The position numbers and the translations under genes were made by a program. The notes below the pieces were generated by a model. It saw nothing but the letters and a program-made list of their open reading frames with translations, was not told where the DNA came from and did no database searches. A DNA stretch of 64,000 nt from Escherichia phage JEP6. The stretch lies in the sequence record MT764206.1, one strand, 5' to 3'. Positions 1 to 64,000 of this stretch are shown one piece after another; positions within the stretch are counted from its first letter, which is position 1; every line of letters starts with the position of its first letter.

Positions 1-3334
<3,334 letters not shown>

Positions 3335-3362
3335 TATTAAAGCATATTAAAGAGGATTAAAA

Positions 3363-5342
3363 ATGACTTTATTATCTCCGGGCATTGAGCTCAAAGAAAC
3401 TACGGTTCAAAGCACCGTGGTTAATAACTCTACTGGTACAGCAGCTTTGGCCGGTAAATTCCAGTGGGGTCCTGCTTTTCAGATTAAACAGGTTACAAAT
3501 GAAGTAGATTTAGTTAATACTTTTGGTCAACCAACCGCTGAAACTGCTGACTATTTTATGTCTGCGATGAATTTCTTGCAGTACGGAAATGACTTACGAG
3601 TAGTTCGTGCTGTTGATAGAGATACCGCTAAAAACTCATCTCCGATTGCCGGTAATATTGAATACACAATTTCTACCCCAGGTAGTAACTACGCAGTTGG
3701 AGATAAAATCACGGTCAAATATGTTTCAGATGCTATTGAAACTGAAGGTAAAATTACCGAAGTAGACGCAGATGGAAAAATTAAGAAAATTAATATTCCT
3801 ACTGCAAAAATTATTGCTAAAGCTAAAGAAGTTGGCGAATACCCAACATTAGGTTCTAACTGGACTGCGGAAATTTCTTCATCTTCCTCTGGTTTAGCTG
3901 CAGTAATAACTCTTGGAAAAATTATTACTGATTCTGGTATTTTATTAGCTGAAATTGAAAATGCTGAAGCTGCTATGACAGAGGCTGGCTTTCAAGCAAA
4001 TCTTGAAAAATATGGAATTCCAGGAGTAGTAGCTCTCTATCCAGGCGAATTAGGCGATAAAATTGAAATTGAAATCGTATCTAAAGCTGACTATGCGAAA
4101 GGCGCTTCTGCATTACTGCCAATTTATCCAGGTGGTGGTACTCGCGCATCTACTGCCAAGGCAGTATTTGGATATGGACCACAAACTGATTCACAGTACG
4201 CTATTATAGTTCGTCGCAATGATGCTATTGTTCAAAGTGTTGTTCTTTCAACTAAGCGTGGTGAAAAAGATATTTACGATAGTAACATCTATATCGATGA
4301 CTTTTTCGCAAAAGGTGGTTCAGAATATATTTTTGCAACTGCACAAAACTGGCCAGAAGGCTTCTCTGGAATTTTAACTCTGTCTGGTGGATTATCATCA
4401 AATGCTGAAGTATCAGCAGGAGATTTGATGGAAGCTTGGGACTTCTTTGCTGACCGTGAATCCGTTGATGTTCAACTGTTTATTGCAGGTTCTTGTGCCG
4501 GTGAATCTTTAGAAACAGCATCTACTGTCCAAAAACACGTCGTTTCAATTGGGGATGCTCGCCAAGATTGCTTAGTATTGTGCTCTCCTCCACGTGAAAC
4601 TGTAGTTGGAATTCCTGTAACTCGTGCAGTAGATAATTTAGTTGACTGGAGAACTGCGGCAGGTTCATACACTGATAATAACTTTAATATCAGTTCAACC
4701 TATGCAGCAATTGATGGTAACTACAAGTATCAGTATGACAAATATAATGATGTGAATCGTTGGGTTCCATTAGCAGCTGATATTGCTGGTTTATGCGCAA
4801 GAACTGATAACGTATCTCAGACTTGGATGTCTCCAGCTGGTTATAATCGTGGTCAGATTCTTAACGTTATTAAACTTGCTATTGAAACTCGCCAGGCTCA
4901 GCGCGACCGTTTATACCAAGAAGCTATCAACCCAGTAACTGGTACAGGTGGCGATGGTTATGTATTGTATGGTGATAAAACAGCTACTTCTGTTCCTTCT
5001 CCATTTGATCGTATTAACGTTCGTCGTCTGTTTAATATGTTGAAAACGAATATCGGACGTAGTTCAAAATATCGTTTGTTCGAATTAAACAACGCGTTTA
5101 CTCGTTCATCATTCCGCACAGAAACTGCCCAGTACTTGCAGGGAATTAAAGCTCTCGGTGGAATTTATGAATATCGTGTAGTTTGCGATACAACAAATAA
5201 TACTCCGTCAGTAATTGATAGAAATGAGTTTGTTGCAACATTCTACATCCAACCGGCGCGCAGTATAAATTATATCCAACTTAATTTCGTCGCAACTGCC
5301 ACTGGTGCAGATTTCGATGAGTTAACTGGTCTTGCTGGTTAA
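3363..5342 (+). CDS. 18: Tail sheath protein gp18 (659 aa)
   Basis: Length and sequence match T4 gp18; preceded by late promoter. Confidence 0.95.
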   Translation: MTLLSPGIELKETTVQSTVVNNSTGTAALAGKFQWGPAFQIKQVTNEVDLVNTFGQPTAETADYFMSAMNFLQYGNDLRVVRAVDRDTAKNSSPIAGNIEYTISTPGSNYAVGDKITVKYVSDAIETEGKITEVDADGKIKKINIPTAKIIAKAKEVGEYPTLGSNWTAEISSSSSGLAAVITLGKIITDSGILLAEIENAEAAMTEAGFQANLEKYGIPGVVALYPGELGDKIEIEIVSKADYAKGASALLPIYPGGGTRASTAKAVFGYGPQTDSQYAIIVRRNDAIVQSVVLSTKRGEKDIYDSNIYIDDFFAKGGSEYIFATAQNWPEGFSGILTLSGGLSSNAEVSAGDLMEAWDFFADRESVDVQLFIAGSCAGESLETASTVQKHVVSIGDARQDCLVLCSPPRETVVGIPVTRAVDNLVDWRTAAGSYTDNNFNISSTYAAIDGNYKYQYDKYNDVNRWVPLAADIAGLCARTDNVSQTWMSPAGYNRGQILNVIKLAIETRQAQRDRLYQEAINPVTGTGGDGYVLYGDKTATSVPSPFDRINVRRLFNMLKTNIGRSSKYRLFELNNAFTRSSFRTETAQYLQGIKALGGIYEYRVVCDTTNNTPSVIDRNEFVATFYIQPARSINYIQLNFVATATGADFDELTGLAG

Positions 5343-5377
5343 TACGATGCATTCTAAAGGCCTGTTTCGGCAGGCCA

Positions 5378-5385
5378 TATAAATA
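5378..5385 (+). promoter_or_regulatory. Late promoter TATAAATA (distal) upstream of gene 19
   Basis: Exact consensus, follows hairpin 5359-5376. Confidence 0.65.
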
Positions 5386-5436
5386 CACTATATCCTTAAT
5401 TCTTTAATTCTATATGCCCTAGGTTAAACATAGGGA

Positions 5437-5444
5437 TATAAATA
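5437..5444 (+). promoter_or_regulatory. Late promoter TATAAATA (proximal) upstream of gene 19
   Basis: Exact consensus 15 nt before the gene 19 ATG. Confidence 0.7.
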
Positions 5445-5458
5445 CTACAGAGGCTAAT

Positions 5459-5950
5459 ATGTTTGTAGATGATGTAACACGAGCGTTTGAATCTGGTGAT
5501 TTTGCTCGACCTAACTTATTCCAAGTAGAAATTTCTTATCTTGGACAAAATTTTACGTTTCAATGTAAAGCCACTGCTTTACCAGCTGGTATTGTAGAAA
5601 AAATTCCAGTCGGATTTATGAACCGTAAAATTAACGTAGCAGGCGATCGTACATTCGATGACTGGACTGTTACAGTAATGAACGATGAAGCTCATGATGC
5701 TCGCCAGAAGTTCGTTGATTGGCAAAGCATTGCTGCGGGACAAGGAAACGAAATTACTGGTGGAAAACCTGCAGAGTATAAAAAGAGCGCTATCGTTCGT
5801 CAATATGCTCGTGACGCTAAAACAGTAACAAAAGAAATTGAAATTAAAGGTCTGTGGCCTACTAACGTGGGTGAACTTCAATTAGATTGGGATTCAAACA
5901 ATGAAATCCAAACATTTGAAGTAACTCTTGCTCTCGATTATTGGGAATAA
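5459..5950 (+). CDS. 19: Tail tube protein gp19 (163 aa)
   Basis: Length/sequence match T4 gp19. Confidence 0.95.
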   Translation: MFVDDVTRAFESGDFARPNLFQVEISYLGQNFTFQCKATALPAGIVEKIPVGFMNRKINVAGDRTFDDWTVTVMNDEAHDARQKFVDWQSIAAGQGNEITGGKPAEYKKSAIVRQYARDAKTVTKEIEIKGLWPTNVGELQLDWDSNNEIQTFEVTLALDYWE

Positions 5951-5982
5951 AATGAATGGGGAGAAATCCCCATCCTGCTTAA

Positions 5983-7607
<1,625 letters not shown>

Positions 7608-7608
<1 letters not shown>

Positions 7609-7847
7609 TGGAAGGTTTAATTGAAGCTATTAAATCAAACGACCTCGTAGCCGCTCGTAAATTATTTGCTGAAGCCATGGCTGCAAGAACGATTGATTTA
7701 ATTAAAGAAGAAAAAATCGCTATCGCTCGTAATTTCTTAATCGAAGGTGAAGAACCTGAAGACGAGGATGATGACGAAGACGAAGATAGTGATGATAAAG
7801 ACGACAAAAAAGACAAAGACTCTGACGAAGACGAGGATGATGAATAA
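7608..7847 (+). CDS. 67: Prohead core protein gp67 (acidic C-terminal tail)
   Basis: 79-aa ORF with poly-Asp/Glu tail, position between 20 and 68. Confidence 0.85.
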
Positions 7848-8272
7848 TGCTTCTGATCCCTGAAACTCATGAATTAGTTCTCGAGAATGTCGAAGCACTT
7901 ATTCCTGAAGCACAGGGTCGCTTTGACGAATTGTCTTCTGCTTTAAATAAAGACGATATAAATACAGTTGTCGAGAATATGCTTGATGATGAAACTGATT
8001 TAGCGGTTGCATTAGCTTCTATTAATGAAAATATGCCGTTAAATGAATTTATCGTTAAACATGTTTCCGCCCGTGGTGAAATTACTCGCACTAAAGATCG
8101 CAAAACCCGCGAACGAAATGCATTTCAAACCACTGGGCTGTCTAAAGCAAAACGTAGACAAATTGCTCGTAAAGCTACCAAAACGAAGATTGCCAATCCA
8201 GCAGGTCAATCTCGTGCTCAGCGTAAGCGTAAAAAAGCTCTTAAACGCCGTAAAGCATTAGGATTAAGCTAA
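7847..8272 (+). CDS. 68: Prohead core protein gp68
   Basis: 141 aa, T4 position and size. Confidence 0.85.
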
Positions 8273-8910
8273 TGAATGAACCCCAATTACTAATTGAAAC
8301 TTGGGGTCAACCTGGCGAAATTATTGATGGCGTACCAATGCTTGAATCTCATGATGGAAAAGACTTAGGTTTAAAACCGGGTTTATACATCGAAGGAATA
8401 TTCATGCAAGCGGAAGTTGTCAATAGAAATAAACGTCTTTATCCAAAACGTATATTAGAAAAAGCGGTAAAAGACTATATTAATGAGCAAGTTTTAACTA
8501 AACAAGCTCTCGGAGAATTAAATCATCCTCCACGCGCTAATGTTGACCCGATGCAAGCCGCTATCATTATAGAAGATATGTGGTGGAAAGGAAATGACGT
8601 ATACGGACGAGCTCGTGTTATTGAAGGTGACCATGGTCCTGGAGATAAATTAGCAGCTAATATTCGTGCCGGATGGATTCCAGGAGTTTCTTCTCGTGGA
8701 TTAGGTTCATTGACTGACACAAATAAAGGTTATCGTATCGTAAACGAAGGATTCAAATTAACTGTAGGTGTTGATGCAGTATGGGGTCCAAGTGCTCCAG
8801 ATGCATGGGTAACTCCTAAGGAAATTACCGAATCACAGACGGCGGAAGCCGATACAAGTGCCGATGACGCCTATATGGCTCTCGCAGAGGCCATGAAAAA
8901 AGCGTTATAA
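8272..8910 (+). CDS. 21: Prohead core scaffold protease gp21
   Basis: 212 aa, T4 gp21-like. Confidence 0.93.
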   Translation: MNEPQLLIETWGQPGEIIDGVPMLESHDGKDLGLKPGLYIEGIFMQAEVVNRNKRLYPKRILEKAVKDYINEQVLTKQALGELNHPPRANVDPMQAAIIIEDMWWKGNDVYGRARVIEGDHGPGDKLAANIRAGWIPGVSSRGLGSLTDTNKGYRIVNEGFKLTVGVDAVWGPSAPDAWVTPKEITESQTAEADTSADDAYMALAEAMKKAL

Positions 8911-8913
8911 ATA
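8906..8913 (+). promoter_or_regulatory. Late promoter TATAAATA upstream of gene 22
   Basis: Exact consensus. Confidence 0.7.
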
Positions 8914-8940
8914 TTATTATCTAAACAACAGGACTACAAA

Positions 8941-9750
8941 ATGCTTAAAGAACAACTGATTGCTGAAGCGCAAAAAATTGATGCTTCCGTTGCTCTTGAT
9001 AGTATTTTCGAATCAGTTAATATTTCTCCGGAAGCAAAAGAAACTTTCGGCACTGTATTCGAAGCTACCGTCAAGCAGCACGCCGTTAAATTAGCTGAAT
9101 CTCATATCGCTAAAATTGCTGAAAAAGCAGAAGAAGAAGTAGAAAAAAATAAAGAAGAAGCCGAAGAAAAAGCTGAGAAGAAAATCGCTGAGCAAGCTTC
9201 TAAATTCATTGACCATCTTGCAAAAGAATGGCTCGCTGAAAATAAATTAGCAGTTGATAAAGGCATCAAAGCCGAACTGTTTGAATCCATGCTTGGTGGA
9301 TTAAAAGAGCTCTTTGTTGAACACAACGTTGTTGTTCCAGAAGAATCAGTTGATATTGTAGCTGAAATGGAAGAAGAGCTGCAAGAACATAAAGAAGAAT
9401 CAGCTCGTCTGTTCGAAGAACTCAATAAGCGTGACGCATATATCAATTATGTGCAGCGTGAAGTGGCATTGAGCGAAAGTACTAAAGATCTGACTGAGTC
9501 TCAAAAAGAAAAAGTCTCTGCTCTGGTCGAAGGTATGGATTATTCAGATGCATTCTCAAGTAAATTGAGTGCAATCGTAGAAATGGTGAAGAAATCTAAT
9601 AAAGATGAAAGCACTATTACTGAGAGTATAAATACTCCTGATACTGAAGCAGCCGGACTGAATTTCGTCACTGAAGCTGTAGAAGATAAAGCTGCACAGG
9701 GTGCAGAAGATATTGTAAGTGTATATGCGAAAGTCGCATCTCGTTTCTAA
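8941..9750 (+). CDS. 22: Prohead core scaffold protein gp22
   Basis: 269 aa, coiled-coil rich, T4 gp22-like. Confidence 0.9.
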   Translation: MLKEQLIAEAQKIDASVALDSIFESVNISPEAKETFGTVFEATVKQHAVKLAESHIAKIAEKAEEEVEKNKEEAEEKAEKKIAEQASKFIDHLAKEWLAENKLAVDKGIKAELFESMLGGLKELFVEHNVVVPEESVDIVAEMEEELQEHKEESARLFEELNKRDAYINYVQREVALSESTKDLTESQKEKVSALVEGMDYSDAFSSKLSAIVEMVKKSNKDESTITESINTPDTEAAGLNFVTEAVEDKAAQGAEDIVSVYAKVASRF

Positions 9751-9768
9751 TTTTAAAGGTTAACACAA

Positions 9769-11334
9769 ATGACTATCAAAACTAAAGCTGAACTTTTGAA
9801 CAAATGGAAGCCATTACTGGAAGGTGAAGGTTTACCGGAAATTGCTAATAGCAAACAAGCGATTATCGCTAAAATCTTTGAAAACCAGGAAAAAGATTTC
9901 CAGACAGCTCCGGAATATAAAGACGAAAAAATTGCTCAGGCATTCGGTTCTTTCTTAACAGAAGCTGAAATCGGTGGTGACCACGGTTACGACGCTACTA
10001 ACATCGCTGCTGGTCAGACTTCTGGCGCAGTAACTCAGATTGGCCCAGCTGTTATGGGTATGGTACGTCGTGCTATTCCTAACCTGATTGCTTTCGATAT
10101 TTGCGGTGTTCAGCCGATGAACAGCCCGACTGGCCAGGTATTCGCACTGCGCGCAGTATATGGTAAAGACCCAATCGCTGCTGATGCTAAAGAAGCATTC
10201 CACCCAATGTATGGTCCAGATGCAATGTTCTCTGGTCAGGGTGCTGCTAAGAAATTCCCAGCTCTGGCTGCTAACACACAAACCAAAGTAGGTGATATCT
10301 ATACTCACTTCTTCCAGGAAACTGGTACTGTATATCTGCAAGCTTCTGCTCAAGTAACAATTAGTTCTACTGCAACTGATGCAGCTAAATTAGATGCTGA
10401 AATTAAGAAACAAATGGAAGCTGGTGTACTGGTAGAAATCGCTGAAGGTATGGCTACTTCTATCGCTGAACTTCAGGAAGGTTTCAACGGTTCTACCGAT
10501 AACCCATGGAATGAAATGGGCTTCCGTATCGATAAACAAGTTATCGAAGCTAAATCTCGCCAGCTGAAAGCTGCTTACTCTATCGAATTAGCACAAGACC
10601 TCCGCGCTGTTCACGGTATGGATGCTGATGCTGAACTGTCTGGTATTCTGGCTACAGAAATCATGCTGGAAATCAACCGTGAAGTTGTTGATTGGATTAA
10701 CTACTCAGCTCAGGTTGGTAAATCTGGTATGACCCTGACTCCGGGTTCTAAAGCTGGTGTATTCGACTTCCAGGATCCAATTGATATTCGTGGTGCTCGC
10801 TGGGCAGGTGAATCCTTTAAAGCTCTGTTGTTCCAGATTGACAAAGAAGCAGTTGAAATTGCTCGTCAGACTGGTCGTGGTGAAGGTAACTTCATTATCG
10901 CTTCCCGTAACGTAGTTAACGTTCTGGCTTCAGTTGATACCGGCATTTCTTATGCTGCACAGGGTCTGGCTACCGGCTTTAACACTGATACTACCAAGTC
11001 AGTATTTGCTGGTGTTCTGGGTGGTAAATACCGTGTATATATCGACCAGTATGCTAAACAGGATTACTTCACTGTAGGTTATAAAGGTCCGAACGAAATG
11101 GATGCTGGTATTTACTATGCTCCATATGTAGCTCTGACTCCACTGCGTGGTTCTGATCCGAAGAACTTCCAACCAGTAATGGGATTCAAAACTCGTTACG
11201 GTATCGGTATCAACCCATTTGCAGAATCCGCTGCTCAGGCTCCGGCTTCTCGCATCCAGAGCGGTATGCCTTCTATTCTGAATAGCCTTGGTAAAAACGC
11301 TTACTTCCGCCGTGTATATGTTAAAGGTATCTAA
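9769..11334 (+). CDS. 23: Major capsid protein gp23
   Basis: 521 aa, T4 gp23-like; high-expression codon usage. Confidence 0.97.
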   Translation: MTIKTKAELLNKWKPLLEGEGLPEIANSKQAIIAKIFENQEKDFQTAPEYKDEKIAQAFGSFLTEAEIGGDHGYDATNIAAGQTSGAVTQIGPAVMGMVRRAIPNLIAFDICGVQPMNSPTGQVFALRAVYGKDPIAADAKEAFHPMYGPDAMFSGQGAAKKFPALAANTQTKVGDIYTHFFQETGTVYLQASAQVTISSTATDAAKLDAEIKKQMEAGVLVEIAEGMATSIAELQEGFNGSTDNPWNEMGFRIDKQVIEAKSRQLKAAYSIELAQDLRAVHGMDADAELSGILATEIMLEINREVVDWINYSAQVGKSGMTLTPGSKAGVFDFQDPIDIRGARWAGESFKALLFQIDKEAVEIARQTGRGEGNFIIASRNVVNVLASVDTGISYAAQGLATGFNTDTTKSVFAGVLGGKYRVYIDQYAKQDYFTVGYKGPNEMDAGIYYAPYVALTPLRGSDPKNFQPVMGFKTRYGIGINPFAESAAQAPASRIQSGMPSILNSLGKNAYFRRVYVKGI

Positions 11335-11349
11335 TCTTTGACGATTTAA

Positions 11350-11380
11350 GGGACCTTCGGGTCCCTTTAGTTGTTTTTAT
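11350..11380 (+). terminator. Rho-independent terminator after gene 23
   Basis: GGGACC-TTCG-GGTCCC hairpin + T-run. Confidence 0.8.
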
Positions 11381-11382
11381 GG

Positions 11383-11390
11383 TATAAATA
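11383..11390 (+). promoter_or_regulatory. Late promoter TATAAATA upstream of gene 24
   Basis: Exact consensus downstream of gene 23 terminator. Confidence 0.7.
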
Positions 11391-11417
11391 AATCATATAA
11401 ACTGAAAGGAAAGCGCA

Positions 11418-12701
11418 ATGGCTAAAATCAACGAACTTCTGCGCGAATCAACCACAACGAATAGCAACTCAATCGGTCGCCCAAATCTCGTTGCTTTGAC
11501 TCGCGCTACCACTAAATTAATATATTCTGACATTGTAGCAACGCAAAGAACTAATCAACCTGTTGCTGCTTTTTACGGTATCAAATACCTTAACCCAGAT
11601 AACGAATTTACATTTAAAACTGGTGCTACTTACGCTGGCGAAGCTGGGTACGTAGACCGAGAACAAATCACAGAATTAACAGAAGAGTCTAAATTAACTC
11701 TCAATAAAGGCGATTTATTCAAATATAATAATATCGTTTATAAAGTGTTAGAAGATACACCATTTGCAGATATTCAAGAAAGCGACTTAGAGTTAGCTCT
11801 TCAGATTGCAATCGTTCTTTTAAAGGTTCGTCTATTTTCTGACGCAGCGTCAACAAGCAAATTTGAAAGCTCTGATAGTGAAATTGCGGATGCTAGATTC
11901 CAGATTAATAAATGGCAAACCGCAGTTAAATCTCGTAAACTTAAAACTGGTATCACAGTTGAATTAGCACAAGATTTAGAAGCAAATGGATTCGATGCTC
12001 CTAATTTCTTGGAAGATTTGCTTGCAACTGAAATGGCAGATGAAATCAATAAAGATATTCTGCAGTCTTTGATTACAGTGTCAAAACGCTATAAAGTTAC
12101 AGGAATTACTGATACTGGATTCATCGATTTGAGTTATGCATCTGCTCCTGAAGCTGGTCGTTCATTATACCGAATGGTATGTGAAATGGTTTCGCATATC
12201 CAAAAAGAATCAACTTATACAGCAACGTTCTGTGTTGCTTCTGCTCGTGCCGCTGCGATTCTTGCTGCATCAGGTTGGTTAAAACATAAACCAGAAGATG
12301 ACAAATATCTTTCACAAAATGCCTATGGGTTCTTAGCTAATGGTTTACCGCTTTATTGCGATACTAACAGCCCATTAGATTATGTAATCGTTGGCGTAGT
12401 AGAAAATATTGGTGAAAAAGAAATTGTTGGATCAATTTTCTATGCTCCGTATACAGAAGGTCTTGACTTAGATGACCCTGAACATGTAGGTGCATTTAAA
12501 GTTGTAGTTGATCCAGAAAGCTTACAACCATCTATCGGTTTATTGGTTAGATATGCTTTATCTGCAAATCCTTACACTGTAGCAAAAGATGAAAAAGAAG
12601 CAAGAATAATTGATGGTGGAGACATGGATAAAATGGCGGGTCGTTCAGATTTGTCTGTTTTATTAGGTGTTAAGCTACCAAAAATTATTGTTGATGAATA
12701 A
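11418..12701 (+). CDS. 24: Capsid vertex protein gp24
   Basis: 427 aa, T4 gp24-like. Confidence 0.95.
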   Translation: MAKINELLRESTTTNSNSIGRPNLVALTRATTKLIYSDIVATQRTNQPVAAFYGIKYLNPDNEFTFKTGATYAGEAGYVDREQITELTEESKLTLNKGDLFKYNNIVYKVLEDTPFADIQESDLELALQIAIVLLKVRLFSDAASTSKFESSDSEIADARFQINKWQTAVKSRKLKTGITVELAQDLEANGFDAPNFLEDLLATEMADEINKDILQSLITVSKRYKVTGITDTGFIDLSYASAPEAGRSLYRMVCEMVSHIQKESTYTATFCVASARAAAILAASGWLKHKPEDDKYLSQNAYGFLANGLPLYCDTNSPLDYVIVGVVENIGEKEIVGSIFYAPYTEGLDLDDPEHVGAFKVVVDPESLQPSIGLLVRYALSANPYTVAKDEKEARIIDGGDMDKMAGRSDLSVLLGVKLPKIIVDE

Positions 12702-12707
12702 AACAAA

Positions 12708-12729
12708 GGGACCTTTCGGTCCCTTTTTA
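12708..12729. terminator. Bidirectional terminator between gene 24 and rnlB
   Basis: GGGACC-TTTC-GGTCCC hairpin flanked by A-run and T-run. Confidence 0.8.
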
Positions 12730-12730
12730 T

Positions 12731-13735
12731 TTAGCTCACCAACTCAATCCAAGCTGGACGAAGTACATCTTGCACCATTTTAACTAATTCCTTTTTAATC
12801 AAAGAAGGATTATCCGCTTGAGTTAGAGTAATACCTTCACGAGAAGTTTCTTCCAAAATATCTTGAACAGTTAGTCCCATCACCTTTCCAAAATCTTTTG
12901 GACCAATTTCGCCAATTTTAGAAATAACGTTATTTACTCGGTTCAGTGTAACGTAACAAGCTAAAATCCCCACCAATTTGTTATCAGCTTCTGACAGTTC
13001 AACTTTAACTTTAATAGGCTTATCAGACTTTTTCTTTTCACTAAATTTGGAATTCTTGCATTTGATGGCTACACGATTTCCATTATGAAGCCAAGAAGGA
13101 TAACAAGGTTTCAATACATAACCTTCAGCGGTAAATACTTCGCCTTTGGCTTCGGCATTCCAGACGCATTTATTTGCATCAACTAATCCAGCATGGTCTA
13201 CTGTAAAATTATAATCTTGAACGACAGAATCTAAATCGTTTGGCAATTTGATAAGCTCTTCAAATTTACCGCGACCTAAAAGTGGAGCCATTTTAAATTT
13301 AAATGTATTACAGAATGATTCCATCATATAATCATCGACATAAGTCACATCACCACTTTCGGTAGTAACAATAATGTCAAATACATAAAAATCTTTATCA
13401 CCATAATCAACATTCTTCTGAATGCCAGGTCCAGCGAATTCGCCGAAGACTTGATAAGATACAACTGCCGAAGTTTCCATAATATCTTGTACTGCTTTAA
13501 TGGAATCAGCGTAATTCTTTAGAATAATTTCATACCCAAAGAAATCTTCAGCAGGAAGAATCGGTCCAGTACGTTTAGCACAAGTTGCTTTATCGCGCTC
13601 AATAATCAACGAGAAATTTGTACCATGAATCTTTTCACGAGCTACCCATTCGCCACCAGTCAATCCTAAACTGTAAAGTTTTTCAATAAATTTAGAATTG
13701 TAATGATTTTCAAGACTGCTATACTTTTTAAACAT
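12731..13735 (-). CDS. rnlB: RNA ligase 2 (Rnl2)
   Basis: 334 aa; lysine nucleotidyltransferase motif region (KIHGTN); T4 Rnl2-like. Confidence 0.93.
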
Positions 13736-13744
13736 AATTAATCC

Positions 13745-14023
13745 TCAAAATGTAATTTCTAACCAATCACCATCACGCTGGTCACTATTGACTTTAAAGC
13801 TAAATCCTTCTTTTCTCAGCCAATCACCAATTTCTTCAGTAATCAATTTATCACGAGCAGTACAATAATAATTAAAATGTGTTTTACCTTGTTCAGCTGC
13901 TTTATTAGCAAGTTCCGAAAAATCTTTAATAAAACACTCTAGCTTAAACTGTTTACTTTTTAATGCTTTTTCGCGTAGTTGATTAGCAAAAGATTCATTT
14001 TCATAAAGATCATACTGTTCCAT
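13745..14023 (-). CDS. Hypothetical protein (T4 24.2 position)
   Basis: 92-aa ORF, coupled to neighbours. Confidence 0.6.
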   Translation of the reverse strand: MEQYDLYENESFANQLREKALKSKQFKLECFIKDFSELANKAAEQGKTHFNYYCTARDKLITEEIGDWLRKEGFSFKVNSDQRDGDWLEITF

Positions 14024-14225
14024 TTTTCACCTTTTTATTGATATGTCTTTTTCTATAGACAACTTTTTCTCGAGTTTCAAATTTATTCTTAGCAGTCATA
14101 GCTCGAGCCCATAATACAGCCACTTCTTTCGCCTGTAAGTTCAATTCACGAGCAATTTCAATGAATGACTTTCCAGACTCATGGAGTGTAAACACCACAA
14201 CCTCAGTTCTCATAATCAATCTCAT
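14010..14225 (-). CDS. Small putative HTH DNA-binding protein (T4 24.3 position)
   Basis: 71-aa ORF. Confidence 0.55.
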   Translation of the reverse strand: MRLIMRTEVVVFTLHESGKSFIEIARELNLQAKEVAVLWARAMTAKNKFETREKVVYRKRHINKKVKNGTV

Positions 14226-14293
14226 GTTATCGAGTTGGTGCCATTATATACATCATTTTCTGATTGTGTTTGTGTGCTTTCAAAATGAAGAAA

Positions 14294-14307
14294 GGGGCCG
14301 AAGCCCC
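14294..14307 (-). terminator. Hairpin terminator downstream of hoc
   Basis: GGGGC-CGAA-GCCCC. Confidence 0.65.
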
Positions 14308-14313
14308 TTATGA

Positions 14314-15732
14314 TTATGGATAGGTATAGATGATACCAGTTTCTAAAGCAGTTTTATGAATGATGTATCCATTACGCGATTCTTGGACATCAACTTCTGG
14401 ATAGTCTTTCATCATCTTCTGAAGAGTGTAACGATGCAAGTAGTACTTACTATCTGGATCGTCAGTTTTCCAATCTTTACCTTCTTCGGTCATTTTTTGG
14501 ATTTCATCCATAACCCACCAACCGCACCAGATGTAAGCTGAAGTACGATGTGGAAGAGGATGAACATAAGGTAATTCACCTTTAGGAGCAGGAGCAACTT
14601 TATCAGTCACTTGAACTTGACCTGTTGTTTTAACTGTTTTGCTATCATAATCAGTAGCAGTAACAGTTGCAGTAACTTCAATAGTTTGACTTCCAATAGA
14701 TGATGTATCAACGGTGTATACATTAGTTGACCCTTCTACTGGAGAAGAATCTTTCTTCCATGAATATTCGATTTGTGCTTCTTCTGGAGCATCCGTAACA
14801 TTAGCAGTAAATGTAGCCGAAGCATCTTGCTGAACGTTAATAGAAGGAGGAGTCAATGTAACCTGTGGATTCATTGTTTTCTTATTAACAGTCAATGATA
14901 CTTCATTAGAAGTAACTTCCTTTTCATTGTAATTTTCTGCAGTTACTTGCGCTACACACTTAACTGTTTTAGCTCCAACTGTGGTAGGAGTATAGTTAAA
15001 TGTAGTAGTAGTTTCTCCATCGACCAGAGAACCGTCAACATACCACTGATACGTAGCAGACGCTCCTGGTGGCTGTGAAGCCAAGGTAGCAGTAAATTGA
15101 ACTGGGGTTCCAATAACTCCTGCTGGAGGATTAGCAGGAGTTACGGCTAACGTAGTTGTCTGTGTTTTCTTATTAACAGTCAGTGACACTTCATTAGAAG
15201 TAACTTCCTTTGCATCATAATCTGTCGCGGTTACTTGAGCTACACACTTAATTGTTTTAACTCCGCTTGCGTCAGGAGTGTAATTGAATGTAGTGCCAGT
15301 TGCTTCGCCCACAGGAGAACCGTCAACGTACCATTGATATGTAGCGTTTGCACCTGATGGCTGTGAAGCTAAGGCAGCGGTAAATTCAATTGGAGTTCCA
15401 ATCACTCCAGCATCAGGGCTACCAGGAGTTACAGCTAATGTAGTTGTCTGTGTTTTATTTTGAACTGTGATAGTTGTCGTAGCTTCTGCCGTTTCAGCTT
15501 CAGCTTCTGGAACTGGGTTTGTTGCAACTACTTTAATAGTCTTTTGGCCGGCAGGCCCTTTTAGTACATAATTAAAAGTTGCTGACGTTTCTTCCTGTGG
15601 AGCGTCGTCTACAGTCCAAGCATATGTAATAGGTCCATCTCCAGTTTGACCACTGGGTGTAGCAGTAAACTGCTGAGTCTGATCTATAACTCCAGTAGGT
15701 GTTTTAGGAGTTATATCAACTGTAAAAGTCAT
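14314..15732 (-). CDS. hoc: Highly immunogenic outer capsid protein Hoc, 472 aa with an extra tandem Ig-like domain
   Basis: T4 Hoc-like N- and C-termini; two near-identical 96-aa units. Confidence 0.9.
   Translation of the reverse strand: MTFTVDITPKTPTGVIDQTQQFTATPSGQTGDGPITYAWTVDDAPQEETSATFNYVLKGPAGQKTIKVVATNPVPEAEAETAEATTTITVQNKTQTTTLAVTPGSPDAGVIGTPIEFTAALASQPSGANATYQWYVDGSPVGEATGTTFNYTPDASGVKTIKCVAQVTATDYDAKEVTSNEVSLTVNKKTQTTTLAVTPANPPAGVIGTPVQFTATLASQPPGASATYQWYVDGSLVDGETTTTFNYTPTTVGAKTVKCVAQVTAENYNEKEVTSNEVSLTVNKKTMNPQVTLTPPSINVQQDASATFTANVTDAPEEAQIEYSWKKDSSPVEGSTNVYTVDTSSIGSQTIEVTATVTATDYDSKTVKTTGQVQVTDKVAPAPKGELPYVHPLPHRTSAYIWCGWWVMDEIQKMTEEGKDWKTDDPDSKYYLHRYTLQKMMKDYPEVDVQESRNGYIIHKTALETGIIYTYP
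14881..15456 (-). repeat. Tandem 288-bp duplication inside hoc (two Ig-like domain units)
   Basis: Motif cttattaaca at 14881 and again at 15169; gcta at 15146 and 15434; encoded units KKTQTTTLAVTP...SLTVN twice. Confidence 0.85.
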
Positions 15733-15741
15733 AAGTTATCC

Positions 15742-16422
15742 TTATTTTAATGTTACGAAAGAAGAATTGCGTGTTTCACGAATTAGAACTGATCCGTCAC
15801 GATTAATGTAGTAAATTAAGCTAAATAAAGTTTGGTGTGCCGACGCATGTTCAAAACTAGTTGGGTGAGATTTCCAATCCGGAGTTTCAGCAATCCACTG
15901 GTAAATCCACCAAGGAACAGTACAGAATCCTGGATTTTTTCCAATCAGCTGAAGATTCGGACTAAAGTTTTCCGGAAGAGTAAATACAGACGGCTTTTCA
16001 GATTCAATAATCTCAGCTACAGCCTGTTCAAATTTTTCTTCAACAAAAGGAGTATCTTCAATCAAAACATCGGTATTTTCGGGAATTTTATCCATTTCTA
16101 CTACTTCAATTTTAATGTCAGATTTAACCGGAGAATCAATCAGAAGTGCTGCTTCTGGATTGACTTCTTCATCGTCATATTTTAACCCCTCTGCAGCATC
16201 AGCAGCATTGATTAAGTCTTTAATAGATAACCCATCAGTCTCTGGCATAGGTTCACTAGCGAGCTTCTGGAGGGCTTCTTCAATATCATTAACGATATTA
16301 TCAAAAGATTTATTCTTTTTGACCTTTATACCAAACTGTTCAGCATATTCAGCTAATTTAGCCTTAGCTTCTTTATTATCATCAAGAGCCTTCAGCTCTG
16401 CAATATAATCTTTATCTATCAT
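15742..16422 (-). CDS. inh: Inhibitor of prohead protease (Inh)
   Basis: 226 aa, T4 Inh-like. Confidence 0.85.
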   Translation of the reverse strand: MIDKDYIAELKALDDNKEAKAKLAEYAEQFGIKVKKNKSFDNIVNDIEEALQKLASEPMPETDGLSIKDLINAADAAEGLKYDDEEVNPEAALLIDSPVKSDIKIEVVEMDKIPENTDVLIEDTPFVEEKFEQAVAEIIESEKPSVFTLPENFSPNLQLIGKNPGFCTVPWWIYQWIAETPDWKSHPTSFEHASAHQTLFSLIYYINRDGSVLIRETRNSSFVTLK

Positions 16423-16435
16423 AATATTTCCTCAG

Positions 16436-16443
16436 TATAAATA
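16436..16443 (+). promoter_or_regulatory. Late promoter TATAAATA upstream of uvsW
   Basis: Exact consensus. Confidence 0.7.
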
Positions 16444-16472
16444 TAGATATATTTATTACATGGTATTTAGAC

Positions 16473-17984
16473 ATGACTGACATTAAAGTACATTTTTATG
16501 ATTTTAGTCACGTGAGAATTGATTGTGAAGAAAGTACATTTCATGAACTCCGTGATTTCTTTAGCTTTGAAGCTGATGGGTATCGTTTTAATCCGAAGTA
16601 CAGATATGGCCACTGGGATGGACGAATCCGTCTTTTAGATTATAATCGTCTTCTTCCATTCGGCTTAGTCGGGCAAATTAAAAAGTTCTGTGATAACTTT
16701 GGCTATAAAGCCTGGATTGACCCACAAATTAACGAAAAAGAAGAATTATCAAGAAAAGATTTTGATGAATGGCTTTCTAAATTAGAAATCTATTCAGGAA
16801 ATAAAAGAATTGAACCGCATTGGTATCAAAAAGATGCAGTGTTCGAAGGATTAGTTAATCGTCGTAGAATTCTTAATCTTCCAACATCCGCTGGTAAATC
16901 GTTAATTCAAGCTTTGCTTGCGCGATATTATTTGGAAAATTATGAAGGTAAAATTCTTATCATTGTTCCAACAACTGCTCTGACAACTCAGATGGCTGAT
17001 GACTTCGTCGACTATCGTTTATTCAGCCATGCAATGATAAAGAAAATCGGTGGTGGAGCATCAAAAGATGATAAATATAAAAATGATGCACCAGTCGTTG
17101 TTGGTACATGGCAAACTGTAGTTAAACAACCGAAAGAATGGTTCTCCCAATTTGGAATGATGATGAATGATGAATGTCATCTTGCTACAGGAAAAAGTAT
17201 TTCATCCATCATATCAGGTTTAAATAACTGCATGTTCAAATTCGGTTTGTCTGGTTCATTACGTGATGGCAAAGCCAATATCATGCAGTATGTTGGAATG
17301 TTTGGTGAAATATTTAAGCCAGTAACGACTTCTAAGTTAATGGAAGATGGACAAGTAACTGAGTTAAAAATTAATAGTATTTTTCTTCGCTATCCCGATG
17401 AGTTCACTACTAAATTAAAGGGAAAAACTTACCAAGAAGAAATAAAAATTATTACTGGGCTCAGTAAAAGAAATAAATGGATCGCTAAATTAGCTATTAA
17501 GCTTGCACAAAAAGATGAAAACGCTTTTGTCATGTTTAAACATGTATCGCATGGTAAAGCTATTTTCGATTTAATTAAAAATGAATACGATAAAGTTTAT
17601 TACGTATCAGGGGAAGTTGATACCGAAACCCGCAACGTAATGAAAACCTTAGCTGAAAATGGTAAAGGAATAATTATAGTAGCGAGTTATGGTGTATTTT
17701 CTACTGGTATTTCAGTTAAAAATCTGCATCATGTTGTTTTAGCGCACGGCGTTAAATCAAAAATTATTGTATTACAAACAATCGGTCGTGTATTACGTAA
17801 GCATGGTTCTAAAACAATCGCAACAGTCTGGGACCTCATAGATGACGCGGGCGTCAAGCCAAAATCTGCTAATACGAAAAAGAAATATGTTCATTTGAAC
17901 TATCTTTTAAAACACGGCATTGATCGTATTCAGCGCTACGCAGATGAAAAATTTAATTACGTAATGAAAACAGTTAATTTATAA
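16473..17984 (+). CDS. uvsW: UvsW DNA/RNA helicase
   Basis: 503 aa; SF2 helicase motifs (GKS Walker A, DECH); late promoter upstream. Confidence 0.93.
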   Translation: MTDIKVHFYDFSHVRIDCEESTFHELRDFFSFEADGYRFNPKYRYGHWDGRIRLLDYNRLLPFGLVGQIKKFCDNFGYKAWIDPQINEKEELSRKDFDEWLSKLEIYSGNKRIEPHWYQKDAVFEGLVNRRRILNLPTSAGKSLIQALLARYYLENYEGKILIIVPTTALTTQMADDFVDYRLFSHAMIKKIGGGASKDDKYKNDAPVVVGTWQTVVKQPKEWFSQFGMMMNDECHLATGKSISSIISGLNNCMFKFGLSGSLRDGKANIMQYVGMFGEIFKPVTTSKLMEDGQVTELKINSIFLRYPDEFTTKLKGKTYQEEIKIITGLSKRNKWIAKLAIKLAQKDENAFVMFKHVSHGKAIFDLIKNEYDKVYYVSGEVDTETRNVMKTLAENGKGIIIVASYGVFSTGISVKNLHHVVLAHGVKSKIIVLQTIGRVLRKHGSKTIATVWDLIDDAGVKPKSANTKKKYVHLNYLLKHGIDRIQRYADEKFNYVMKTVNL

Positions 17985-17998
17985 GGGCTTCGGCCCTT
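17983..17998 (+). terminator. Hairpin after uvsW
   Basis: AAGGGC-TTCG-GCCCTT. Confidence 0.6.
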
Positions 17999-18009
17999 TG
18001 GAGAAAAAG

Positions 18010-18240
18010 ATGTTACTAGGATTTAAACAATTTCTTTATGAAGCTTCTATTGATGAATTTATGGGTAAAATTGCCTCTTGTCAAACATTAGAAGGTTTAG
18101 AAGAACTTGAAGCTTATTATAAGAAAAGAGTTAAAGAAACTGAATTAAAAGATACTGATGACATCTCTGTGAGAGATGCTTTGGCAGGAAAAAGAGCTGA
18201 ATTAGAAGATTCAGACGATGAAGTAGAAGAAAGCTTTTAA
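18010..18240 (+). CDS. uvsW.1: UvsW.1 small acidic protein (76 aa from ATG 18010)
   Basis: ORF track start 17998 is TTG; ATG 18010 has GGAG upstream. Confidence 0.7.
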   Translation: MLLGFKQFLYEASIDEFMGKIASCQTLEGLEELEAYYKKRVKETELKDTDDISVRDALAGKRAELEDSDDEVEESF

Positions 18241-18295
18241 ATTAAAAAAGGCCCAACCAAAAAGGAAGGGCCAAAACTATAGACTAAAGGTCACA

Positions 18296-18463
18296 CTATA
18301 GCAAAAGTTGTGTTTCATTTAATTGTTCTTCCGAACTTTCTGAAACTGGTAGTTCTTTAATGTAATTATAGCAAGGCCCAGGATGTACAGGACCTTTGTC
18401 TGTTTCAACAACCAATGCAGAATCGATTGGAGTTTTACAGACAACACAAATCTTATCTGACAT
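18296..18463 (-). CDS. Small CxxC zinc-binding protein (T4 uvsY.-2 position)
   Basis: ATG 18463 with AGGAG upstream. Confidence 0.55.
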   Translation of the reverse strand: MSDKICVVCKTPIDSALVVETDKGPVHPGPCYNYIKELPVSESSEEQLNETQLLL

Positions 18464-18586
18464 GATTGTCTCCTTTTGAATATAGTAATATTTATAAACC
18501 CATTTTAATCCGCATTTCTTGTACACGGATTAAGCAAGCTTCCATCTCTGCTAATAGTCGAAATACTTCTTTATAATCTGTCATAT

Positions 18587-18814
18587 TTACCCCATATCTC
18601 TCATATGCATATCAATGCCCATATCTTTAGAATAAAAATATTCATCAAGATATCCGGCAAATTTTCCTTTAATATAAAGGACATCTTCACCACACGGGTG
18701 GTCAGCCAGGATACGAATATCCTGACGCTTAAGATTATACTTTTTCATTAAGAATTGAATTTCCGTTTCGAATTCTTCTTCATAATTAAAAGCATCATCA
18801 ATGCTATATCTCAT
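18587..18814 (-). CDS. Hypothetical protein (T4 uvsY.-1 position)
   Basis: 75-aa ORF coupled to uvsY stop. Confidence 0.55.
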   Translation of the reverse strand: MRYSIDDAFNYEEEFETEIQFLMKKYNLKRQDIRILADHPCGEDVLYIKGKFAGYLDEYFYSKDMGIDMHMRDMG

Positions 18815-19227
18815 TATTTTCCAGCCTCAAATGCCCGCATGTCTTGAATATGCTTAATAGCAAATCCACGTGATTTAATAGCATCAAGAGCTCCGCTACA
18901 GAAATCTAATAAAATTCCCCAATATTGTAATGAAGTATCAACCTTTAAAACATCCTTATCAGCTGATAGAACTGTCTTCATTTCTGATTTCTCGTAACGA
19001 TCCATACTAAATTCATCACCATCTCCTCGTCCCGAGTAGTAGTCTAATCTAGCTTTAAGAGCAACTTTTTTCTGTGCGTCAATTCTAAGCATTTCCTTTT
19101 TAATACTTGAATGCTTATTAAGCCATTTACTATATAACATCACATTATTAGCTGCTTCATACTGTAATTTAGTCGAATCTATAAACACATCTTTCTTCAA
19201 TTCTTCTTGAAGATCTTCTAATCTCAT
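18814..19227 (-). CDS. uvsY: Recombination mediator UvsY
   Basis: 137 aa, T4 UvsY-like. Confidence 0.9.
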   Translation of the reverse strand: MRLEDLQEELKKDVFIDSTKLQYEAANNVMLYSKWLNKHSSIKKEMLRIDAQKKVALKARLDYYSGRGDGDEFSMDRYEKSEMKTVLSADKDVLKVDTSLQYWGILLDFCSGALDAIKSRGFAIKHIQDMRAFEAGK

Positions 19228-19293
19228 ATTGTTCTCTATTCAATTGTTATTGGATGGACTTAGATTCATTATACCACGTTTTAACGTGAAGCA

Positions 19294-19692
19294 TTATACC
19301 CTATTACTCGAAGCCAGTTGCAGTTTTATCTGCTCAATATCATCAGGGTTATCGATGACCGAAAAGCGTATTTCTACTATCAGAGTATAATCATCATAAA
19401 CTGGTATCACATTAACTGATAATTTATCAATACGTGGCTCATAGTTTCTTACTGCGCTTTCAATATTGCGCTCAACTGTGTCAGCAGTAAGAGGAGTCAT
19501 ATTTTCAAAAAGCTGGTCTGATAAATCACATCCAAATTCAGGGTCAAACGGTCTTGAACCTTTTCTTGTTGTAATAATTCCCAAAAGACTGTTTTTAATT
19601 GACCTTAATCCAAGTGATCTGGAAACATCTTTGTTCCAATCCATTTTCATTTCCGGGTCAATATCAGAATAAAGCTTATTAATATTTGCCAT
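19294..19692 (-). CDS. 25: Baseplate wedge protein gp25
   Basis: 132 aa, T4 gp25-like. Confidence 0.93.
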   Translation of the reverse strand: MANINKLYSDIDPEMKMDWNKDVSRSLGLRSIKNSLLGIITTRKGSRPFDPEFGCDLSDQLFENMTPLTADTVERNIESAVRNYEPRIDKLSVNVIPVYDDYTLIVEIRFSVIDNPDDIEQIKLQLASSNRV

Positions 19693-20318
19693 TATAGTAA
19701 CTCAAAGAACTCTTTGAGGCCTCTTATTACATGAGCATGGGTTTTTCCACACTCTGGACATTTAATTGGAACAGCCAAATAAACGGTAGGTTTTAAAAGC
19801 ATATCTTTTATAGCTACAATATCTGACTCTGTGATGATAGAATATAAATCTTCTAGTTCCTTTTCATTTAAGTCTTCAACTGGAATGCTTTCCCCGTTAG
19901 CATGAATCGTTTCTATGCATGATACTATCATGTGGGCTATATTTTTATCATCAAAAATTTTAGGGTATCGGAATTTAATTTTAATGTCACCCAGTGTATA
20001 CCAGAGGTCTTCTGGTGCATCTATTTGTGTATGTAATAGATTTATATGGGTTGGTATTTCAGTTCCACAGGTGCACTTCCAGGAGTTTTCGTGATTAACT
20101 TCGCCAAGAGAATGTGCCCATAAATGAATCAACAATAGTTCTGATTCTTGGCGGTTTAAATCTTTTGCATTTGTGCAGTCTTTGATTAGCTTTTTAACAA
20201 TTACTTCTACGGAACCATTATTTTTGGCAGTAATAAGTTCTAGATATTCTTTAAGCGTGAATGCGCGACAATTGATTATTTTAGAACCAACTCTCACATC
20301 AAATTTGTATTCATACAT
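19692..20318 (-). CDS. 26: Baseplate hub protein gp26
   Basis: 208 aa. Confidence 0.9.
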
Positions 20319-20339
20319 ATTTAGCTCCTTTATTTATCA

Positions 20340-20351
20340 TATTTATAAATA
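20340..20351. promoter_or_regulatory. Palindromic divergent late promoters TATTTATAAATA between genes 26 (minus) and 51 (plus)
   Basis: TATAAATA readable on both strands (plus 20344-20351, minus 20340-20347). Confidence 0.7.
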
Positions 20352-20368
20352 GAATAAAAGGAGCATCT

Positions 20369-21118
20369 ATGGCAAACATTATTCGTTGTAAATTACCAGA
20401 TGGTGTTCATCGTTTTAAACCATTTACGGTAGAAGATTATCGAGATTTTTTGTTAGTTCGAAACGATATAGAACATCGGTCACCACAAGAACAAAAAGAA
20501 GTAATTGCTGATTTAATTGCTGATTATTTTGGAGACTATCCGAAGACTTGGCAACCATTTATATTTTTGCAGGTATTTGTAGGGTCAATAGGTAAAACTA
20601 AAGTACCAGTCACATTCGTATGTCCAAAATGTAAAAAAGAAAAGACAGTTCCATTTGAAATATACCAAAAAGAATTAAAGGAACCTGTTTTTGATGTAGC
20701 TAATGTTAAAATTAAATTAAAGTTTCCTTCTGAGTTTTATGAAAATAAAGCAAAGATGATTACTGAAAATATTCATTCTGTTCAAGTAGATGAAACTTGG
20801 TATGATTGGAAGGAAATTAGCGAGTCCAGTCAAATAGAACTCGTTGACGCCATCGAAATAGAAACATTAGAAAAAATTCTCGATGCAATGAATCCTATTA
20901 ATTTAACTCTACATATGTCATGCTGTAATAAGTATGTAAAAAAATACACTGATATAGTAGACGTGTTTAAGCTATTAGTTAACCCAGATGAAATATTTAC
21001 TTTTTATCAAATTAATCACACACTCGTAAAAAGTAATTATAGCTTAAATTCAATAATGAAAATGATTCCTGCTGAGCGCGGATTCGTATTAAAACTGATT
21101 GAGAAGGATAAACAATAA
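20369..21118 (+). CDS. 51: Baseplate hub assembly catalyst gp51
   Basis: 249 aa. Confidence 0.9.
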
Positions 21119-22293
21119 TGAGTATGTTGCAACGCCCAGGATATCCAAATCTCAGCGTTAAATTGTTTGATAGCTATGACGCTTGGAGTAATAATAGATT
21201 TGTTGAATTAGCTGCTACTATTACCACATTAACTATGCGGGATTCTCTTTATGGCCGAAATGAAGGAATGCTGCAGTTTTATGATTCTAAAAACATCCAT
21301 ACAAAAATGGATGGAAATGAAATAATTCAGATTTCTGTAGCTAATGCAAATGATATTAATAATGTTAAAACACGAATTTATGGATGTAAGCATTTTTCCG
21401 TGTCAGTAGATTCAAAAGGTGATAACATCATTGCTATTGAATTGGGAACTATTCATTCTATAGAAAATCTTAAATTTGGTAGACCATTTTTCCCTGATGC
21501 AGGTGAATCTATAAAAGAAATGCTTGGCGTCATTTATCAAGACCGTACATTATTAACTCCAGCAATAAATGCTATAAATGCTTATGTTCCTGATATTCCA
21601 TGGACTAGCACATTTGAAAACTATTTGTCATATGTAAGAGAAGTTGCTCTAGCTGTAGAAAGCGACAAATTTGTATTTGTGTGGCAAGACATCATGGGAG
21701 TTAACATGATGGACTATGATATGATGATAAATCAAGAACCATATCCAATGATTGTCGGTGAGCCATCTTTAATAGGTCAATTCATCCAAGAATTAAAATA
21801 TCCATTAGCATATGATTTTGTTTGGTTGACTAAATCGAATCCTCACAAACGTGACCCAATGAAAAATGCTACTATCTATGCTCATTCATTTTTAGATTCT
21901 TCATTGCCAATGATTACTACAGGAAAGGGCGAAAACTCTATTGTAGTGTCAAGGTCAGGTGCTTATTCTGAAATGACTTATAGGAATGGATATGAAGAAG
22001 CTATTCGTCTTCAAACTATGGCACAATATGACGGCTATGCTAAATGTTCTACTGTCGGTAATTTTAACTTGACTCCTGGTGTTAAAATTATTTTTAATGA
22101 TAGTAAAAACCAATTTAAAACAGAATTTTACGTTGATGAAGTTATCCATGAATTATCCAATAATAATTCAGTAACTCATCTATATATGTTCACTAATGCA
22201 ACGAAACTGGAAACAATAGACCCAGTTAAGGTTAAAAATGAATTTAAATCTGATACTACCACTGAAGAAAGTAGTTCTTCCAATAAGCAATAA
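21118..22293 (+). CDS. 27: Baseplate hub protein gp27
   Basis: 391 aa. Confidence 0.93.
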
Positions 22294-22771
22294 AGAAGTT
22301 TCTATTCCTAAAATGGGTCTTAAACATTATAACATTTTAAAAGATGTTAAAGGTCCTGATGAAAATTTAAAACTTCTTATTGATTCTATTTGTCCGAATT
22401 TATCACCGGCAGAAGTTGATTTCGTTTCTATTCATTTATTGGAATTTAATGGAAAGATTAAATCTCGTAAAGAAATAGATGGTTATACTTATGACATTAA
22501 TGATGTTTATGTATGCCAAAGATTGGAATTTCAATACCAAGGAAATACATTTTATTTTAGACCGCCTGGAAAATTTGAACAATTTTTAACTGTGAGCGAT
22601 ATGTTATCTAAATGCTTGCTTAAGGTCAATGATGAAGTTAAAGAAATTAATTTTCTTGAGATGCCAGCATTCGTTTTAAAATGGGCAAATGATATTTTTA
22701 CAACTTTAGCAATTCCTGGCCCTAATGGTCCAATAACTGGAATTGGCAATATTATTGGATTATTTGAATGA
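22238..22771 (+). CDS. 28: Baseplate hub distal protein gp28
   Basis: 177 aa; ATG 22238 overlapping the 3' end of gene 27. Confidence 0.85.
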
Positions 22772-24540
22772 AAAAGCCACAAGAAATGCAAACGATGCGT
22801 AGAAAAGTTATTTCAGATAATAAACCAACACAGGAAGCGGCTAAATCCGCTTCCAACACTTTATCTGGACTTAATGATATATCTACGAAATTGGATGATG
22901 CTCAAGCTGCTTCTGAACTAATTGCTCAAACTGTCGAAGAAAAATCGAATGAAATAATTGGAGCAATTGATAACGTAGAAAGCGCAGTGAGTGATACTAC
23001 TGCTGGTTCTGAGTTAATTGCTGAAACTGTCGAAATTGGCAACAATATTAATAAAGAAATTGGTGAATCACTCGGAAGCAAATTAGATAAATTAACGAGT
23101 TTATTAGAACAAAAAATTCAGACAGCTGGAATTCAACAGACAGGAACAAGTTTAGCCACAGTTGAAAGCGCTATTCCTGTTAAAGTCGTTGAGGATGATA
23201 CTGCTGAATCTGTGGGTCCTTTATTACCGGCTCCCGAAGCAGTTAATAATGATCCTGACGCTGATTTTTTCCCTACCCCTCAGCCAGTTGAGCCAAAGCA
23301 AGAATCACCAGAAGAAAAACAGAAAAAAGAAGCATTTAACTTAAAATTATCTCAAGCTTTAGATAAATTAACAAAGACAGTTGATTTTGGATTTAAGAAA
23401 TCCATTTCAATTACTGATAAAATATCAAGCATGCTATTTAAGTATACCGTCAGTGCTGCTATTGAAGCTGCTAAAATGACTGCAATGATATTGGCTGTTG
23501 TTGTTGGAATAGACCTGTTGATGGTTCACTTTAAATATTGGTCAGATAAATTTTCGCAGGCTTGGGATTTGTTTAGTACAGACTTTACTAAATTCTCTAG
23601 CGAAACCGGAACATGGGGTCCTTTATTACAGAGCATCTTTAGTTCTATTGATGAAATTAAAAAGTTCTGGGAAGCGGGAGATTGGGGTGGATTGACAGTA
23701 GCTATTGTTGAAGGGCTTGGAAAGGTTCTTTATAATTTAGGAGAACTTATTCAATTAGGTATGGCTAAATTATCTGCTGCAATTCTTCGAGTCATTCCTG
23801 GTATGAAAGACACTGCTGATGAAGTAGAAGGAAGAGCACTAGAAAATTTCCAAAATTCTACTGGAGCATCTCTCAATAAAGAAGACCAAGAAAAAGTTGC
23901 AAATTATCAAGATAAACGAATGAACGGAGACCTTGGCCCGATAGCAAAAGGATTAGATAAAATTGCTAATTGGAAAACTCGTGCATCTAATTGGATTCGC
24001 GGGGTTGATAATAAAGAAGCACTAACTACCGACGAAGAACGTGCAGCAGAAGAAGAAAAATTAAAGCAACTTTCACCTGAAGAAAGAAAAAATGCTTTAA
24101 TGAAGGCTAATGAAGCACGTGCCGCGATGATTCGTTTTGAAAAATATGCTGATTCAGCTGATATGAGTAAAGACTCAACGGTTAAATCAGTTGAATCTGC
24201 CTATGAAGACCTTAAAAAACGAATGGATGACCCGGATTTAAACAATTCACCGGCAGTTAAAAAAGAACTTGCTGCTAGATTTTCTAAAATTGATGCTACT
24301 TATCAAGAGCTCAAGAAAAATCAGCCTAATGCCAAACCTGAAACTTCTGCTAAATCGCCAGAAGCAAAACAAGTCCAGGTAATAGAAAAGAACGAAGCGC
24401 AGCAAGCTCCTGTTCAGCAAGCATCTCCTTCAATCAATAATACTAATAATGTTGTTAAGAAAAATACTGTCGTTCATAATATGACACCTGTCACAAGCAC
24501 AACTGCTCCTGGTGTATTTGATGCGACTGGAGTTAATTAA
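22768..24540 (+). CDS. 29: Baseplate hub / tail length determinator gp29
   Basis: 590 aa. Confidence 0.93.
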   Translation: MKKPQEMQTMRRKVISDNKPTQEAAKSASNTLSGLNDISTKLDDAQAASELIAQTVEEKSNEIIGAIDNVESAVSDTTAGSELIAETVEIGNNINKEIGESLGSKLDKLTSLLEQKIQTAGIQQTGTSLATVESAIPVKVVEDDTAESVGPLLPAPEAVNNDPDADFFPTPQPVEPKQESPEEKQKKEAFNLKLSQALDKLTKTVDFGFKKSISITDKISSMLFKYTVSAAIEAAKMTAMILAVVVGIDLLMVHFKYWSDKFSQAWDLFSTDFTKFSSETGTWGPLLQSIFSSIDEIKKFWEAGDWGGLTVAIVEGLGKVLYNLGELIQLGMAKLSAAILRVIPGMKDTADEVEGRALENFQNSTGASLNKEDQEKVANYQDKRMNGDLGPIAKGLDKIANWKTRASNWIRGVDNKEALTTDEERAAEEEKLKQLSPEERKNALMKANEARAAMIRFEKYADSADMSKDSTVKSVESAYEDLKKRMDDPDLNNSPAVKKELAARFSKIDATYQELKKNQPNAKPETSAKSPEAKQVQVIEKNEAQQAPVQQASPSINNTNNVVKKNTVVHNMTPVTSTTAPGVFDATGVN

Positions 24541-24548
24541 GGAATAAT

Positions 24549-25643
24549 ATGGCAATTGTTAAAGAAATAACTACTGATTTAATTAAAAAGTCCGGTGAGA
24601 AAATTTCAGCTGGACAGAGTACTAAATCAGAAGTAGTAACTAAAACATACACTGCCCAGTTTCCAACTGGGCGTGCTAGTGGTAATGACACTACAGGGGA
24701 CTTCCAGGTAACAGATCTATATAAGAATGGATTATTATTTACTGCATACAATATGTCATCTAGGGATTCTGGAAGTCTTAGATCGATGAGATCTAACTAC
24801 TCTTCTTCATCTTCGAGTATTTTACGTACAGCCAGAAACACTATTAGTAGTACAGTATCAAAACTATCAAATGGATTAATATCAAATAATAATTCAGGAA
24901 CAATAAGTAAAGCTCCTGTCGCAAACATTCTTTTACCGAGATCTAAATCTGATGTTGACACATCATCACATAGATTTAATGATGTTCAAGAAAGCCTTAT
25001 CAGTAGAGGCGGAGGTACTGCTACTGGTGTGCTAAGTAATATTGCTTCAACCGCAGTATTTGGGGCACTGGAAAGTATAACACAAGGTATAATGGCTGAT
25101 AATAATGAACAGATTTATACGACAGCCAGAAGTATGTATGGTGGTGCTGAAAATAGAACTAAAGTGTTTACATGGGATTTGACTCCACGTTCAACAGAAG
25201 ATTTAATGGCTATTATTAATATCTATCAATATTTTAACTATTTTTCTTATGGTGAAACAGGTAAATCTCAATACGCTGCTGAAATAAAGGGGTATTTAGA
25301 TGATTGGTATCGTTCTACGTTAATTGAACCTTTATCTCCGGAAGACGCAGCTAAAAATAAAACACTATTTGAGAAAATGACAGCAAGTTTAACGAACGTT
25401 CTTGTAGTTTCAAACCCGACAGTTTGGATGGTGAAAAACTTTGGTGCAACATCTAAGTTTGATGGAAAAACGGAAATATTTGGTCCATGCCAAATACAGA
25501 GCATTAGATTTGATAAAACACCTAATGGTAACTTTAATGGATTAGCTATTGCTCCAAACCTCCCTAGTACATTTACTCTCGAGATTACTATGAGAGAAAT
25601 TATCACGTTAAACCGTGCTTCTTTATATGCGGGGACTTTTTAA
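24549..25643 (+). CDS. 48: Baseplate tail tube cap gp48
   Basis: 364 aa. Confidence 0.92.
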   Translation: MAIVKEITTDLIKKSGEKISAGQSTKSEVVTKTYTAQFPTGRASGNDTTGDFQVTDLYKNGLLFTAYNMSSRDSGSLRSMRSNYSSSSSSILRTARNTISSTVSKLSNGLISNNNSGTISKAPVANILLPRSKSDVDTSSHRFNDVQESLISRGGGTATGVLSNIASTAVFGALESITQGIMADNNEQIYTTARSMYGGAENRTKVFTWDLTPRSTEDLMAIINIYQYFNYFSYGETGKSQYAAEIKGYLDDWYRSTLIEPLSPEDAAKNKTLFEKMTASLTNVLVVSNPTVWMVKNFGATSKFDGKTEIFGPCQIQSIRFDKTPNGNFNGLAIAPNLPSTFTLEITMREIITLNRASLYAGTF

Positions 25644-26566
25644 TGTATTCTTTAGAGGAATTTAATAATCAAGCAATAAACGCAGATTTCCAACGTAATA
25701 ATATGTTTAGCTGCGTTTTTGCAACAACTCCATCAACTAAAAGCTCTTCGTTGATAAGTTCAATTAGCAACTTTTCTTATAATAACTTGGGCCTAAATTC
25801 AAATTGGTTAGGATTAACTCAAGGTGATATTAATCAGGGAATTACCACGCTAATTACAGCTGGCACACAAAAACTGATAAGAAAATCAGGGGTTAGTAAA
25901 TATCTTATTGGTGCCATGAGTCAACGTACTGTCCAGAGTTTATTAGGCTCATTTACAGTTGGTACATATTTAATTGACTTCTTTAACATGGCATATAACT
26001 CATCTGGATTGATGATATACTCTGTAAAAATGCCAGAGAATAGATTATCCTATGAAACTGACTGGAACTATAATTCTCCTAATATTCGTATAACTGGGAG
26101 AGAATTAGACCCTTTGGTTATTTCATTTAGAATGGATTCAGAAGCTTGTAACTATCGTGCAATGCAAGACTGGGTTAACTCCGTTCAAGACCCAGTAACT
26201 GGATTGCGTGCTTTGCCACAAGATGTCGAGGCAGATATTCAGGTTAATCTTCATTCTCGTAATGGATTGCCTCATACTGCGGTGATGTTCACTGGATGCA
26301 TTCCAATATCAGTGAGCGCTCCTGAGTTATCATATGATGGAGATAACCAAATAACTACATTTGATGTTACTTTTGCGTATAGAGTGATGCAGGCTGGAGC
26401 GGTTGATAGGCAAGCTGCGCTTGAATGGCTTGAATCTGCTGCTATAAATGGTATTCAAAGCGTTCTCGGAAATAGTGGAGGTGTTACTGGACTATCTAAT
26501 TCGCTTTCACGACTTAGTAGACTAGGAGGAACCTCAGGAAGCATTTCAAATATTAGTATACTATGA
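25643..26566 (+). CDS. 54: Baseplate tail tube initiator gp54
   Basis: 307 aa, gp19-like fold family. Confidence 0.9.
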   Translation: MYSLEEFNNQAINADFQRNNMFSCVFATTPSTKSSSLISSISNFSYNNLGLNSNWLGLTQGDINQGITTLITAGTQKLIRKSGVSKYLIGAMSQRTVQSLLGSFTVGTYLIDFFNMAYNSSGLMIYSVKMPENRLSYETDWNYNSPNIRITGRELDPLVISFRMDSEACNYRAMQDWVNSVQDPVTGLRALPQDVEADIQVNLHSRNGLPHTAVMFTGCIPISVSAPELSYDGDNQITTFDVTFAYRVMQAGAVDRQAALEWLESAAINGIQSVLGNSGGVTGLSNSLSRLSRLGGTSGSISNISIL

Positions 26567-26614
26567 CAGGGATTGTCAATTCGCAGAGTAAAATATTAGG
26601 AGCAATATAACAAC

Positions 26615-26640
26615 GGGGACCTTTCGGTCCCCATATTTTT
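26615..26640 (+). terminator. Terminator after gene 54
   Basis: GGGGACC-TTTC-GGTCCCC + T-run. Confidence 0.8.
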
Positions 26641-26929
26641 ATTTGCGGAATGAAATGAAAGCAGAAACTGAAGCAACTAAACTGTCTTCAATATAAACTT
26701 CAATTTTTACCGGAGCTTCTGACTCAAATTTACCTGTTACTACACCCTGAAAAATAATTTCAGTCTGTTCTGGCTTTGAAAAATTTTCAGAAGGAAAAAT
26801 TCCGAACTTTTTATCTGTTCCAAAAATTTTAATAAATTCATCGTAAACCGCTTCGTTAAAAGCATTATCAGCAGGAATAACGCCTTCAACTACAAGTTCT
26901 TGACCTAAAAAGCGTAAAGAAGATTTCAT
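26639..26929 (-). CDS. Hypothetical small protein downstream of alt
   Basis: 96-aa ORF with GAGGA RBS, driven by early promoter at 26958-26990. Confidence 0.6.
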   Translation of the reverse strand: MKSSLRFLGQELVVEGVIPADNAFNEAVYDEFIKIFGTDKKFGIFPSENFSKPEQTEIIFQGVVTGKFESEAPVKIEVYIEDSLVASVSAFISFRK

Positions 26930-26957
26930 TTTGTGTTCCTCATGTTATGTCAGTAAG

Positions 26958-26990
26958 ACTACTATAACACAACACGAGGGACTTGTAAAC
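26958..26990 (-). promoter_or_regulatory. Early (sigma70-type) promoter, -35 GTTTAC / -10 TATAGT
   Basis: Minus strand GTTTAC-18nt-TATAGT then GAGGA RBS and ATG 26929. Confidence 0.7.
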
Positions 26991-27347
26991 TACATTTTGA
27001 ACTTTTTAGTACGCGTAATAGGCATGCGTCGATTTTATACTGTTTCATTGTTTGAAGAGCAGTATCAAAAACAGCATTAATGACACCAATTGGATTTCCA
27101 CCCAAGTTTTTAAGCTTAACTAATGATAGTTTCTCATTAACACCTATCATTACGATATGCATCATTTTGTCGCCTGGTTTAACGTTTTATCTGTATCATC
27201 GCCAGAGGTGTATGTACAAAATCTAAATCCAGGAAGCACGCTTTCTTCGCCGGCTTGAATAGCAAAAATTTGTGGTATTTTATGCTTAGGATTTAAGTTA
27301 ACAACCGGCGCCGAAGCGCCGTCAAATAATTATGTAATAAGTTCCAT
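26962..27347 (-). pseudogene. Decayed alt paralog (N-terminal ~130 codons of an Alt-like gene, premature TAA at codon 6 plus a frameshift)
   Basis: Translation MELIT*LFDGASAP..NLNPKHKIPQIF.. then shifted frame MMHIVMIGVNEKLSLVKLKNLGGNPIGVINAVFDTALQTMKQYKIDACLLRVLK parallels Alt residues 1-130. Confidence 0.55.
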
Positions 27348-27350
27348 GAT

Positions 27351-29447
27351 TTATCCTTGAACGAACTTGTAAGGCATGTTTGCAATATCTATGCAAGACG
27401 CAATAATTCCAAGAGATGATTCTACTTTCTGTTTAACATTTGATGAAACAAATGATGCAAAGTCAACTCTGTCTTCTATTTCAATATCACCTGTCATTGC
27501 AACTACTTCACCAGTTTCCATTAGACGGTCACCGTCATAAATTACTGATTCGGTGAGTTCTTCCGTAGTCATAACTTCAGCTTGAATGAGTTTTGTATTA
27601 TTAGATGTTGTTCCGTCATTATTAGAAGCATCAGTTATTTTATTAACTTTGACCATCAATCCACGTGGTAGAATAACTTCAGCTTCTGTTGCTATTCCGA
27701 GACTTCCTGGATATACAACATTAACTTTATGAGCTCCATCAATTGCCCATCCTATTTGAACTTTAACGTATTCAGGATTTTCTTTATACGCTCTTATTTC
27801 GTTTGGATTAATAGTTATTCCTTCTTCATTTTTATCAACTGTCAATTCATTACGAGCTTCTGGTTCTAAAAGACCGATACCAGCATGTGTAATTCCAAAA
27901 CGTCCAAAAATGATAGGAGTTAAAGAAGTAGATACAAAATTTCTGAAATAGAACACTTTATTTTTAACTAGCGCTTCGTATATAGGAGCAGTCATACTTT
28001 GAGCACGATAAACTGTAATGCCTTCTGGTATACGGTCACCATTTTCAAAAGCTGAATCTAAATTATTTATCGCAGATTCAATTTCTTTTTCACTCATTAC
28101 ATCATATCGTGCTGGATTGTAGCGGCCTAAAAGAAGATTATTGATGTCAGTATATCCTGAACCGCAATATTCTCTAATGCCACGCTTTTGTGATGGAGTA
28201 TATTTAGAACCATCGCGGGCAATAGTAATATCAATCATTGGACCAGCACCAATTCCAGAAAAGCTATAAATCATTCGTTTGAGGAATTTAGTTTTTGCTG
28301 CATTCCAGGCATTTTTAGTTATTTCTCCCCAGACTTCATCTGATTGCCCTTTACGAGTTTTATTATGTTTATCAAGCCAAGTATCTTTATATTCTTCAAA
28401 GAATTTATTAATAGCTGCTGCATACTTCTCTAAACATTTTATTGAAGTAGTTGGTTCATTTTTAATCGCATTAAGAATTACATCTTTAATTTTTTCAGAA
28501 ACTTCACCAACCTCACTCATTGGAAAGAATTTATAGTCATAATGAAGTTCATCTGCAGTTCCTTCAGCAATAATTTTTGCTGCCTTAGTTTTAGAAGCTA
28601 ATGAATTAATTCCAAGCTTCATTTCTTCTGCTTCGGGAATTAAAGGAGCTGTAGCAGGTTTATTGAAATTAGCTGCGGTAGATTCATATTTCTGGAATAA
28701 TTCGCTTTCATTACGATAAGATTCTAACGATTGACTTGCCGCAATTGCTCTACGTGAAATTTTAACTTTAACGATTACAGCTTGGTCAGAACGTTTATCA
28801 TTTTCTTGCGCAATAGATGCTGCAATTGCCTCATTTTTAGTTACTTGAGCTCCAGTATCTTTATTGATATAAACATCACCGACCTTCGATTCAACCTTAG
28901 TAAAGAGCTCGGTACTAATTTCCGGAACTCCTGGAATGTCTTCTAGTGATACATTTTTGCGATGTATAAGAATATATGCATACTTTTTATCATAATCCCA
29001 GAGTTCCTTAAGAAGGACGTATCTGCCACCTGAACGACTACGGATAAGTCTATCAGCAATAACTTGAATTTGTCGAGCTTGACCAGCGGTTTTAGACTTA
29101 AGAATACGAAGCATACAAGCATCAATTTTATACTGACGCATCGTTTGCATTGCAACAGTAAAAACCGAATTGATATAATTAATTGGGCTTGGACCAAGAC
29201 CTTTCAATTTAGCAATTGAACCTTTAGCGGTTAATGTAAAAGGAACAATATGCATCATTTTATCGCCCATCTTTAAATCACGATTAGTATCACCTCCAGA
29301 TGTATAGGTACATAAACGAAAGCCCGGTTGTTCAATTGCATCATCAACATGAACTGAAAAAATTTGCGGTATTTTCTTCTTTGGATTTAAGTTTGTAATT
29401 GGAAGAGTAGTATCTTCGTCAAATAATTCTGTAATTAGTTCCATCAT
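27351..29447 (-). CDS. alt: ADP-ribosyltransferase Alt (698 aa)
   Basis: T4 Alt-like; late promoter TATAAATA upstream on minus strand. Confidence 0.9.
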   Translation of the reverse strand: MMELITELFDEDTTLPITNLNPKKKIPQIFSVHVDDAIEQPGFRLCTYTSGGDTNRDLKMGDKMMHIVPFTLTAKGSIAKLKGLGPSPINYINSVFTVAMQTMRQYKIDACMLRILKSKTAGQARQIQVIADRLIRSRSGGRYVLLKELWDYDKKYAYILIHRKNVSLEDIPGVPEISTELFTKVESKVGDVYINKDTGAQVTKNEAIAASIAQENDKRSDQAVIVKVKISRRAIAASQSLESYRNESELFQKYESTAANFNKPATAPLIPEAEEMKLGINSLASKTKAAKIIAEGTADELHYDYKFFPMSEVGEVSEKIKDVILNAIKNEPTTSIKCLEKYAAAINKFFEEYKDTWLDKHNKTRKGQSDEVWGEITKNAWNAAKTKFLKRMIYSFSGIGAGPMIDITIARDGSKYTPSQKRGIREYCGSGYTDINNLLLGRYNPARYDVMSEKEIESAINNLDSAFENGDRIPEGITVYRAQSMTAPIYEALVKNKVFYFRNFVSTSLTPIIFGRFGITHAGIGLLEPEARNELTVDKNEEGITINPNEIRAYKENPEYVKVQIGWAIDGAHKVNVVYPGSLGIATEAEVILPRGLMVKVNKITDASNNDGTTSNNTKLIQAEVMTTEELTESVIYDGDRLMETGEVVAMTGDIEIEDRVDFASFVSSNVKQKVESSLGIIASCIDIANMPYKFVQG

Positions 29448-29467
29448 ATCCTCTCTAGTGTTTATTC

Positions 29468-29475
29468 TATTTATA
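29468..29475 (-). promoter_or_regulatory. Late promoter TATAAATA upstream of alt
   Basis: Exact consensus on minus strand about 20 nt before the alt ATG. Confidence 0.65.
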
Positions 29476-29480
29476 AATTA

Positions 29481-29496
29481 AAGGCCCGAAGGCCTT
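29481..29496 (-). terminator. Hairpin between ligase-region ORF and alt late promoter
   Basis: AAGGCC-CGAA-GGCCTT. Confidence 0.55.
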
Positions 29497-29684
29497 TAAT
29501 AATCTAATGGTAAGAGAGTACGATATATTTCAAACTTTGGCCCTTTTTCATAGGCATCAAATGTTTCTGTAAATTTATTATAAGCGTATGCATCTACAAA
29601 TTCGAGAATGACTTGTGATACAGAAGTAGAAACATCTCCACCTTCTTTTTGAGCAATGACAATTGTTTCTAAGTAAGCTTTCAT
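29496..29684 (-). CDS. Hypothetical small protein between ligase and alt
   Basis: 62-aa ORF, ATGA overlap with ligase stop. Confidence 0.5.
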   Translation of the reverse strand: MKAYLETIVIAQKEGGDVSTSVSQVILEFVDAYAYNKFTETFDAYEKGPKFEIYRTLLPLDY

Positions 29685-31144
29685 AGACCAGTTACCTCAT
29701 GAAAATCGCCAAATACATCTTCGAACGTATTAGCTTTAGTTTTATCTTCGCGTAAACGAATCGCAATCGGAAGAAATAATTTAACGTAATCAGTGCGGCC
29801 ATCAGATTTTAACCAACCGTTGCATTCGCACTCTAGAATTTTTCCAATATAATAATTTTGGTTTTCCATAATGCGAGTACGGTCAAGTTCATGCGATTTT
29901 ACACCGGCTTTATCTTTTAAGCCTGAACCAGCATTTACCTTAATTTTTCCACACTCTGACTCAAGAATAAATCCACCTGCTTTAGTAGGGTCTTTACGGT
30001 GAGGATAAATTCCTACAATTTTTAAATCAACATCAATTACTTCTTTAAATTTATAAAGATTTTTTGAACGGGCATTTTCCCATAACCCATCAACGTTTTT
30101 GAGAATAATACCTTCAAGACCTTGGTCAATATACTTTTTATAAATTACCTTGGCTTCGTCTAGGTTATTTACTACCTGGTTTTCAATTAAAATTACTTTA
30201 TCATATCCTGATGTCATTTGTTCTAGTTTAGAAAAACGTACATCATATTTTAAACGAAACGTCGGAAGACCGTATATTTCTACCAACGGAACATAATCCC
30301 AGACCTGAAACTTCATGCATTGAGCTTCTTTTTCAGAAATGGTTCCCTTTAAAGATTTATTAGCGATTCCATTAGAAGTAGTACGTGATTCAGCTACTTC
30401 GGCGAATTCTTTGGCTTTACTAATTTCAGGATAAGCATCAAAAAGAAAATCTAGGCCTTCTGGCTCCTTTTTAACTTGCTCATGGTATACCAATTCGCCA
30501 TCAATTAACACGCCTTCTGGATGAATCTGGCGGGCTTCTGCAGTCATTTTGATTAATTCTTCCTTAAGAAGATCTAATCCTAGATATTCATTACCGGCTC
30601 GTGATAAAAGACGAACATCATCTAATTCATCACCTCTGACTTCGGCAAAGCACCGAGCCCCATCAGCTTTTAACTGGGCAAAGGCTGGAAATTTGATATT
30701 CTTATTAATGCCTTTTTCATCATAAGAACTTGCAAGCATTTGAGGTTGTTCAGGAATTAAACCTGGCCAAACTTTGTTTGCAATAGATACTGAAGCACCG
30801 CATTCAAGGTCTCGCATCATCACCCGACGCAAAACTTCAACATCATCTTTTTTACCATCGGTGATATATCCAGTTAATTCCTCAATTGCTGCATTTCCAG
30901 TCAATTTCCGAGTAGCTAATGTGAATTCAATGAAGTCAAGCATATCGGTAAGAGTCAACATTCCAAAACTCTGGGTAGTAATACCAGGTTTAGGCCATTT
31001 CTTGATATAATATTGTAACCCACGAGAATAAGTCAGACGATATACTCGTTTAAGCAATTCATTATCTTTATTCTTTTCAAGAATTGCTTGCTTCTGCTTA
31101 GTTGAACCAATAGATGCTATTTCGTTCAGAATTTTAAGAATCAT
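29681..31144 (-). CDS. 30: ATP-dependent DNA ligase gp30
   Basis: 487 aa; adenylation motif region KADGAR; T4 ligase-like. Confidence 0.95.
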   Translation of the reverse strand: MILKILNEIASIGSTKQKQAILEKNKDNELLKRVYRLTYSRGLQYYIKKWPKPGITTQSFGMLTLTDMLDFIEFTLATRKLTGNAAIEELTGYITDGKKDDVEVLRRVMMRDLECGASVSIANKVWPGLIPEQPQMLASSYDEKGINKNIKFPAFAQLKADGARCFAEVRGDELDDVRLLSRAGNEYLGLDLLKEELIKMTAEARQIHPEGVLIDGELVYHEQVKKEPEGLDFLFDAYPEISKAKEFAEVAESRTTSNGIANKSLKGTISEKEAQCMKFQVWDYVPLVEIYGLPTFRLKYDVRFSKLEQMTSGYDKVILIENQVVNNLDEAKVIYKKYIDQGLEGIILKNVDGLWENARSKNLYKFKEVIDVDLKIVGIYPHRKDPTKAGGFILESECGKIKVNAGSGLKDKAGVKSHELDRTRIMENQNYYIGKILECECNGWLKSDGRTDYVKLFLPIAIRLREDKTKANTFEDVFGDFHEVTGL

Positions 31145-31410
31145 TGTTCATCCTTCAGAGTTTGGTTTACAGCTCTATTATAAATCAATTCATCATTAAG
31201 CTCAGTCAAAGACTTATGATATGTGGTTCTAACTTTATTTCCTTGCATCCAGTGCTTGATATAAATGAAACCTTGCTCTACGCATTTTTTAAAAATTCGT
31301 TCGTCTTTTTGAGCTCGGAATTCTGGATTGCATCTAAAAAATTGATTTACGTGACCGTAATCACGTGTAGTATTACCTTCATTTTCATAAATAGTGTGAA
31401 CAACAAACAT
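31141..31410 (-). CDS. Hypothetical protein (T4 30.1 region)
   Basis: 89-aa ORF, translationally coupled. Confidence 0.6.
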   Translation of the reverse strand: MFVVHTIYENEGNTTRDYGHVNQFFRCNPEFRAQKDERIFKKCVEQGFIYIKHWMQGNKVRTTYHKSLTELNDELIYNRAVNQTLKDEQ

Positions 31411-32249
31411 TAGAATGCTCCTTGGAAAATATTATCACCACAAGTAGGTCTATTATACAAATACTCTATACCGCCGGGTTTAATATAGTTCCATGTCTGA
31501 AACGGATGTGTCTGATATGGATGATATAGATGATTATAAGGATTAAATCCAGGAGTTCTCCAGGTAGTGTTCCAACGAAAAGAATCGTTTTTAATCATCT
31601 TTTCAATTACATCTTTTATAGCTTTTTCACTATCAAAACTTTCTTTATTTTCCTTTGGTGAAAAAAGCTTATTCTCTACATCGTTCCATGTATAAACTCG
31701 CTGAGCAGTTTTTGGAATACTGTCACGTTCCCCTCGAGCCATCCAATAAACTGGAACATTTAATATTTCACTCGCATGATCGCAGTGATGAGCGAGATCG
31801 TCAATATAACAAATTACGTTATATTTCTCTTTTGCCTTTTTGAACAGCTCTTCTTTTGAAGAATCATGACCACACATCATTACTTCTGAGAAGGCACCAG
31901 GAAAAAGAGCATTCAAATTAAATTGACGATTCAACAGAGCGTCAATAGAATCACCCAGTGCTGTAACAGCTACAAAATTATAATCTTCTTTTAATTTGTT
32001 AATTACACACAGAGCATCTTTATATGGAGACAAGTAACGAATAAAATCTGAACGATTGTATTTTTCAATTAACTTGACACCAAGTTCTTCATCACAATTA
32101 AAGAGTTTACCTGGAGAAATAAATTTCTCATCTTGGATCATTTTTAAAATATGTTCTAATGGAAGATTATATTTCTGAGCAAAATAAGGAAGACCTGATT
32201 GCCAGCTTAAACATACTCCATCAATATCAGTTAAAATAGTAGGCTTCAT
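31410..32249 (-). CDS. HAD-like phosphatase family protein (T4 30.2 region)
   Basis: 279 aa; N-terminal ILTDIDGV motif (DxDG). Confidence 0.65.
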   Translation of the reverse strand: MKPTILTDIDGVCLSWQSGLPYFAQKYNLPLEHILKMIQDEKFISPGKLFNCDEELGVKLIEKYNRSDFIRYLSPYKDALCVINKLKEDYNFVAVTALGDSIDALLNRQFNLNALFPGAFSEVMMCGHDSSKEELFKKAKEKYNVICYIDDLAHHCDHASEILNVPVYWMARGERDSIPKTAQRVYTWNDVENKLFSPKENKESFDSEKAIKDVIEKMIKNDSFRWNTTWRTPGFNPYNHLYHPYQTHPFQTWNYIKPGGIEYLYNRPTCGDNIFQGAF

Positions 32250-32710
32250 AGAGAGTCTCTTAATAGGTTTAACACATCAATAAATTCAGCTTCGGTTAGT
32301 ATTGTATCATCTTTTGTTAGACCACTAGCCATGCTGTGCTTCAAAACTTTTCCTTTCGAGGCTTGTAATGCATCACGAAAGCCCTTGTTTTGAATCGCTG
32401 CTTCAAAATATGCATTTGTGTATAATTCTTTCCACGCCGGGGAGTATCTTGAAAACGGAACTCCAAGCCAGAAGAGGGTCCCACGGTCCTGAGCTCTAGC
32501 ATAAGACCTTCCAGCTTGTTGAGCGGCAAGCCCGGATAACCCAAATATACGACGTTGTTGTTCAACATTTTTCACCTTGCACCCTTGGAGGAATCCTTCA
32601 AGACCTCCAAATTGAATACCATCCATAACGAAAGGCCATTGGGCGAAATTACTTAATGCACATGATGGCCACCTAAAATTGCTTCTAATCTCTAACTCAG
32701 ACATTTTCAA
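32246..32710 (-). CDS. NADAR (YbiA-like) domain protein (T4 30.3 region)
   Basis: 154 aa; LSNFAQWPFVMDGIQFGGLEGFLQGCK resembles the NADAR signature SNFxxWP..DG...E..FQ..K. Confidence 0.6.
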   Translation of the reverse strand: MKMSELEIRSNFRWPSCALSNFAQWPFVMDGIQFGGLEGFLQGCKVKNVEQQRRIFGLSGLAAQQAGRSYARAQDRGTLFWLGVPFSRYSPAWKELYTNAYFEAAIQNKGFRDALQASKGKVLKHSMASGLTKDDTILTEAEFIDVLNLLRDSL

Positions 32711-32903
32711 TGCTTATAATTTCAACATCAGCCCAATGACCATAGCAAGGAAGACGAAATTCAACTGGCCAGTTAGGGTCCTTTTCTAATATAATAGACT
32801 TAACTTGCGGTTCTTCATGTTCATCAGTATATGGATTTTTATCCGTTACTTTATATGTGACCTTAATGTACTGAATTCCAAAAATCTTATTAATTATATT
32901 CAT
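32697..32903 (-). CDS. Hypothetical small protein
   Basis: 68-aa ORF, coupled overlaps. Confidence 0.5.
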   Translation of the reverse strand: MNIINKIFGIQYIKVTYKVTDKNPYTDEHEEPQVKSIILEKDPNWPVEFRLPCYGHWADVEIISIENV

Positions 32904-33097
32904 ACTAATTCCTTTAATCCGTAAATAGGAGATAATTCATCACCCATACGAAGGTCTTCATTTCCATCTACCCAGGAAACAATATAAGCCTCTTTTATTT
33001 GAATACCACTCCATTTAAATGGAGGTAGAACCTTAGAAATTAATCCAGGTATACCAACTCCCTTTAATTCAACAGTTTGACCTAAAAAGAATTTCAT
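32900..33097 (-). CDS. Hypothetical small protein
   Basis: 65-aa ORF. Confidence 0.5.
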   Translation of the reverse strand: MKFFLGQTVELKGVGIPGLISKVLPPFKWSGIQIKEAYIVSWVDGNEDLRMGDELSPIYGLKELV

Positions 33098-33384
33098 TAG
33101 AACCTCATCTGAAAGCCATGTGATTTAACATTACCGCCGCCAATATCAGAAATGTTAATTTCACGCGCAATTGAAGGGTCAATGTCAATTTCACGATTGA
33201 GTTTAGCGATAGCTAAAGTATCGCGCCCATTTACAGTACGGAACTCTAAAGGACAGACTACATTAACATAGTTTTTAATCGATTCACTGGTAGGTTGCAA
33301 ATGAGCAGGAAGGTCTTTAGGCGCCTTTGAGAAAACCACTTCACAGAAATTTTTGCGGGTGTCAAAATAAGTAGTCATAAACAT
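33097..33384 (-). CDS. Hypothetical protein (start ATG 33384 with GAGGAAAA RBS; ORF track start 33435)
   Basis: Hairpin 33401-33415 precedes the RBS. Confidence 0.55.
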   Translation of the reverse strand: MFMTTYFDTRKNFCEVVFSKAPKDLPAHLQPTSESIKNYVNVVCPLEFRTVNGRDTLAIAKLNREIDIDPSIAREINISDIGGGNVKSHGFQMRF

Positions 33385-33424
33385 AGTATTTTCCTCAATA
33401 GGGGGCCGAAGCCCCTGTTTTATT

Positions 33425-33790
33425 TTAAATATCAAATTCGTTAAGAACTACATCAAAGATTGCTTCAAGATGCTCAGGTTTAGCTCTGTTACTCAAAATA
33501 TGACGAATCCAAGTTTTAACCAGAAGCTTACGATTGACGCCATTCCAGCAAGGATGAGTACCTAAATCACGTTGACGGAAATCATCATCTAATGCGATTT
33601 TAAAAGAAGAACCTTCTTTCGTGATTGAAACCGTGATGCCATTTTCAAATCGCATATAAACGTAATTAGGAGTCATATACTGTTCAATTTCGCATACTGA
33701 TCCATTTTGATGTTTCCAAAGGCAGATAGTATCAATAGAACCTGCAATACCGTTAGAAACATATTTACGTTCAAAGTTGATGTAGTTCAT
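33425..33790 (-). CDS. Hypothetical protein (121 aa)
   Basis: Early promoter 33822-33856 and GGAG RBS upstream. Confidence 0.6.
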   Translation of the reverse strand: MNYINFERKYVSNGIAGSIDTICLWKHQNGSVCEIEQYMTPNYVYMRFENGITVSITKEGSSFKIALDDDFRQRDLGTHPCWNGVNRKLLVKTWIRHILSNRAKPEHLEAIFDVVLNEFDI

Positions 33791-33821
33791 TTTTATTCTC
33801 CGAGATGTTTAATTGCGGTAC

Positions 33822-33856
33822 AGGTATATAATATCATATCCTGTACCAAAGTAAAC
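33822..33856 (-). promoter_or_regulatory. Early promoter (GTTTAC -35) upstream of ORF 33425-33790
   Basis: GTTTAC at 33856-33851 (minus), AT-rich -10 region. Confidence 0.6.
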
Positions 33857-33858
33857 AA

Positions 33859-34199
33859 TTATTTTACTACTTTCCAGTGCTGCATGTCAAGTTTACCAAC
33901 TTTTTTCATCTTCTCAATTAAGCGTTCGGCACGTTGGCGCGCTGTAACATAATACCATTCACCTAATTCATTTTGTTCAATTTTTCCAACAATTACTGTA
34001 TTCAATTCATAAATCCAACCAGTAAAGAAATTATGAACTTGAATTGTAAAGGTGAAATCTGTTCCCATACCTTCTGTTGTTTCTACTTCAATAATATCAC
34101 CTTCAACTGCCATTAAGAACCACATAGTTTCATCATATTTACCATTTTACCATTGAAGCATTTAGTTTTAACTGTAGCGTTCAAATTAATCGTTTTCAT
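33859..34199 (-). pseudogene. Small early gene disrupted by an 8-bp tandem duplication (frameshift); T4 30.7 region
   Basis: Promoter + AGGAG RBS + ATG 34199 give MKTINLNATVKTKCFNGKMVNMMKLCGS*; rest of ORF (88 aa) continues in another frame; tttaccat duplicated at 34138-34153. Confidence 0.5.
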
Positions 34200-34221
34200 T
34201 TTATTCTCCTTTGTTTGTGTA

Positions 34222-34256
34222 AGATAATACTATCACAAAGGAACCGTACTGTAAAC
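34222..34256 (-). promoter_or_regulatory. Early promoter (GTTTAC -35, TAGTAT -10) upstream of frameshifted ORF at 34199
   Basis: GTTTAC 34256-34251 (minus). Confidence 0.6.
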
Positions 34257-34285
34257 AACTTTGTGCAATCTTTGGAAAATAAAAA

Positions 34286-34305
34286 AGGACTCCCGAAGGA
34301 GTCCT
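34286..34305 (-). terminator. Terminator downstream of small basic protein gene
   Basis: AGGACTCC-CGAA-GGAGTCCT + T-run on minus strand. Confidence 0.7.
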
Positions 34306-34309
34306 CAAC

Positions 34310-34486
34310 TTATGCTTTCTGCTTACCAAAACGAGAAGCATCATCTCGAAGAACCGCACGTGCTCGGCGCATGATCTTCTCAACAGTTTGATTGATACGA
34401 GAGTTCGACCCACGCTTGTAACCAGCGCGTTTAGAATCACCAACTTTCTTTTCAACTGCTTTCTTTGCTTTAGCTTGTTTTGCCAT
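34310..34486 (-). CDS. Small basic protein (Lys/Arg-rich, about 58 aa from ATG 34486)
   Basis: MAKQAKAKKAVEKK...; terminator hairpin downstream at 34286-34305. Confidence 0.55.
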   Translation of the reverse strand: MAKQAKAKKAVEKKVGDSKRAGYKRGSNSRINQTVEKIMRRARAVLRDDASRFGKQKA

Positions 34487-34731
34487 TATAAATTCTCTTT
34501 TAAATGAAAATGCAGGACTTATTGGCATTGCCTGCGCAAGCCCTCAAGGGGAACATAGGTTTTTGGATATTTAACGACCAGGATAACCATAAACCCGTCA
34601 TCATTCACATTCAAGAGGTACACCGTAAAACTGCCGGGGTCTTAAAACTATAATGATTCGCAAATCATTAATCAGACAGTTCGACGGCTCCTCGATTTTA
34701 GCTCACACTAAGGCAGTGAATCTCCAGTAAA

Positions 34732-34980
34732 TTACTTCAGTGTTACCACAAAGTGACGAACTGCTTTTCGTGCAGCAGAAGCCAGAGGCTTAGCATATTT
34801 AAGTTCATCTTTTTCCTGAAGCTCAGCAGCTAATGCAGTTTGAGCAGGATTCAGATGTTTGAAATAACGCAGGATTTCAAGAGCTTCGGCTTCAACATCA
34901 ATAGATGCGCCATAGTTTTCGTGACCATTATTCCATGCGTTTCGTTGCAGTTCAAGAGCGTGTTGTAGTTGTTTAATCAT
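34732..34980 (-). CDS. rIII: rIII lysis inhibition accessory protein
   Basis: 82 aa, T4 rIII-like. Confidence 0.9.
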   Translation of the reverse strand: MIKQLQHALELQRNAWNNGHENYGASIDVEAEALEILRYFKHLNPAQTALAAELQEKDELKYAKPLASAARKAVRHFVVTLK

Positions 34981-35127
34981 TTAAAAATTCTCGTTAGAGA
35001 TTAAAACTCGGTAGTCACGTTCTTCTGAATTTCATCTTCTTTCGACAGATCTCTCAGTTGTAGACTACCACGTAGAATTGTTCGGTTAACTTATTATTCC
35101 GACACCCAATTCATATTATTATTTATA

Positions 35128-35463
35128 TCACTTATAAAGACACGGAATAGCTTTATAGTGACAAGTGACGAATTTTTGTTTAATTTCTTTTGGCTGCTTA
35201 AGACCCAGAGCTACAAAAGGATGCGGAACGTTTCGAATTTGACCAACTGGCAGAGAAGTCAAATCACCAACTTCGCAGAAACCTTCAGGAACATCAGGAC
35301 CAACAGAGTGAATTACACACAGTTCAGGAACTTCACCTTGAACACGTTTACCGATAATAAGTCCTGATTCTGTAACTTCTTCATCACCGGCTTGTGCAGG
35401 TTCAGAAACTAAAATAACATATTCACCTACAGCACGAATTGGTAGCTGTTGTACTTCAGACAT
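35128..35463 (-). CDS. 31: Co-chaperonin gp31 (GroES-like)
   Basis: 111 aa, T4 gp31-like. Confidence 0.93.
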
Positions 35464-35519
35464 CGTTTTTCCTTTTTGTTAACAGATGAGTTAATAATAA
35501 CAAATAATTCTTAAAGCAT

Positions 35520-35828
35520 TTATTTACCAATAAATTGAAGCAAATGCTCAACTTTCATACCATTAACGGAAATCAATTTATCAATAGAAAAACCTCGCCA
35601 TGCACCGAGTTCAACATCAAATACCGGAATCATATCAGTAGATTCTTTCCGAGCACATTCAGTCAATTTACCAGTTTGCATGGTTGGCATAAAGTCCGCA
35701 TCACGAGTGCCTTTCATAGTACGAATAGTACCATCAGACTTTTCAAAAACTACGTTTGAAACCCCCATGGACAATTTAGTTTTCAAAATTTCACGAATTG
35801 CTACTTTTTGTTCAGTTGTCAGTTTCAT
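35520..35828 (-). CDS. Hypothetical protein (T4 31.1 position)
   Basis: 102-aa ORF. Confidence 0.6.
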   Translation of the reverse strand: MKLTTEQKVAIREILKTKLSMGVSNVVFEKSDGTIRTMKGTRDADFMPTMQTGKLTECARKESTDMIPVFDVELGAWRGFSIDKLISVNGMKVEHLLQFIGK

Positions 35829-36065
35829 TTATTTACCTATTACAGTTTTAATATGAGTTGTTCCACGTTCTTTAAGAGTGGAAAGCAATTTTTGGCATTT
35901 TTCTAAATCAGATTTCCAACTATACGGCCTATCAATGCAAACCCATTCTGACTTATAATACTGTTTCCATTTAGAGAAAAAATATTTCTTATACTCTACA
36001 GCAAATGAAATGTTCTCGTTAGAATAAGAACTAATTGCTGTGAGCTGTACCAAACGAAATTTCAT
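35829..36065 (-). CDS. Hypothetical protein (T4 31.2 position)
   Basis: 78-aa ORF. Confidence 0.55.
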   Translation of the reverse strand: MKFRLVQLTAISSYSNENISFAVEYKKYFFSKWKQYYKSEWVCIDRPYSWKSDLEKCQKLLSTLKERGTTHIKTVIGK

Positions 36066-36646
36066 TATTCACCACAGAATTCGTTGATATTTTCCCAGTT
36101 TAACTTATTCAAGTTTTTCTTAGGAACATTAAACACTTCAATACCCGCATTTCGCAGAATATCATCCCAGCCAGGTTTATTTTTATCGTATGTTTCGCAA
36201 TAAACCAGCTTTTTAATTCCAGATTGAGCTATTGCTTTTGCACAATCTGGGCAAGGAGAAAGTGTTACATACATAGTAGCACCTTCAATTGAAGAACCGT
36301 TTCGTGCAGCAAACAAAATCGCATTTAGTTCAGCATGAATTTCATTTTTAGACGACCATTCAGAGTGAGCACTACGATGTTCTTTCGCCAAGACAAAACG
36401 ATCAGTTGAACCAAATGATACGCATTCAGGCTTATGACCTTGAATGATAGTATGTTTAGGCTTATTCAACAACCAACCTTGCTCAGCAGCATAATCACAG
36501 CAGTTCACTCCCCCTGCGGGTGAACCATTATACCCAGTAGAAATAATACGTCCATTCTTTTCAATTACTGCTCCTACCTTCCAGGAGCAACATTTTGATT
36601 CCTGCGATACTAAATATGCAATTTGAAGTACTGTACTCGCTTTCAT
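36065..36646 (-). CDS. cd: dCMP deaminase
   Basis: 193 aa; zinc-binding HAE...PCxxC deaminase motifs. Confidence 0.93.
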   Translation of the reverse strand: MKASTVLQIAYLVSQESKCCSWKVGAVIEKNGRIISTGYNGSPAGGVNCCDYAAEQGWLLNKPKHTIIQGHKPECVSFGSTDRFVLAKEHRSAHSEWSSKNEIHAELNAILFAARNGSSIEGATMYVTLSPCPDCAKAIAQSGIKKLVYCETYDKNKPGWDDILRNAGIEVFNVPKKNLNKLNWENINEFCGE

Positions 36647-36981
36647 TTCATAATCACCAGATAAGCAGATTTAGCAGTTTCAACACGATAAATTTCGTGA
36701 CGAAGTTTAGTTATACTTTTAATAACAGAACTAATTATATTCTGCCCGTCTTTAAAGCGGTTTTTCTTATCAATAAAAACTGCGCCAGTCATCTTTTTGT
36801 GAAGCTCAACTGGATACTTCGTCACAATAATAGCATCATACACAGAAGGATGAATACTATTCACCAGAGTATCATTCATTAAAGTTATTCTAATGAACTT
36901 TGCTGTTTCAGAATCAAGCGCTCTATGATCACCAGTATCATTTTCAAGACAATTATCAATTATATCAGTTAAATTCATCAT
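36643..36981 (-). CDS. Hypothetical protein (cd.1 position)
   Basis: 112-aa ORF. Confidence 0.55.
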   Translation of the reverse strand: MMNLTDIIDNCLENDTGDHRALDSETAKFIRITLMNDTLVNSIHPSVYDAIIVTKYPVELHKKMTGAVFIDKKNRFKDGQNIISSVIKSITKLRHEIYRVETAKSAYLVIMK

Positions 36982-37214
36982 AGTACGCCATACACCCTTT
37001 GTGCTTCAACTAATCCATCAAAATCCAGTTTAAGATGCGATATTTGATCGCCATCACCTGGATTCACAATTACTAATACTGAACGAGGAGTTTCGGTAAT
37101 AACACGAACCGATGTTTCAGGAAATCGTTCAGAAACCTTATTTACTAATTCCTGTGCAAATAGTTTAACTTTTTCTTGGAATTCTTTAACAGTAATTGGT
37201 TTTTCACTTAGCAT
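36978..37214 (-). CDS. Hypothetical protein (cd.2 position)
   Basis: 78-aa ORF. Confidence 0.55.
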   Translation of the reverse strand: MLSEKPITVKEFQEKVKLFAQELVNKVSERFPETSVRVITETPRSVLVIVNPGDGDQISHLKLDFDGLVEAQRVYGVL

Positions 37215-37735
37215 GTTGATCCCAGCTCCTTACTTTCAACGTTTTTAACTAATTTGACAGAAACTAATTCAGCATCTTGAGTAATCATTACCGGACCTTC
37301 TTCATACTCTTCAAGATATTCTAGAGCTTTCTTTTTAGCTTCTTCCTTCGTATCAGTTTGAGCATAGATATAAAACATACAACCAGTAATACCTACTACT
37401 TTCCACTTAATTTCTTTATCAGCTTTAATTTCAAATTTACTGACAGAATCATCTTTTTGAACTTCTTCGAAAAAAGAATATTCTAACATATAAGCAATTG
37501 AAAATAACGGGCTATCTTTATAGGATTCGCCCATTACATCAATAGCTTTATACCAGCAGTCATCAATTTTGCGTTTAATGCTAATAACATTCTTTGCAGG
37601 GTCAATTTTTACTTTAAATGAATTTTCCCCAATAAACTGGGAAATTCGTTTATTAGCCCCGCAAGTTTCATTAAAAATATCTTTATATCCAGTTTTAAAG
37701 CGATAAACCTTATCTTCTTCAAACCATTCGCTCAT
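37208..37735 (-). CDS. Hypothetical protein (cd.3 position)
   Basis: 175-aa ORF; early promoter 37762-37795. Confidence 0.6.
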   Translation of the reverse strand: MSEWFEEDKVYRFKTGYKDIFNETCGANKRISQFIGENSFKVKIDPAKNVISIKRKIDDCWYKAIDVMGESYKDSPLFSIAYMLEYSFFEEVQKDDSVSKFEIKADKEIKWKVVGITGCMFYIYAQTDTKEEAKKKALEYLEEYEEGPVMITQDAELVSVKLVKNVESKELGSTC

Positions 37736-37761
37736 TTCAATTTCCTCATTTGTTTTGGTAG

Positions 37762-37795
37762 AGCTATAATATCACAACTCTACCGTAAAGTAAAC
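37762..37795 (-). promoter_or_regulatory. Early promoter (GTTTAC -35) upstream of ORF 37208-37735
   Basis: GTTTAC 37795-37790 (minus), TATTAT -10. Confidence 0.6.
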
Positions 37796-37797
37796 TA

Positions 37798-38103
37798 TTA
37801 AATCGCTTTGAATTCCGCAGTTTGAGATTCAAAGCGAATATCGCCTTTGATGACTAGCTCAGCATCAAGACCGAATACAACAATGATATGCGCGGAACCT
37901 GGATACAACGTGATGGCAACAGAATCCACCTGGTCTGGAAGCAAAGTATTCAATACATGAGTCACTTGAGCGTGGATTCGAAGCTCAGCTGCGTTATCAA
38001 GTTTTTCAAACATATTATTAGCGATAATTTGACTAAACACTACTTCTACGATTTTAGAGTAAGTCGGAAACATATTTACCTCACATAATTTTCTTCGAGC
38101 CAA
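37798..38103 (-). CDS. Hypothetical protein (cd.4 position)
   Basis: 101-aa ORF. Confidence 0.55.
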   Translation of the reverse strand: MARRKLCEVNMFPTYSKIVEVVFSQIIANNMFEKLDNAAELRIHAQVTHVLNTLLPDQVDSVAITLYPGSAHIIVVFGLDAELVIKGDIRFESQTAEFKAI

Positions 38104-38137
38104 TTAATAATAGTCCAAGTTTCATGGTGCCAAGCCA

Positions 38138-39345
<1,208 letters not shown>

Positions 39346-39573
39346 TTATTTTTTCTCAACCAATGATTGAATATAATCATGTAGGTCTTTAGATGCTTTA
39401 CCCCACTTATTTTGATATTCATTTTTGAGATTAGCACGTGATTGAGCTAATAAAACATCATTAGTTGGAGGTAAAGATTCTAATCGCTGAATCTGGCGTC
39501 CATAAATCATTGCAGCCATCTCGGATTCATAAATCAATCCTTTGAGATGTTCAAATTGATGCCATGAAATCAT
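39346..39573 (-). CDS. Hypothetical protein
   Basis: 75-aa ORF. Confidence 0.5.
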   Translation of the reverse strand: MISWHQFEHLKGLIYESEMAAMIYGRQIQRLESLPPTNDVLLAQSRANLKNEYQNKWGKASKDLHDYIQSLVEKK

Positions 39574-39869
39574 TTACATTTATCCTCTTTTAACTCTTGA
39601 CGATAATAACATATCATAGTTTTCTGGTCATGTACATATCGTTTTACATCATTAAGCCAAATACGAAATTCCTGAGAATCTTCAAATGGCATACCGACCC
39701 AAGCTTTACCATCGATAACTTTAACTTGCCAAGATAGTTTAGCTTCATCATATGACTTTATTTGTACAGGCCAATTAGGATGAACTGTTTCTTTCTTTAC
39801 TTCTAGAGGCTTTGTCGAACAACCAACTAGAAGACCAATAGATAATATTACTGCTGATAGTTTAATCAT
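39570..39869 (-). CDS. Putative lipoprotein (signal peptide with LVGC lipobox)
   Basis: MIKLSAVILSIGLLVGCSTK... Confidence 0.55.
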   Translation of the reverse strand: MIKLSAVILSIGLLVGCSTKPLEVKKETVHPNWPVQIKSYDEAKLSWQVKVIDGKAWVGMPFEDSQEFRIWLNDVKRYVHDQKTMICYYRQELKEDKCK

Positions 39870-40219
39870 TTAGAAAGGTCCTGGATGTCTTCTGCGAACT
39901 TGTTGAAGGAGTTGTTGATTTGTTTTTCAACCAATCCTGGCTTATGAGCCACCACATCCGCCTTCTTTGCGTCTTTGCGCAGTTTTTCATTTTCACGCTC
40001 AATAGCAGCAATTGCCTCACGATTTTTATTATTCATCGCATCAATATAATTATACTGAATTCGCAAATTATTTAATGCTAAGGCGTTTTCATTGGACGTT
40101 TTTGTAATTTCTACAACAGACGTTTCTAATCTTTCTACCTTATTTTTTAAAATAATAGATGTTCCGCCAAATGCTATTACAAGTAATAGCAATCCAGCTG
40201 TAAAATTACTTACATGCAT
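39866..40219 (-). CDS. Putative membrane protein (N-terminal TM helix, coiled coil)
   Basis: 117-aa ORF. Confidence 0.55.
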   Translation of the reverse strand: MHVSNFTAGLLLLVIAFGGTSIILKNKVERLETSVVEITKTSNENALALNNLRIQYNYIDAMNNKNREAIAAIERENEKLRKDAKKADVVAHKPGLVEKQINNSFNKFAEDIQDLSK

Positions 40220-40716
40220 AAAGTTTTAATAACCTCTACAATATCGTCTTGAGAAAGACCGTTAATTAAAATATGATGTTCAGCCGGAGATTTAGAAATT
40301 TTAAAGCATGCCTCAACATCTTCTGCCATATCCGATGCACTACGATTTGGATTACTAACCCCAAGGCGGTGTTTTCCAGTCAAAGGATTAACGATGATGT
40401 AGCATTTGCAATTATTGATATGAACATTAGGTTGAGTCTGATTAATGAACACTTCACAATCATATTTCGCAAGCTGATTTTCTAAAAAGACTTTCATCTC
40501 TTCAACCGCATCAGGAAGCATATCACGGGCTTGCTCAAGACGACGATTTCGATATTCTTTAATGGTCGTTTTCCGCTTGACTTGCTTTGCTAAATCTTTC
40601 TTAAGATCGGTGATATATCCAACTCGACGATTTCCTTTGAATACAGAAATCCCATCTGTAGTATCACCGTATGCTTCAACGACCATTTCAGTAGTAATAA
40701 GTTGTAAATCCATCAT
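40210..40716 (-). CDS. alc: Alc, inhibitor of host transcription on cytosine DNA
   Basis: 168 aa, T4 Alc-like; early promoter upstream. Confidence 0.85.
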   Translation of the reverse strand: MMDLQLITTEMVVEAYGDTTDGISVFKGNRRVGYITDLKKDLAKQVKRKTTIKEYRNRRLEQARDMLPDAVEEMKVFLENQLAKYDCEVFINQTQPNVHINNCKCYIIVNPLTGKHRLGVSNPNRSASDMAEDVEACFKISKSPAEHHILINGLSQDDIVEVIKTLCM

Positions 40717-40741
40717 AAAGTCCTCATGTTATGTCAGTAAG

Positions 40742-40774
40742 TCTACTATAACACAACACGAGGGACTTGTAAAC
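40742..40774 (-). promoter_or_regulatory. Early promoter upstream of alc (near-identical to the cassette at 26937-26990)
   Basis: GTTTAC 40774-40769, TATAGT 40750-40745 (minus). Confidence 0.7.
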
Positions 40775-40777
40775 AGC

Positions 40778-42365
<1,588 letters not shown>

Positions 42366-42373
42366 AATAAAAT

Positions 42374-42387
42374 GGGCCTTGCGGCCC
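42374..42387 (-). terminator. Hairpin between nrdB and denA
   Basis: GGGCC-TTGC-GGCCC. Confidence 0.55.
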
Positions 42388-42392
42388 ACTCC

Positions 42393-43571
42393 TTAAAAGT
42401 ATTTTTTAAAACTCATCATAACTTTATCATCAACATCATTATCAATCTGTGCAACAAGGTAAGATGACAGTTCTACTTCTTGCGGCGCGGATTGAACATT
42501 ATCAGAATTAAGGTATTCACGAATCCAAGGATATGGATGTTTAACCGGAGCATCGGTAATTGGGCATGGAAGACCACACTGTTTCATACGAGATACAGTT
42601 AAGTAATCAATAAAGCTCCACATGCTATTTGTATTTAATCCAGGAACATCACCATCTTTAAATAAATGAACCGCCCAGTCTTTTTCTTGGCGGTTAACTT
42701 CCATGAAAATATCAACTGCTTCTTGTTCACACTCTTGAGCAATTTTAACCCATTCATCACCATCAGTGCCAAGTTGAAGTTGACGAATAATATATTGGGT
42801 GCCTTTAAGGTGAAGTTGCTCATCACGAGCAATGAACTTCATAATCTTGGCATTACCTTCCATGATTTCCATGTTCTTATGGAAGTTAAAGGTACATGCG
42901 AAAGATACATAAAAACGAATAGCTTCCAATGCGTTGATTACGTGCAGGCAGAGGTAAAGAGATTTCATTAGTGCTCGTTTAGCTTCGGCTTCTTGTTTAA
43001 TAGCTCGATTTAAACGAAAAACAGCATCAGGAGATTCTTTAGCTAGTTCTGTAAATTCTTTAGCATTTTCCCATTCACGGGTTTTAGTCAGAACATCATC
43101 ATAATAGCGACCGATAGATTCAGCACGTTTCATAATATCTTCATCTAATACAATCTCATCAAATACCTTTGACGGATCAGTATAAAGATTTCGCATGATA
43201 TGGGTATATGAACGGCTGTGAATAGTTTCACTAAAAGTCCATGTAGCAACCCATGTATCAAGACTTGGGTCTGAAATTAATGACATAAGTACAGCAGATG
43301 GCGCACGACCCTGAATGCTATCTAGAAGTGATTGATACTTCAGATTATTAGTAAAAATATCTTGCTGATATTGAGGAAGCTTGTTAAATTGTGCAGCATC
43401 CATCATTAAGTTTACTTCTTCAGGACGCCAGAAAAATGATAAAGATTTCTCAATAAGTTCTTCAAATACTCTATGCCGTTGAATATCATATCGAGCTAAA
43501 CCCAATCCAGAACCAAAAAACATCGGCTCAGTCAAAATATTAACAGGGGATGTATTAAAAACTGTACTCAT
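42393..43571 (-). CDS. nrdB: Ribonucleotide reductase small subunit NrdB (uninterrupted, no intron)
   Basis: 392 aa contiguous ORF. Confidence 0.93.
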   Translation of the reverse strand: MSTVFNTSPVNILTEPMFFGSGLGLARYDIQRHRVFEELIEKSLSFFWRPEEVNLMMDAAQFNKLPQYQQDIFTNNLKYQSLLDSIQGRAPSAVLMSLISDPSLDTWVATWTFSETIHSRSYTHIMRNLYTDPSKVFDEIVLDEDIMKRAESIGRYYDDVLTKTREWENAKEFTELAKESPDAVFRLNRAIKQEAEAKRALMKSLYLCLHVINALEAIRFYVSFACTFNFHKNMEIMEGNAKIMKFIARDEQLHLKGTQYIIRQLQLGTDGDEWVKIAQECEQEAVDIFMEVNRQEKDWAVHLFKDGDVPGLNTNSMWSFIDYLTVSRMKQCGLPCPITDAPVKHPYPWIREYLNSDNVQSAPQEVELSSYLVAQIDNDVDDKVMMSFKKYF

Positions 43572-44209
43572 TTAGAATCCTTAAATTTACATTTATCATA
43601 ATGCCATCTTAGAGCATTGCCTTTATTAACTTTCTTGCCACAATGCGGACAAGGCGGATACTCTATACTTTGCTTAGTTCTCAAAGAAATCAAATCACGA
43701 GTTTCTTTAGTATGAGGAACATCTCTTGTCGGAGAGATTGTACCATACATTGGATTAAGCACGCCGACTTTAGCAGCAGCTATATTCTTTTTAGCTTCTT
43801 CGGTTTTAGGTTTTCTCATGCGAGCTAAATGCTCTTTGGTAAATTTCCTTCCTTTAAGAGCTCTACTTATCTTTTCCCTGGTTTCTATAGAAACTTCACG
43901 TCCTATAGCAGCTTCAGATAAACGTCGTCTACCTAATTCGTATAGTTGAGAAGAAATTTTATATGAGCGATTTTTACCAGTCAAGCACATTAAACCAAAA
44001 GCTTTCTTTAATCCTGGGGTGTCATATATTTTGCATAAAAGCCAATGAGCTATAAAATGCTCTCTACCTGTTAATTCAACTAAATTTTCTTTATCATCAG
44101 AACCTCCCATGCATCTAGGGATTATATGATGAGTCTCTTTATATCCTAATAAAGGTTCCCGAGCCTGAGCTCGGGAAATTAGGTCGTTATAGATTTTTTG
44201 ATAATTCAT
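43568..44209 (-). CDS. mobE: Free-standing HNH homing endonuclease (MobE-like) between nrdA and nrdB
   Basis: HNH motif HHIIPRCMGGSDDKENLVELTGREHFIAHW; repeated ETRxKIS-type modules; C-terminal CPHCG zinc finger. Confidence 0.85.
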   Translation of the reverse strand: MNYQKIYNDLISRAQAREPLLGYKETHHIIPRCMGGSDDKENLVELTGREHFIAHWLLCKIYDTPGLKKAFGLMCLTGKNRSYKISSQLYELGRRRLSEAAIGREVSIETREKISRALKGRKFTKEHLARMRKPKTEEAKKNIAAAKVGVLNPMYGTISPTRDVPHTKETRDLISLRTKQSIEYPPCPHCGKKVNKGNALRWHYDKCKFKDSK

Positions 44210-46473
44210 TACAATTTACACGCTGCACAATCGTCGGCTTTTGGAGTTTCTATTTCATAATCATCAGTACCGGAACCATCGCGGGTATTATGATAATAGA
44301 AATTTTTAATGCCATAATACCATCCGTATAGCATATCATCAATCATTATTGACATTGGAACCTTTCCTTTTGGAAAAATCTGCGGGTCATAATATGTATT
44401 TGCTGAAGCTGATTGACATACCCATTTAAGCATAATAGCTACTTGCGTAAGATAAGGTTTATTACCTTTCTTAGCTAATTTCCACGTATAATCATAGAGG
44501 TCTATGTTATGCTCAATATTGGGCACGACTTGATTAAAGGAACCCTCTTTTGATTCTTTAACAGAGACTGGTCCACGTGGAGGCTCGATACCGTTTGTAC
44601 TGTTAGAAACTTGGGAAGATGACTCACATGGCATAAGTGCTGATAATGTGCTATTACGGATGCCAAAGAGCTTAAGGTCTTCCCGCAGCGACGACCAGTC
44701 ACAAACGTATTTTGGAGCTGCGATTTGGTCAATCTTTTTATTGTACCAGTCGATAGGTAATTCGCCTCGAGACCAACGAGTGTCTGAATAATATTCGCAA
44801 GGTCCTTTTTCTTTGGCGAGCTTAATGGATGCTTTAATGAGTCCATACTGTAGTCTCTCAAATAGTTCATGTGTTAAATCGTTAGCATCTTCATAAGAAG
44901 CAAAGTTACTTGCCAGCCAAGCTGCATAGTTGGTAACACCTACACCGAGGTTACGACGCTTTTTAGCTTTTTCTGCTTCAGGAACTGGATATCCTTGGTA
45001 GTCCAAAAGATTATCAAGAGCGCGAACTTGAACTTCTGCTAATTCATTGATTTTATCTTGGTCTTGCCAATCGAAGTTATCCAACACAAATGCGCTAAGG
45101 GTACACAATCCAATTTCAGCATCAGGGCTATTCACATCATTTGTTGGAATAGCAATTTCACAGCACAAGTTACTCTGACGAATAGGTGCCTTTTCACGAA
45201 TAAACGGAGTATAGTTATTCGTATTATCAATGAACTGTACATAAATCCTTGCTGTCCCTGAACGTTCAGTCATGAGCAATTCAAATAGTTCACGGGCTTT
45301 AATACGCTTTTTACGAATATTAGGGTCTTTTTCTGCTGCTTCGTATAATTCACGGAAACGGTCTTGGTCTTTAAAATAAGAATAATAAAGCTCGCCACCC
45401 ATTTCGTGTGGACTGAACAAAGTAATGTAGTCGTTCTTTCCAAAACGTTCCATCATCAAATCATTCAGTTGAACGCCATAATCCATATGACGGATACGGT
45501 TTTCTTCTACGCCTTTGTTATTTTTCAAAACGAGAAGATTTTCAACTTCCAAATGCCAAATAGGATAATAAGCAGTAGCAGCGCCGCCACGAATTCCACC
45601 CTGTGAGCATGATTTAACAGCAGTCTGAAAATGTTTCCAAAAAGGAATAACACCAGTATGGCGTACTTCACCCATGCCAATCTTAGAACCTTCGGCACGA
45701 ATCATACCAACGTTAATACCAATTCCAGCGCGTTTAGAGATATATTCAACAATTGAAGCGGAAGCCTTATTGATAGACTTCAGCGAATCACCTGCTTCAA
45801 TAACAACGCATGAACTAAACTGTCGAGTTGGAGTACGACATCCAGCCATAATAGGAGTTGGCAATGAAATCTGTCGAGTGGATACTGCTTCATAAAAACG
45901 GATAACATGTTTTAATCTATCAACAGGTTCATCTTGATGCAGTGCCATTCCAATAGTCATAAATGCAAACTGCGGAGTTTCATAAATTTGACCAGTGGTT
46001 TTATCTTTAACTAGATATTTTTCTTTTAATTGCATCGCCCCGGAATAAGTAAATTCCATATCCCGCTCGTGCTTAATTTTTGATTCTAAAAATGTAATTT
46101 CTTCTGCTGAATATTTTGACAACAATTCAGGGTCATATTTACCTTCATTTACACAATAAGAAATATGGTCAATAAATGAACGTGGTTCATACTGCCCATA
46201 AACATGCTTACGAAGAGCGAACATTAAACAGCGAGCGGCTACATATTGGTAATCAGGCTCTTCAACCGAAATAGAATTCGCAGCAGCCTTAATGACAATA
46301 GTCTGAATATCATCAGTTGTCATTCCATCACGGAGATAAGATTTAATATTTTCATATAATTCATAAGGATCTACTGATGTTCCTTCAGCTGCCCAAGATA
46401 AAACTTTAATAATTTTTTGCGGGTCAAAGCTCTGAGAAACACCACTACTTTTGATAACATTAATTAATTGCAT
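44209..46473 (-). CDS. nrdA: Ribonucleotide reductase large subunit NrdA
   Basis: 754 aa; ATP-cone and catalytic Cys motifs. Confidence 0.95.
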   Translation of the reverse strand: MQLINVIKSSGVSQSFDPQKIIKVLSWAAEGTSVDPYELYENIKSYLRDGMTTDDIQTIVIKAAANSISVEEPDYQYVAARCLMFALRKHVYGQYEPRSFIDHISYCVNEGKYDPELLSKYSAEEITFLESKIKHERDMEFTYSGAMQLKEKYLVKDKTTGQIYETPQFAFMTIGMALHQDEPVDRLKHVIRFYEAVSTRQISLPTPIMAGCRTPTRQFSSCVVIEAGDSLKSINKASASIVEYISKRAGIGINVGMIRAEGSKIGMGEVRHTGVIPFWKHFQTAVKSCSQGGIRGGAATAYYPIWHLEVENLLVLKNNKGVEENRIRHMDYGVQLNDLMMERFGKNDYITLFSPHEMGGELYYSYFKDQDRFRELYEAAEKDPNIRKKRIKARELFELLMTERSGTARIYVQFIDNTNNYTPFIREKAPIRQSNLCCEIAIPTNDVNSPDAEIGLCTLSAFVLDNFDWQDQDKINELAEVQVRALDNLLDYQGYPVPEAEKAKKRRNLGVGVTNYAAWLASNFASYEDANDLTHELFERLQYGLIKASIKLAKEKGPCEYYSDTRWSRGELPIDWYNKKIDQIAAPKYVCDWSSLREDLKLFGIRNSTLSALMPCESSSQVSNSTNGIEPPRGPVSVKESKEGSFNQVVPNIEHNIDLYDYTWKLAKKGNKPYLTQVAIMLKWVCQSASANTYYDPQIFPKGKVPMSIMIDDMLYGWYYGIKNFYYHNTRDGSGTDDYEIETPKADDCAACKL

Positions 46474-46603
46474 AAGTCCTCAACTTGAAAATCGTCTTTA
46501 AACAATCGGTTAACTATATGAGCTATTATATCACCATGACACGGCTTTGGTTTACATGTGCATCCTAGCCTCATTCCACGTAAAGGCTCTAAATGTGCTT
46601 TAG

Positions 46604-46789
46604 TTATTTCTCCGGATTTAATTCGACGTATAAAATCTTTTTTGAATAATTCAATGGCAGCCTCCCGGCTGCCAGCATCTTTACCGACGTAAAGACTCTA
46701 AATGTACCACGGTGAATATTAACATCAAAGTCGGATTTGTATTTATTCACTACCCGGCATAGACGGCCCGCGCGGTTGTAGGTGTTCAT
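46604..46789 (-). CDS. Hypothetical ORF, possibly the 5' part of a frameshifted gene upstream of nrdA
   Basis: 61-aa ORF; a downstream frame (about 75 codons) reads on to 46464 without its own start. Confidence 0.4.
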
Positions 46790-47018
46790 ATTGTTCTTCC
46801 GTTAAAACAGTAATATCATAGTAACAGTCAGAAGAAGTTTTAACTGTGGAAATTTTATTATCAAAATACTCACGAGTCATTTTATGAGTATAATATTTTT
46901 TGCCATAAATGATAATAGGCTGATTTGGTCCTGGAACTTCTAACTCACTTGGATTAGGAAGTGTAAAAAGAACTACACCAGAAGTATCTTTAAATCGTAA
47001 AATCATATATCCTCGCAA
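46743..47018 (-). CDS. Hypothetical protein between td and nrdA
   Basis: 91-aa ORF. Confidence 0.5.
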
Positions 47019-47029
47019 TTAAATTAAAA

Positions 47030-47341
47030 TTATACCGCCATCTTTCCTTTAATTGGCGGGTGAGATACATAGTTGTTAAGAACAAAATTATGCGGCTTTG
47101 CGAATTGACTCAACCAAAATACCTGCGATTCTGTGTCCCATTCATCAAATTCATCTGGAAATTTTAATTGCAATTCGCATAAATCCATAGGTTCACGACG
47201 TAAAATTTCTTTACATTGTTCTACGTGATTCATATAGATATGAGTATTACCGCCAGAAAATATCAAATCTCCTGGAATAAGATTACACATCTTAGCTACA
47301 ATATGAACTAATGCAGCATATGATGCAATGTTGAACGGTAG
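47030..47341 (-). CDS. td: Thymidylate synthase, exon 2
   Basis: Begins LPFNIASYA... directly after intron 3' end ...AACATAATG. Confidence 0.93.
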   Translation of the reverse strand, partial: LPFNIASYAALVHIVAKMCNLIPGDLIFSGGNTHIYMNHVEQCKEILRREPMDLCELQLKFPDEFDEWDTESQVFWLSQFAKPHNFVLNNYVSHPPIKGKMAV

Positions 47342-48357
47342 CATTATGTTCAGATAAGGTCGTTAATCTTACCCCGGAATTATATCCAGCTGCATGTCAC
47401 CATGCAGATCAGACTATATCTCCAACTTGTTAAAGCAAGTTGTCTATCGTTTCGAGTCACTTGACCCTACTCCCCAAAGGGATAGTCGTTAGGCATTTAT
47501 GTAGAACCAATTCCATTTATCAGATTTTACACGATAAGTAACTAATCCAGACGAAATTTTAAAATGTCTAGCTGCATCTGCTGCACAATCAAAAATAACC
47601 CCATCACATGAAATCTTTTTAATATTACTAGGCTTTTTACCTTTCATCTTTTCTGATATTTTAGATTTAGTTATGTCTGAATGCTTATGATTAAAGAATG
47701 AATTATTTTCACCTGAACGATTTCTGCATTTACTACAAGTATAAGCAGAAGTTTGTATGCGAACACCGCACTTACAAAACTTATGGGTTTCTGGATTCCA
47801 ACGCCCGTTTTTACTTCCGGGTTTACTGTAAAGAGCTTTCCGACCATCAGGTCCAAGTTTAAGCATCTTAGCTTTAACAGTTTCAGAACGTTTCTTAATA
47901 ATTTCTTCTTTTAATGGATGCGTAGAACATGTATCACCAAACGTTGCGTCAGCAATATTGTATCCATTAATTTTAGAATTAAGCTCTTTAATCCAAAAAT
48001 TTTCTCGTTCAATAATCAAATCTTTCTCATATGGAATTTCTTCCAAAATAGAACATTCAAACACATTACCATGTTTGTTAAAAGACCTCTGAAGCTTTAT
48101 AGAAGAATGGCATCCTTTTTCTAAATCTTTAAAATGCCTCTTCCATCTCTTTTCAAAATCTTTAGCACTTCCTACATATACTTTATTGTTTAAAGTATTT
48201 TTAATCTGATAAATTCCGCTTTTCATAAATACCTCTTTAAATATAGAAGTATTTATTAAAGGGCAGTCCTACAATTTAGCACGGGATTGTCTACTAGAGA
48301 GGTTCCCCGTTTAGATAGATTACAAGTATAAGTCACCTTATACTCAGGCCTCAATTA
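47342..48357 (-). mobile_element. Group I self-splicing intron of td (1016 nt) carrying I-TevI
   Basis: 5' end UAAUUGAGGCCUGAGUAUAAGGUGACUUAUACUUG... after exon-1 ...UUGGGU; length 1016 nt as recalled for the T4 td intron. Confidence 0.93.
47489..48226 (-). CDS. I-TevI: GIY-YIG homing endonuclease I-TevI (intron-encoded)
   Basis: 245 aa; GIYQIKN...KVYVGS GIY-YIG motif. Confidence 0.95.
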   Translation of the reverse strand: MKSGIYQIKNTLNNKVYVGSAKDFEKRWKRHFKDLEKGCHSSIKLQRSFNKHGNVFECSILEEIPYEKDLIIERENFWIKELNSKINGYNIADATFGDTCSTHPLKEEIIKKRSETVKAKMLKLGPDGRKALYSKPGSKNGRWNPETHKFCKCGVRIQTSAYTCSKCRNRSGENNSFFNHKHSDITKSKISEKMKGKKPSNIKKISCDGVIFDCAADAARHFKISSGLVTYRVKSDKWNWFYINA

Positions 48358-49729
<1,372 letters not shown>

Positions 49730-49739
49730 ATTATTTTCC

Positions 49740-49982
49740 TTAAACAGACTTTTTCACAATTTTCCAATCAGCTTTAAACTGCTCGACATCAGAATGGTAA
49801 ATCCAGAATCCTGCGCTTTCTCCATCCTCATAAAGAGGACATCCATCACATTCATCTTCCCATCCCATATCACGTAAAAGATGTTCAGCTTTTTCAACAA
49901 GTTCAGAATCTTTACCGATGATATTAAAATACCATTTACCTCTAACTTCTGAATCTTTGATGCTCTGGCGTTGTAATCTCAT
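49740..49982 (-). CDS. Hypothetical protein
   Basis: 80-aa ORF; early promoter 50008-50040 and GAGGAG RBS. Confidence 0.55.
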   Translation of the reverse strand: MRLQRQSIKDSEVRGKWYFNIIGKDSELVEKAEHLLRDMGWEDECDGCPLYEDGESAGFWIYHSDVEQFKADWKIVKKSV

Positions 49983-50007
49983 TTTATTCTCCTCAGTAGT
50001 TGATAGG

Positions 50008-50040
50008 GTAATAGTATCACACTACTACCCTGCTGTAAAC
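50008..50040 (-). promoter_or_regulatory. Early promoter (GTTTAC -35, TACTAT -10)
   Basis: GTTTAC 50040-50035 (minus), followed by GAGGAG RBS. Confidence 0.6.
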
Positions 50041-50042
50041 AA

Positions 50043-50336
50043 TTATTTTTGAATTTTATCGAGCCACTTACCAAGCTTAATCATTTCTTTAGTAGCCTTT
50101 TCCATACTTCTGAACTTAACTAATAGAGGATAGGTATCGACACCCATAACTAAACTGGTTACAAGACTGTGTTCACCCACAAGCCATAACGAATACGTTT
50201 GAATATCGAGTCCGTAATTTCTGTCTTTATGGACCCGTACACCCATCACTTCAAATTTCTCACTAGCTTTTTCTACCGCATCCAGGAAATCATCTTTAGT
50301 CATATTAGGCCTTAAAAGTTTTTCGCAAAAGTTCAA
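50043..50336 (-). CDS. Hypothetical protein
   Basis: 97-aa ORF. Confidence 0.5.
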   Translation of the reverse strand: MNFCEKLLRPNMTKDDFLDAVEKASEKFEVMGVRVHKDRNYGLDIQTYSLWLVGEHSLVTSLVMGVDTYPLLVKFRSMEKATKEMIKLGKWLDKIQK

Positions 50337-50691
50337 TGATTTCGTCTACATTATTTTCGTCAACAATGCAGTGAATTTTTGTTACGCCAGAAACTATACC
50401 TTCATTAGCGGATTGAGGCTTTTCTAAAGTTACCTCAGTAAAGTATTTGAATTCTTCAGAGTAAATCTCAAAATACGTCTCAAGTGGGCCACCCGCCATG
50501 TATTCAGTACCATCTTCCATAGTTACACGTACCACACATTCACCAGCACAATCATCACTTTCCATTTCATCTACAACAAAACTAGGTCCGTGCTTCTCTA
50601 TTAAATTTAGCATCATTACATTGCAACGGCACTCGTTAGCAAAGTCATTTTTAAATAAAGGGTTAATGATATAAGTTTTTCCAACTTCCAC
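50305..50691 (-). CDS. Hypothetical protein
   Basis: 128-aa ORF. Confidence 0.55.
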   Translation of the reverse strand: MEVGKTYIINPLFKNDFANECRCNVMMLNLIEKHGPSFVVDEMESDDCAGECVVRVTMEDGTEYMAGGPLETYFEIYSEEFKYFTEVTLEKPQSANEGIVSGVTKIHCIVDENNVDEIIELLRKTFKA

Positions 50692-50737
50692 TTTGATTTC
50701 CTCATTTTAACGGGGCTATCAAATAGCCCCTTGATAA

Positions 50738-50965
50738 TTATTGTTCAATCAGTCCCATGTAAAATTCTGCGTCTTCAGAATCCATGCCATCGCAATATTC
50801 ATTAGCCATAAAGAGGGTGAGGTCTTCAAGAGGACCTTTAATAACGATTTGAATACTCCAAAACTTAGAATCTTGCACGCTTGTGATACTAAGTTCAGGA
50901 TAACGATTACGAATAATCTCTTCAATATATTCAAAATCAACGATGTCAATATCAACTTTAGCCAT
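50738..50965 (-). CDS. Hypothetical small acidic protein (start ATG 50965)
   Basis: AAAGAGGA RBS; ORF track start 51028 lies inside the promoter. Confidence 0.5.
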
Positions 50966-51002
50966 ATTATTTTCCTCTTTAATCATCAGCAGTATTGCCG
51001 AT

Positions 51003-51038
51003 AGTTGTATAGTACCATGGAAGGACAAGGATGTAAAC
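51003..51038 (-). promoter_or_regulatory. Early promoter (GTTTAC -35) downstream of gene 32
   Basis: GTTTAC 51038-51033 (minus). Confidence 0.55.
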
Positions 51039-51060
51039 AGTTTTGTGAAAAAATTTTTGA

Positions 51061-51087
51061 AATAAAAAAGGGGACCTCTAGGGTCCC
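51061..51087 (-). terminator. Gene 32 terminator
   Basis: GGGGACC-TCTAG-GGTCCCC followed by T-run on minus strand. Confidence 0.8.
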
Positions 51088-51110
51088 CAATTAATTAGTA
51101 ATATAATCTA

Positions 51111-52016
51111 TTAAAGGTCATTCAAAAGGTCATCCAGGTCCGTGTCATCAGCACTAGATGAACTGCCAGAGCTTGAGCTCATAAAATCATCTTCAGTTTT
51201 TGTTTTGAAGTCATCAACATTGAATGCATCCAAATCATCAGCAACTTTATCAGCTTTCTTAGCGGCAGTCGCTGCGGCACCACCCATAGCAGCAGTTCCC
51301 ATAACTTGACTGAACTTAGTGCTCAGTTCTTCAAACGATTTGAATTTATCTTTAGAAGTCATTTCAGAAAGGTCAACCATTTGTTCGAACAGTTCTTTCT
51401 GGAAAGATTCATCATCAATGTTTGGAATCGCAGATTGATTCAGGAATTTAGATTCGTCGTAGTTACTAAAACCAGAAACTTGTTTAACTTTCAGTACAAA
51501 GTTAGCACCTTCCCACGGACAAGTTACATCAACCGGAGTTTCACCCATTTCAACATCAACTGCAATCATTGCATTGATTTTATCCCAGATTTTCTTACCG
51601 AAACGGTATTTAAATACTTTACCTTCATTTTCTGGAGCAGCTGGGTCTTTTACTACAAGAATGTTAGCCCAGTAAGAAGTTTTACGTTTAACAAGACCGT
51701 ACTCTTTATTGTCAGTGTTGTACAAATCATTTTTACTGATGTACTGACATACTGGACAAGAATCGTAATCACCGTGGGTAGATGAACATGTTTCAATATA
51801 CCATTTACCATTTTTCTTGAAACCGTGATTTACAAGAATTGCGAATGGTGCTTGTTCATCATTTTTAGACGGAAGAAAACGAATTACTGCTTGACCGTTA
51901 CCCGCATTATCGAGTTTCAGTTTCCACTCGCCTTTATCTTCAGAAGAAAAACCTTTATTGCCATTCAGTTTAGCCATTTGTGCAGCAAGTTCAGCAGTAG
52001 ATTTACGTTTAAACAT
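51111..52016 (-). CDS. 32: Single-stranded DNA-binding protein gp32
   Basis: 301 aa, T4 gp32-like incl. zinc site and acidic C-terminus. Confidence 0.95.
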
Positions 52017-52055
52017 TTTTATTTCCTTTTTAATTTAATTTAATTTAATTAACAG
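52017..52055 (-). promoter_or_regulatory. Gene 32 translational operator (AU-rich (UUAAA)n leader)
   Basis: Leader reads UUAAUUAAAUUAAAUUAAAUUAAAAAGGAAAUAAAAAUG; matches the gp32 autoregulatory site as I recall it. Confidence 0.75.
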
Positions 52056-52125
52056 TTGGTGCTATGACGATGTATGACCTCATAGCTGGTCAGTGAGATA
52101 ATTATAATTTATTTATAATAAGCAA

Positions 52126-52779
52126 TTAATACTTACAAGATTTCACAGTTTCAATAAAAACTTTTTTAGCTTCCTGTGAATCAATATTTAAAATTTTTCT
52201 ATAAGCCTTTAACTTTATAGAATAATTATTCCAGACTAAATTATCAGTCTGTTCATCGTGTTTATCAATTATATTTAAAAATGAATCAAGCAAGATAAAC
52301 GTCTCAAACGAAATTATATTCGATTGAAGTAGTTTAAAAATATAACTCGACTGAACTTTTGGATTATACTCAAAGATTTCTTTAAAAGCAGAAACTTCAA
52401 CTTTTTTACTAAAATAATAAATGTTGCGAATATCTTCTTCAAACTTAAATTTAATTTGCTTTAAGCGTCCGATATATTCACGATAAAACACAAGTGCATC
52501 AGCGTCAGAGATGTCACCAATCCAAGCATCTTGGTTAGCAACAAGATTGCTTATAAAGATTAAAGCAAGTTCCTTTAATTTATATTTTTCTGATAACTTC
52601 TGGAAAAAATACTTATCCCTTCGCTTTTGATAAGCGGCATCAGACACCCGCATGCACCAATTATACTTAATAACATCATACTTTCCATTCATATGTTGTT
52701 TTATCATTAAGTATAATTTATAAACTGATTTACCATCAATGTATCTTTCACCACCAGCAGGCATGCGGAGTTTAATCAT
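52126..52779 (-). CDS. 59: Helicase loader gp59
   Basis: 217 aa. Confidence 0.9.
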   Translation of the reverse strand: MIKLRMPAGGERYIDGKSVYKLYLMIKQHMNGKYDVIKYNWCMRVSDAAYQKRRDKYFFQKLSEKYKLKELALIFISNLVANQDAWIGDISDADALVFYREYIGRLKQIKFKFEEDIRNIYYFSKKVEVSAFKEIFEYNPKVQSSYIFKLLQSNIISFETFILLDSFLNIIDKHDEQTDNLVWNNYSIKLKAYRKILNIDSQEAKKVFIETVKSCKY

Positions 52780-53114
52780 AGTAGAAAATCTAATGTATTA
52801 GTTTTTTCACAACGAACAACAGAAGGACGTAAAAGATTTTCGTCAATAGCTTCTGACTGAATTTTTTCAATTATACCCGAAGGAATAAATTTAGCAAATT
52901 GAGTTTCAGGAATAGAATTTTCTTCCAAGAATGCTGTTGTAGCTTCAAGATAACTCATTCCAAACTCTTCTACCATTTTTTCAATAATAAATCCATTTTC
53001 TTGACGATCAAGAAGCTTTGCTATTTCATCCTTTTCTTTCTTGATTGAAAGTTCTTTTTCTGAAAGACCGGTCTCATCGACCGGACGAATGTCATTTAGA
53101 GAAAACTGTGTCAT
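52776..53114 (-). CDS. 33: Late transcription co-activator gp33
   Basis: 112 aa from ATG 53114. Confidence 0.88.
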   Translation of the reverse strand: MTQFSLNDIRPVDETGLSEKELSIKKEKDEIAKLLDRQENGFIIEKMVEEFGMSYLEATTAFLEENSIPETQFAKFIPSGIIEKIQSEAIDENLLRPSVVRCEKTNTLDFLL

Positions 53115-53361
53115 AAAGTTCAACTACCTCTTCAGTTTCAGCTTCAAACACATCACGATTATCTTTATGATACAAAGCTAATAGACGATTAAACATCTTA
53201 CCATCAACGCCAAGTTCATCTTTGGCACGAATTCGAATATCTTTAATCAGTTCATTATAACCGGAAATTTTCAGTTTATGATCAGATGCTTCTTTAATAA
53301 ATTTAGCCAAGTCTTCGCCATGGATAGCTTCATCAAATTCAACCATTTCTTTTTTAGCCAT
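53092..53361 (-). CDS. dsbA: dsDNA-binding protein DsbA (late transcription enhancer)
   Basis: 89 aa. Confidence 0.85.
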   Translation of the reverse strand: MAKKEMVEFDEAIHGEDLAKFIKEASDHKLKISGYNELIKDIRIRAKDELGVDGKMFNRLLALYHKDNRDVFEAETEEVVELYDTVFSK

Positions 53362-53369
53362 TATTCACC

Positions 53370-54287
53370 TCAAAATTCATTAATGCTATTAGTTAATTTA
53401 GAAAGACCCGCTTTTACAAAATATGAATAAATTTTTCCACGCGGTGGTAATTTATATGAATTATAGTAATTCACAATGTTTGAAGCAATATTATCAGGAA
53501 TATAATCAAAATCAATTAGAACTAAATTTTCTTTATACCGATTATATTCAGATTCTGTGAGAAGCACCTTAGCTTGCTCACGGTCATTAGCAATAGCTTC
53601 AACGATTGAAGTTTTCATTGAAGGAGTTCGTTCACCTTCAACTTTGGTAAACCAAAAGTCAGATCGTACTTTAACTGAAGCAACGTTATCCTTTTTGTCG
53701 CCTTTAAGGATTTTAGTCATACAGTCAATTTCAGCAGAACCGCTTTTAATTTTAACCCATTTCTTGTGCATTGGTGACCATTGCTTAACATTTGGATATT
53801 TGTGAAGTTGGGTAAAGTCACCATCCGACGAAATGATTAAAATCTTATGTCCTTCTAAAGAGAACTTTTTAACAAGAACAGCAATATGGTCATCTGCTTC
53901 ATACTTATCAATATCCATAACAATGTATGGCATATAAGCTTTCAATTCATCTATAACTTTATGACTGGATTCAAAATAACCTTCCCAGTCCCAAGTAGAT
54001 TCTTCTCGTGCTTTTCCGCGGTTTTTCTTATAATAATAAGCGAAATCACGACGCCAATATCCAGATTTTGCGTTATCGATACACAACACAATTTTAGTGT
54101 ATCCAAGAGTTTTCGCTTTTTTGACATTAAACTTAATTGAGTTCAATATCAAATGACGAACCATTGATAAATTAATTTTTTCTTTATCTGGGAAGTTTAC
54201 TAGAGCAGTTGAAAGCGCAATTTGACTAAAGTCAATTAAGCAGATTCCTTCTTTGTAATCTTCATCCAGCATCATTTCTAAATCCAT
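53370..54287 (-). CDS. rnh: RNase H (5'-3' exonuclease)
   Basis: 305 aa from ATG 54287. Confidence 0.93.
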   Translation of the reverse strand: MDLEMMLDEDYKEGICLIDFSQIALSTALVNFPDKEKINLSMVRHLILNSIKFNVKKAKTLGYTKIVLCIDNAKSGYWRRDFAYYYKKNRGKAREESTWDWEGYFESSHKVIDELKAYMPYIVMDIDKYEADDHIAVLVKKFSLEGHKILIISSDGDFTQLHKYPNVKQWSPMHKKWVKIKSGSAEIDCMTKILKGDKKDNVASVKVRSDFWFTKVEGERTPSMKTSIVEAIANDREQAKVLLTESEYNRYKENLVLIDFDYIPDNIASNIVNYYNSYKLPPRGKIYSYFVKAGLSKLTNSINEF

Positions 54288-54316
54288 ATGAACCTCGTTC
54301 AATTAGTGAGATTTCT

Positions 54317-54346
54317 ATTATATACTATCCAAATCTTAAAGTAAAC
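54317..54346 (-). promoter_or_regulatory. Early promoter upstream of rnh (GTTTAC-18nt-TATAAT)
   Basis: Minus strand GTTTAC 54346-54341 and TATAAT 54322-54317. Confidence 0.65.
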
Positions 54347-54349
54347 AAG

Positions 54350-54357
54350 TATAAATA
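54350..54357 (+). promoter_or_regulatory. Late promoter TATAAATA upstream of gene 34
   Basis: Exact consensus. Confidence 0.7.
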
Positions 54358-54391
54358 CTTATTATTGAAAACACAATAGGAGCCCGGGAGA

Positions 54392-57300
54392 ATGGCCGAG
54401 ATTAAAAGAAAGTTCAGAGCAGAAGACGGTCTGGACGCAGGTGGCGATAAAATAATCAACGTAGCTTTAGCTGATCGTACCGTAGGAACTGACGGTGTTA
54501 ACGTTGATTACTTAATTCAAGAAAACACAGTTCAACAATATGATCCAACTCGTGGATATTTAAAAGATTTTGTAATCATTTATGATAACCGCTTTTGGGC
54601 TGCTATAAATGATATTCCAAAACCAGCAGGAGCTTTTAATAGCGTACGTTGGAGAGCATTACGTACTGATGCTAATTGGACAACTGTTTCATCAGGACCT
54701 TATCAATTAAAGTCAGGCGAATCAATTTCAGTTGATACTGCAGCTGGTAATGACATTACATTTACTTTACCATCTTCTCCAATTGATGGAGATACTATCG
54801 TTCTTCAAGATATTGGTGGAAAACCTGGTGTTAACCAAGTTTTAATTGTAGCTCCAGTGCAAAGTATTGTAAACTTTAGAGGTGAACAGGTACGTTCAGT
54901 ACTAATGACTCATCCAAAGTCACAGCTAGTTTTAATTTTTAGTAATCGTCTGTGGCAAATGTATGTCGCTGATTATAGTAGAGAAGCTGTAGTTGTAACG
55001 CCTGCGAGTCTCTATCAGGCGCAATCAAACGATTTTATCGTACGTAGATTTACTTCTGCTGCACCAATTAATGTTAAACTTCCAAGATTTGCTAATCATG
55101 GCGATATTATTAATTTCGTCGATTTAGATAAACTAAATCCGCTTTATCATACAATTGTTACTACATACGATGAAACGACTTCAATACAAGAAGTTGGAAC
55201 TCATTCCATTGAAGGCCGTACAACAATTGACGGTTTCTTGATGTTTGATGATAATGAGAAATTGTGGAGATTGTTTGACGGGGATAGTAAAGCGCGTTTA
55301 CGCATTATAACGACTAATTCTAATATTCGTCCAAATGAAGAAGTTATGGTATTTGGTGCGAATAACGGAACAGCTCAGACAATTGAACTTCAGCTTCCGA
55401 CTGATATTTCTGTTGGTGATACTGTCAAAATTTCCATGAATTACATGAGAAAAGGACAAACAGTTAAAATCAAAGCTGCCGGTGAAGATAAAATTGCTTC
55501 TTCAGTTCAATTGCTGCAATTCCCAAAACGCTCAGAATATCCACCTGAAGCTGAATGGGTGACTGTTCAAGAATTAGTTTTTAACGGCGAAACTAATTAT
55601 GTTCCAGTTTTACAGCTTGCTTATATAGAAGATTCTGATGGAAAATATTGGGTTGTACAGCAAAACGTTCCAACCGTAGAAAGAGTTGATTCTTTAAATG
55701 ATTCTACTAGAGCAAGATTAGGCGTAATTGCTTTAGCTACACAAGCTCAAGCTAATGTCGATTTAGAAAATTCTCCACAAAAAGAATTAGCAATTACTCC
55801 AGAAACGTTAGCTAATCGTACTGCTACAGAAACTCGTAGAGGTATTGCAAGAATAGCAACTACTGCTCAAGTGAATCAGAACACCACATTCTCTTTTGCT
55901 GATGATATTATCATCACTCCTAAAAAGCTGAATGAAAGAACTGCTACAGAAACTCGTAGAGGTGTTGCTGAAATTGCTACACAGCAAGAAACTAACGCAG
56001 GTACTGATGATACTACAATCATCACTCCTAAAAAGCTTCAAGCTCGTCAAGGTTCTGAGTCATTATCTGGTATTGTAACTTTTGTATCTACTGCAGGTGC
56101 TACTCCAGCTTCTAGCCGTGAATTAAATGGTACGAATGTTTATAATAAAAACACTAATAATTTAGTTGTTTCGCCTAAAGCACTGGATCAGTATAAAGCT
56201 ACTCCAACGCAACAAGGTGCAGTAATTTTAGCAGTTGAAAGTGAAGTAATTGCTGGACAAAGCCAAGAAGGATGGGCAAATGCGGTTGTAACGCCAGAAA
56301 CGTTACATAAAAAGACATCAACTGATGCAAGAATTGGTTTAATTGAAATTGCTACGCAAAGTGAAGTTAATACAGGAACTGATTATACTCGCGCAGTCAC
56401 TCCTAAAACTTTAAATGACCGTAGAGCAACTGAAAGTTTAAGTGGTATAGCTGAAATTGCTACGCAAGTTGAATTCGACGCAGGCGTCGACGATACTCGT
56501 ATCTCTACACCATTAAAAATTAAAACTAGATTTAACAGTACTGATCGTACTTCTGTTGTTGCTCTATCTGGATTAGTTGAATCAGGAACTCTCTGGGACC
56601 ATTATACCCTTAATATTCTTGAAGCAAATGAGACACAACGTGGTACACTTCGTGTGGCTACGCAAGTTGAAGCTGCTGCTGGAAAATTAGATAATGTTTT
56701 AATAACTCCTAAAAAGCTTTTAGGTACTAAATCTACTGAAGCACAAGAAGGTGTTATTAAAGTTGCAACTCAGTCTGAAACTGTGACTGGAACATCAGCA
56801 AATACTGCTGTATCTCCGAAAAATTTAAAATGGATCGTGCAGAGCGAACCTACTTGGGCAGCTACTACTGCAGTAAGAGGCTTTGTTAAAACTTCATCTG
56901 GTTCAATTACATTCGTTGGTAATGATACAGTCGGTTCTACCCAAGATTTAGAACTGTATGAGAAAAATAGCTATGCAGTATCACCATATGAATTAAACCG
57001 TGTATTAGCAAATTATTTGCCGTTAAAAGCAAAAGCTGTAGATAGTAATTTACTGGATGGTCTAGATTCATCTCAGTTCATTCGTAGGGATATTGCACAA
57101 ACGGTTAATGGTTCACTAACCTTAACCCAACAAACGAATCTGAGTGCCCCTCTTGTATCATCTAGTACTGGTGAATTTGGTGGTTCATTGGCTGCTAACT
57201 CAACATTTACCATCCGTAATACAGGAGCCCCGACCAGTATCGTTTTCGAAAAAGGTCCTGCATCTGGCGCAAACCCGGCACAGTCAATGAGTATTCGTGT

Positions 57301-58261
57301 ATGGGGTAACCAGTTTAGCGGTGGAAGTAATACAAATCGTTCGACCGTGTTTGAAGTTGGTGATGAAACATCTTATCACTTTTATTCTCAACGCGATAAA
57401 GATGGTAATATAGCATTTAGCATTAATGGTACTGTAATGCCAATAAATGTGAATGCTTTAGGTTCTTTGAATGCGAATGGCGTTGCAACATTCGGTAGTT
57501 CAGTTACTGCTAATGGCGAATTTATCAGTAAATCGTCGAATGCTTTTAGAGCAATAAATGGAAATTACGGATTCTTTATTCGTAACGCTGGTAATGACAC
57601 CTATTTTATGCTCACTGCAGCCGGTGACCAAACTGGTGGATTTAATGCATTACGTCCATTATCAATTAATAATCAGTCCGGTCAAGTAACGATTGGTGAA
57701 AACTTAATCATTGCCAAAGGTGCTACTATAAATTCAGGTGGTTTAACTGTTAACTCTAGAATTCGTTCTCAGGGTACTAAAACATCTGATTTATATACTC
57801 GTGCGCCAACATCTGATACTGTAGGATTCTGGTCAATCGATATTAATGATTCAGCCACTTATAACCAGTTCCCGGGTTATTTTGAAATGGTTGAAAAAAC
57901 TAATGAAGTGACTGGGCTTCCATACTTAGAACGTGGCGAAGAGGTTAAATCTCCTGGTACGTTGACTCAGTTTGGTAACACACTTGATTCGCTTTACCAA
58001 GATTGGATTACTTATCCAACGACCCCAGAAGCACGCACCACTCGCTGGACACGCACATGGCAGAAAACCAAAAACTCTTGGTCAAGTTTTGTTCAGGTAT
58101 TTGATGGGGGTAACCCTCCTCAGCCATCTGATATCGGTGCTTTACCATCTGATAATGCTATAATGGGGAATCTTACTATTCGTGATTTCTTACGAATTGG
58201 TAATGTTCGCATTATTCCTGACCCAGTGAATAAAACGGTTAAATTTGAATGGGTTGAATAA
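54392..58261 (+). CDS. 34: Long tail fibre proximal subunit gp34
   Basis: 1289 aa. Confidence 0.95.
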   Translation: MAEIKRKFRAEDGLDAGGDKIINVALADRTVGTDGVNVDYLIQENTVQQYDPTRGYLKDFVIIYDNRFWAAINDIPKPAGAFNSVRWRALRTDANWTTVSSGPYQLKSGESISVDTAAGNDITFTLPSSPIDGDTIVLQDIGGKPGVNQVLIVAPVQSIVNFRGEQVRSVLMTHPKSQLVLIFSNRLWQMYVADYSREAVVVTPASLYQAQSNDFIVRRFTSAAPINVKLPRFANHGDIINFVDLDKLNPLYHTIVTTYDETTSIQEVGTHSIEGRTTIDGFLMFDDNEKLWRLFDGDSKARLRIITTNSNIRPNEEVMVFGANNGTAQTIELQLPTDISVGDTVKISMNYMRKGQTVKIKAAGEDKIASSVQLLQFPKRSEYPPEAEWVTVQELVFNGETNYVPVLQLAYIEDSDGKYWVVQQNVPTVERVDSLNDSTRARLGVIALATQAQANVDLENSPQKELAITPETLANRTATETRRGIARIATTAQVNQNTTFSFADDIIITPKKLNERTATETRRGVAEIATQQETNAGTDDTTIITPKKLQARQGSESLSGIVTFVSTAGATPASSRELNGTNVYNKNTNNLVVSPKALDQYKATPTQQGAVILAVESEVIAGQSQEGWANAVVTPETLHKKTSTDARIGLIEIATQSEVNTGTDYTRAVTPKTLNDRRATESLSGIAEIATQVEFDAGVDDTRISTPLKIKTRFNSTDRTSVVALSGLVESGTLWDHYTLNILEANETQRGTLRVATQVEAAAGKLDNVLITPKKLLGTKSTEAQEGVIKVATQSETVTGTSANTAVSPKNLKWIVQSEPTWAATTAVRGFVKTSSGSITFVGNDTVGSTQDLELYEKNSYAVSPYELNRVLANYLPLKAKAVDSNLLDGLDSSQFIRRDIAQTVNGSLTLTQQTNLSAPLVSSSTGEFGGSLAANSTFTIRNTGAPTSIVFEKGPASGANPAQSMSIRVWGNQFSGGSNTNRSTVFEVGDETSYHFYSQRDKDGNIAFSINGTVMPINVNALGSLNANGVATFGSSVTANGEFISKSSNAFRAINGNYGFFIRNAGNDTYFMLTAAGDQTGGFNALRPLSINNQSGQVTIGENLIIAKGATINSGGLTVNSRIRSQGTKTSDLYTRAPTSDTVGFWSIDINDSATYNQFPGYFEMVEKTNEVTGLPYLERGEEVKSPGTLTQFGNTLDSLYQDWITYPTTPEARTTRWTRTWQKTKNSWSSFVQVFDGGNPPQPSDIGALPSDNAIMGNLTIRDFLRIGNVRIIPDPVNKTVKFEWVE

Positions 58262-58269
58262 GAGGTATT

Positions 58270-59388
58270 ATGGAAAAATTTATGGCAGAGTTTGGACAAG
58301 GATATGTCCAAACGCCATTTTTATCGGAAAGCAATTCAGTAAGATATAAAATAAGTATAGCGGGTTCTTGCCCGCTTTCTACTGCAGAAGGACCATACGT
58401 TAAATTTCAGGATAATCCTGTCGGAAGTCAAACATTTAGCGCAGGACTTCATTTAAGAGTTTTTGACCCTTCTACAGGAGCATTAGTTGATAGTAAGTCA
58501 TATGCTTTTTCGACTTCAAATGATACTACATCAGCTGCTTTTGTTAGTTTCATGAATTCTTTTTCAAACAACAGACTTGTTGCTATATTAACTAGCGGAA
58601 AGGTTAATTTTCCTCCTGAGGTAGTATCTTGGCTAAGAGCCGCGGGAACGTCTGCTTTTCCATCTGATTCTGTATTGTCAAGATTTGACGTATCATATGC
58701 TGCTTTTTACACTTCTTCTAAAAGAGCTATTGCATTGGAACATGTTAAACTAAGTAATAGAAAAAGCACAGATGACTATCAAACTATTTTAGATGTTGTA
58801 TTTGATAGTTTAGAAGACGTTGGAGCTACAGGATTTCCTAAAAGAACATACGAAAGCGTTGAGCAATTTATGTCAGCGGTTGGTGGAACTAATAACGAAA
58901 TTGCACGTCTACCAACTTCATCCGCGATAAGTAAACTTTCTGACTACAATTTAATTCCTGGCGATGTTCTTTATCTTAAAGCACAACTATATGCTGATGA
59001 AGATTTACTTGCTCTTGGAACTACTAATATATCCATTAGATTTTATAATGAATCTGATGGATATATTTCTTCAACGCACGCTGAGTTTACTGGACAAGCT
59101 GGGTCATGGGAATTAAAGGAAGATTATGTAGTTATTCCAGAAAATGCAGTAGGATTTACGATATATGCACAAAGAACTGCTCAAGCTGGTCAAGGTGGCA
59201 TGAGGAATTTAAGTTTTTCTGAAGTATCAAGAAATGGCGGAATTTCAAAACCTGCAGAATTTGGCGTCAATGGTATTCGAGTTAATTATGTCTGTGAATC
59301 TGCTTCACCTCCGGATATAATGGTACTTCCTACACAAGCATCGTCTAAAACTGGTAAAGTGTTTGGGCAAGAATTTAGAGAAGTATAA
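58270..59388 (+). CDS. 35: Long tail fibre hinge connector gp35
   Basis: 372 aa. Confidence 0.92.
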   Translation: MEKFMAEFGQGYVQTPFLSESNSVRYKISIAGSCPLSTAEGPYVKFQDNPVGSQTFSAGLHLRVFDPSTGALVDSKSYAFSTSNDTTSAAFVSFMNSFSNNRLVAILTSGKVNFPPEVVSWLRAAGTSAFPSDSVLSRFDVSYAAFYTSSKRAIALEHVKLSNRKSTDDYQTILDVVFDSLEDVGATGFPKRTYESVEQFMSAVGGTNNEIARLPTSSAISKLSDYNLIPGDVLYLKAQLYADEDLLALGTTNISIRFYNESDGYISSTHAEFTGQAGSWELKEDYVVIPENAVGFTIYAQRTAQAGQGGMRNLSFSEVSRNGGISKPAEFGVNGIRVNYVCESASPPDIMVLPTQASSKTGKVFGQEFREV

Positions 59389-59419
59389 ATTGAGGGAGCC
59401 TTCGGGTTCCCTTTTTCTT

Positions 59420-59427
59420 TATAAATA
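59420..59427 (+). promoter_or_regulatory. Late promoter TATAAATA upstream of gene 36
   Basis: Exact consensus. Confidence 0.7.
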
Positions 59428-59450
59428 CTATTAAAATAAAGGGGCATACA

Positions 59451-60128
59451 ATGGCTGATTTAAAAGTAGGTTCAACAACCGGAGGCTCTGTCATTTGGCA
59501 TCAAGGAAATTTTCCATTGAATCCAGCCGGTGACGATGTACTCTATAAATCATTTAAAATATATTCAGAATATAATAAACCACAAGCTGCTGATAACGAT
59601 TTCGTTTCTAAAGCTAATGGTGGCACATATTTAAACAAAGTATCATTTAATGCAGGTGTACAAATCCCGTTTTCTAAAGACGGCGTAATTCAAACAGGGA
59701 ACATTAATGGTATTTTTCCCGGAGTTGATGATGGGGCCGATTTTACAGCAAACAACCTAGATATCGTTTCTTGGTATGGTGTTGGATTTAAATCTTCATT
59801 AGGTAATTCAGGATATACGATATCCATTAATACTCGTACAGGCACAATTAATACTAAAGGCGGTGTTTACGCCTCTGGACAAGTTCGTTCAGACATGGCT
59901 GCACCTGTTGCGGTTAACGATCTTACTCGTAAAGATTATGTTGATGGAGCAATAAATATTGTTACAGCAAACGCAAACTCTAGGGTATTACGCTCTGGAG
60001 ACACTATGACAGGAAATTTAACTGCGCCAAACCTTTTTTCACAGAATCCTGCATCTCAACCCTCGCATGTTCCACGATTTGACCAAATCGTAATTAAGGA
60101 TTCTGTTCAAGATTTCGGCTATTATTAA
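59451..60128 (+). CDS. 36: Long tail fibre distal connector gp36
   Basis: 225 aa. Confidence 0.92.
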   Translation: MADLKVGSTTGGSVIWHQGNFPLNPAGDDVLYKSFKIYSEYNKPQAADNDFVSKANGGTYLNKVSFNAGVQIPFSKDGVIQTGNINGIFPGVDDGADFTANNLDIVSWYGVGFKSSLGNSGYTISINTRTGTINTKGGVYASGQVRSDMAAPVAVNDLTRKDYVDGAINIVTANANSRVLRSGDTMTGNLTAPNLFSQNPASQPSHVPRFDQIVIKDSVQDFGYY

Positions 60129-60136
60129 GAGGACTT

Positions 60137-63100
60137 ATGGCTACTTTAAAACAAATACAATTTAAAAGAAGCAAAACTGCAGGAGCACGTCCTGCCGCTT
60201 CAGTATTAGCCGAAGGTGAATTGGCTATAAACTTAAAAGACCGTGTACTTTTTACTAAAGATGACCAGGGAAATATTATTGATTTAGGTTTTGCTAAAGG
60301 CGGTAGTATTGACGGGAATGTTATTCATACAGGCAATTATAACCAAACTGGCGATTATACTTTAAATGGCGTCTTCACTCAGACTGGTAATTTTAATTTA
60401 ACTGGTATTGCTCGAGTAACTCGTGATATTATTGCTGCTGGGCAGATTATGACTGAAGGCGGAGAACTTATTACAAAAAGTTCAGGAACGGCACACGTTC
60501 GTTTTCATGATTCCGCCGACCGTGAACGCGGTATTATTTTTTCTCCTGCTAATGACGGTTTAACTACACAAGTAGTTAACATCAGAGTTCAAGATTACAA
60601 AGCTGGTTCAGAAAGCACTTTCGCTTTTAATGGAAATGGTTTGTTTTCTTCACCAGAAGTTTTTGGGTGGAAATCTGTATCAACTCCGGTAATTTATACC
60701 AATAAAGTTATCACCAATAAAAAAGTTAAAGATGATTATGACATCTATTCGATGGCAGACAATGTTCCAATATCTGAAAGCACTACTGCTATTAATCATC
60801 TTCGTGTCATGCGTAATGCCGTTGGTTCTGCTGTTTTCCATGAAGTTAAAGATAGTGATGGAATAACTTGGTATACAGGTAACGGGTTAGATACCTATCT
60901 TTGGTCGTTTACCTGGTCCGGTGGATTGAAAGCCGGTCATTCTATTTCTGTAGGCGCCCCAGGCGGCCCCAAAGGATATTCTGAATTAGGAACGGCCTCA
61001 ATTGTTCTTGGGGATAATGACACCGGGTTAAAATGGCACCAGGACGGATATTATTTCAGCGTTAATAATGGAACAAAAACGTTTTTATTTAGTCCAAGCG
61101 AAACAACTAGTCTAAGAAAATTTGTAGCTGGATATTCTACTAACGGAAGCGATTTAACTACTCCTCCAACTGAAAATTATGCTCTTGCTACTGTAGTGAC
61201 ATACCATGATAATAACGCGTTTGGGGATGGTCAGACTCTTTTAGGATATTATCAAGGCGGTAACTATCATCATTATTTCCGCGGCAAAGGTACTACAAAC
61301 ATTAATACTCATGGCGGTTTGTTGGTTACTCCTGGTAATATTGACGTTATTGGTGGTTCTGTTAATATCGATGGTAGAAATAATGCTTCTACACTGATGT
61401 TTAGAGGTAACACAACAGGTAGTAGTTCTGTGGATAACATGACAATTTCTGTGTGGGGTAATACATTTACTAATCCTAGCGAAGGTAATCGCAAAAATGT
61501 CATGGAAATTTCCGATGCAACTAGCTGGATGAGCTATATTCAAAGACTTACTACCGGTGAAGTAGAAATGAACGTCAATGGTTCATTTGAATCATCGGGT
61601 GTTACTGCTGGAAATAGAGGAGTTCATACAACAGGCGAAATTTCATCTGGAGCGGTGAATGCGCTTCGCATTTGGAACGCAGATTATGGAGCCATTTTCC
61701 GTCGTTCAGAAAACAGTCTTCATATTATTCCGACTGCTTACGGTGAAGGCAAAAATGGCAATATCGGTCCACTTCGTCCGTTTAGCATGGCTTTAGATAC
61801 AGGTAAGGTCGTTATTCCTGATTTAGATTTAAGTTATGCTTCTTTTGCCGCAAATGGTTATATTAAATTCGGCGGTCATGGAGCTGGGGCTGGAGGTTAT
61901 GCCGTTCAATATGCTCAAGCGGCTCCTATTTTCCAGGAAATTGATGATGATGCTGTAAGCAAATATTATCCTATTGTTAAACAGAAATTCTTAAACGGTA
62001 AAGCAGTTTGGTCTTTAGGTACTGAAATTAATTCTGGTACATTCGTTATTCATCATCTGAAAGAAGATGGTTCACAAGGCCATACGTCTCGTTTTAATCA
62101 AGACGGTACTGTTAATTTCCCTGATAATGTTCAGGTTGGCGGTGGTGAAGCTACTATTGCTAGAAATGGTAATATTTTTTCTGATATTTGGAAATCGTTT
62201 ACTTCAGCAGGAGACACCACAAACATTCGCGATGCGATAGCTACTCGTGTTGCCAAAGAAGGCGATACGATGACTGGCAAATTAATCGTTAAAAGAGGCT
62301 CTGACGCTATTAACATTGCTGCCGATGAAAATGATTCTGCTTATTTACTTGGAACATCGGGTGGAGCGAATTCGTGGTACATCGGTAAAGGCGGGGCAGA
62401 TGACACTGCTTCATTTTATAATTTTAAGACTACGGCAGGAATTACTCTTAATAATGTAGGCGATATTGATTTTAATGTTAAAAATCAAGCTACTGCAGCT
62501 TCATTAAATTTTTATCGTTTATATTTAAACGGAAGACAGTGGACAGCTACCCAAGGCCACGGTTACGGAAACCAATGGCAAACAGAAGCCCCATTCTTCG
62601 TTGATTTTGGTGAATCTGTTCCAAAAGATAGTTATATGCCTATAATTAAAGGAAGAAGCCAAATCATTAATGAAGGATATGCAACAAAGGTAGATTTTGG
62701 TATTGTTCGATTAGGTGGAAATGCTGCTTGGGGAAATGCAGTAATTCGTGTTGGTTCTGCAGAAAGCGGAGATAGCCCTCATCCTAATGCAATATTTGAG
62801 TTTCAGGCTAATGGAGATTTTAAAGCTCCGGTTGGTCTTCGTGCTGGTGTTAACTTAGCTGTTGGTACTGATCCTATTTTTGGTGGACCTTCTATTGCCA
62901 TCGGTGATAATGACACTGGTTTAGTATGGGGTGGTGATGGTCGTATTAACATGCTTGCCGATGGTGTTCATATTGCGTCATGGGGGTCTCAACGTCTGGC
63001 ACATGAGGGGTTATGGGATTCATACGGGTCGTTTTGGACAGAAGTCGGTAAAGCGATTGTTTCACATGGCCATTTAGTCCAACAGGGTGATGCCTATTCT

Positions 63101-63463
63101 ACCTTTGTTCGTGATGTTTATGTCCGTTCTGATATTCGTGTTAAAAAAGACCTTGTTAAATTTGAAAATGCTTCTGAGAAGCTTTCTAAAATTAACGGTT
63201 ACACTTATATGCAGAAGCGAGGCCTAGATGAAGAAGGCAATCAGAAATGGGAACCTAACGCTGGTTTGATAGCTCAAGAAGTTCAAGCTATTTTGCCAGA
63301 ATTAGTTGAAGGTGACCCTGATGGTGAAGCTTTACTTCGTTTGAACTATAACGGTGTAATTGGTTTAAATACAGCTGCAATCAATGAGCATACTGCAGAA
63401 ATTGCAGAACTTAAATCAGAAATCGAAGAACTTAAAGCATTAGTTAAATCATTGTTAAAATAA
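60137..63463 (+). CDS. 37: Long tail fibre distal subunit gp37 (1108 aa) with C-terminal S74-like intramolecular chaperone module
   Basis: N-terminal region gp37-like; C-terminal ...[10 protein letters not shown]... followed by coiled-coil [22 protein letters not shown]. Confidence 0.92.
63128..63463 (+). other. Putative auto-cleaving C-terminal intramolecular chaperone domain of gp37 (Ser at 63128-63130)
   Basis: S-D-I-R-V-K motif resembling the S74 peptidase autocleavage site SDxRxK; about 110-aa tail. Confidence 0.55.
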
Positions 63464-63468
63464 TAAGA

Positions 63469-63482
63469 GGGGCTTCGGCCCC
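63469..63482 (+). terminator. Hairpin between genes 37 and 38 (attenuator-like)
   Basis: GGGGC-TTCG-GCCCC immediately before the gp38 RBS. Confidence 0.55.
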
Positions 63483-63494
63483 TTGGAGGTTTAT

Positions 63495-64000
63495 ATGGCA
63501 GTAGCAGGACCGTGGATAGGAACTTCTGCATTGGCACAGACTGGAGACCATTGGATGGCAGGAGCAGCCGCAAGATTAAGAATGGGAGTTCCATTTTGGA
63601 TGAGTAATATGATAGGTCGATCCGTTGAAGTAATTCATACACTTGGAGCAGACCATAACTTTAATGGTCAATGGTTCCGAGATAGATGTTTTGAGGCAGG
63701 TAGTGCACCTATAGTGTTTAATATCACAGGAAATTTGGTATCATATTCTAGAGATGTTCCTTTATTCTTCATGTATGGAGATACACCAAATGAATATGTT
63801 CAGTTGAATATTAGCGGTGGAGCTCATATGTGGGGCAGAGGTGGACAAGGTGGATGGACTCATTCTGGTGGAGATGGTAATGGTCAACAGGGTGGACATT
63901 GTATTCAAAATGACATTGGTGGTCGATTAAGAATTAATAATGGTGGAGTAATTTGTGGCGGTGGTGGCGGTGGTGGCGGTATCGCTTATCGTCCTCACTC
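63495..64000 (+). CDS. 38: gp38 tail fibre adhesin, T2-type (partial, continues beyond window)
   Basis: GGAGG RBS; ATG 63495; poly-Gly tract GGGGGGGG at the window end. Confidence 0.8.

What the first reader, a model, noticed from the sequence alone, without database searches (positions are those of the whole stretch)
14881..15456. Hoc carries a recent tandem duplication of an Ig-like domain (288-bp unit, 472-aa protein)
Two adjacent 288-bp units are highly similar at the nucleotide level and encode two 96-aa units KKTQTTTLAVTP...SLTVN that differ at a minority of positions. The resulting Hoc is 472 aa, against the 376 aa I recall for T4 Hoc. A longer capsid fibre could change adhesion to surfaces or mucus, and the repeat is a substrate for further expansion or contraction by recombination.
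Basis: seen in the sequence. Interest (0 to 1): 0.45.

Follow-up and report, generated by a model that had tools for sequence, protein, structure and literature searches.

The report
Common four-Ig Hoc allele, old duplication
The capsid-fibre gene hoc of this T4-like phage does contain two tandem copies of one immunoglobulin-like domain, but the duplication is old and shared with a large share of sequenced relatives, so it is an ordinary, already-sequenced allele and not a recent event.

Summary
The hoc ORF (14314-15732, minus strand, 472 aa) holds two adjacent in-frame 288-bp units at exactly the stated coordinates: A = 15169-15456 and B = 14881-15168. They share 231/288 nt (80%) and 74/96 aa (77%). 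The extra 96 aa is a second copy of T4 Hoc domain 2, and T4 Hoc is 376 aa.

"Recent" is not supported.
- Synonymous divergence between A and B (dS 0.55) exceeds that between this phage and T4 in the rest of hoc (0.19-0.37).
- In nine two-copy genes, all first units group against all second units (bootstrap 200/200).
- Shigella phage pSs-1 has the same gene at 98.6% identity, with both units identical to the window's.
- About a third of a 60-record sample of 656 matching GenBank phage records carry the 1419-bp form.

Close relatives carry one, two or three domain-2 units (376, 472 and 568 aa). Some single-copy alleles are A-to-B chimeras. HP3 (two units) and fPS-65 (one unit) have identical flanks. 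Copy number therefore changes repeatedly, most likely by unequal homologous recombination. dN/dS of 0.27 indicates both units are kept functional.

An assembly artefact is excluded. A functional effect of the longer fibre is untested.

The parts
14314..15732 (-). hoc, the highly immunogenic outer capsid (head decoration) protein: 472 aa, four Ig-like domains plus a C-terminal capsid-binding domain
   Evidence: ORF. phmmer against T4 Hoc 5vf3_Z gives E 1e-206. Pfam PKD and Ig_3 hits. 98.6% nt identity to pSs-1 'Hoc-like head decoration'. Same position as in T4, between inh and 24.3.
15457..15732 (-). Domain 1 (aa 1-92), Ig-like
   Evidence: AF2 beta-sandwich at aa 4-91 with pLDDT around 90. Aligns to T4 Hoc residues 1-92.
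15169..15456 (-). Repeat unit A (aa 93-188), a domain-2-type Ig-like domain; the 'A' lineage that comes first in multi-copy Hocs
   Evidence: A/B profile score 192.8 bits. Carries the A state at all 17 diagnostic sites. 100% identical to pSs-1 unit 1.
14881..15168 (-). Repeat unit B (aa 189-284), the second domain-2-type Ig-like domain; the 'B' lineage
   Evidence: Profile score 191.0 bits. Carries the B state at all 17 diagnostic sites. 100% identical to pSs-1 unit 2, and 96.9% to the single unit of fPS-65.
14605..14880 (-). Domain 3 (aa 285-376), Ig-like (Ig_3 / I-set)
   Evidence: Pfam Ig_3 at aa 289-355. AF2 strands at aa 290-376. Aligns to T4 Hoc residues 189-280.
14317..14604 (-). C-terminal capsid-binding domain (aa 377-472)
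   Evidence: Nearly identical to T4 Hoc residues 281-376, the segment Fokine et al. 2023 used to define Hoc homologs (PMC10385173). dN/dS 0.05-0.10 against other phages.
14292..14309 (-). Terminator-like GC hairpin followed by a T run, directly 3' of hoc
   Evidence: A terminator is annotated at the same position in Yersinia phage fPS-65.

Best explanation
This is the ordinary 'two domain-2' allele of Tequatrovirus hoc. The protein is a linear string of four Ig-like domains (D1, D2-A, D2-B, D3) anchored to the centre of capsid hexamers by the conserved C-terminal domain. The two D2 units are old paralogues, or old alleles brought into tandem. They are shared in the same order by many T4-like phages, and both are kept under purifying selection. 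D2 copy number (1, 2 or 3) changes repeatedly among close relatives, most likely by unequal homologous recombination between the conserved unit ends during T4-type recombination-dependent replication or mixed infection. Shown here: the repeat, its age relative to phage divergence, its spread, the copy-number series, the chimeric units and the four-domain fold prediction. Inferred: the recombination mechanism and its direction, a fibre roughly one Ig domain (about 4 nm) longer than T4's 18 nm, and any effect on adhesion.
For: The repeat and its frame are established. Hoc identity and synteny are established. The full-length 1419-bp form occurs in pSs-1 (98.6%), EPIMRB01, sb4, ime09, HP3, G4500, slur04, PaulHMueller, Ge15 and AR1. 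In the evenly spaced sample of 60 out of 656 records, about 21 have the 1419-bp form and about 31 the 1131-bp form. Among the top 120 protein clusters, 80 are 376-377 aa, 30 are 472 aa and 9 are 567-570 aa, holding 1, 2 and 3 D2-type units respectively. For nine two-copy genes the A|B bipartition has 200/200 bootstrap support, also on third codon positions alone; A-A identity averages 0.90, B-B 0.88, and A-B at most 0.81. Seventeen near-fixed diagnostic sites separate the two lineages. dS(A,B) is 0.55 in the window and up to 1.37 in other phages, against 0.19-0.37 for window versus T4 in D1, D3 and the C-terminal domain; dN/dS(A,B) is 0.27. For copy-number change: the D1 and D3+C-terminal parts of HP3 (2 units) and fPS-65 (1 unit) are 100% identical. 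teqhad equals ime09 with a 288-nt deletion and a breakpoint at gene nt 483-508 (18 mismatches in 1131), and Geo does so with a breakpoint at nt 387-398 (28 mismatches in 1131); both are A-to-B chimeras. The first unit is A-type in 40 of 41 multi-copy clusters. The AF2 model has mean pLDDT 84.9 and four beta-sandwich domains at aa 4-91, 98-187, 194-283 and 290-376. Foldseek finds four-Ig proteins and RB49 Hoc 3shs. Published work already records Hoc homologs with 1 to 10 Ig-like domains (PMC10385173).
Against: The direction of events is not resolved. A-to-B chimeric single-copy alleles could also come from ordinary equal crossover between single-copy A-type and B-type alleles. T4's own D2 belongs to a third lineage (78-81% to A and to B, 89.6% to the middle unit of a three-unit Hoc), which a simple A-B deletion model does not explain. 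The frequency estimate comes from a sample of 60 rows, not a full count. No expression, virion or binding data exist for this protein. HP3, which I show has a two-D2 Hoc, bound mucin less well than the unrelated phage ES17 in Green et al. 2021 (PMC7885116), so a longer Hoc is not evidently a strong mucin binder.
Confidence: 0.88

Rival explanations
1. A recent tandem duplication that arose in this phage's own lineage.
For: The units are adjacent, in frame and of exactly equal length. The first 17 nt are identical and the last ~45 nt differ at only two positions between the copies.
Against: The units show 20% nt divergence with dS 0.55. Both are 100% identical to those of pSs-1. A and B lineages are shared across nine phages with 200/200 bootstrap support. 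The allele is present in roughly a third of sampled relatives.
Confidence: 0.03
2. An assembly artefact: an expanded repeat created by misassembly.
For: Tandem repeats longer than short reads can be mis-assembled. BYEP02 hoc does carry a suspicious 77-nt duplication with a frameshift.
Against: The two units differ at 57 of 288 positions, so reads place uniquely, and artefactual expansions give identical copies. The ORF is intact. The same architecture appears in many independent assemblies from different laboratories and in metagenomes.
Confidence: 0.01
3. Not an in-situ duplication followed by divergence. The two-unit gene was instead built by unequal recombination between two co-infecting phages that already carried diverged single-copy D2 alleles (A-type and B-type). 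On this view the 20% divergence reflects allelic age, not age since duplication.
For: Single-copy Hocs with pure A (15 clusters), pure B (51) and T4-like C (14) units exist. Three-unit genes combine A, C and B types. hoc Ig arrays behave as exchangeable cassettes: phage SG1 is 98.7% identical over 25 kb but has a different Ig array, with the switch at the D3/C-terminal junction.
Against: The A-first order is nearly universal in multi-copy genes (40 of 41), which suggests one origin and not repeated assembly. Single-copy units nest inside two-copy clades, so many single-copy alleles are more simply derived by deletion. Even under this rival, the arrangement predates the divergence of the phages that share it.
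Confidence: 0.25

Closest known systems
Bacteriophage T4 Hoc (376 aa; PDB 5vf3, 8t1x; NP_049793)
   Same: Same gene at the same locus between inh and 24.3. [quoted passage not shown] The D2 type is the same.
   Different: T4 has one D2 unit, and it belongs to a third lineage (78-81% nt to the window's A and B). The window has two units, giving 472 aa and four Ig-like domains.
Shigella phage pSs-1 Hoc-like head decoration protein (YP_009110998, 472 aa) and the 472-aa Hocs of ime09, HP3, slur04, Bas45 PaulHMueller and others
   Same: Same length and the same D1-A-B-D3-C-terminal architecture. pSs-1 is 98.6% nt identical over the whole gene, with both repeat units 100% identical.
   Different: Only point differences outside the repeat for pSs-1; 6-11% nt divergence for the others.
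568-aa Hoc of Escherichia phages UGKSEcP1 and UGKSEcP2
   Same: Same framework, with A-type first unit and B-type last unit.
   Different: A third, T4-like or chimeric D2 unit lies between A and B.
Variant short Hocs: PNJ-9 (283 aa, lacks D3; PMC11853027) and vB_Eco_EH2 (281 aa, D1/D2 hybrid)
   Same: In-frame whole-domain changes in the same gene.
   Different: They lose a domain where the window's gene gains one. PNJ-9's D2 residues S183/L184/T185, reported to bind MUC2, lie in the SLT motif that occurs twice in the window's Hoc (aa 183-185 and 279-281).
Hoc homologs with variable Ig strings (RB49 Hoc 3SHS; Serratia phage Muldoon, 10 Ig domains; Fokine et al. 2023, PMC10385173)
   Same: A conserved C-terminal anchor plus a linear string of Ig-like domains of variable number.
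   Different: Those are distant homologs. Here the variation is a copy-number polymorphism of one domain type among phages of a single genus.

Membership tests
Hoc (T4-type head outer capsid decoration protein) | C-terminal capsid-binding domain homologous to T4 Hoc residues 281-376 | tested here: met
   Query aa 273-472 aligns to T4 Hoc 177-376 with 403.6 bits and only a few substitutions.
Hoc (T4-type head outer capsid decoration protein) | N-terminal linear string of Ig-like (PKD / I-set) domains | tested here: met
   Pfam PKD (E 3.4e-11) and Ig_3 hits. The AF2 model has four beta-sandwich domains with pLDDT around 90. Foldseek matches four-Ig proteins and RB49 Hoc 3shs.
Hoc (T4-type head outer capsid decoration protein) | Conserved genomic position between inh and 24.3 / rnlB in the late head-gene region | tested here: met
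   The window order rnlB-24.2-24.3-hoc-inh-uvsW matches T4 and pSs-1.
Hoc (T4-type head outer capsid decoration protein) | One copy bound at the centre of each gp23 hexamer of the virion; dispensable for infectivity | not testable with these tools
   Needs virion proteomics, cryo-EM or genetics.
Recent lineage-specific tandem duplication | Copies nearly identical, and closer to each other than to the corresponding units of related genomes | tested here: not met
   A versus B identity is 80% in the window and at most 80.6% across nine phages, while A-A averages 90% and B-B 88%. The A|B split has 200/200 bootstrap support. dS(A,B) is 0.55.
Recent lineage-specific tandem duplication | Absent from close relatives | tested here: not met
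   Present in pSs-1 at 98.6% identity and in about 21 of 60 sampled matching phage records.
Copy-number-variable tandem domain array maintained by unequal recombination | Alleles that differ by whole units among otherwise near-identical genes, with chimeric units at predicted breakpoints | tested here: met
   Forms with 1, 2 and 3 units exist. HP3 and fPS-65 flanks are 100% identical. teqhad and Geo are A-to-B chimeras that match virtual 288-nt deletions of ime09.
Copy-number-variable tandem domain array maintained by unequal recombination | Direct demonstration that the recombination is unequal and intragenic, not equal exchange between alleles | tested here: inconclusive
   Chimeras fit both routes. 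Passage experiments or population sequencing are needed.

The most novel reading that the evidence does not exclude
Domain-2 copy number in Tequatrovirus Hoc (one to three units drawn from three diverged module types A, B and T4-like C) may be a fast-switching, selected length and valency polymorphism. It would be generated by unequal recombination and would tune how far the capsid fibres reach and how many glycan-binding SLT-motif sites each fibre carries. That would alter mucus adherence or escape from anti-Hoc antibodies. I found no paper describing this polymorphism.
Probability: 0.25. Interest if true: 0.5.

Novelty: already known. Interest (0 to 1): 0.2.

Why it matters
For this window it matters little. 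The gene is a near-copy of an allele already deposited for pSs-1 and carried by many sequenced T4-like phages, and published work already records Hoc homologs with variable numbers of Ig-like domains. The comparative by-product is of modest interest to people working on phage adherence to mucus, phage display on Hoc and phage immunogenicity. Within one genus, Hoc fibres come in steps of one 96-aa domain (about 280, 376, 472 and 568 aa), apparently interconverting often. This offers natural near-isogenic pairs such as HP3 and fPS-65 for testing whether fibre length or domain-2 valency changes mucin binding.

Tried and rejected
- I rejected a recent duplication on divergence, phylogeny and spread, and an assembly artefact because the copies are diverged and many independent assemblies share them.
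- A scan of IMG/VR viral contigs for relatives gave only 21 loci, few of them close, so the DNA comparison used GenBank phage records instead.
- I considered counting multi-copy genes with an A/B junction query. The search tool joins out-of-order pieces into one place, so coverage would not separate one-copy from two-copy genes. I used the evenly spaced sample instead.
- Strict protein-level diagnostic sites gave only two positions, so I moved to nucleotides, which gave 17 sites.
- A simple model in which T4's single D2 is a deletion product of A-B does not fit. T4's unit shows a B-to-A pattern and many unique sites, so I treat it as a third lineage.
- blastp self-comparisons returned only the diagonal, so repeats in SG1 Hoc were measured by explicit unit alignment.
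- Literature searches for a description of a four-Ig Hoc or of D2 copy-number variation in Tequatrovirus found none. One search failed on a term that was too short.

Full report
**The observation**

The window has a 472-aa ORF on the minus strand at 14314-15732. Tandem Repeats Finder reports a 288-bp period with 2.0 copies at 14875-15456, 81% matches and score 773. The repeat finder gives two 288-nt copies at 80% identity, spaced 288 nt apart.

In the reading frame, the units are aa 93-188 (unit A, window 15169-15456) and aa 189-284 (unit B, window 14881-15168). These are exactly the coordinates given. They share 231/288 nucleotides and 74/96 residues. The differences fall 15/14/28 on codon positions 1/2/3, and of the differing codons 22 are synonymous and 22 non-synonymous. 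The first 17 nt are identical between the copies and the last ~45 nt differ at only two positions.

**What the gene is**

The protein matches T4 Hoc (PDB 5vf3_Z, 376 aa) with E 1e-206. T4 residues 1-190 align to query 1-190 and T4 177-376 to query 273-472. The extra 96 aa is therefore a second copy of T4 domain 2.

- Pfam finds PKD and Ig_3 domains.
- The gene order rnlB-24.2-24.3-hoc-inh-uvsW is the same as in T4, where hoc is 1131 nt and encodes 376 aa.
- An AlphaFold2 model (mean pLDDT 84.9) has four beta-sandwich domains at aa 4-91, 98-187, 194-283 and 290-376. A less confident helical C-terminal domain follows.
- The repeat units coincide with whole domains.
- Foldseek finds four-Ig proteins (Sidekick, Dscam, ICAM-5 D1-D4) and the RB49 Hoc crystal structure 3shs.
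- An AAGGA ribosome-binding site precedes the ATG. A GC hairpin with a T run follows the stop codon at 14292-14309, where fPS-65 has an annotated terminator.

**How common the allele is**

Megablast of the gene against 50,697 phage records finds 656 records.

- Shigella phage pSs-1 matches the whole 1419 bp at 98.6%.
- Full-length 1419-bp matches also occur in EPIMRB01, sb4, ime09, JK08, HP3, G4500, slur04, Ge15, PaulHMueller, AR1 (1425 bp) and others.
- In the evenly spaced sample of 60 records, about 21 have the 1419-bp form and about 31 the 1131-bp T4-like form. Two have forms of about 850 bp, and a few match only the 3' end.
- Among the best 120 clusters in the protein database, 80 are 376-377 aa, 30 are 472 aa and 9 are 567-570 aa.
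- A profile built from units A and B finds one, two and three strong domain-2-type units in these three length classes.

The 472-aa Hoc is thus a common allele that is already deposited and annotated. Because it recurs in many independent assemblies and its copies are diverged, an assembly artefact is excluded.

**Age of the duplication**

I extracted hoc DNA from 22 phages and compared the 288-nt units.

- In nine two-copy genes, all first units group against all second units in 200 of 200 bootstrap replicates. The same holds with third codon positions alone.
- A-A identity averages 0.90 and B-B 0.88, while A-B never exceeds 0.81.
- Seventeen near-fixed nucleotide sites distinguish the two lineages.
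- Both window units are 100% identical to those of pSs-1.
- Synonymous divergence between A and B is 0.55 in the window and 0.66-1.37 in other phages. Window versus T4 gives 0.19-0.37 in D1, D3 and the C-terminal domain.

The two units are therefore at least as old as the radiation of the sequenced Tequatrovirus, and "recent" is not supported. dN/dS between A and B is 0.27, so both are kept under purifying selection.

**Copy-number dynamics**

- Single-copy genes carry pure B units (RB10, fPS-65), pure A units (one IMG/VR phage) or A-to-B chimeras (teqhad, Geo).
- teqhad equals ime09 with a virtual 288-nt deletion and a breakpoint at gene nt 483-508, with 18 mismatches in 1131 nt. Geo does so with a breakpoint at nt 387-398, with 28 mismatches in 1131.
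- HP3 (two units) and fPS-65 (one unit) are 100% identical in D1 and in D3 plus the C-terminal domain.
- In the 120 protein clusters the first unit of multi-copy genes is A-type in 40 of 41 cases. Architectures A-B, A-C, A-B-B, A-B-C and A-C-B all occur.
- T4's own domain 2 belongs to a third lineage, which I call C. It is 78-81% identical to the window's A and B and 89.6% identical to the middle unit of the 568-aa UGKSEcP1 Hoc.

Unequal homologous recombination between the conserved unit ends is the most economical mechanism. However, equal crossover between diverged single-copy alleles could also produce the chimeras. The two-unit gene might also have been assembled from two pre-existing alleles instead of arising by in-situ duplication. 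Direction and mechanism are therefore inferred, not shown.

**Other domain-level variation seen on the way**

- PNJ-9 Hoc (283 aa) lacks domain 3, as published (PMC11853027).
- EH2 Hoc (281 aa) is a D1/D2 hybrid joined at the ITYAW|YVDD motif.
- BYEP02 hoc has a 77-nt tandem duplication that breaks the frame.
- Salmonella phage SG1 is 98.7% identical to the window over 25 kb but shares only the last 289 nt of hoc, at 99.7%. Its 470-aa Hoc has a different Ig array in which a domain-3-type unit is duplicated, with 73% aa identity between the copies. Four-Ig Hocs have therefore arisen more than once, and the Ig array behaves as an exchangeable cassette on a conserved anchor.

**Function**

Established knowledge is that T4 Hoc forms about 155 fibres, each 180 Å long, with three Ig-like domains on a C-terminal anchor. 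Homologs carry from 1 to 10 Ig-like domains (PMC10385173).

By inference, a fourth domain adds roughly one Ig length (about 4 nm). It also adds a second copy of the SLT motif (aa 183-185 and 279-281) that Fu et al. report as the MUC2-binding site in domain 2 of PNJ-9 Hoc (PMC11853027).

No data show that the longer form binds better. HP3, which I find has a two-unit Hoc, bound mucin less well than the unrelated phage ES17 (PMC7885116). That comparison is not isogenic.

**Comparison with what is known, and verdict**

The gene meets every testable defining feature of Hoc. It is a near-copy of the pSs-1 allele. Variable Ig-domain number in Hoc homologs is published. I found no paper that describes the domain-2 copy-number series within Tequatrovirus, but the sequences themselves are public and annotated.

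I rate the feature as already known and of low interest for this window. There is a modest residual interest in the copy-number polymorphism as a natural experiment on fibre length and valency.

Noticed in passing
window 14314-14602 versus L040 (Salmonella phage SG1, MF001354) 2201-3613: SG1 is 98.7% identical to window 1-25000 but shares only the 289 nt of hoc that encode the C-terminal anchor (99.7%). Its 470-aa Hoc has a different Ig array, with a duplicated domain-3-type unit (73% aa identity between copies). This is an independent route to a four-Ig Hoc, and it suggests the Ig array is exchanged as a cassette at the D3/C-terminal junction.
   Followed up: partly
L035 (vB_Eco_EH2) 301-1146; L036 (PNJ-9) 301-1152: There are two different short Hocs. 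EH2 (281 aa) is a D1/D2 hybrid domain joined at the shared ITYAW|YVDD motif. PNJ-9 (283 aa) lacks domain 3, as published.
   Followed up: partly
L037 (Escherichia phage BYEP02) 301-1796: hoc carries a 77-nt tandem duplication (query nt 1128-1204 present twice). It shifts the frame, and the gene is annotated as two CDS. This may be a pseudogene or a sequencing or assembly error.
   Followed up: partly
L038 (UGKSEcP1) 301-2007; L039 301-2007: These 568-aa Hocs have three domain-2 units. The middle unit of UGKSEcP1 is 89.6% identical to T4's single domain 2 and only 76-77% identical to its own neighbours, so three diverged module types (A, C, B) coexist in one gene.
   Followed up: partly
window 16423-16472: No segE homing-endonuclease gene lies between inh (15742-16422) and uvsW (16473-17984). 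T4 has segE at this position. pSs-1 lacks it, as the window does.
   Followed up: no
window 16473-17984: uvsW is a 503-aa ORF, as in pSs-1, where it is followed by a separate 231-nt ORF also annotated as a DNA helicase. The T4 reference record annotates a single 1764-nt uvsW and carries a note about sequence discrepancies in this region.
   Followed up: no
window 14010-14225: The ORF at the gp24.3 position is 71 aa, against 56 aa (171 nt) annotated in T4 and 61-71 aa in other relatives. The start of this small gene is variable or inconsistently annotated.
   Followed up: no
window 14292-14309 (minus strand): A strong terminator-like hairpin (AAGGGGCTTCGGCCCCTT followed by a T run) lies immediately downstream of hoc, at the same place as an annotated terminator in fPS-65.
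   Followed up: partly

Follow-up and report, generated by a model that had tools for sequence, protein, structure and literature searches.

A gp38-adhesin type distal tail fibre locus in Escherichia phage JEP6: an S74-type intramolecular chaperone at the end of gp37 and a polyglycine gp38

The end of gene 37 and the gene downstream of it in Escherichia phage JEP6 very probably make up the standard distal fibre tip of T4-like phages that carry a gp38 adhesin. We reached this reading from 64,000 nucleotides of sequence record MT764206.1 (hereafter the window), a stretch to which the Tequatrovirus Escherichia phage HY03 is most similar, with 96% DNA identity over 24 kb. What this analysis shows directly is to which domain families the proteins belong, the catalytic motif, the predicted fold, the order of the genes and how the locus differs from T4; the features concerned are collected in Table 1.

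Table 1. Features of the gene 37–38 region, in positions of the window
Feature	Position	Strand	Evidence
Gene 37, long tail fibre distal subunit precursor	60137..63463	+	ORF list; 1108 aa and stop codon
Distal beta-helical tip of mature gp37, residues 915-997, ending DVYVR	62879..63127	+	Aligned to 6f45_A
Predicted autocleavage site Arg997-Ser998	63125..63130	+	Homology to S16 and fPS sites
Peptidase S74-type C-terminal intramolecular chaperone, gp37 residues 998-1108, 111 aa	63128..63460	+	Pfam PF13884, profile matches
Catalytic dyad residues Ser998 and Lys1003 (putative)	63128-63130 and 63143-63145	+	Ser-x4-Lys spacing, alignment
C-terminal long helix of the chaperone, gp37 residues 1071-1107, heptad pattern	63347..63457	+	AlphaFold2 model
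Tandem stops TAATAA	63461-63466	+	
Intergenic hairpin GAGGGGC-UUCG-GCCCCUU	63467..63484	+	RNA fold, -14.1 kcal/mol
gp38 Shine-Dalgarno GGAGG	63485-63489	+	
Gene 38, tail fibre adhesin	63495..64000 (window end)	+	168 codons visible of ~264; Pfam and PDB matches
gp38 N-terminal attachment domain, residues 1-40, with Trp7, Trp20 and Trp35	63495..63614	+	Pfam PF21721
Gly8 glycine-rich motif GGGGGGGG, gp38 residues 155-162	63957..63980	+	Translation, alignment to 6f45_D

Gene 37 follows the genes for gp34 (1289 aa), gp35 (372 aa) and gp36 (225 aa), and the translation of its 1108-aa ORF begins with an N-terminus of the T-even gp37 type. The best tblastn match to the whole protein was KIT03 gp37 (92.5% amino acid identity), and RB69 gp37 was 83% identical. 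An exact-sequence look-up of JEP6 gp37 in public assemblies found no copy, and we therefore used the HY03 gp38, 95% identical to that of JEP6 across the visible 168 residues, as a proxy for the full-length protein.

Two further elements were seen in gp37. Residues 418–561 (61388–61819) resemble the C-terminal trimerisation domain of gp34 (Pfam Gp34_trimer, 35 bits; E ~1e-12 against PDB 4uxe/5nxf); proximal and distal fibre subunits have this module in common. A GDNDTGL-x-W motif occurs twice, around residues 289 and 923 (window ~61000 and 62903), the second copy near the start of the megablast match to HY03 (window 62884); it could be a conserved recombination motif.

What is the C-terminal module of gp37? 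Judged from its domain and profile matches, the segment comprising the last 111 of the 1108 residues belongs to the S74 intramolecular-chaperone (IMC) family. Pfam Peptidase_S74 (PF13884, "chaperone of endosialidase") matched residues 998–1057 with 48.5 bits (gathering score, 22 bits; E 1.1e-12), covering model positions 1–57 of 58 with position 1 falling on Ser998. When gp37 was compared with PDB sequences by phmmer, the S16 gp37 construct (6f45_A) was matched over tip and chaperone together, residues 915–1108, with an E-value of 3e-47, and the MyRF ICA domain was matched weakly. A profile built from eight diverse homologues (alignment A1) matched S16 gp37 (1e-32), the MyRF ICA domain (2e-12) and the phage tail fibre 8jov (1.6e-9), and it also reached 3gud, the neck-appendage chaperone of GA-1, as well as 8hqz, the L-shaped fibre of T5 (pb1). 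Directly upstream of the module, gp37 aligns with the beta-helix tip of S16 gp37.

The catalytic motif is intact. In S998-D-I-R-V-K1003 the lysine stands five residues after the serine within an SDxRxK context, and the pair aligns with the Ser-Lys dyads of endoNF (S911/K916), MyRF (S587/K592) and T5 (S1264/K1269). Ser998, Asp999 and Lys1003 are each conserved in at least 90% of a second homologue alignment (A2), in which the GLIAQEV core is invariant. In endoNF and T5 an arginine of the neighbouring chain, R897 and R1250 respectively, acts as a folding sensor; no equivalent of these two residues was identified in gp37. The first-pass annotation, made from the letters alone, had described a tail of about 110 residues that opens with SDIRVKK and resembles S74-type chaperones. 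Our count gives 111 residues from Ser998, whose codon at 63128–63130 places the start of SDIRVKK exactly where that annotation had begun its feature, and the kinship it proposed is borne out by a Pfam score far above the cut-off, by the profile matches and by the unbroken dyad.

The predicted fold is compatible with a coiled-coil-like end to gp37, which had likewise been noticed at first pass. In an AlphaFold2 monomer model of residues 915–1108, the IMC part (pLDDT 76–94) consists of short helices, a beta-hairpin and one long helix at 1071–1107 (residues 157–193 of the fragment; pLDDT ~89–94), and the hydrophobic residues I, L, I, L, V and L among the last 22 of gp37 are spaced 3-4-3-4-3. This helix presumably forms a trimeric coiled coil, an element that occupies the same position in solved IMC structures. 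A Foldseek search with the model returned the MyRF ICA domain first (7dc3; E 2.4e-4, probability 1.0), then S16 gp37 and then the endoNF IMC 3gw6 (probability 0.69). TM-scores to solved IMCs were only 0.3–0.5, as expected when a monomer model is compared with an intertwined trimer. The beta-helix part of the model had pLDDT values below 50 and is unreliable because the underlying alignment was shallow: a homologue search with the 124-aa C-terminus of gp37 recovered only 13 proteins, mostly short fragment calls.

Several E. coli-labelled assemblies contain 170-aa "tail fiber domain-containing protein" calls that correspond to the last 170 residues of a gp37. These calls start at an internal methionine and lie on contigs of 165–167 kb, presumably phage genomes, which suggests that gp37 was called in fragments there or that the records contain frameshifts.

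Is the module removed from JEP6 gp37? In S16 the last 113 residues of gp37 are autocleaved at DLNVS^SDRRIKK, which exposes the docking surface for gp38, and in the Yersinia fPS phages cleavage has been predicted at DVYIR^SDGRLKI (PMC7917993). The S16 site corresponds to DVYVR^SDIRVKK in JEP6, which points to Arg997-Ser998 as the bond that is cut. The T5 fibre is cleaved between Thr1263 and Ser1264, the serine departing with the chaperone. As the predicted scissile bond lies N-terminal to Ser998, mature JEP6 gp37 would be 997 residues long. In 6F45, only 72 residues of chain B are modelled out of a construct of 204, which fits the loss of the IMC stated for S16 in PMC7917993. The JEP6 tip aligns with 6f45_A from residue 23 of that chain onward, and the equivalent strand of S16 and fPS gp37 has been described as the gp38 docking site (PMC7917993); by analogy, the DVYVR end is predicted to be the docking face for gp38. 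From S16 and from T2/T6 we infer that the IMC of JEP6 gp37 is released by autoproteolysis.

One could instead read the module as a degenerate S74 relic that aids trimerisation but stays uncleaved, with gp38 a mere assembly factor as in T4. Cleavage in JEP6 is indeed an extrapolation from relatives, and several records label the homologous gp38 "distal long tail fiber assembly catalyst"; these labels, however, are names inherited from T4 (record note of NC_000866). Against a relic speak the Ser/Asp/Lys motif, which is intact and nearly invariant, an S74 domain that scores well above the Pfam cut-off across its full length, the experimentally established autocleavage of the close homologue S16 gp37 at the equivalent bond (PMC7917993), and the membership of JEP6 gp38 in the adhesin family rather than the T4 chaperone family. 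We consider a relic extremely improbable and retain the cleaved, S74-type chaperone as the preferred reading.

The family of gp38 is apparent from its visible part. The Gp38_N domain (PF21721) matched residues 1–40 over all 40 model positions (E 8.6e-20), and GP38 (PF05268) matched residues 45–164, which correspond to profile positions 1–117 of 218 (E 1.7e-47). Among PDB sequences the closest were 9v85_A, a gp38 fusion (E 1.6e-59), and S16 gp38 (6f45_D, E 1.2e-39). Trp7, Trp20, Trp35 and the Gly8 motif of JEP6 gp38 all align with S16 gp38, where the equivalent of Gly8 is glycine-rich motif (GRM) helix 3, 151-GGGGGGGG-158; further glycine-rich stretches accompany Gly8 GGGGGGGG in the JEP6 protein, whose ATG lies at 63495. 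The HY03 gp38, its closest complete relative, has 264 residues and covers the GP38 profile from position 1 to 218 of 218. In JEP6 gp38 the remaining GRMs and hypervariable segments fall past the end of the window. Gene order in HY03 is the same as in JEP6 (gene 37, then 38), and the holin gene t comes next.

Thus the gene downstream of gene 37 encodes, by these domain matches and motifs, a polyglycine adhesin of the T2/S16 type, and the glycine-rich, T2-type gp38 suspected in the first-pass annotation is recovered with both Pfam domains, its three tryptophans and Gly8 at residues 155–162. In S16, the three tryptophans of gp38 plug into hydrophobic pockets of the gp37 trimer, and ten glycine-rich PGII helices, including 151-GGGGGGGG-158, are separated by hypervariable loops that have been proposed to bind the receptor (PMC6851490). 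For fibres of this type, the published model has host range determined by the gp38 loops (PMC6851490, PMC3157838). The presence of JEP6 gp38 in the virion and its role in receptor specificity would be expected from work on T2, Ox2, K3 and S16.

The two genes are separated by a spacer of 31 nt that holds a hairpin and the Shine-Dalgarno sequence of gene 38. The same hairpin is present at the junction in HY03 and in T4; in T4 the coding sequences on either side are not homologous. Stable C(UUCG)G hairpins known from intercistronic regions of T4 are similar. We do not call it a transcription terminator because no T-run follows it on the + strand, a pattern scan gave a terminator-like signal for the - strand alone, and shuffled sequences fold with comparable energy (z = -1.3). 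A 98-aa antisense ORF across the junction (63346..63642, - strand) overlaps two well-supported genes and is probably spurious.

These elements suggest a pathway for the assembly of the JEP6 fibre tip. gp37 would be made as a 1108-aa precursor whose last 111 residues act as an S74-type IMC. The C-terminal coiled coil of the IMC would gather three gp37 chains and template the triple beta-helix that forms the fibre tip. Correct folding of the trimer would be followed by cleavage of the Arg997-Ser998 bond in each chain by the Ser998/Lys1003 dyad, and departure of the chaperone trimer would expose the flat DVYVR end of the 997-aa mature protein. One gp38 monomer could then dock on this end by means of the three tryptophans in the helical bundle at its N-terminus, stay in the virion, and contact an outer-membrane receptor of the host through the hypervariable loops between its polyglycine helices. 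Cleavage, the 3:1 stoichiometry, retention of gp38 in the virion and receptor binding by its loops are here carried over to JEP6 by homology. If the gp38 loops contact the receptor, host range would be set mainly by gp38, as we propose.

Could gp37 also contribute to specificity? Compared with HY03 gp37, the distal shaft and tip (residues 701–1000) show only 40–70% amino acid identity, against 96–100% in residues 301–450, 601–650 and the IMC (1001–1108). The variable shaft sits between a conserved N-terminal half, much of which is 96–100% identical, and an almost invariant cassette comprising the IMC and the gp38-docking region, and some contribution of gp37 is conceivable on account of this variability. 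Specificity might then be shared, with gp38 binding a protein receptor and the variable shaft (residues ~700–997) making a second contact, for example with LPS; more than one receptor is needed by several gp38-adhesin phages (PMC3157838). However, mosaicism of the gp37 shaft is common and recombination can produce such variability without receptor contact, Pfam detected no binding domain in residues 700–997, and in S16 gp38 caps the end of the fibre with its distal loops proposed as the binding site (PMC6851490). Shared specificity of this kind thus appears very unlikely to us, and we keep gp38 as the main determinant of host range. With slightly less reluctance, though still as a long shot, we mention that the variable shaft may be a second and independent specificity determinant, with the IMC, the UUCG hairpin and the gp38 N-terminal domain as a fixed recombination cassette; if so, that cassette would allow shaft and adhesin loops to be shuffled independently of each other. 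As a separate observation, gp37 is mosaic relative to HY03, the nearest genome neighbour, and the whole protein is closest to that of KIT03 (92.5%).

How widespread is this arrangement? Phage UP19 has an IMC 100% identical to the 111-aa module of JEP6, and 178 records hold sequences with at least 95% identity to it. IMC-like sequences were found in 1470 phage records, including fibres of T5-like, Klebsiella, Vibrio and cyanophages, and gp38-type adhesins in 962 records. In Pantoea phage Phynn a "chaperone of endosialidase" and a "tail fiber adhesin" are annotated side by side. An IMC-bearing gp37 followed by a gp38 adhesin is already known from T2, T6 and S16 and is very common among relatives of T4, the two modules being paired in many hundreds of sequenced phages. 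The locus holds no new biology: gp37 cleavage, kinship with S74 and a polyglycine adhesin have all been established in T2/T6 and S16. Its value lies in annotation: JEP6 can be marked as a phage of the gp38-adhesin type, so that the gp38 loops are the part to aim at when host range is predicted or engineered, and recombinant gp37 is best produced together with its own IMC.

JEP6 shares with T4 the gene order 34-35-36-37-38, a homologous gp37 N-terminus and a junction hairpin of the same CUUCGG type, and differs from it at the fibre tip. The T4 control (NC_000866) has a gp37 of 1026 residues with Collar (816–863) and Phage_fiber (924–937) domains and no S74 domain, and a gp38 of 183 residues with a weak Caudo_TAP match only. 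Conversely, Pfam found neither Collar nor Phage_fiber in JEP6 gp37, and the T4 gp37 tip structure was not among its PDB matches with E up to 1. T4 gp37 bears its own receptor-binding tip. T4 gp38, which is unrelated to the JEP6 protein, serves as an assembly chaperone and does not form part of the virion. The first-pass annotation had given gp37 lengths of 1108 residues for JEP6 and 1026 for T4, on which the ORF list and the T4 record agree, and had set JEP6 apart from T4, a contrast that stands since both the S74 module and the gp38 adhesin are absent from the T4 control.

The endosialidase of K1F (endoNF; MEROPS S74, 3GW6) and T5 pb1 also carry C-terminal self-cleaving trimerisation chaperones, the S74 kin of the JEP6 IMC. 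In all three, the two members of a Ser-Lys dyad lie five residues apart and a coiled coil, predicted in the case of JEP6, closes the chain, and in endoNF and T5 the IMC is released once the triple beta-helix has folded. In these two the matured tip is itself the enzyme or the receptor binder, whereas in JEP6 we propose that it serves as the docking site for a separate adhesin. Judged by length and predicted secondary structure, the 111-aa JEP6 IMC is without the long hairpin "tentacles" of the T5 chaperone (133 aa).

Closer to JEP6 are T2 and T6, which have the same gp37/gp38-adhesin type of fibre (Drexler et al. 1986; Riede et al. 1987; Trojet et al. 2011). In these phages gp37 is cleaved C-terminally, after which a gp38 adhesin of about 260 residues caps it and determines host range (PMC3157838); knowledge of gp37 processing in T2 goes back to Drexler et al. 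1986, as cited in PMC3157838. The C-terminus of T2 gp37 is detectably homologous to the JEP6 IMC but only ~34% identical to it; S16 and many T4-like coliphages have IMCs far more similar to that of JEP6.

The S16 fibre tip (PDB 6F45; Dunne et al. 2018) offers the most detailed likeness. S16 and JEP6 share a beta-helical gp37 tip and an S74-type IMC of ~111–113 residues, with the cleavage site, predicted in JEP6, located before SD(x)R(x)KK, and a gp38 composed of a three-tryptophan attachment domain, a beta-helix and a polyglycine sandwich that includes Gly8. Compared with S16, the JEP6 tip carries an insertion of 12 residues, and DVYVR precedes the predicted cut in JEP6 where S16 has DLNVS. 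The gp38 loop sequences of the two phages also differ, and the host is Salmonella for S16 but probably E. coli for JEP6.
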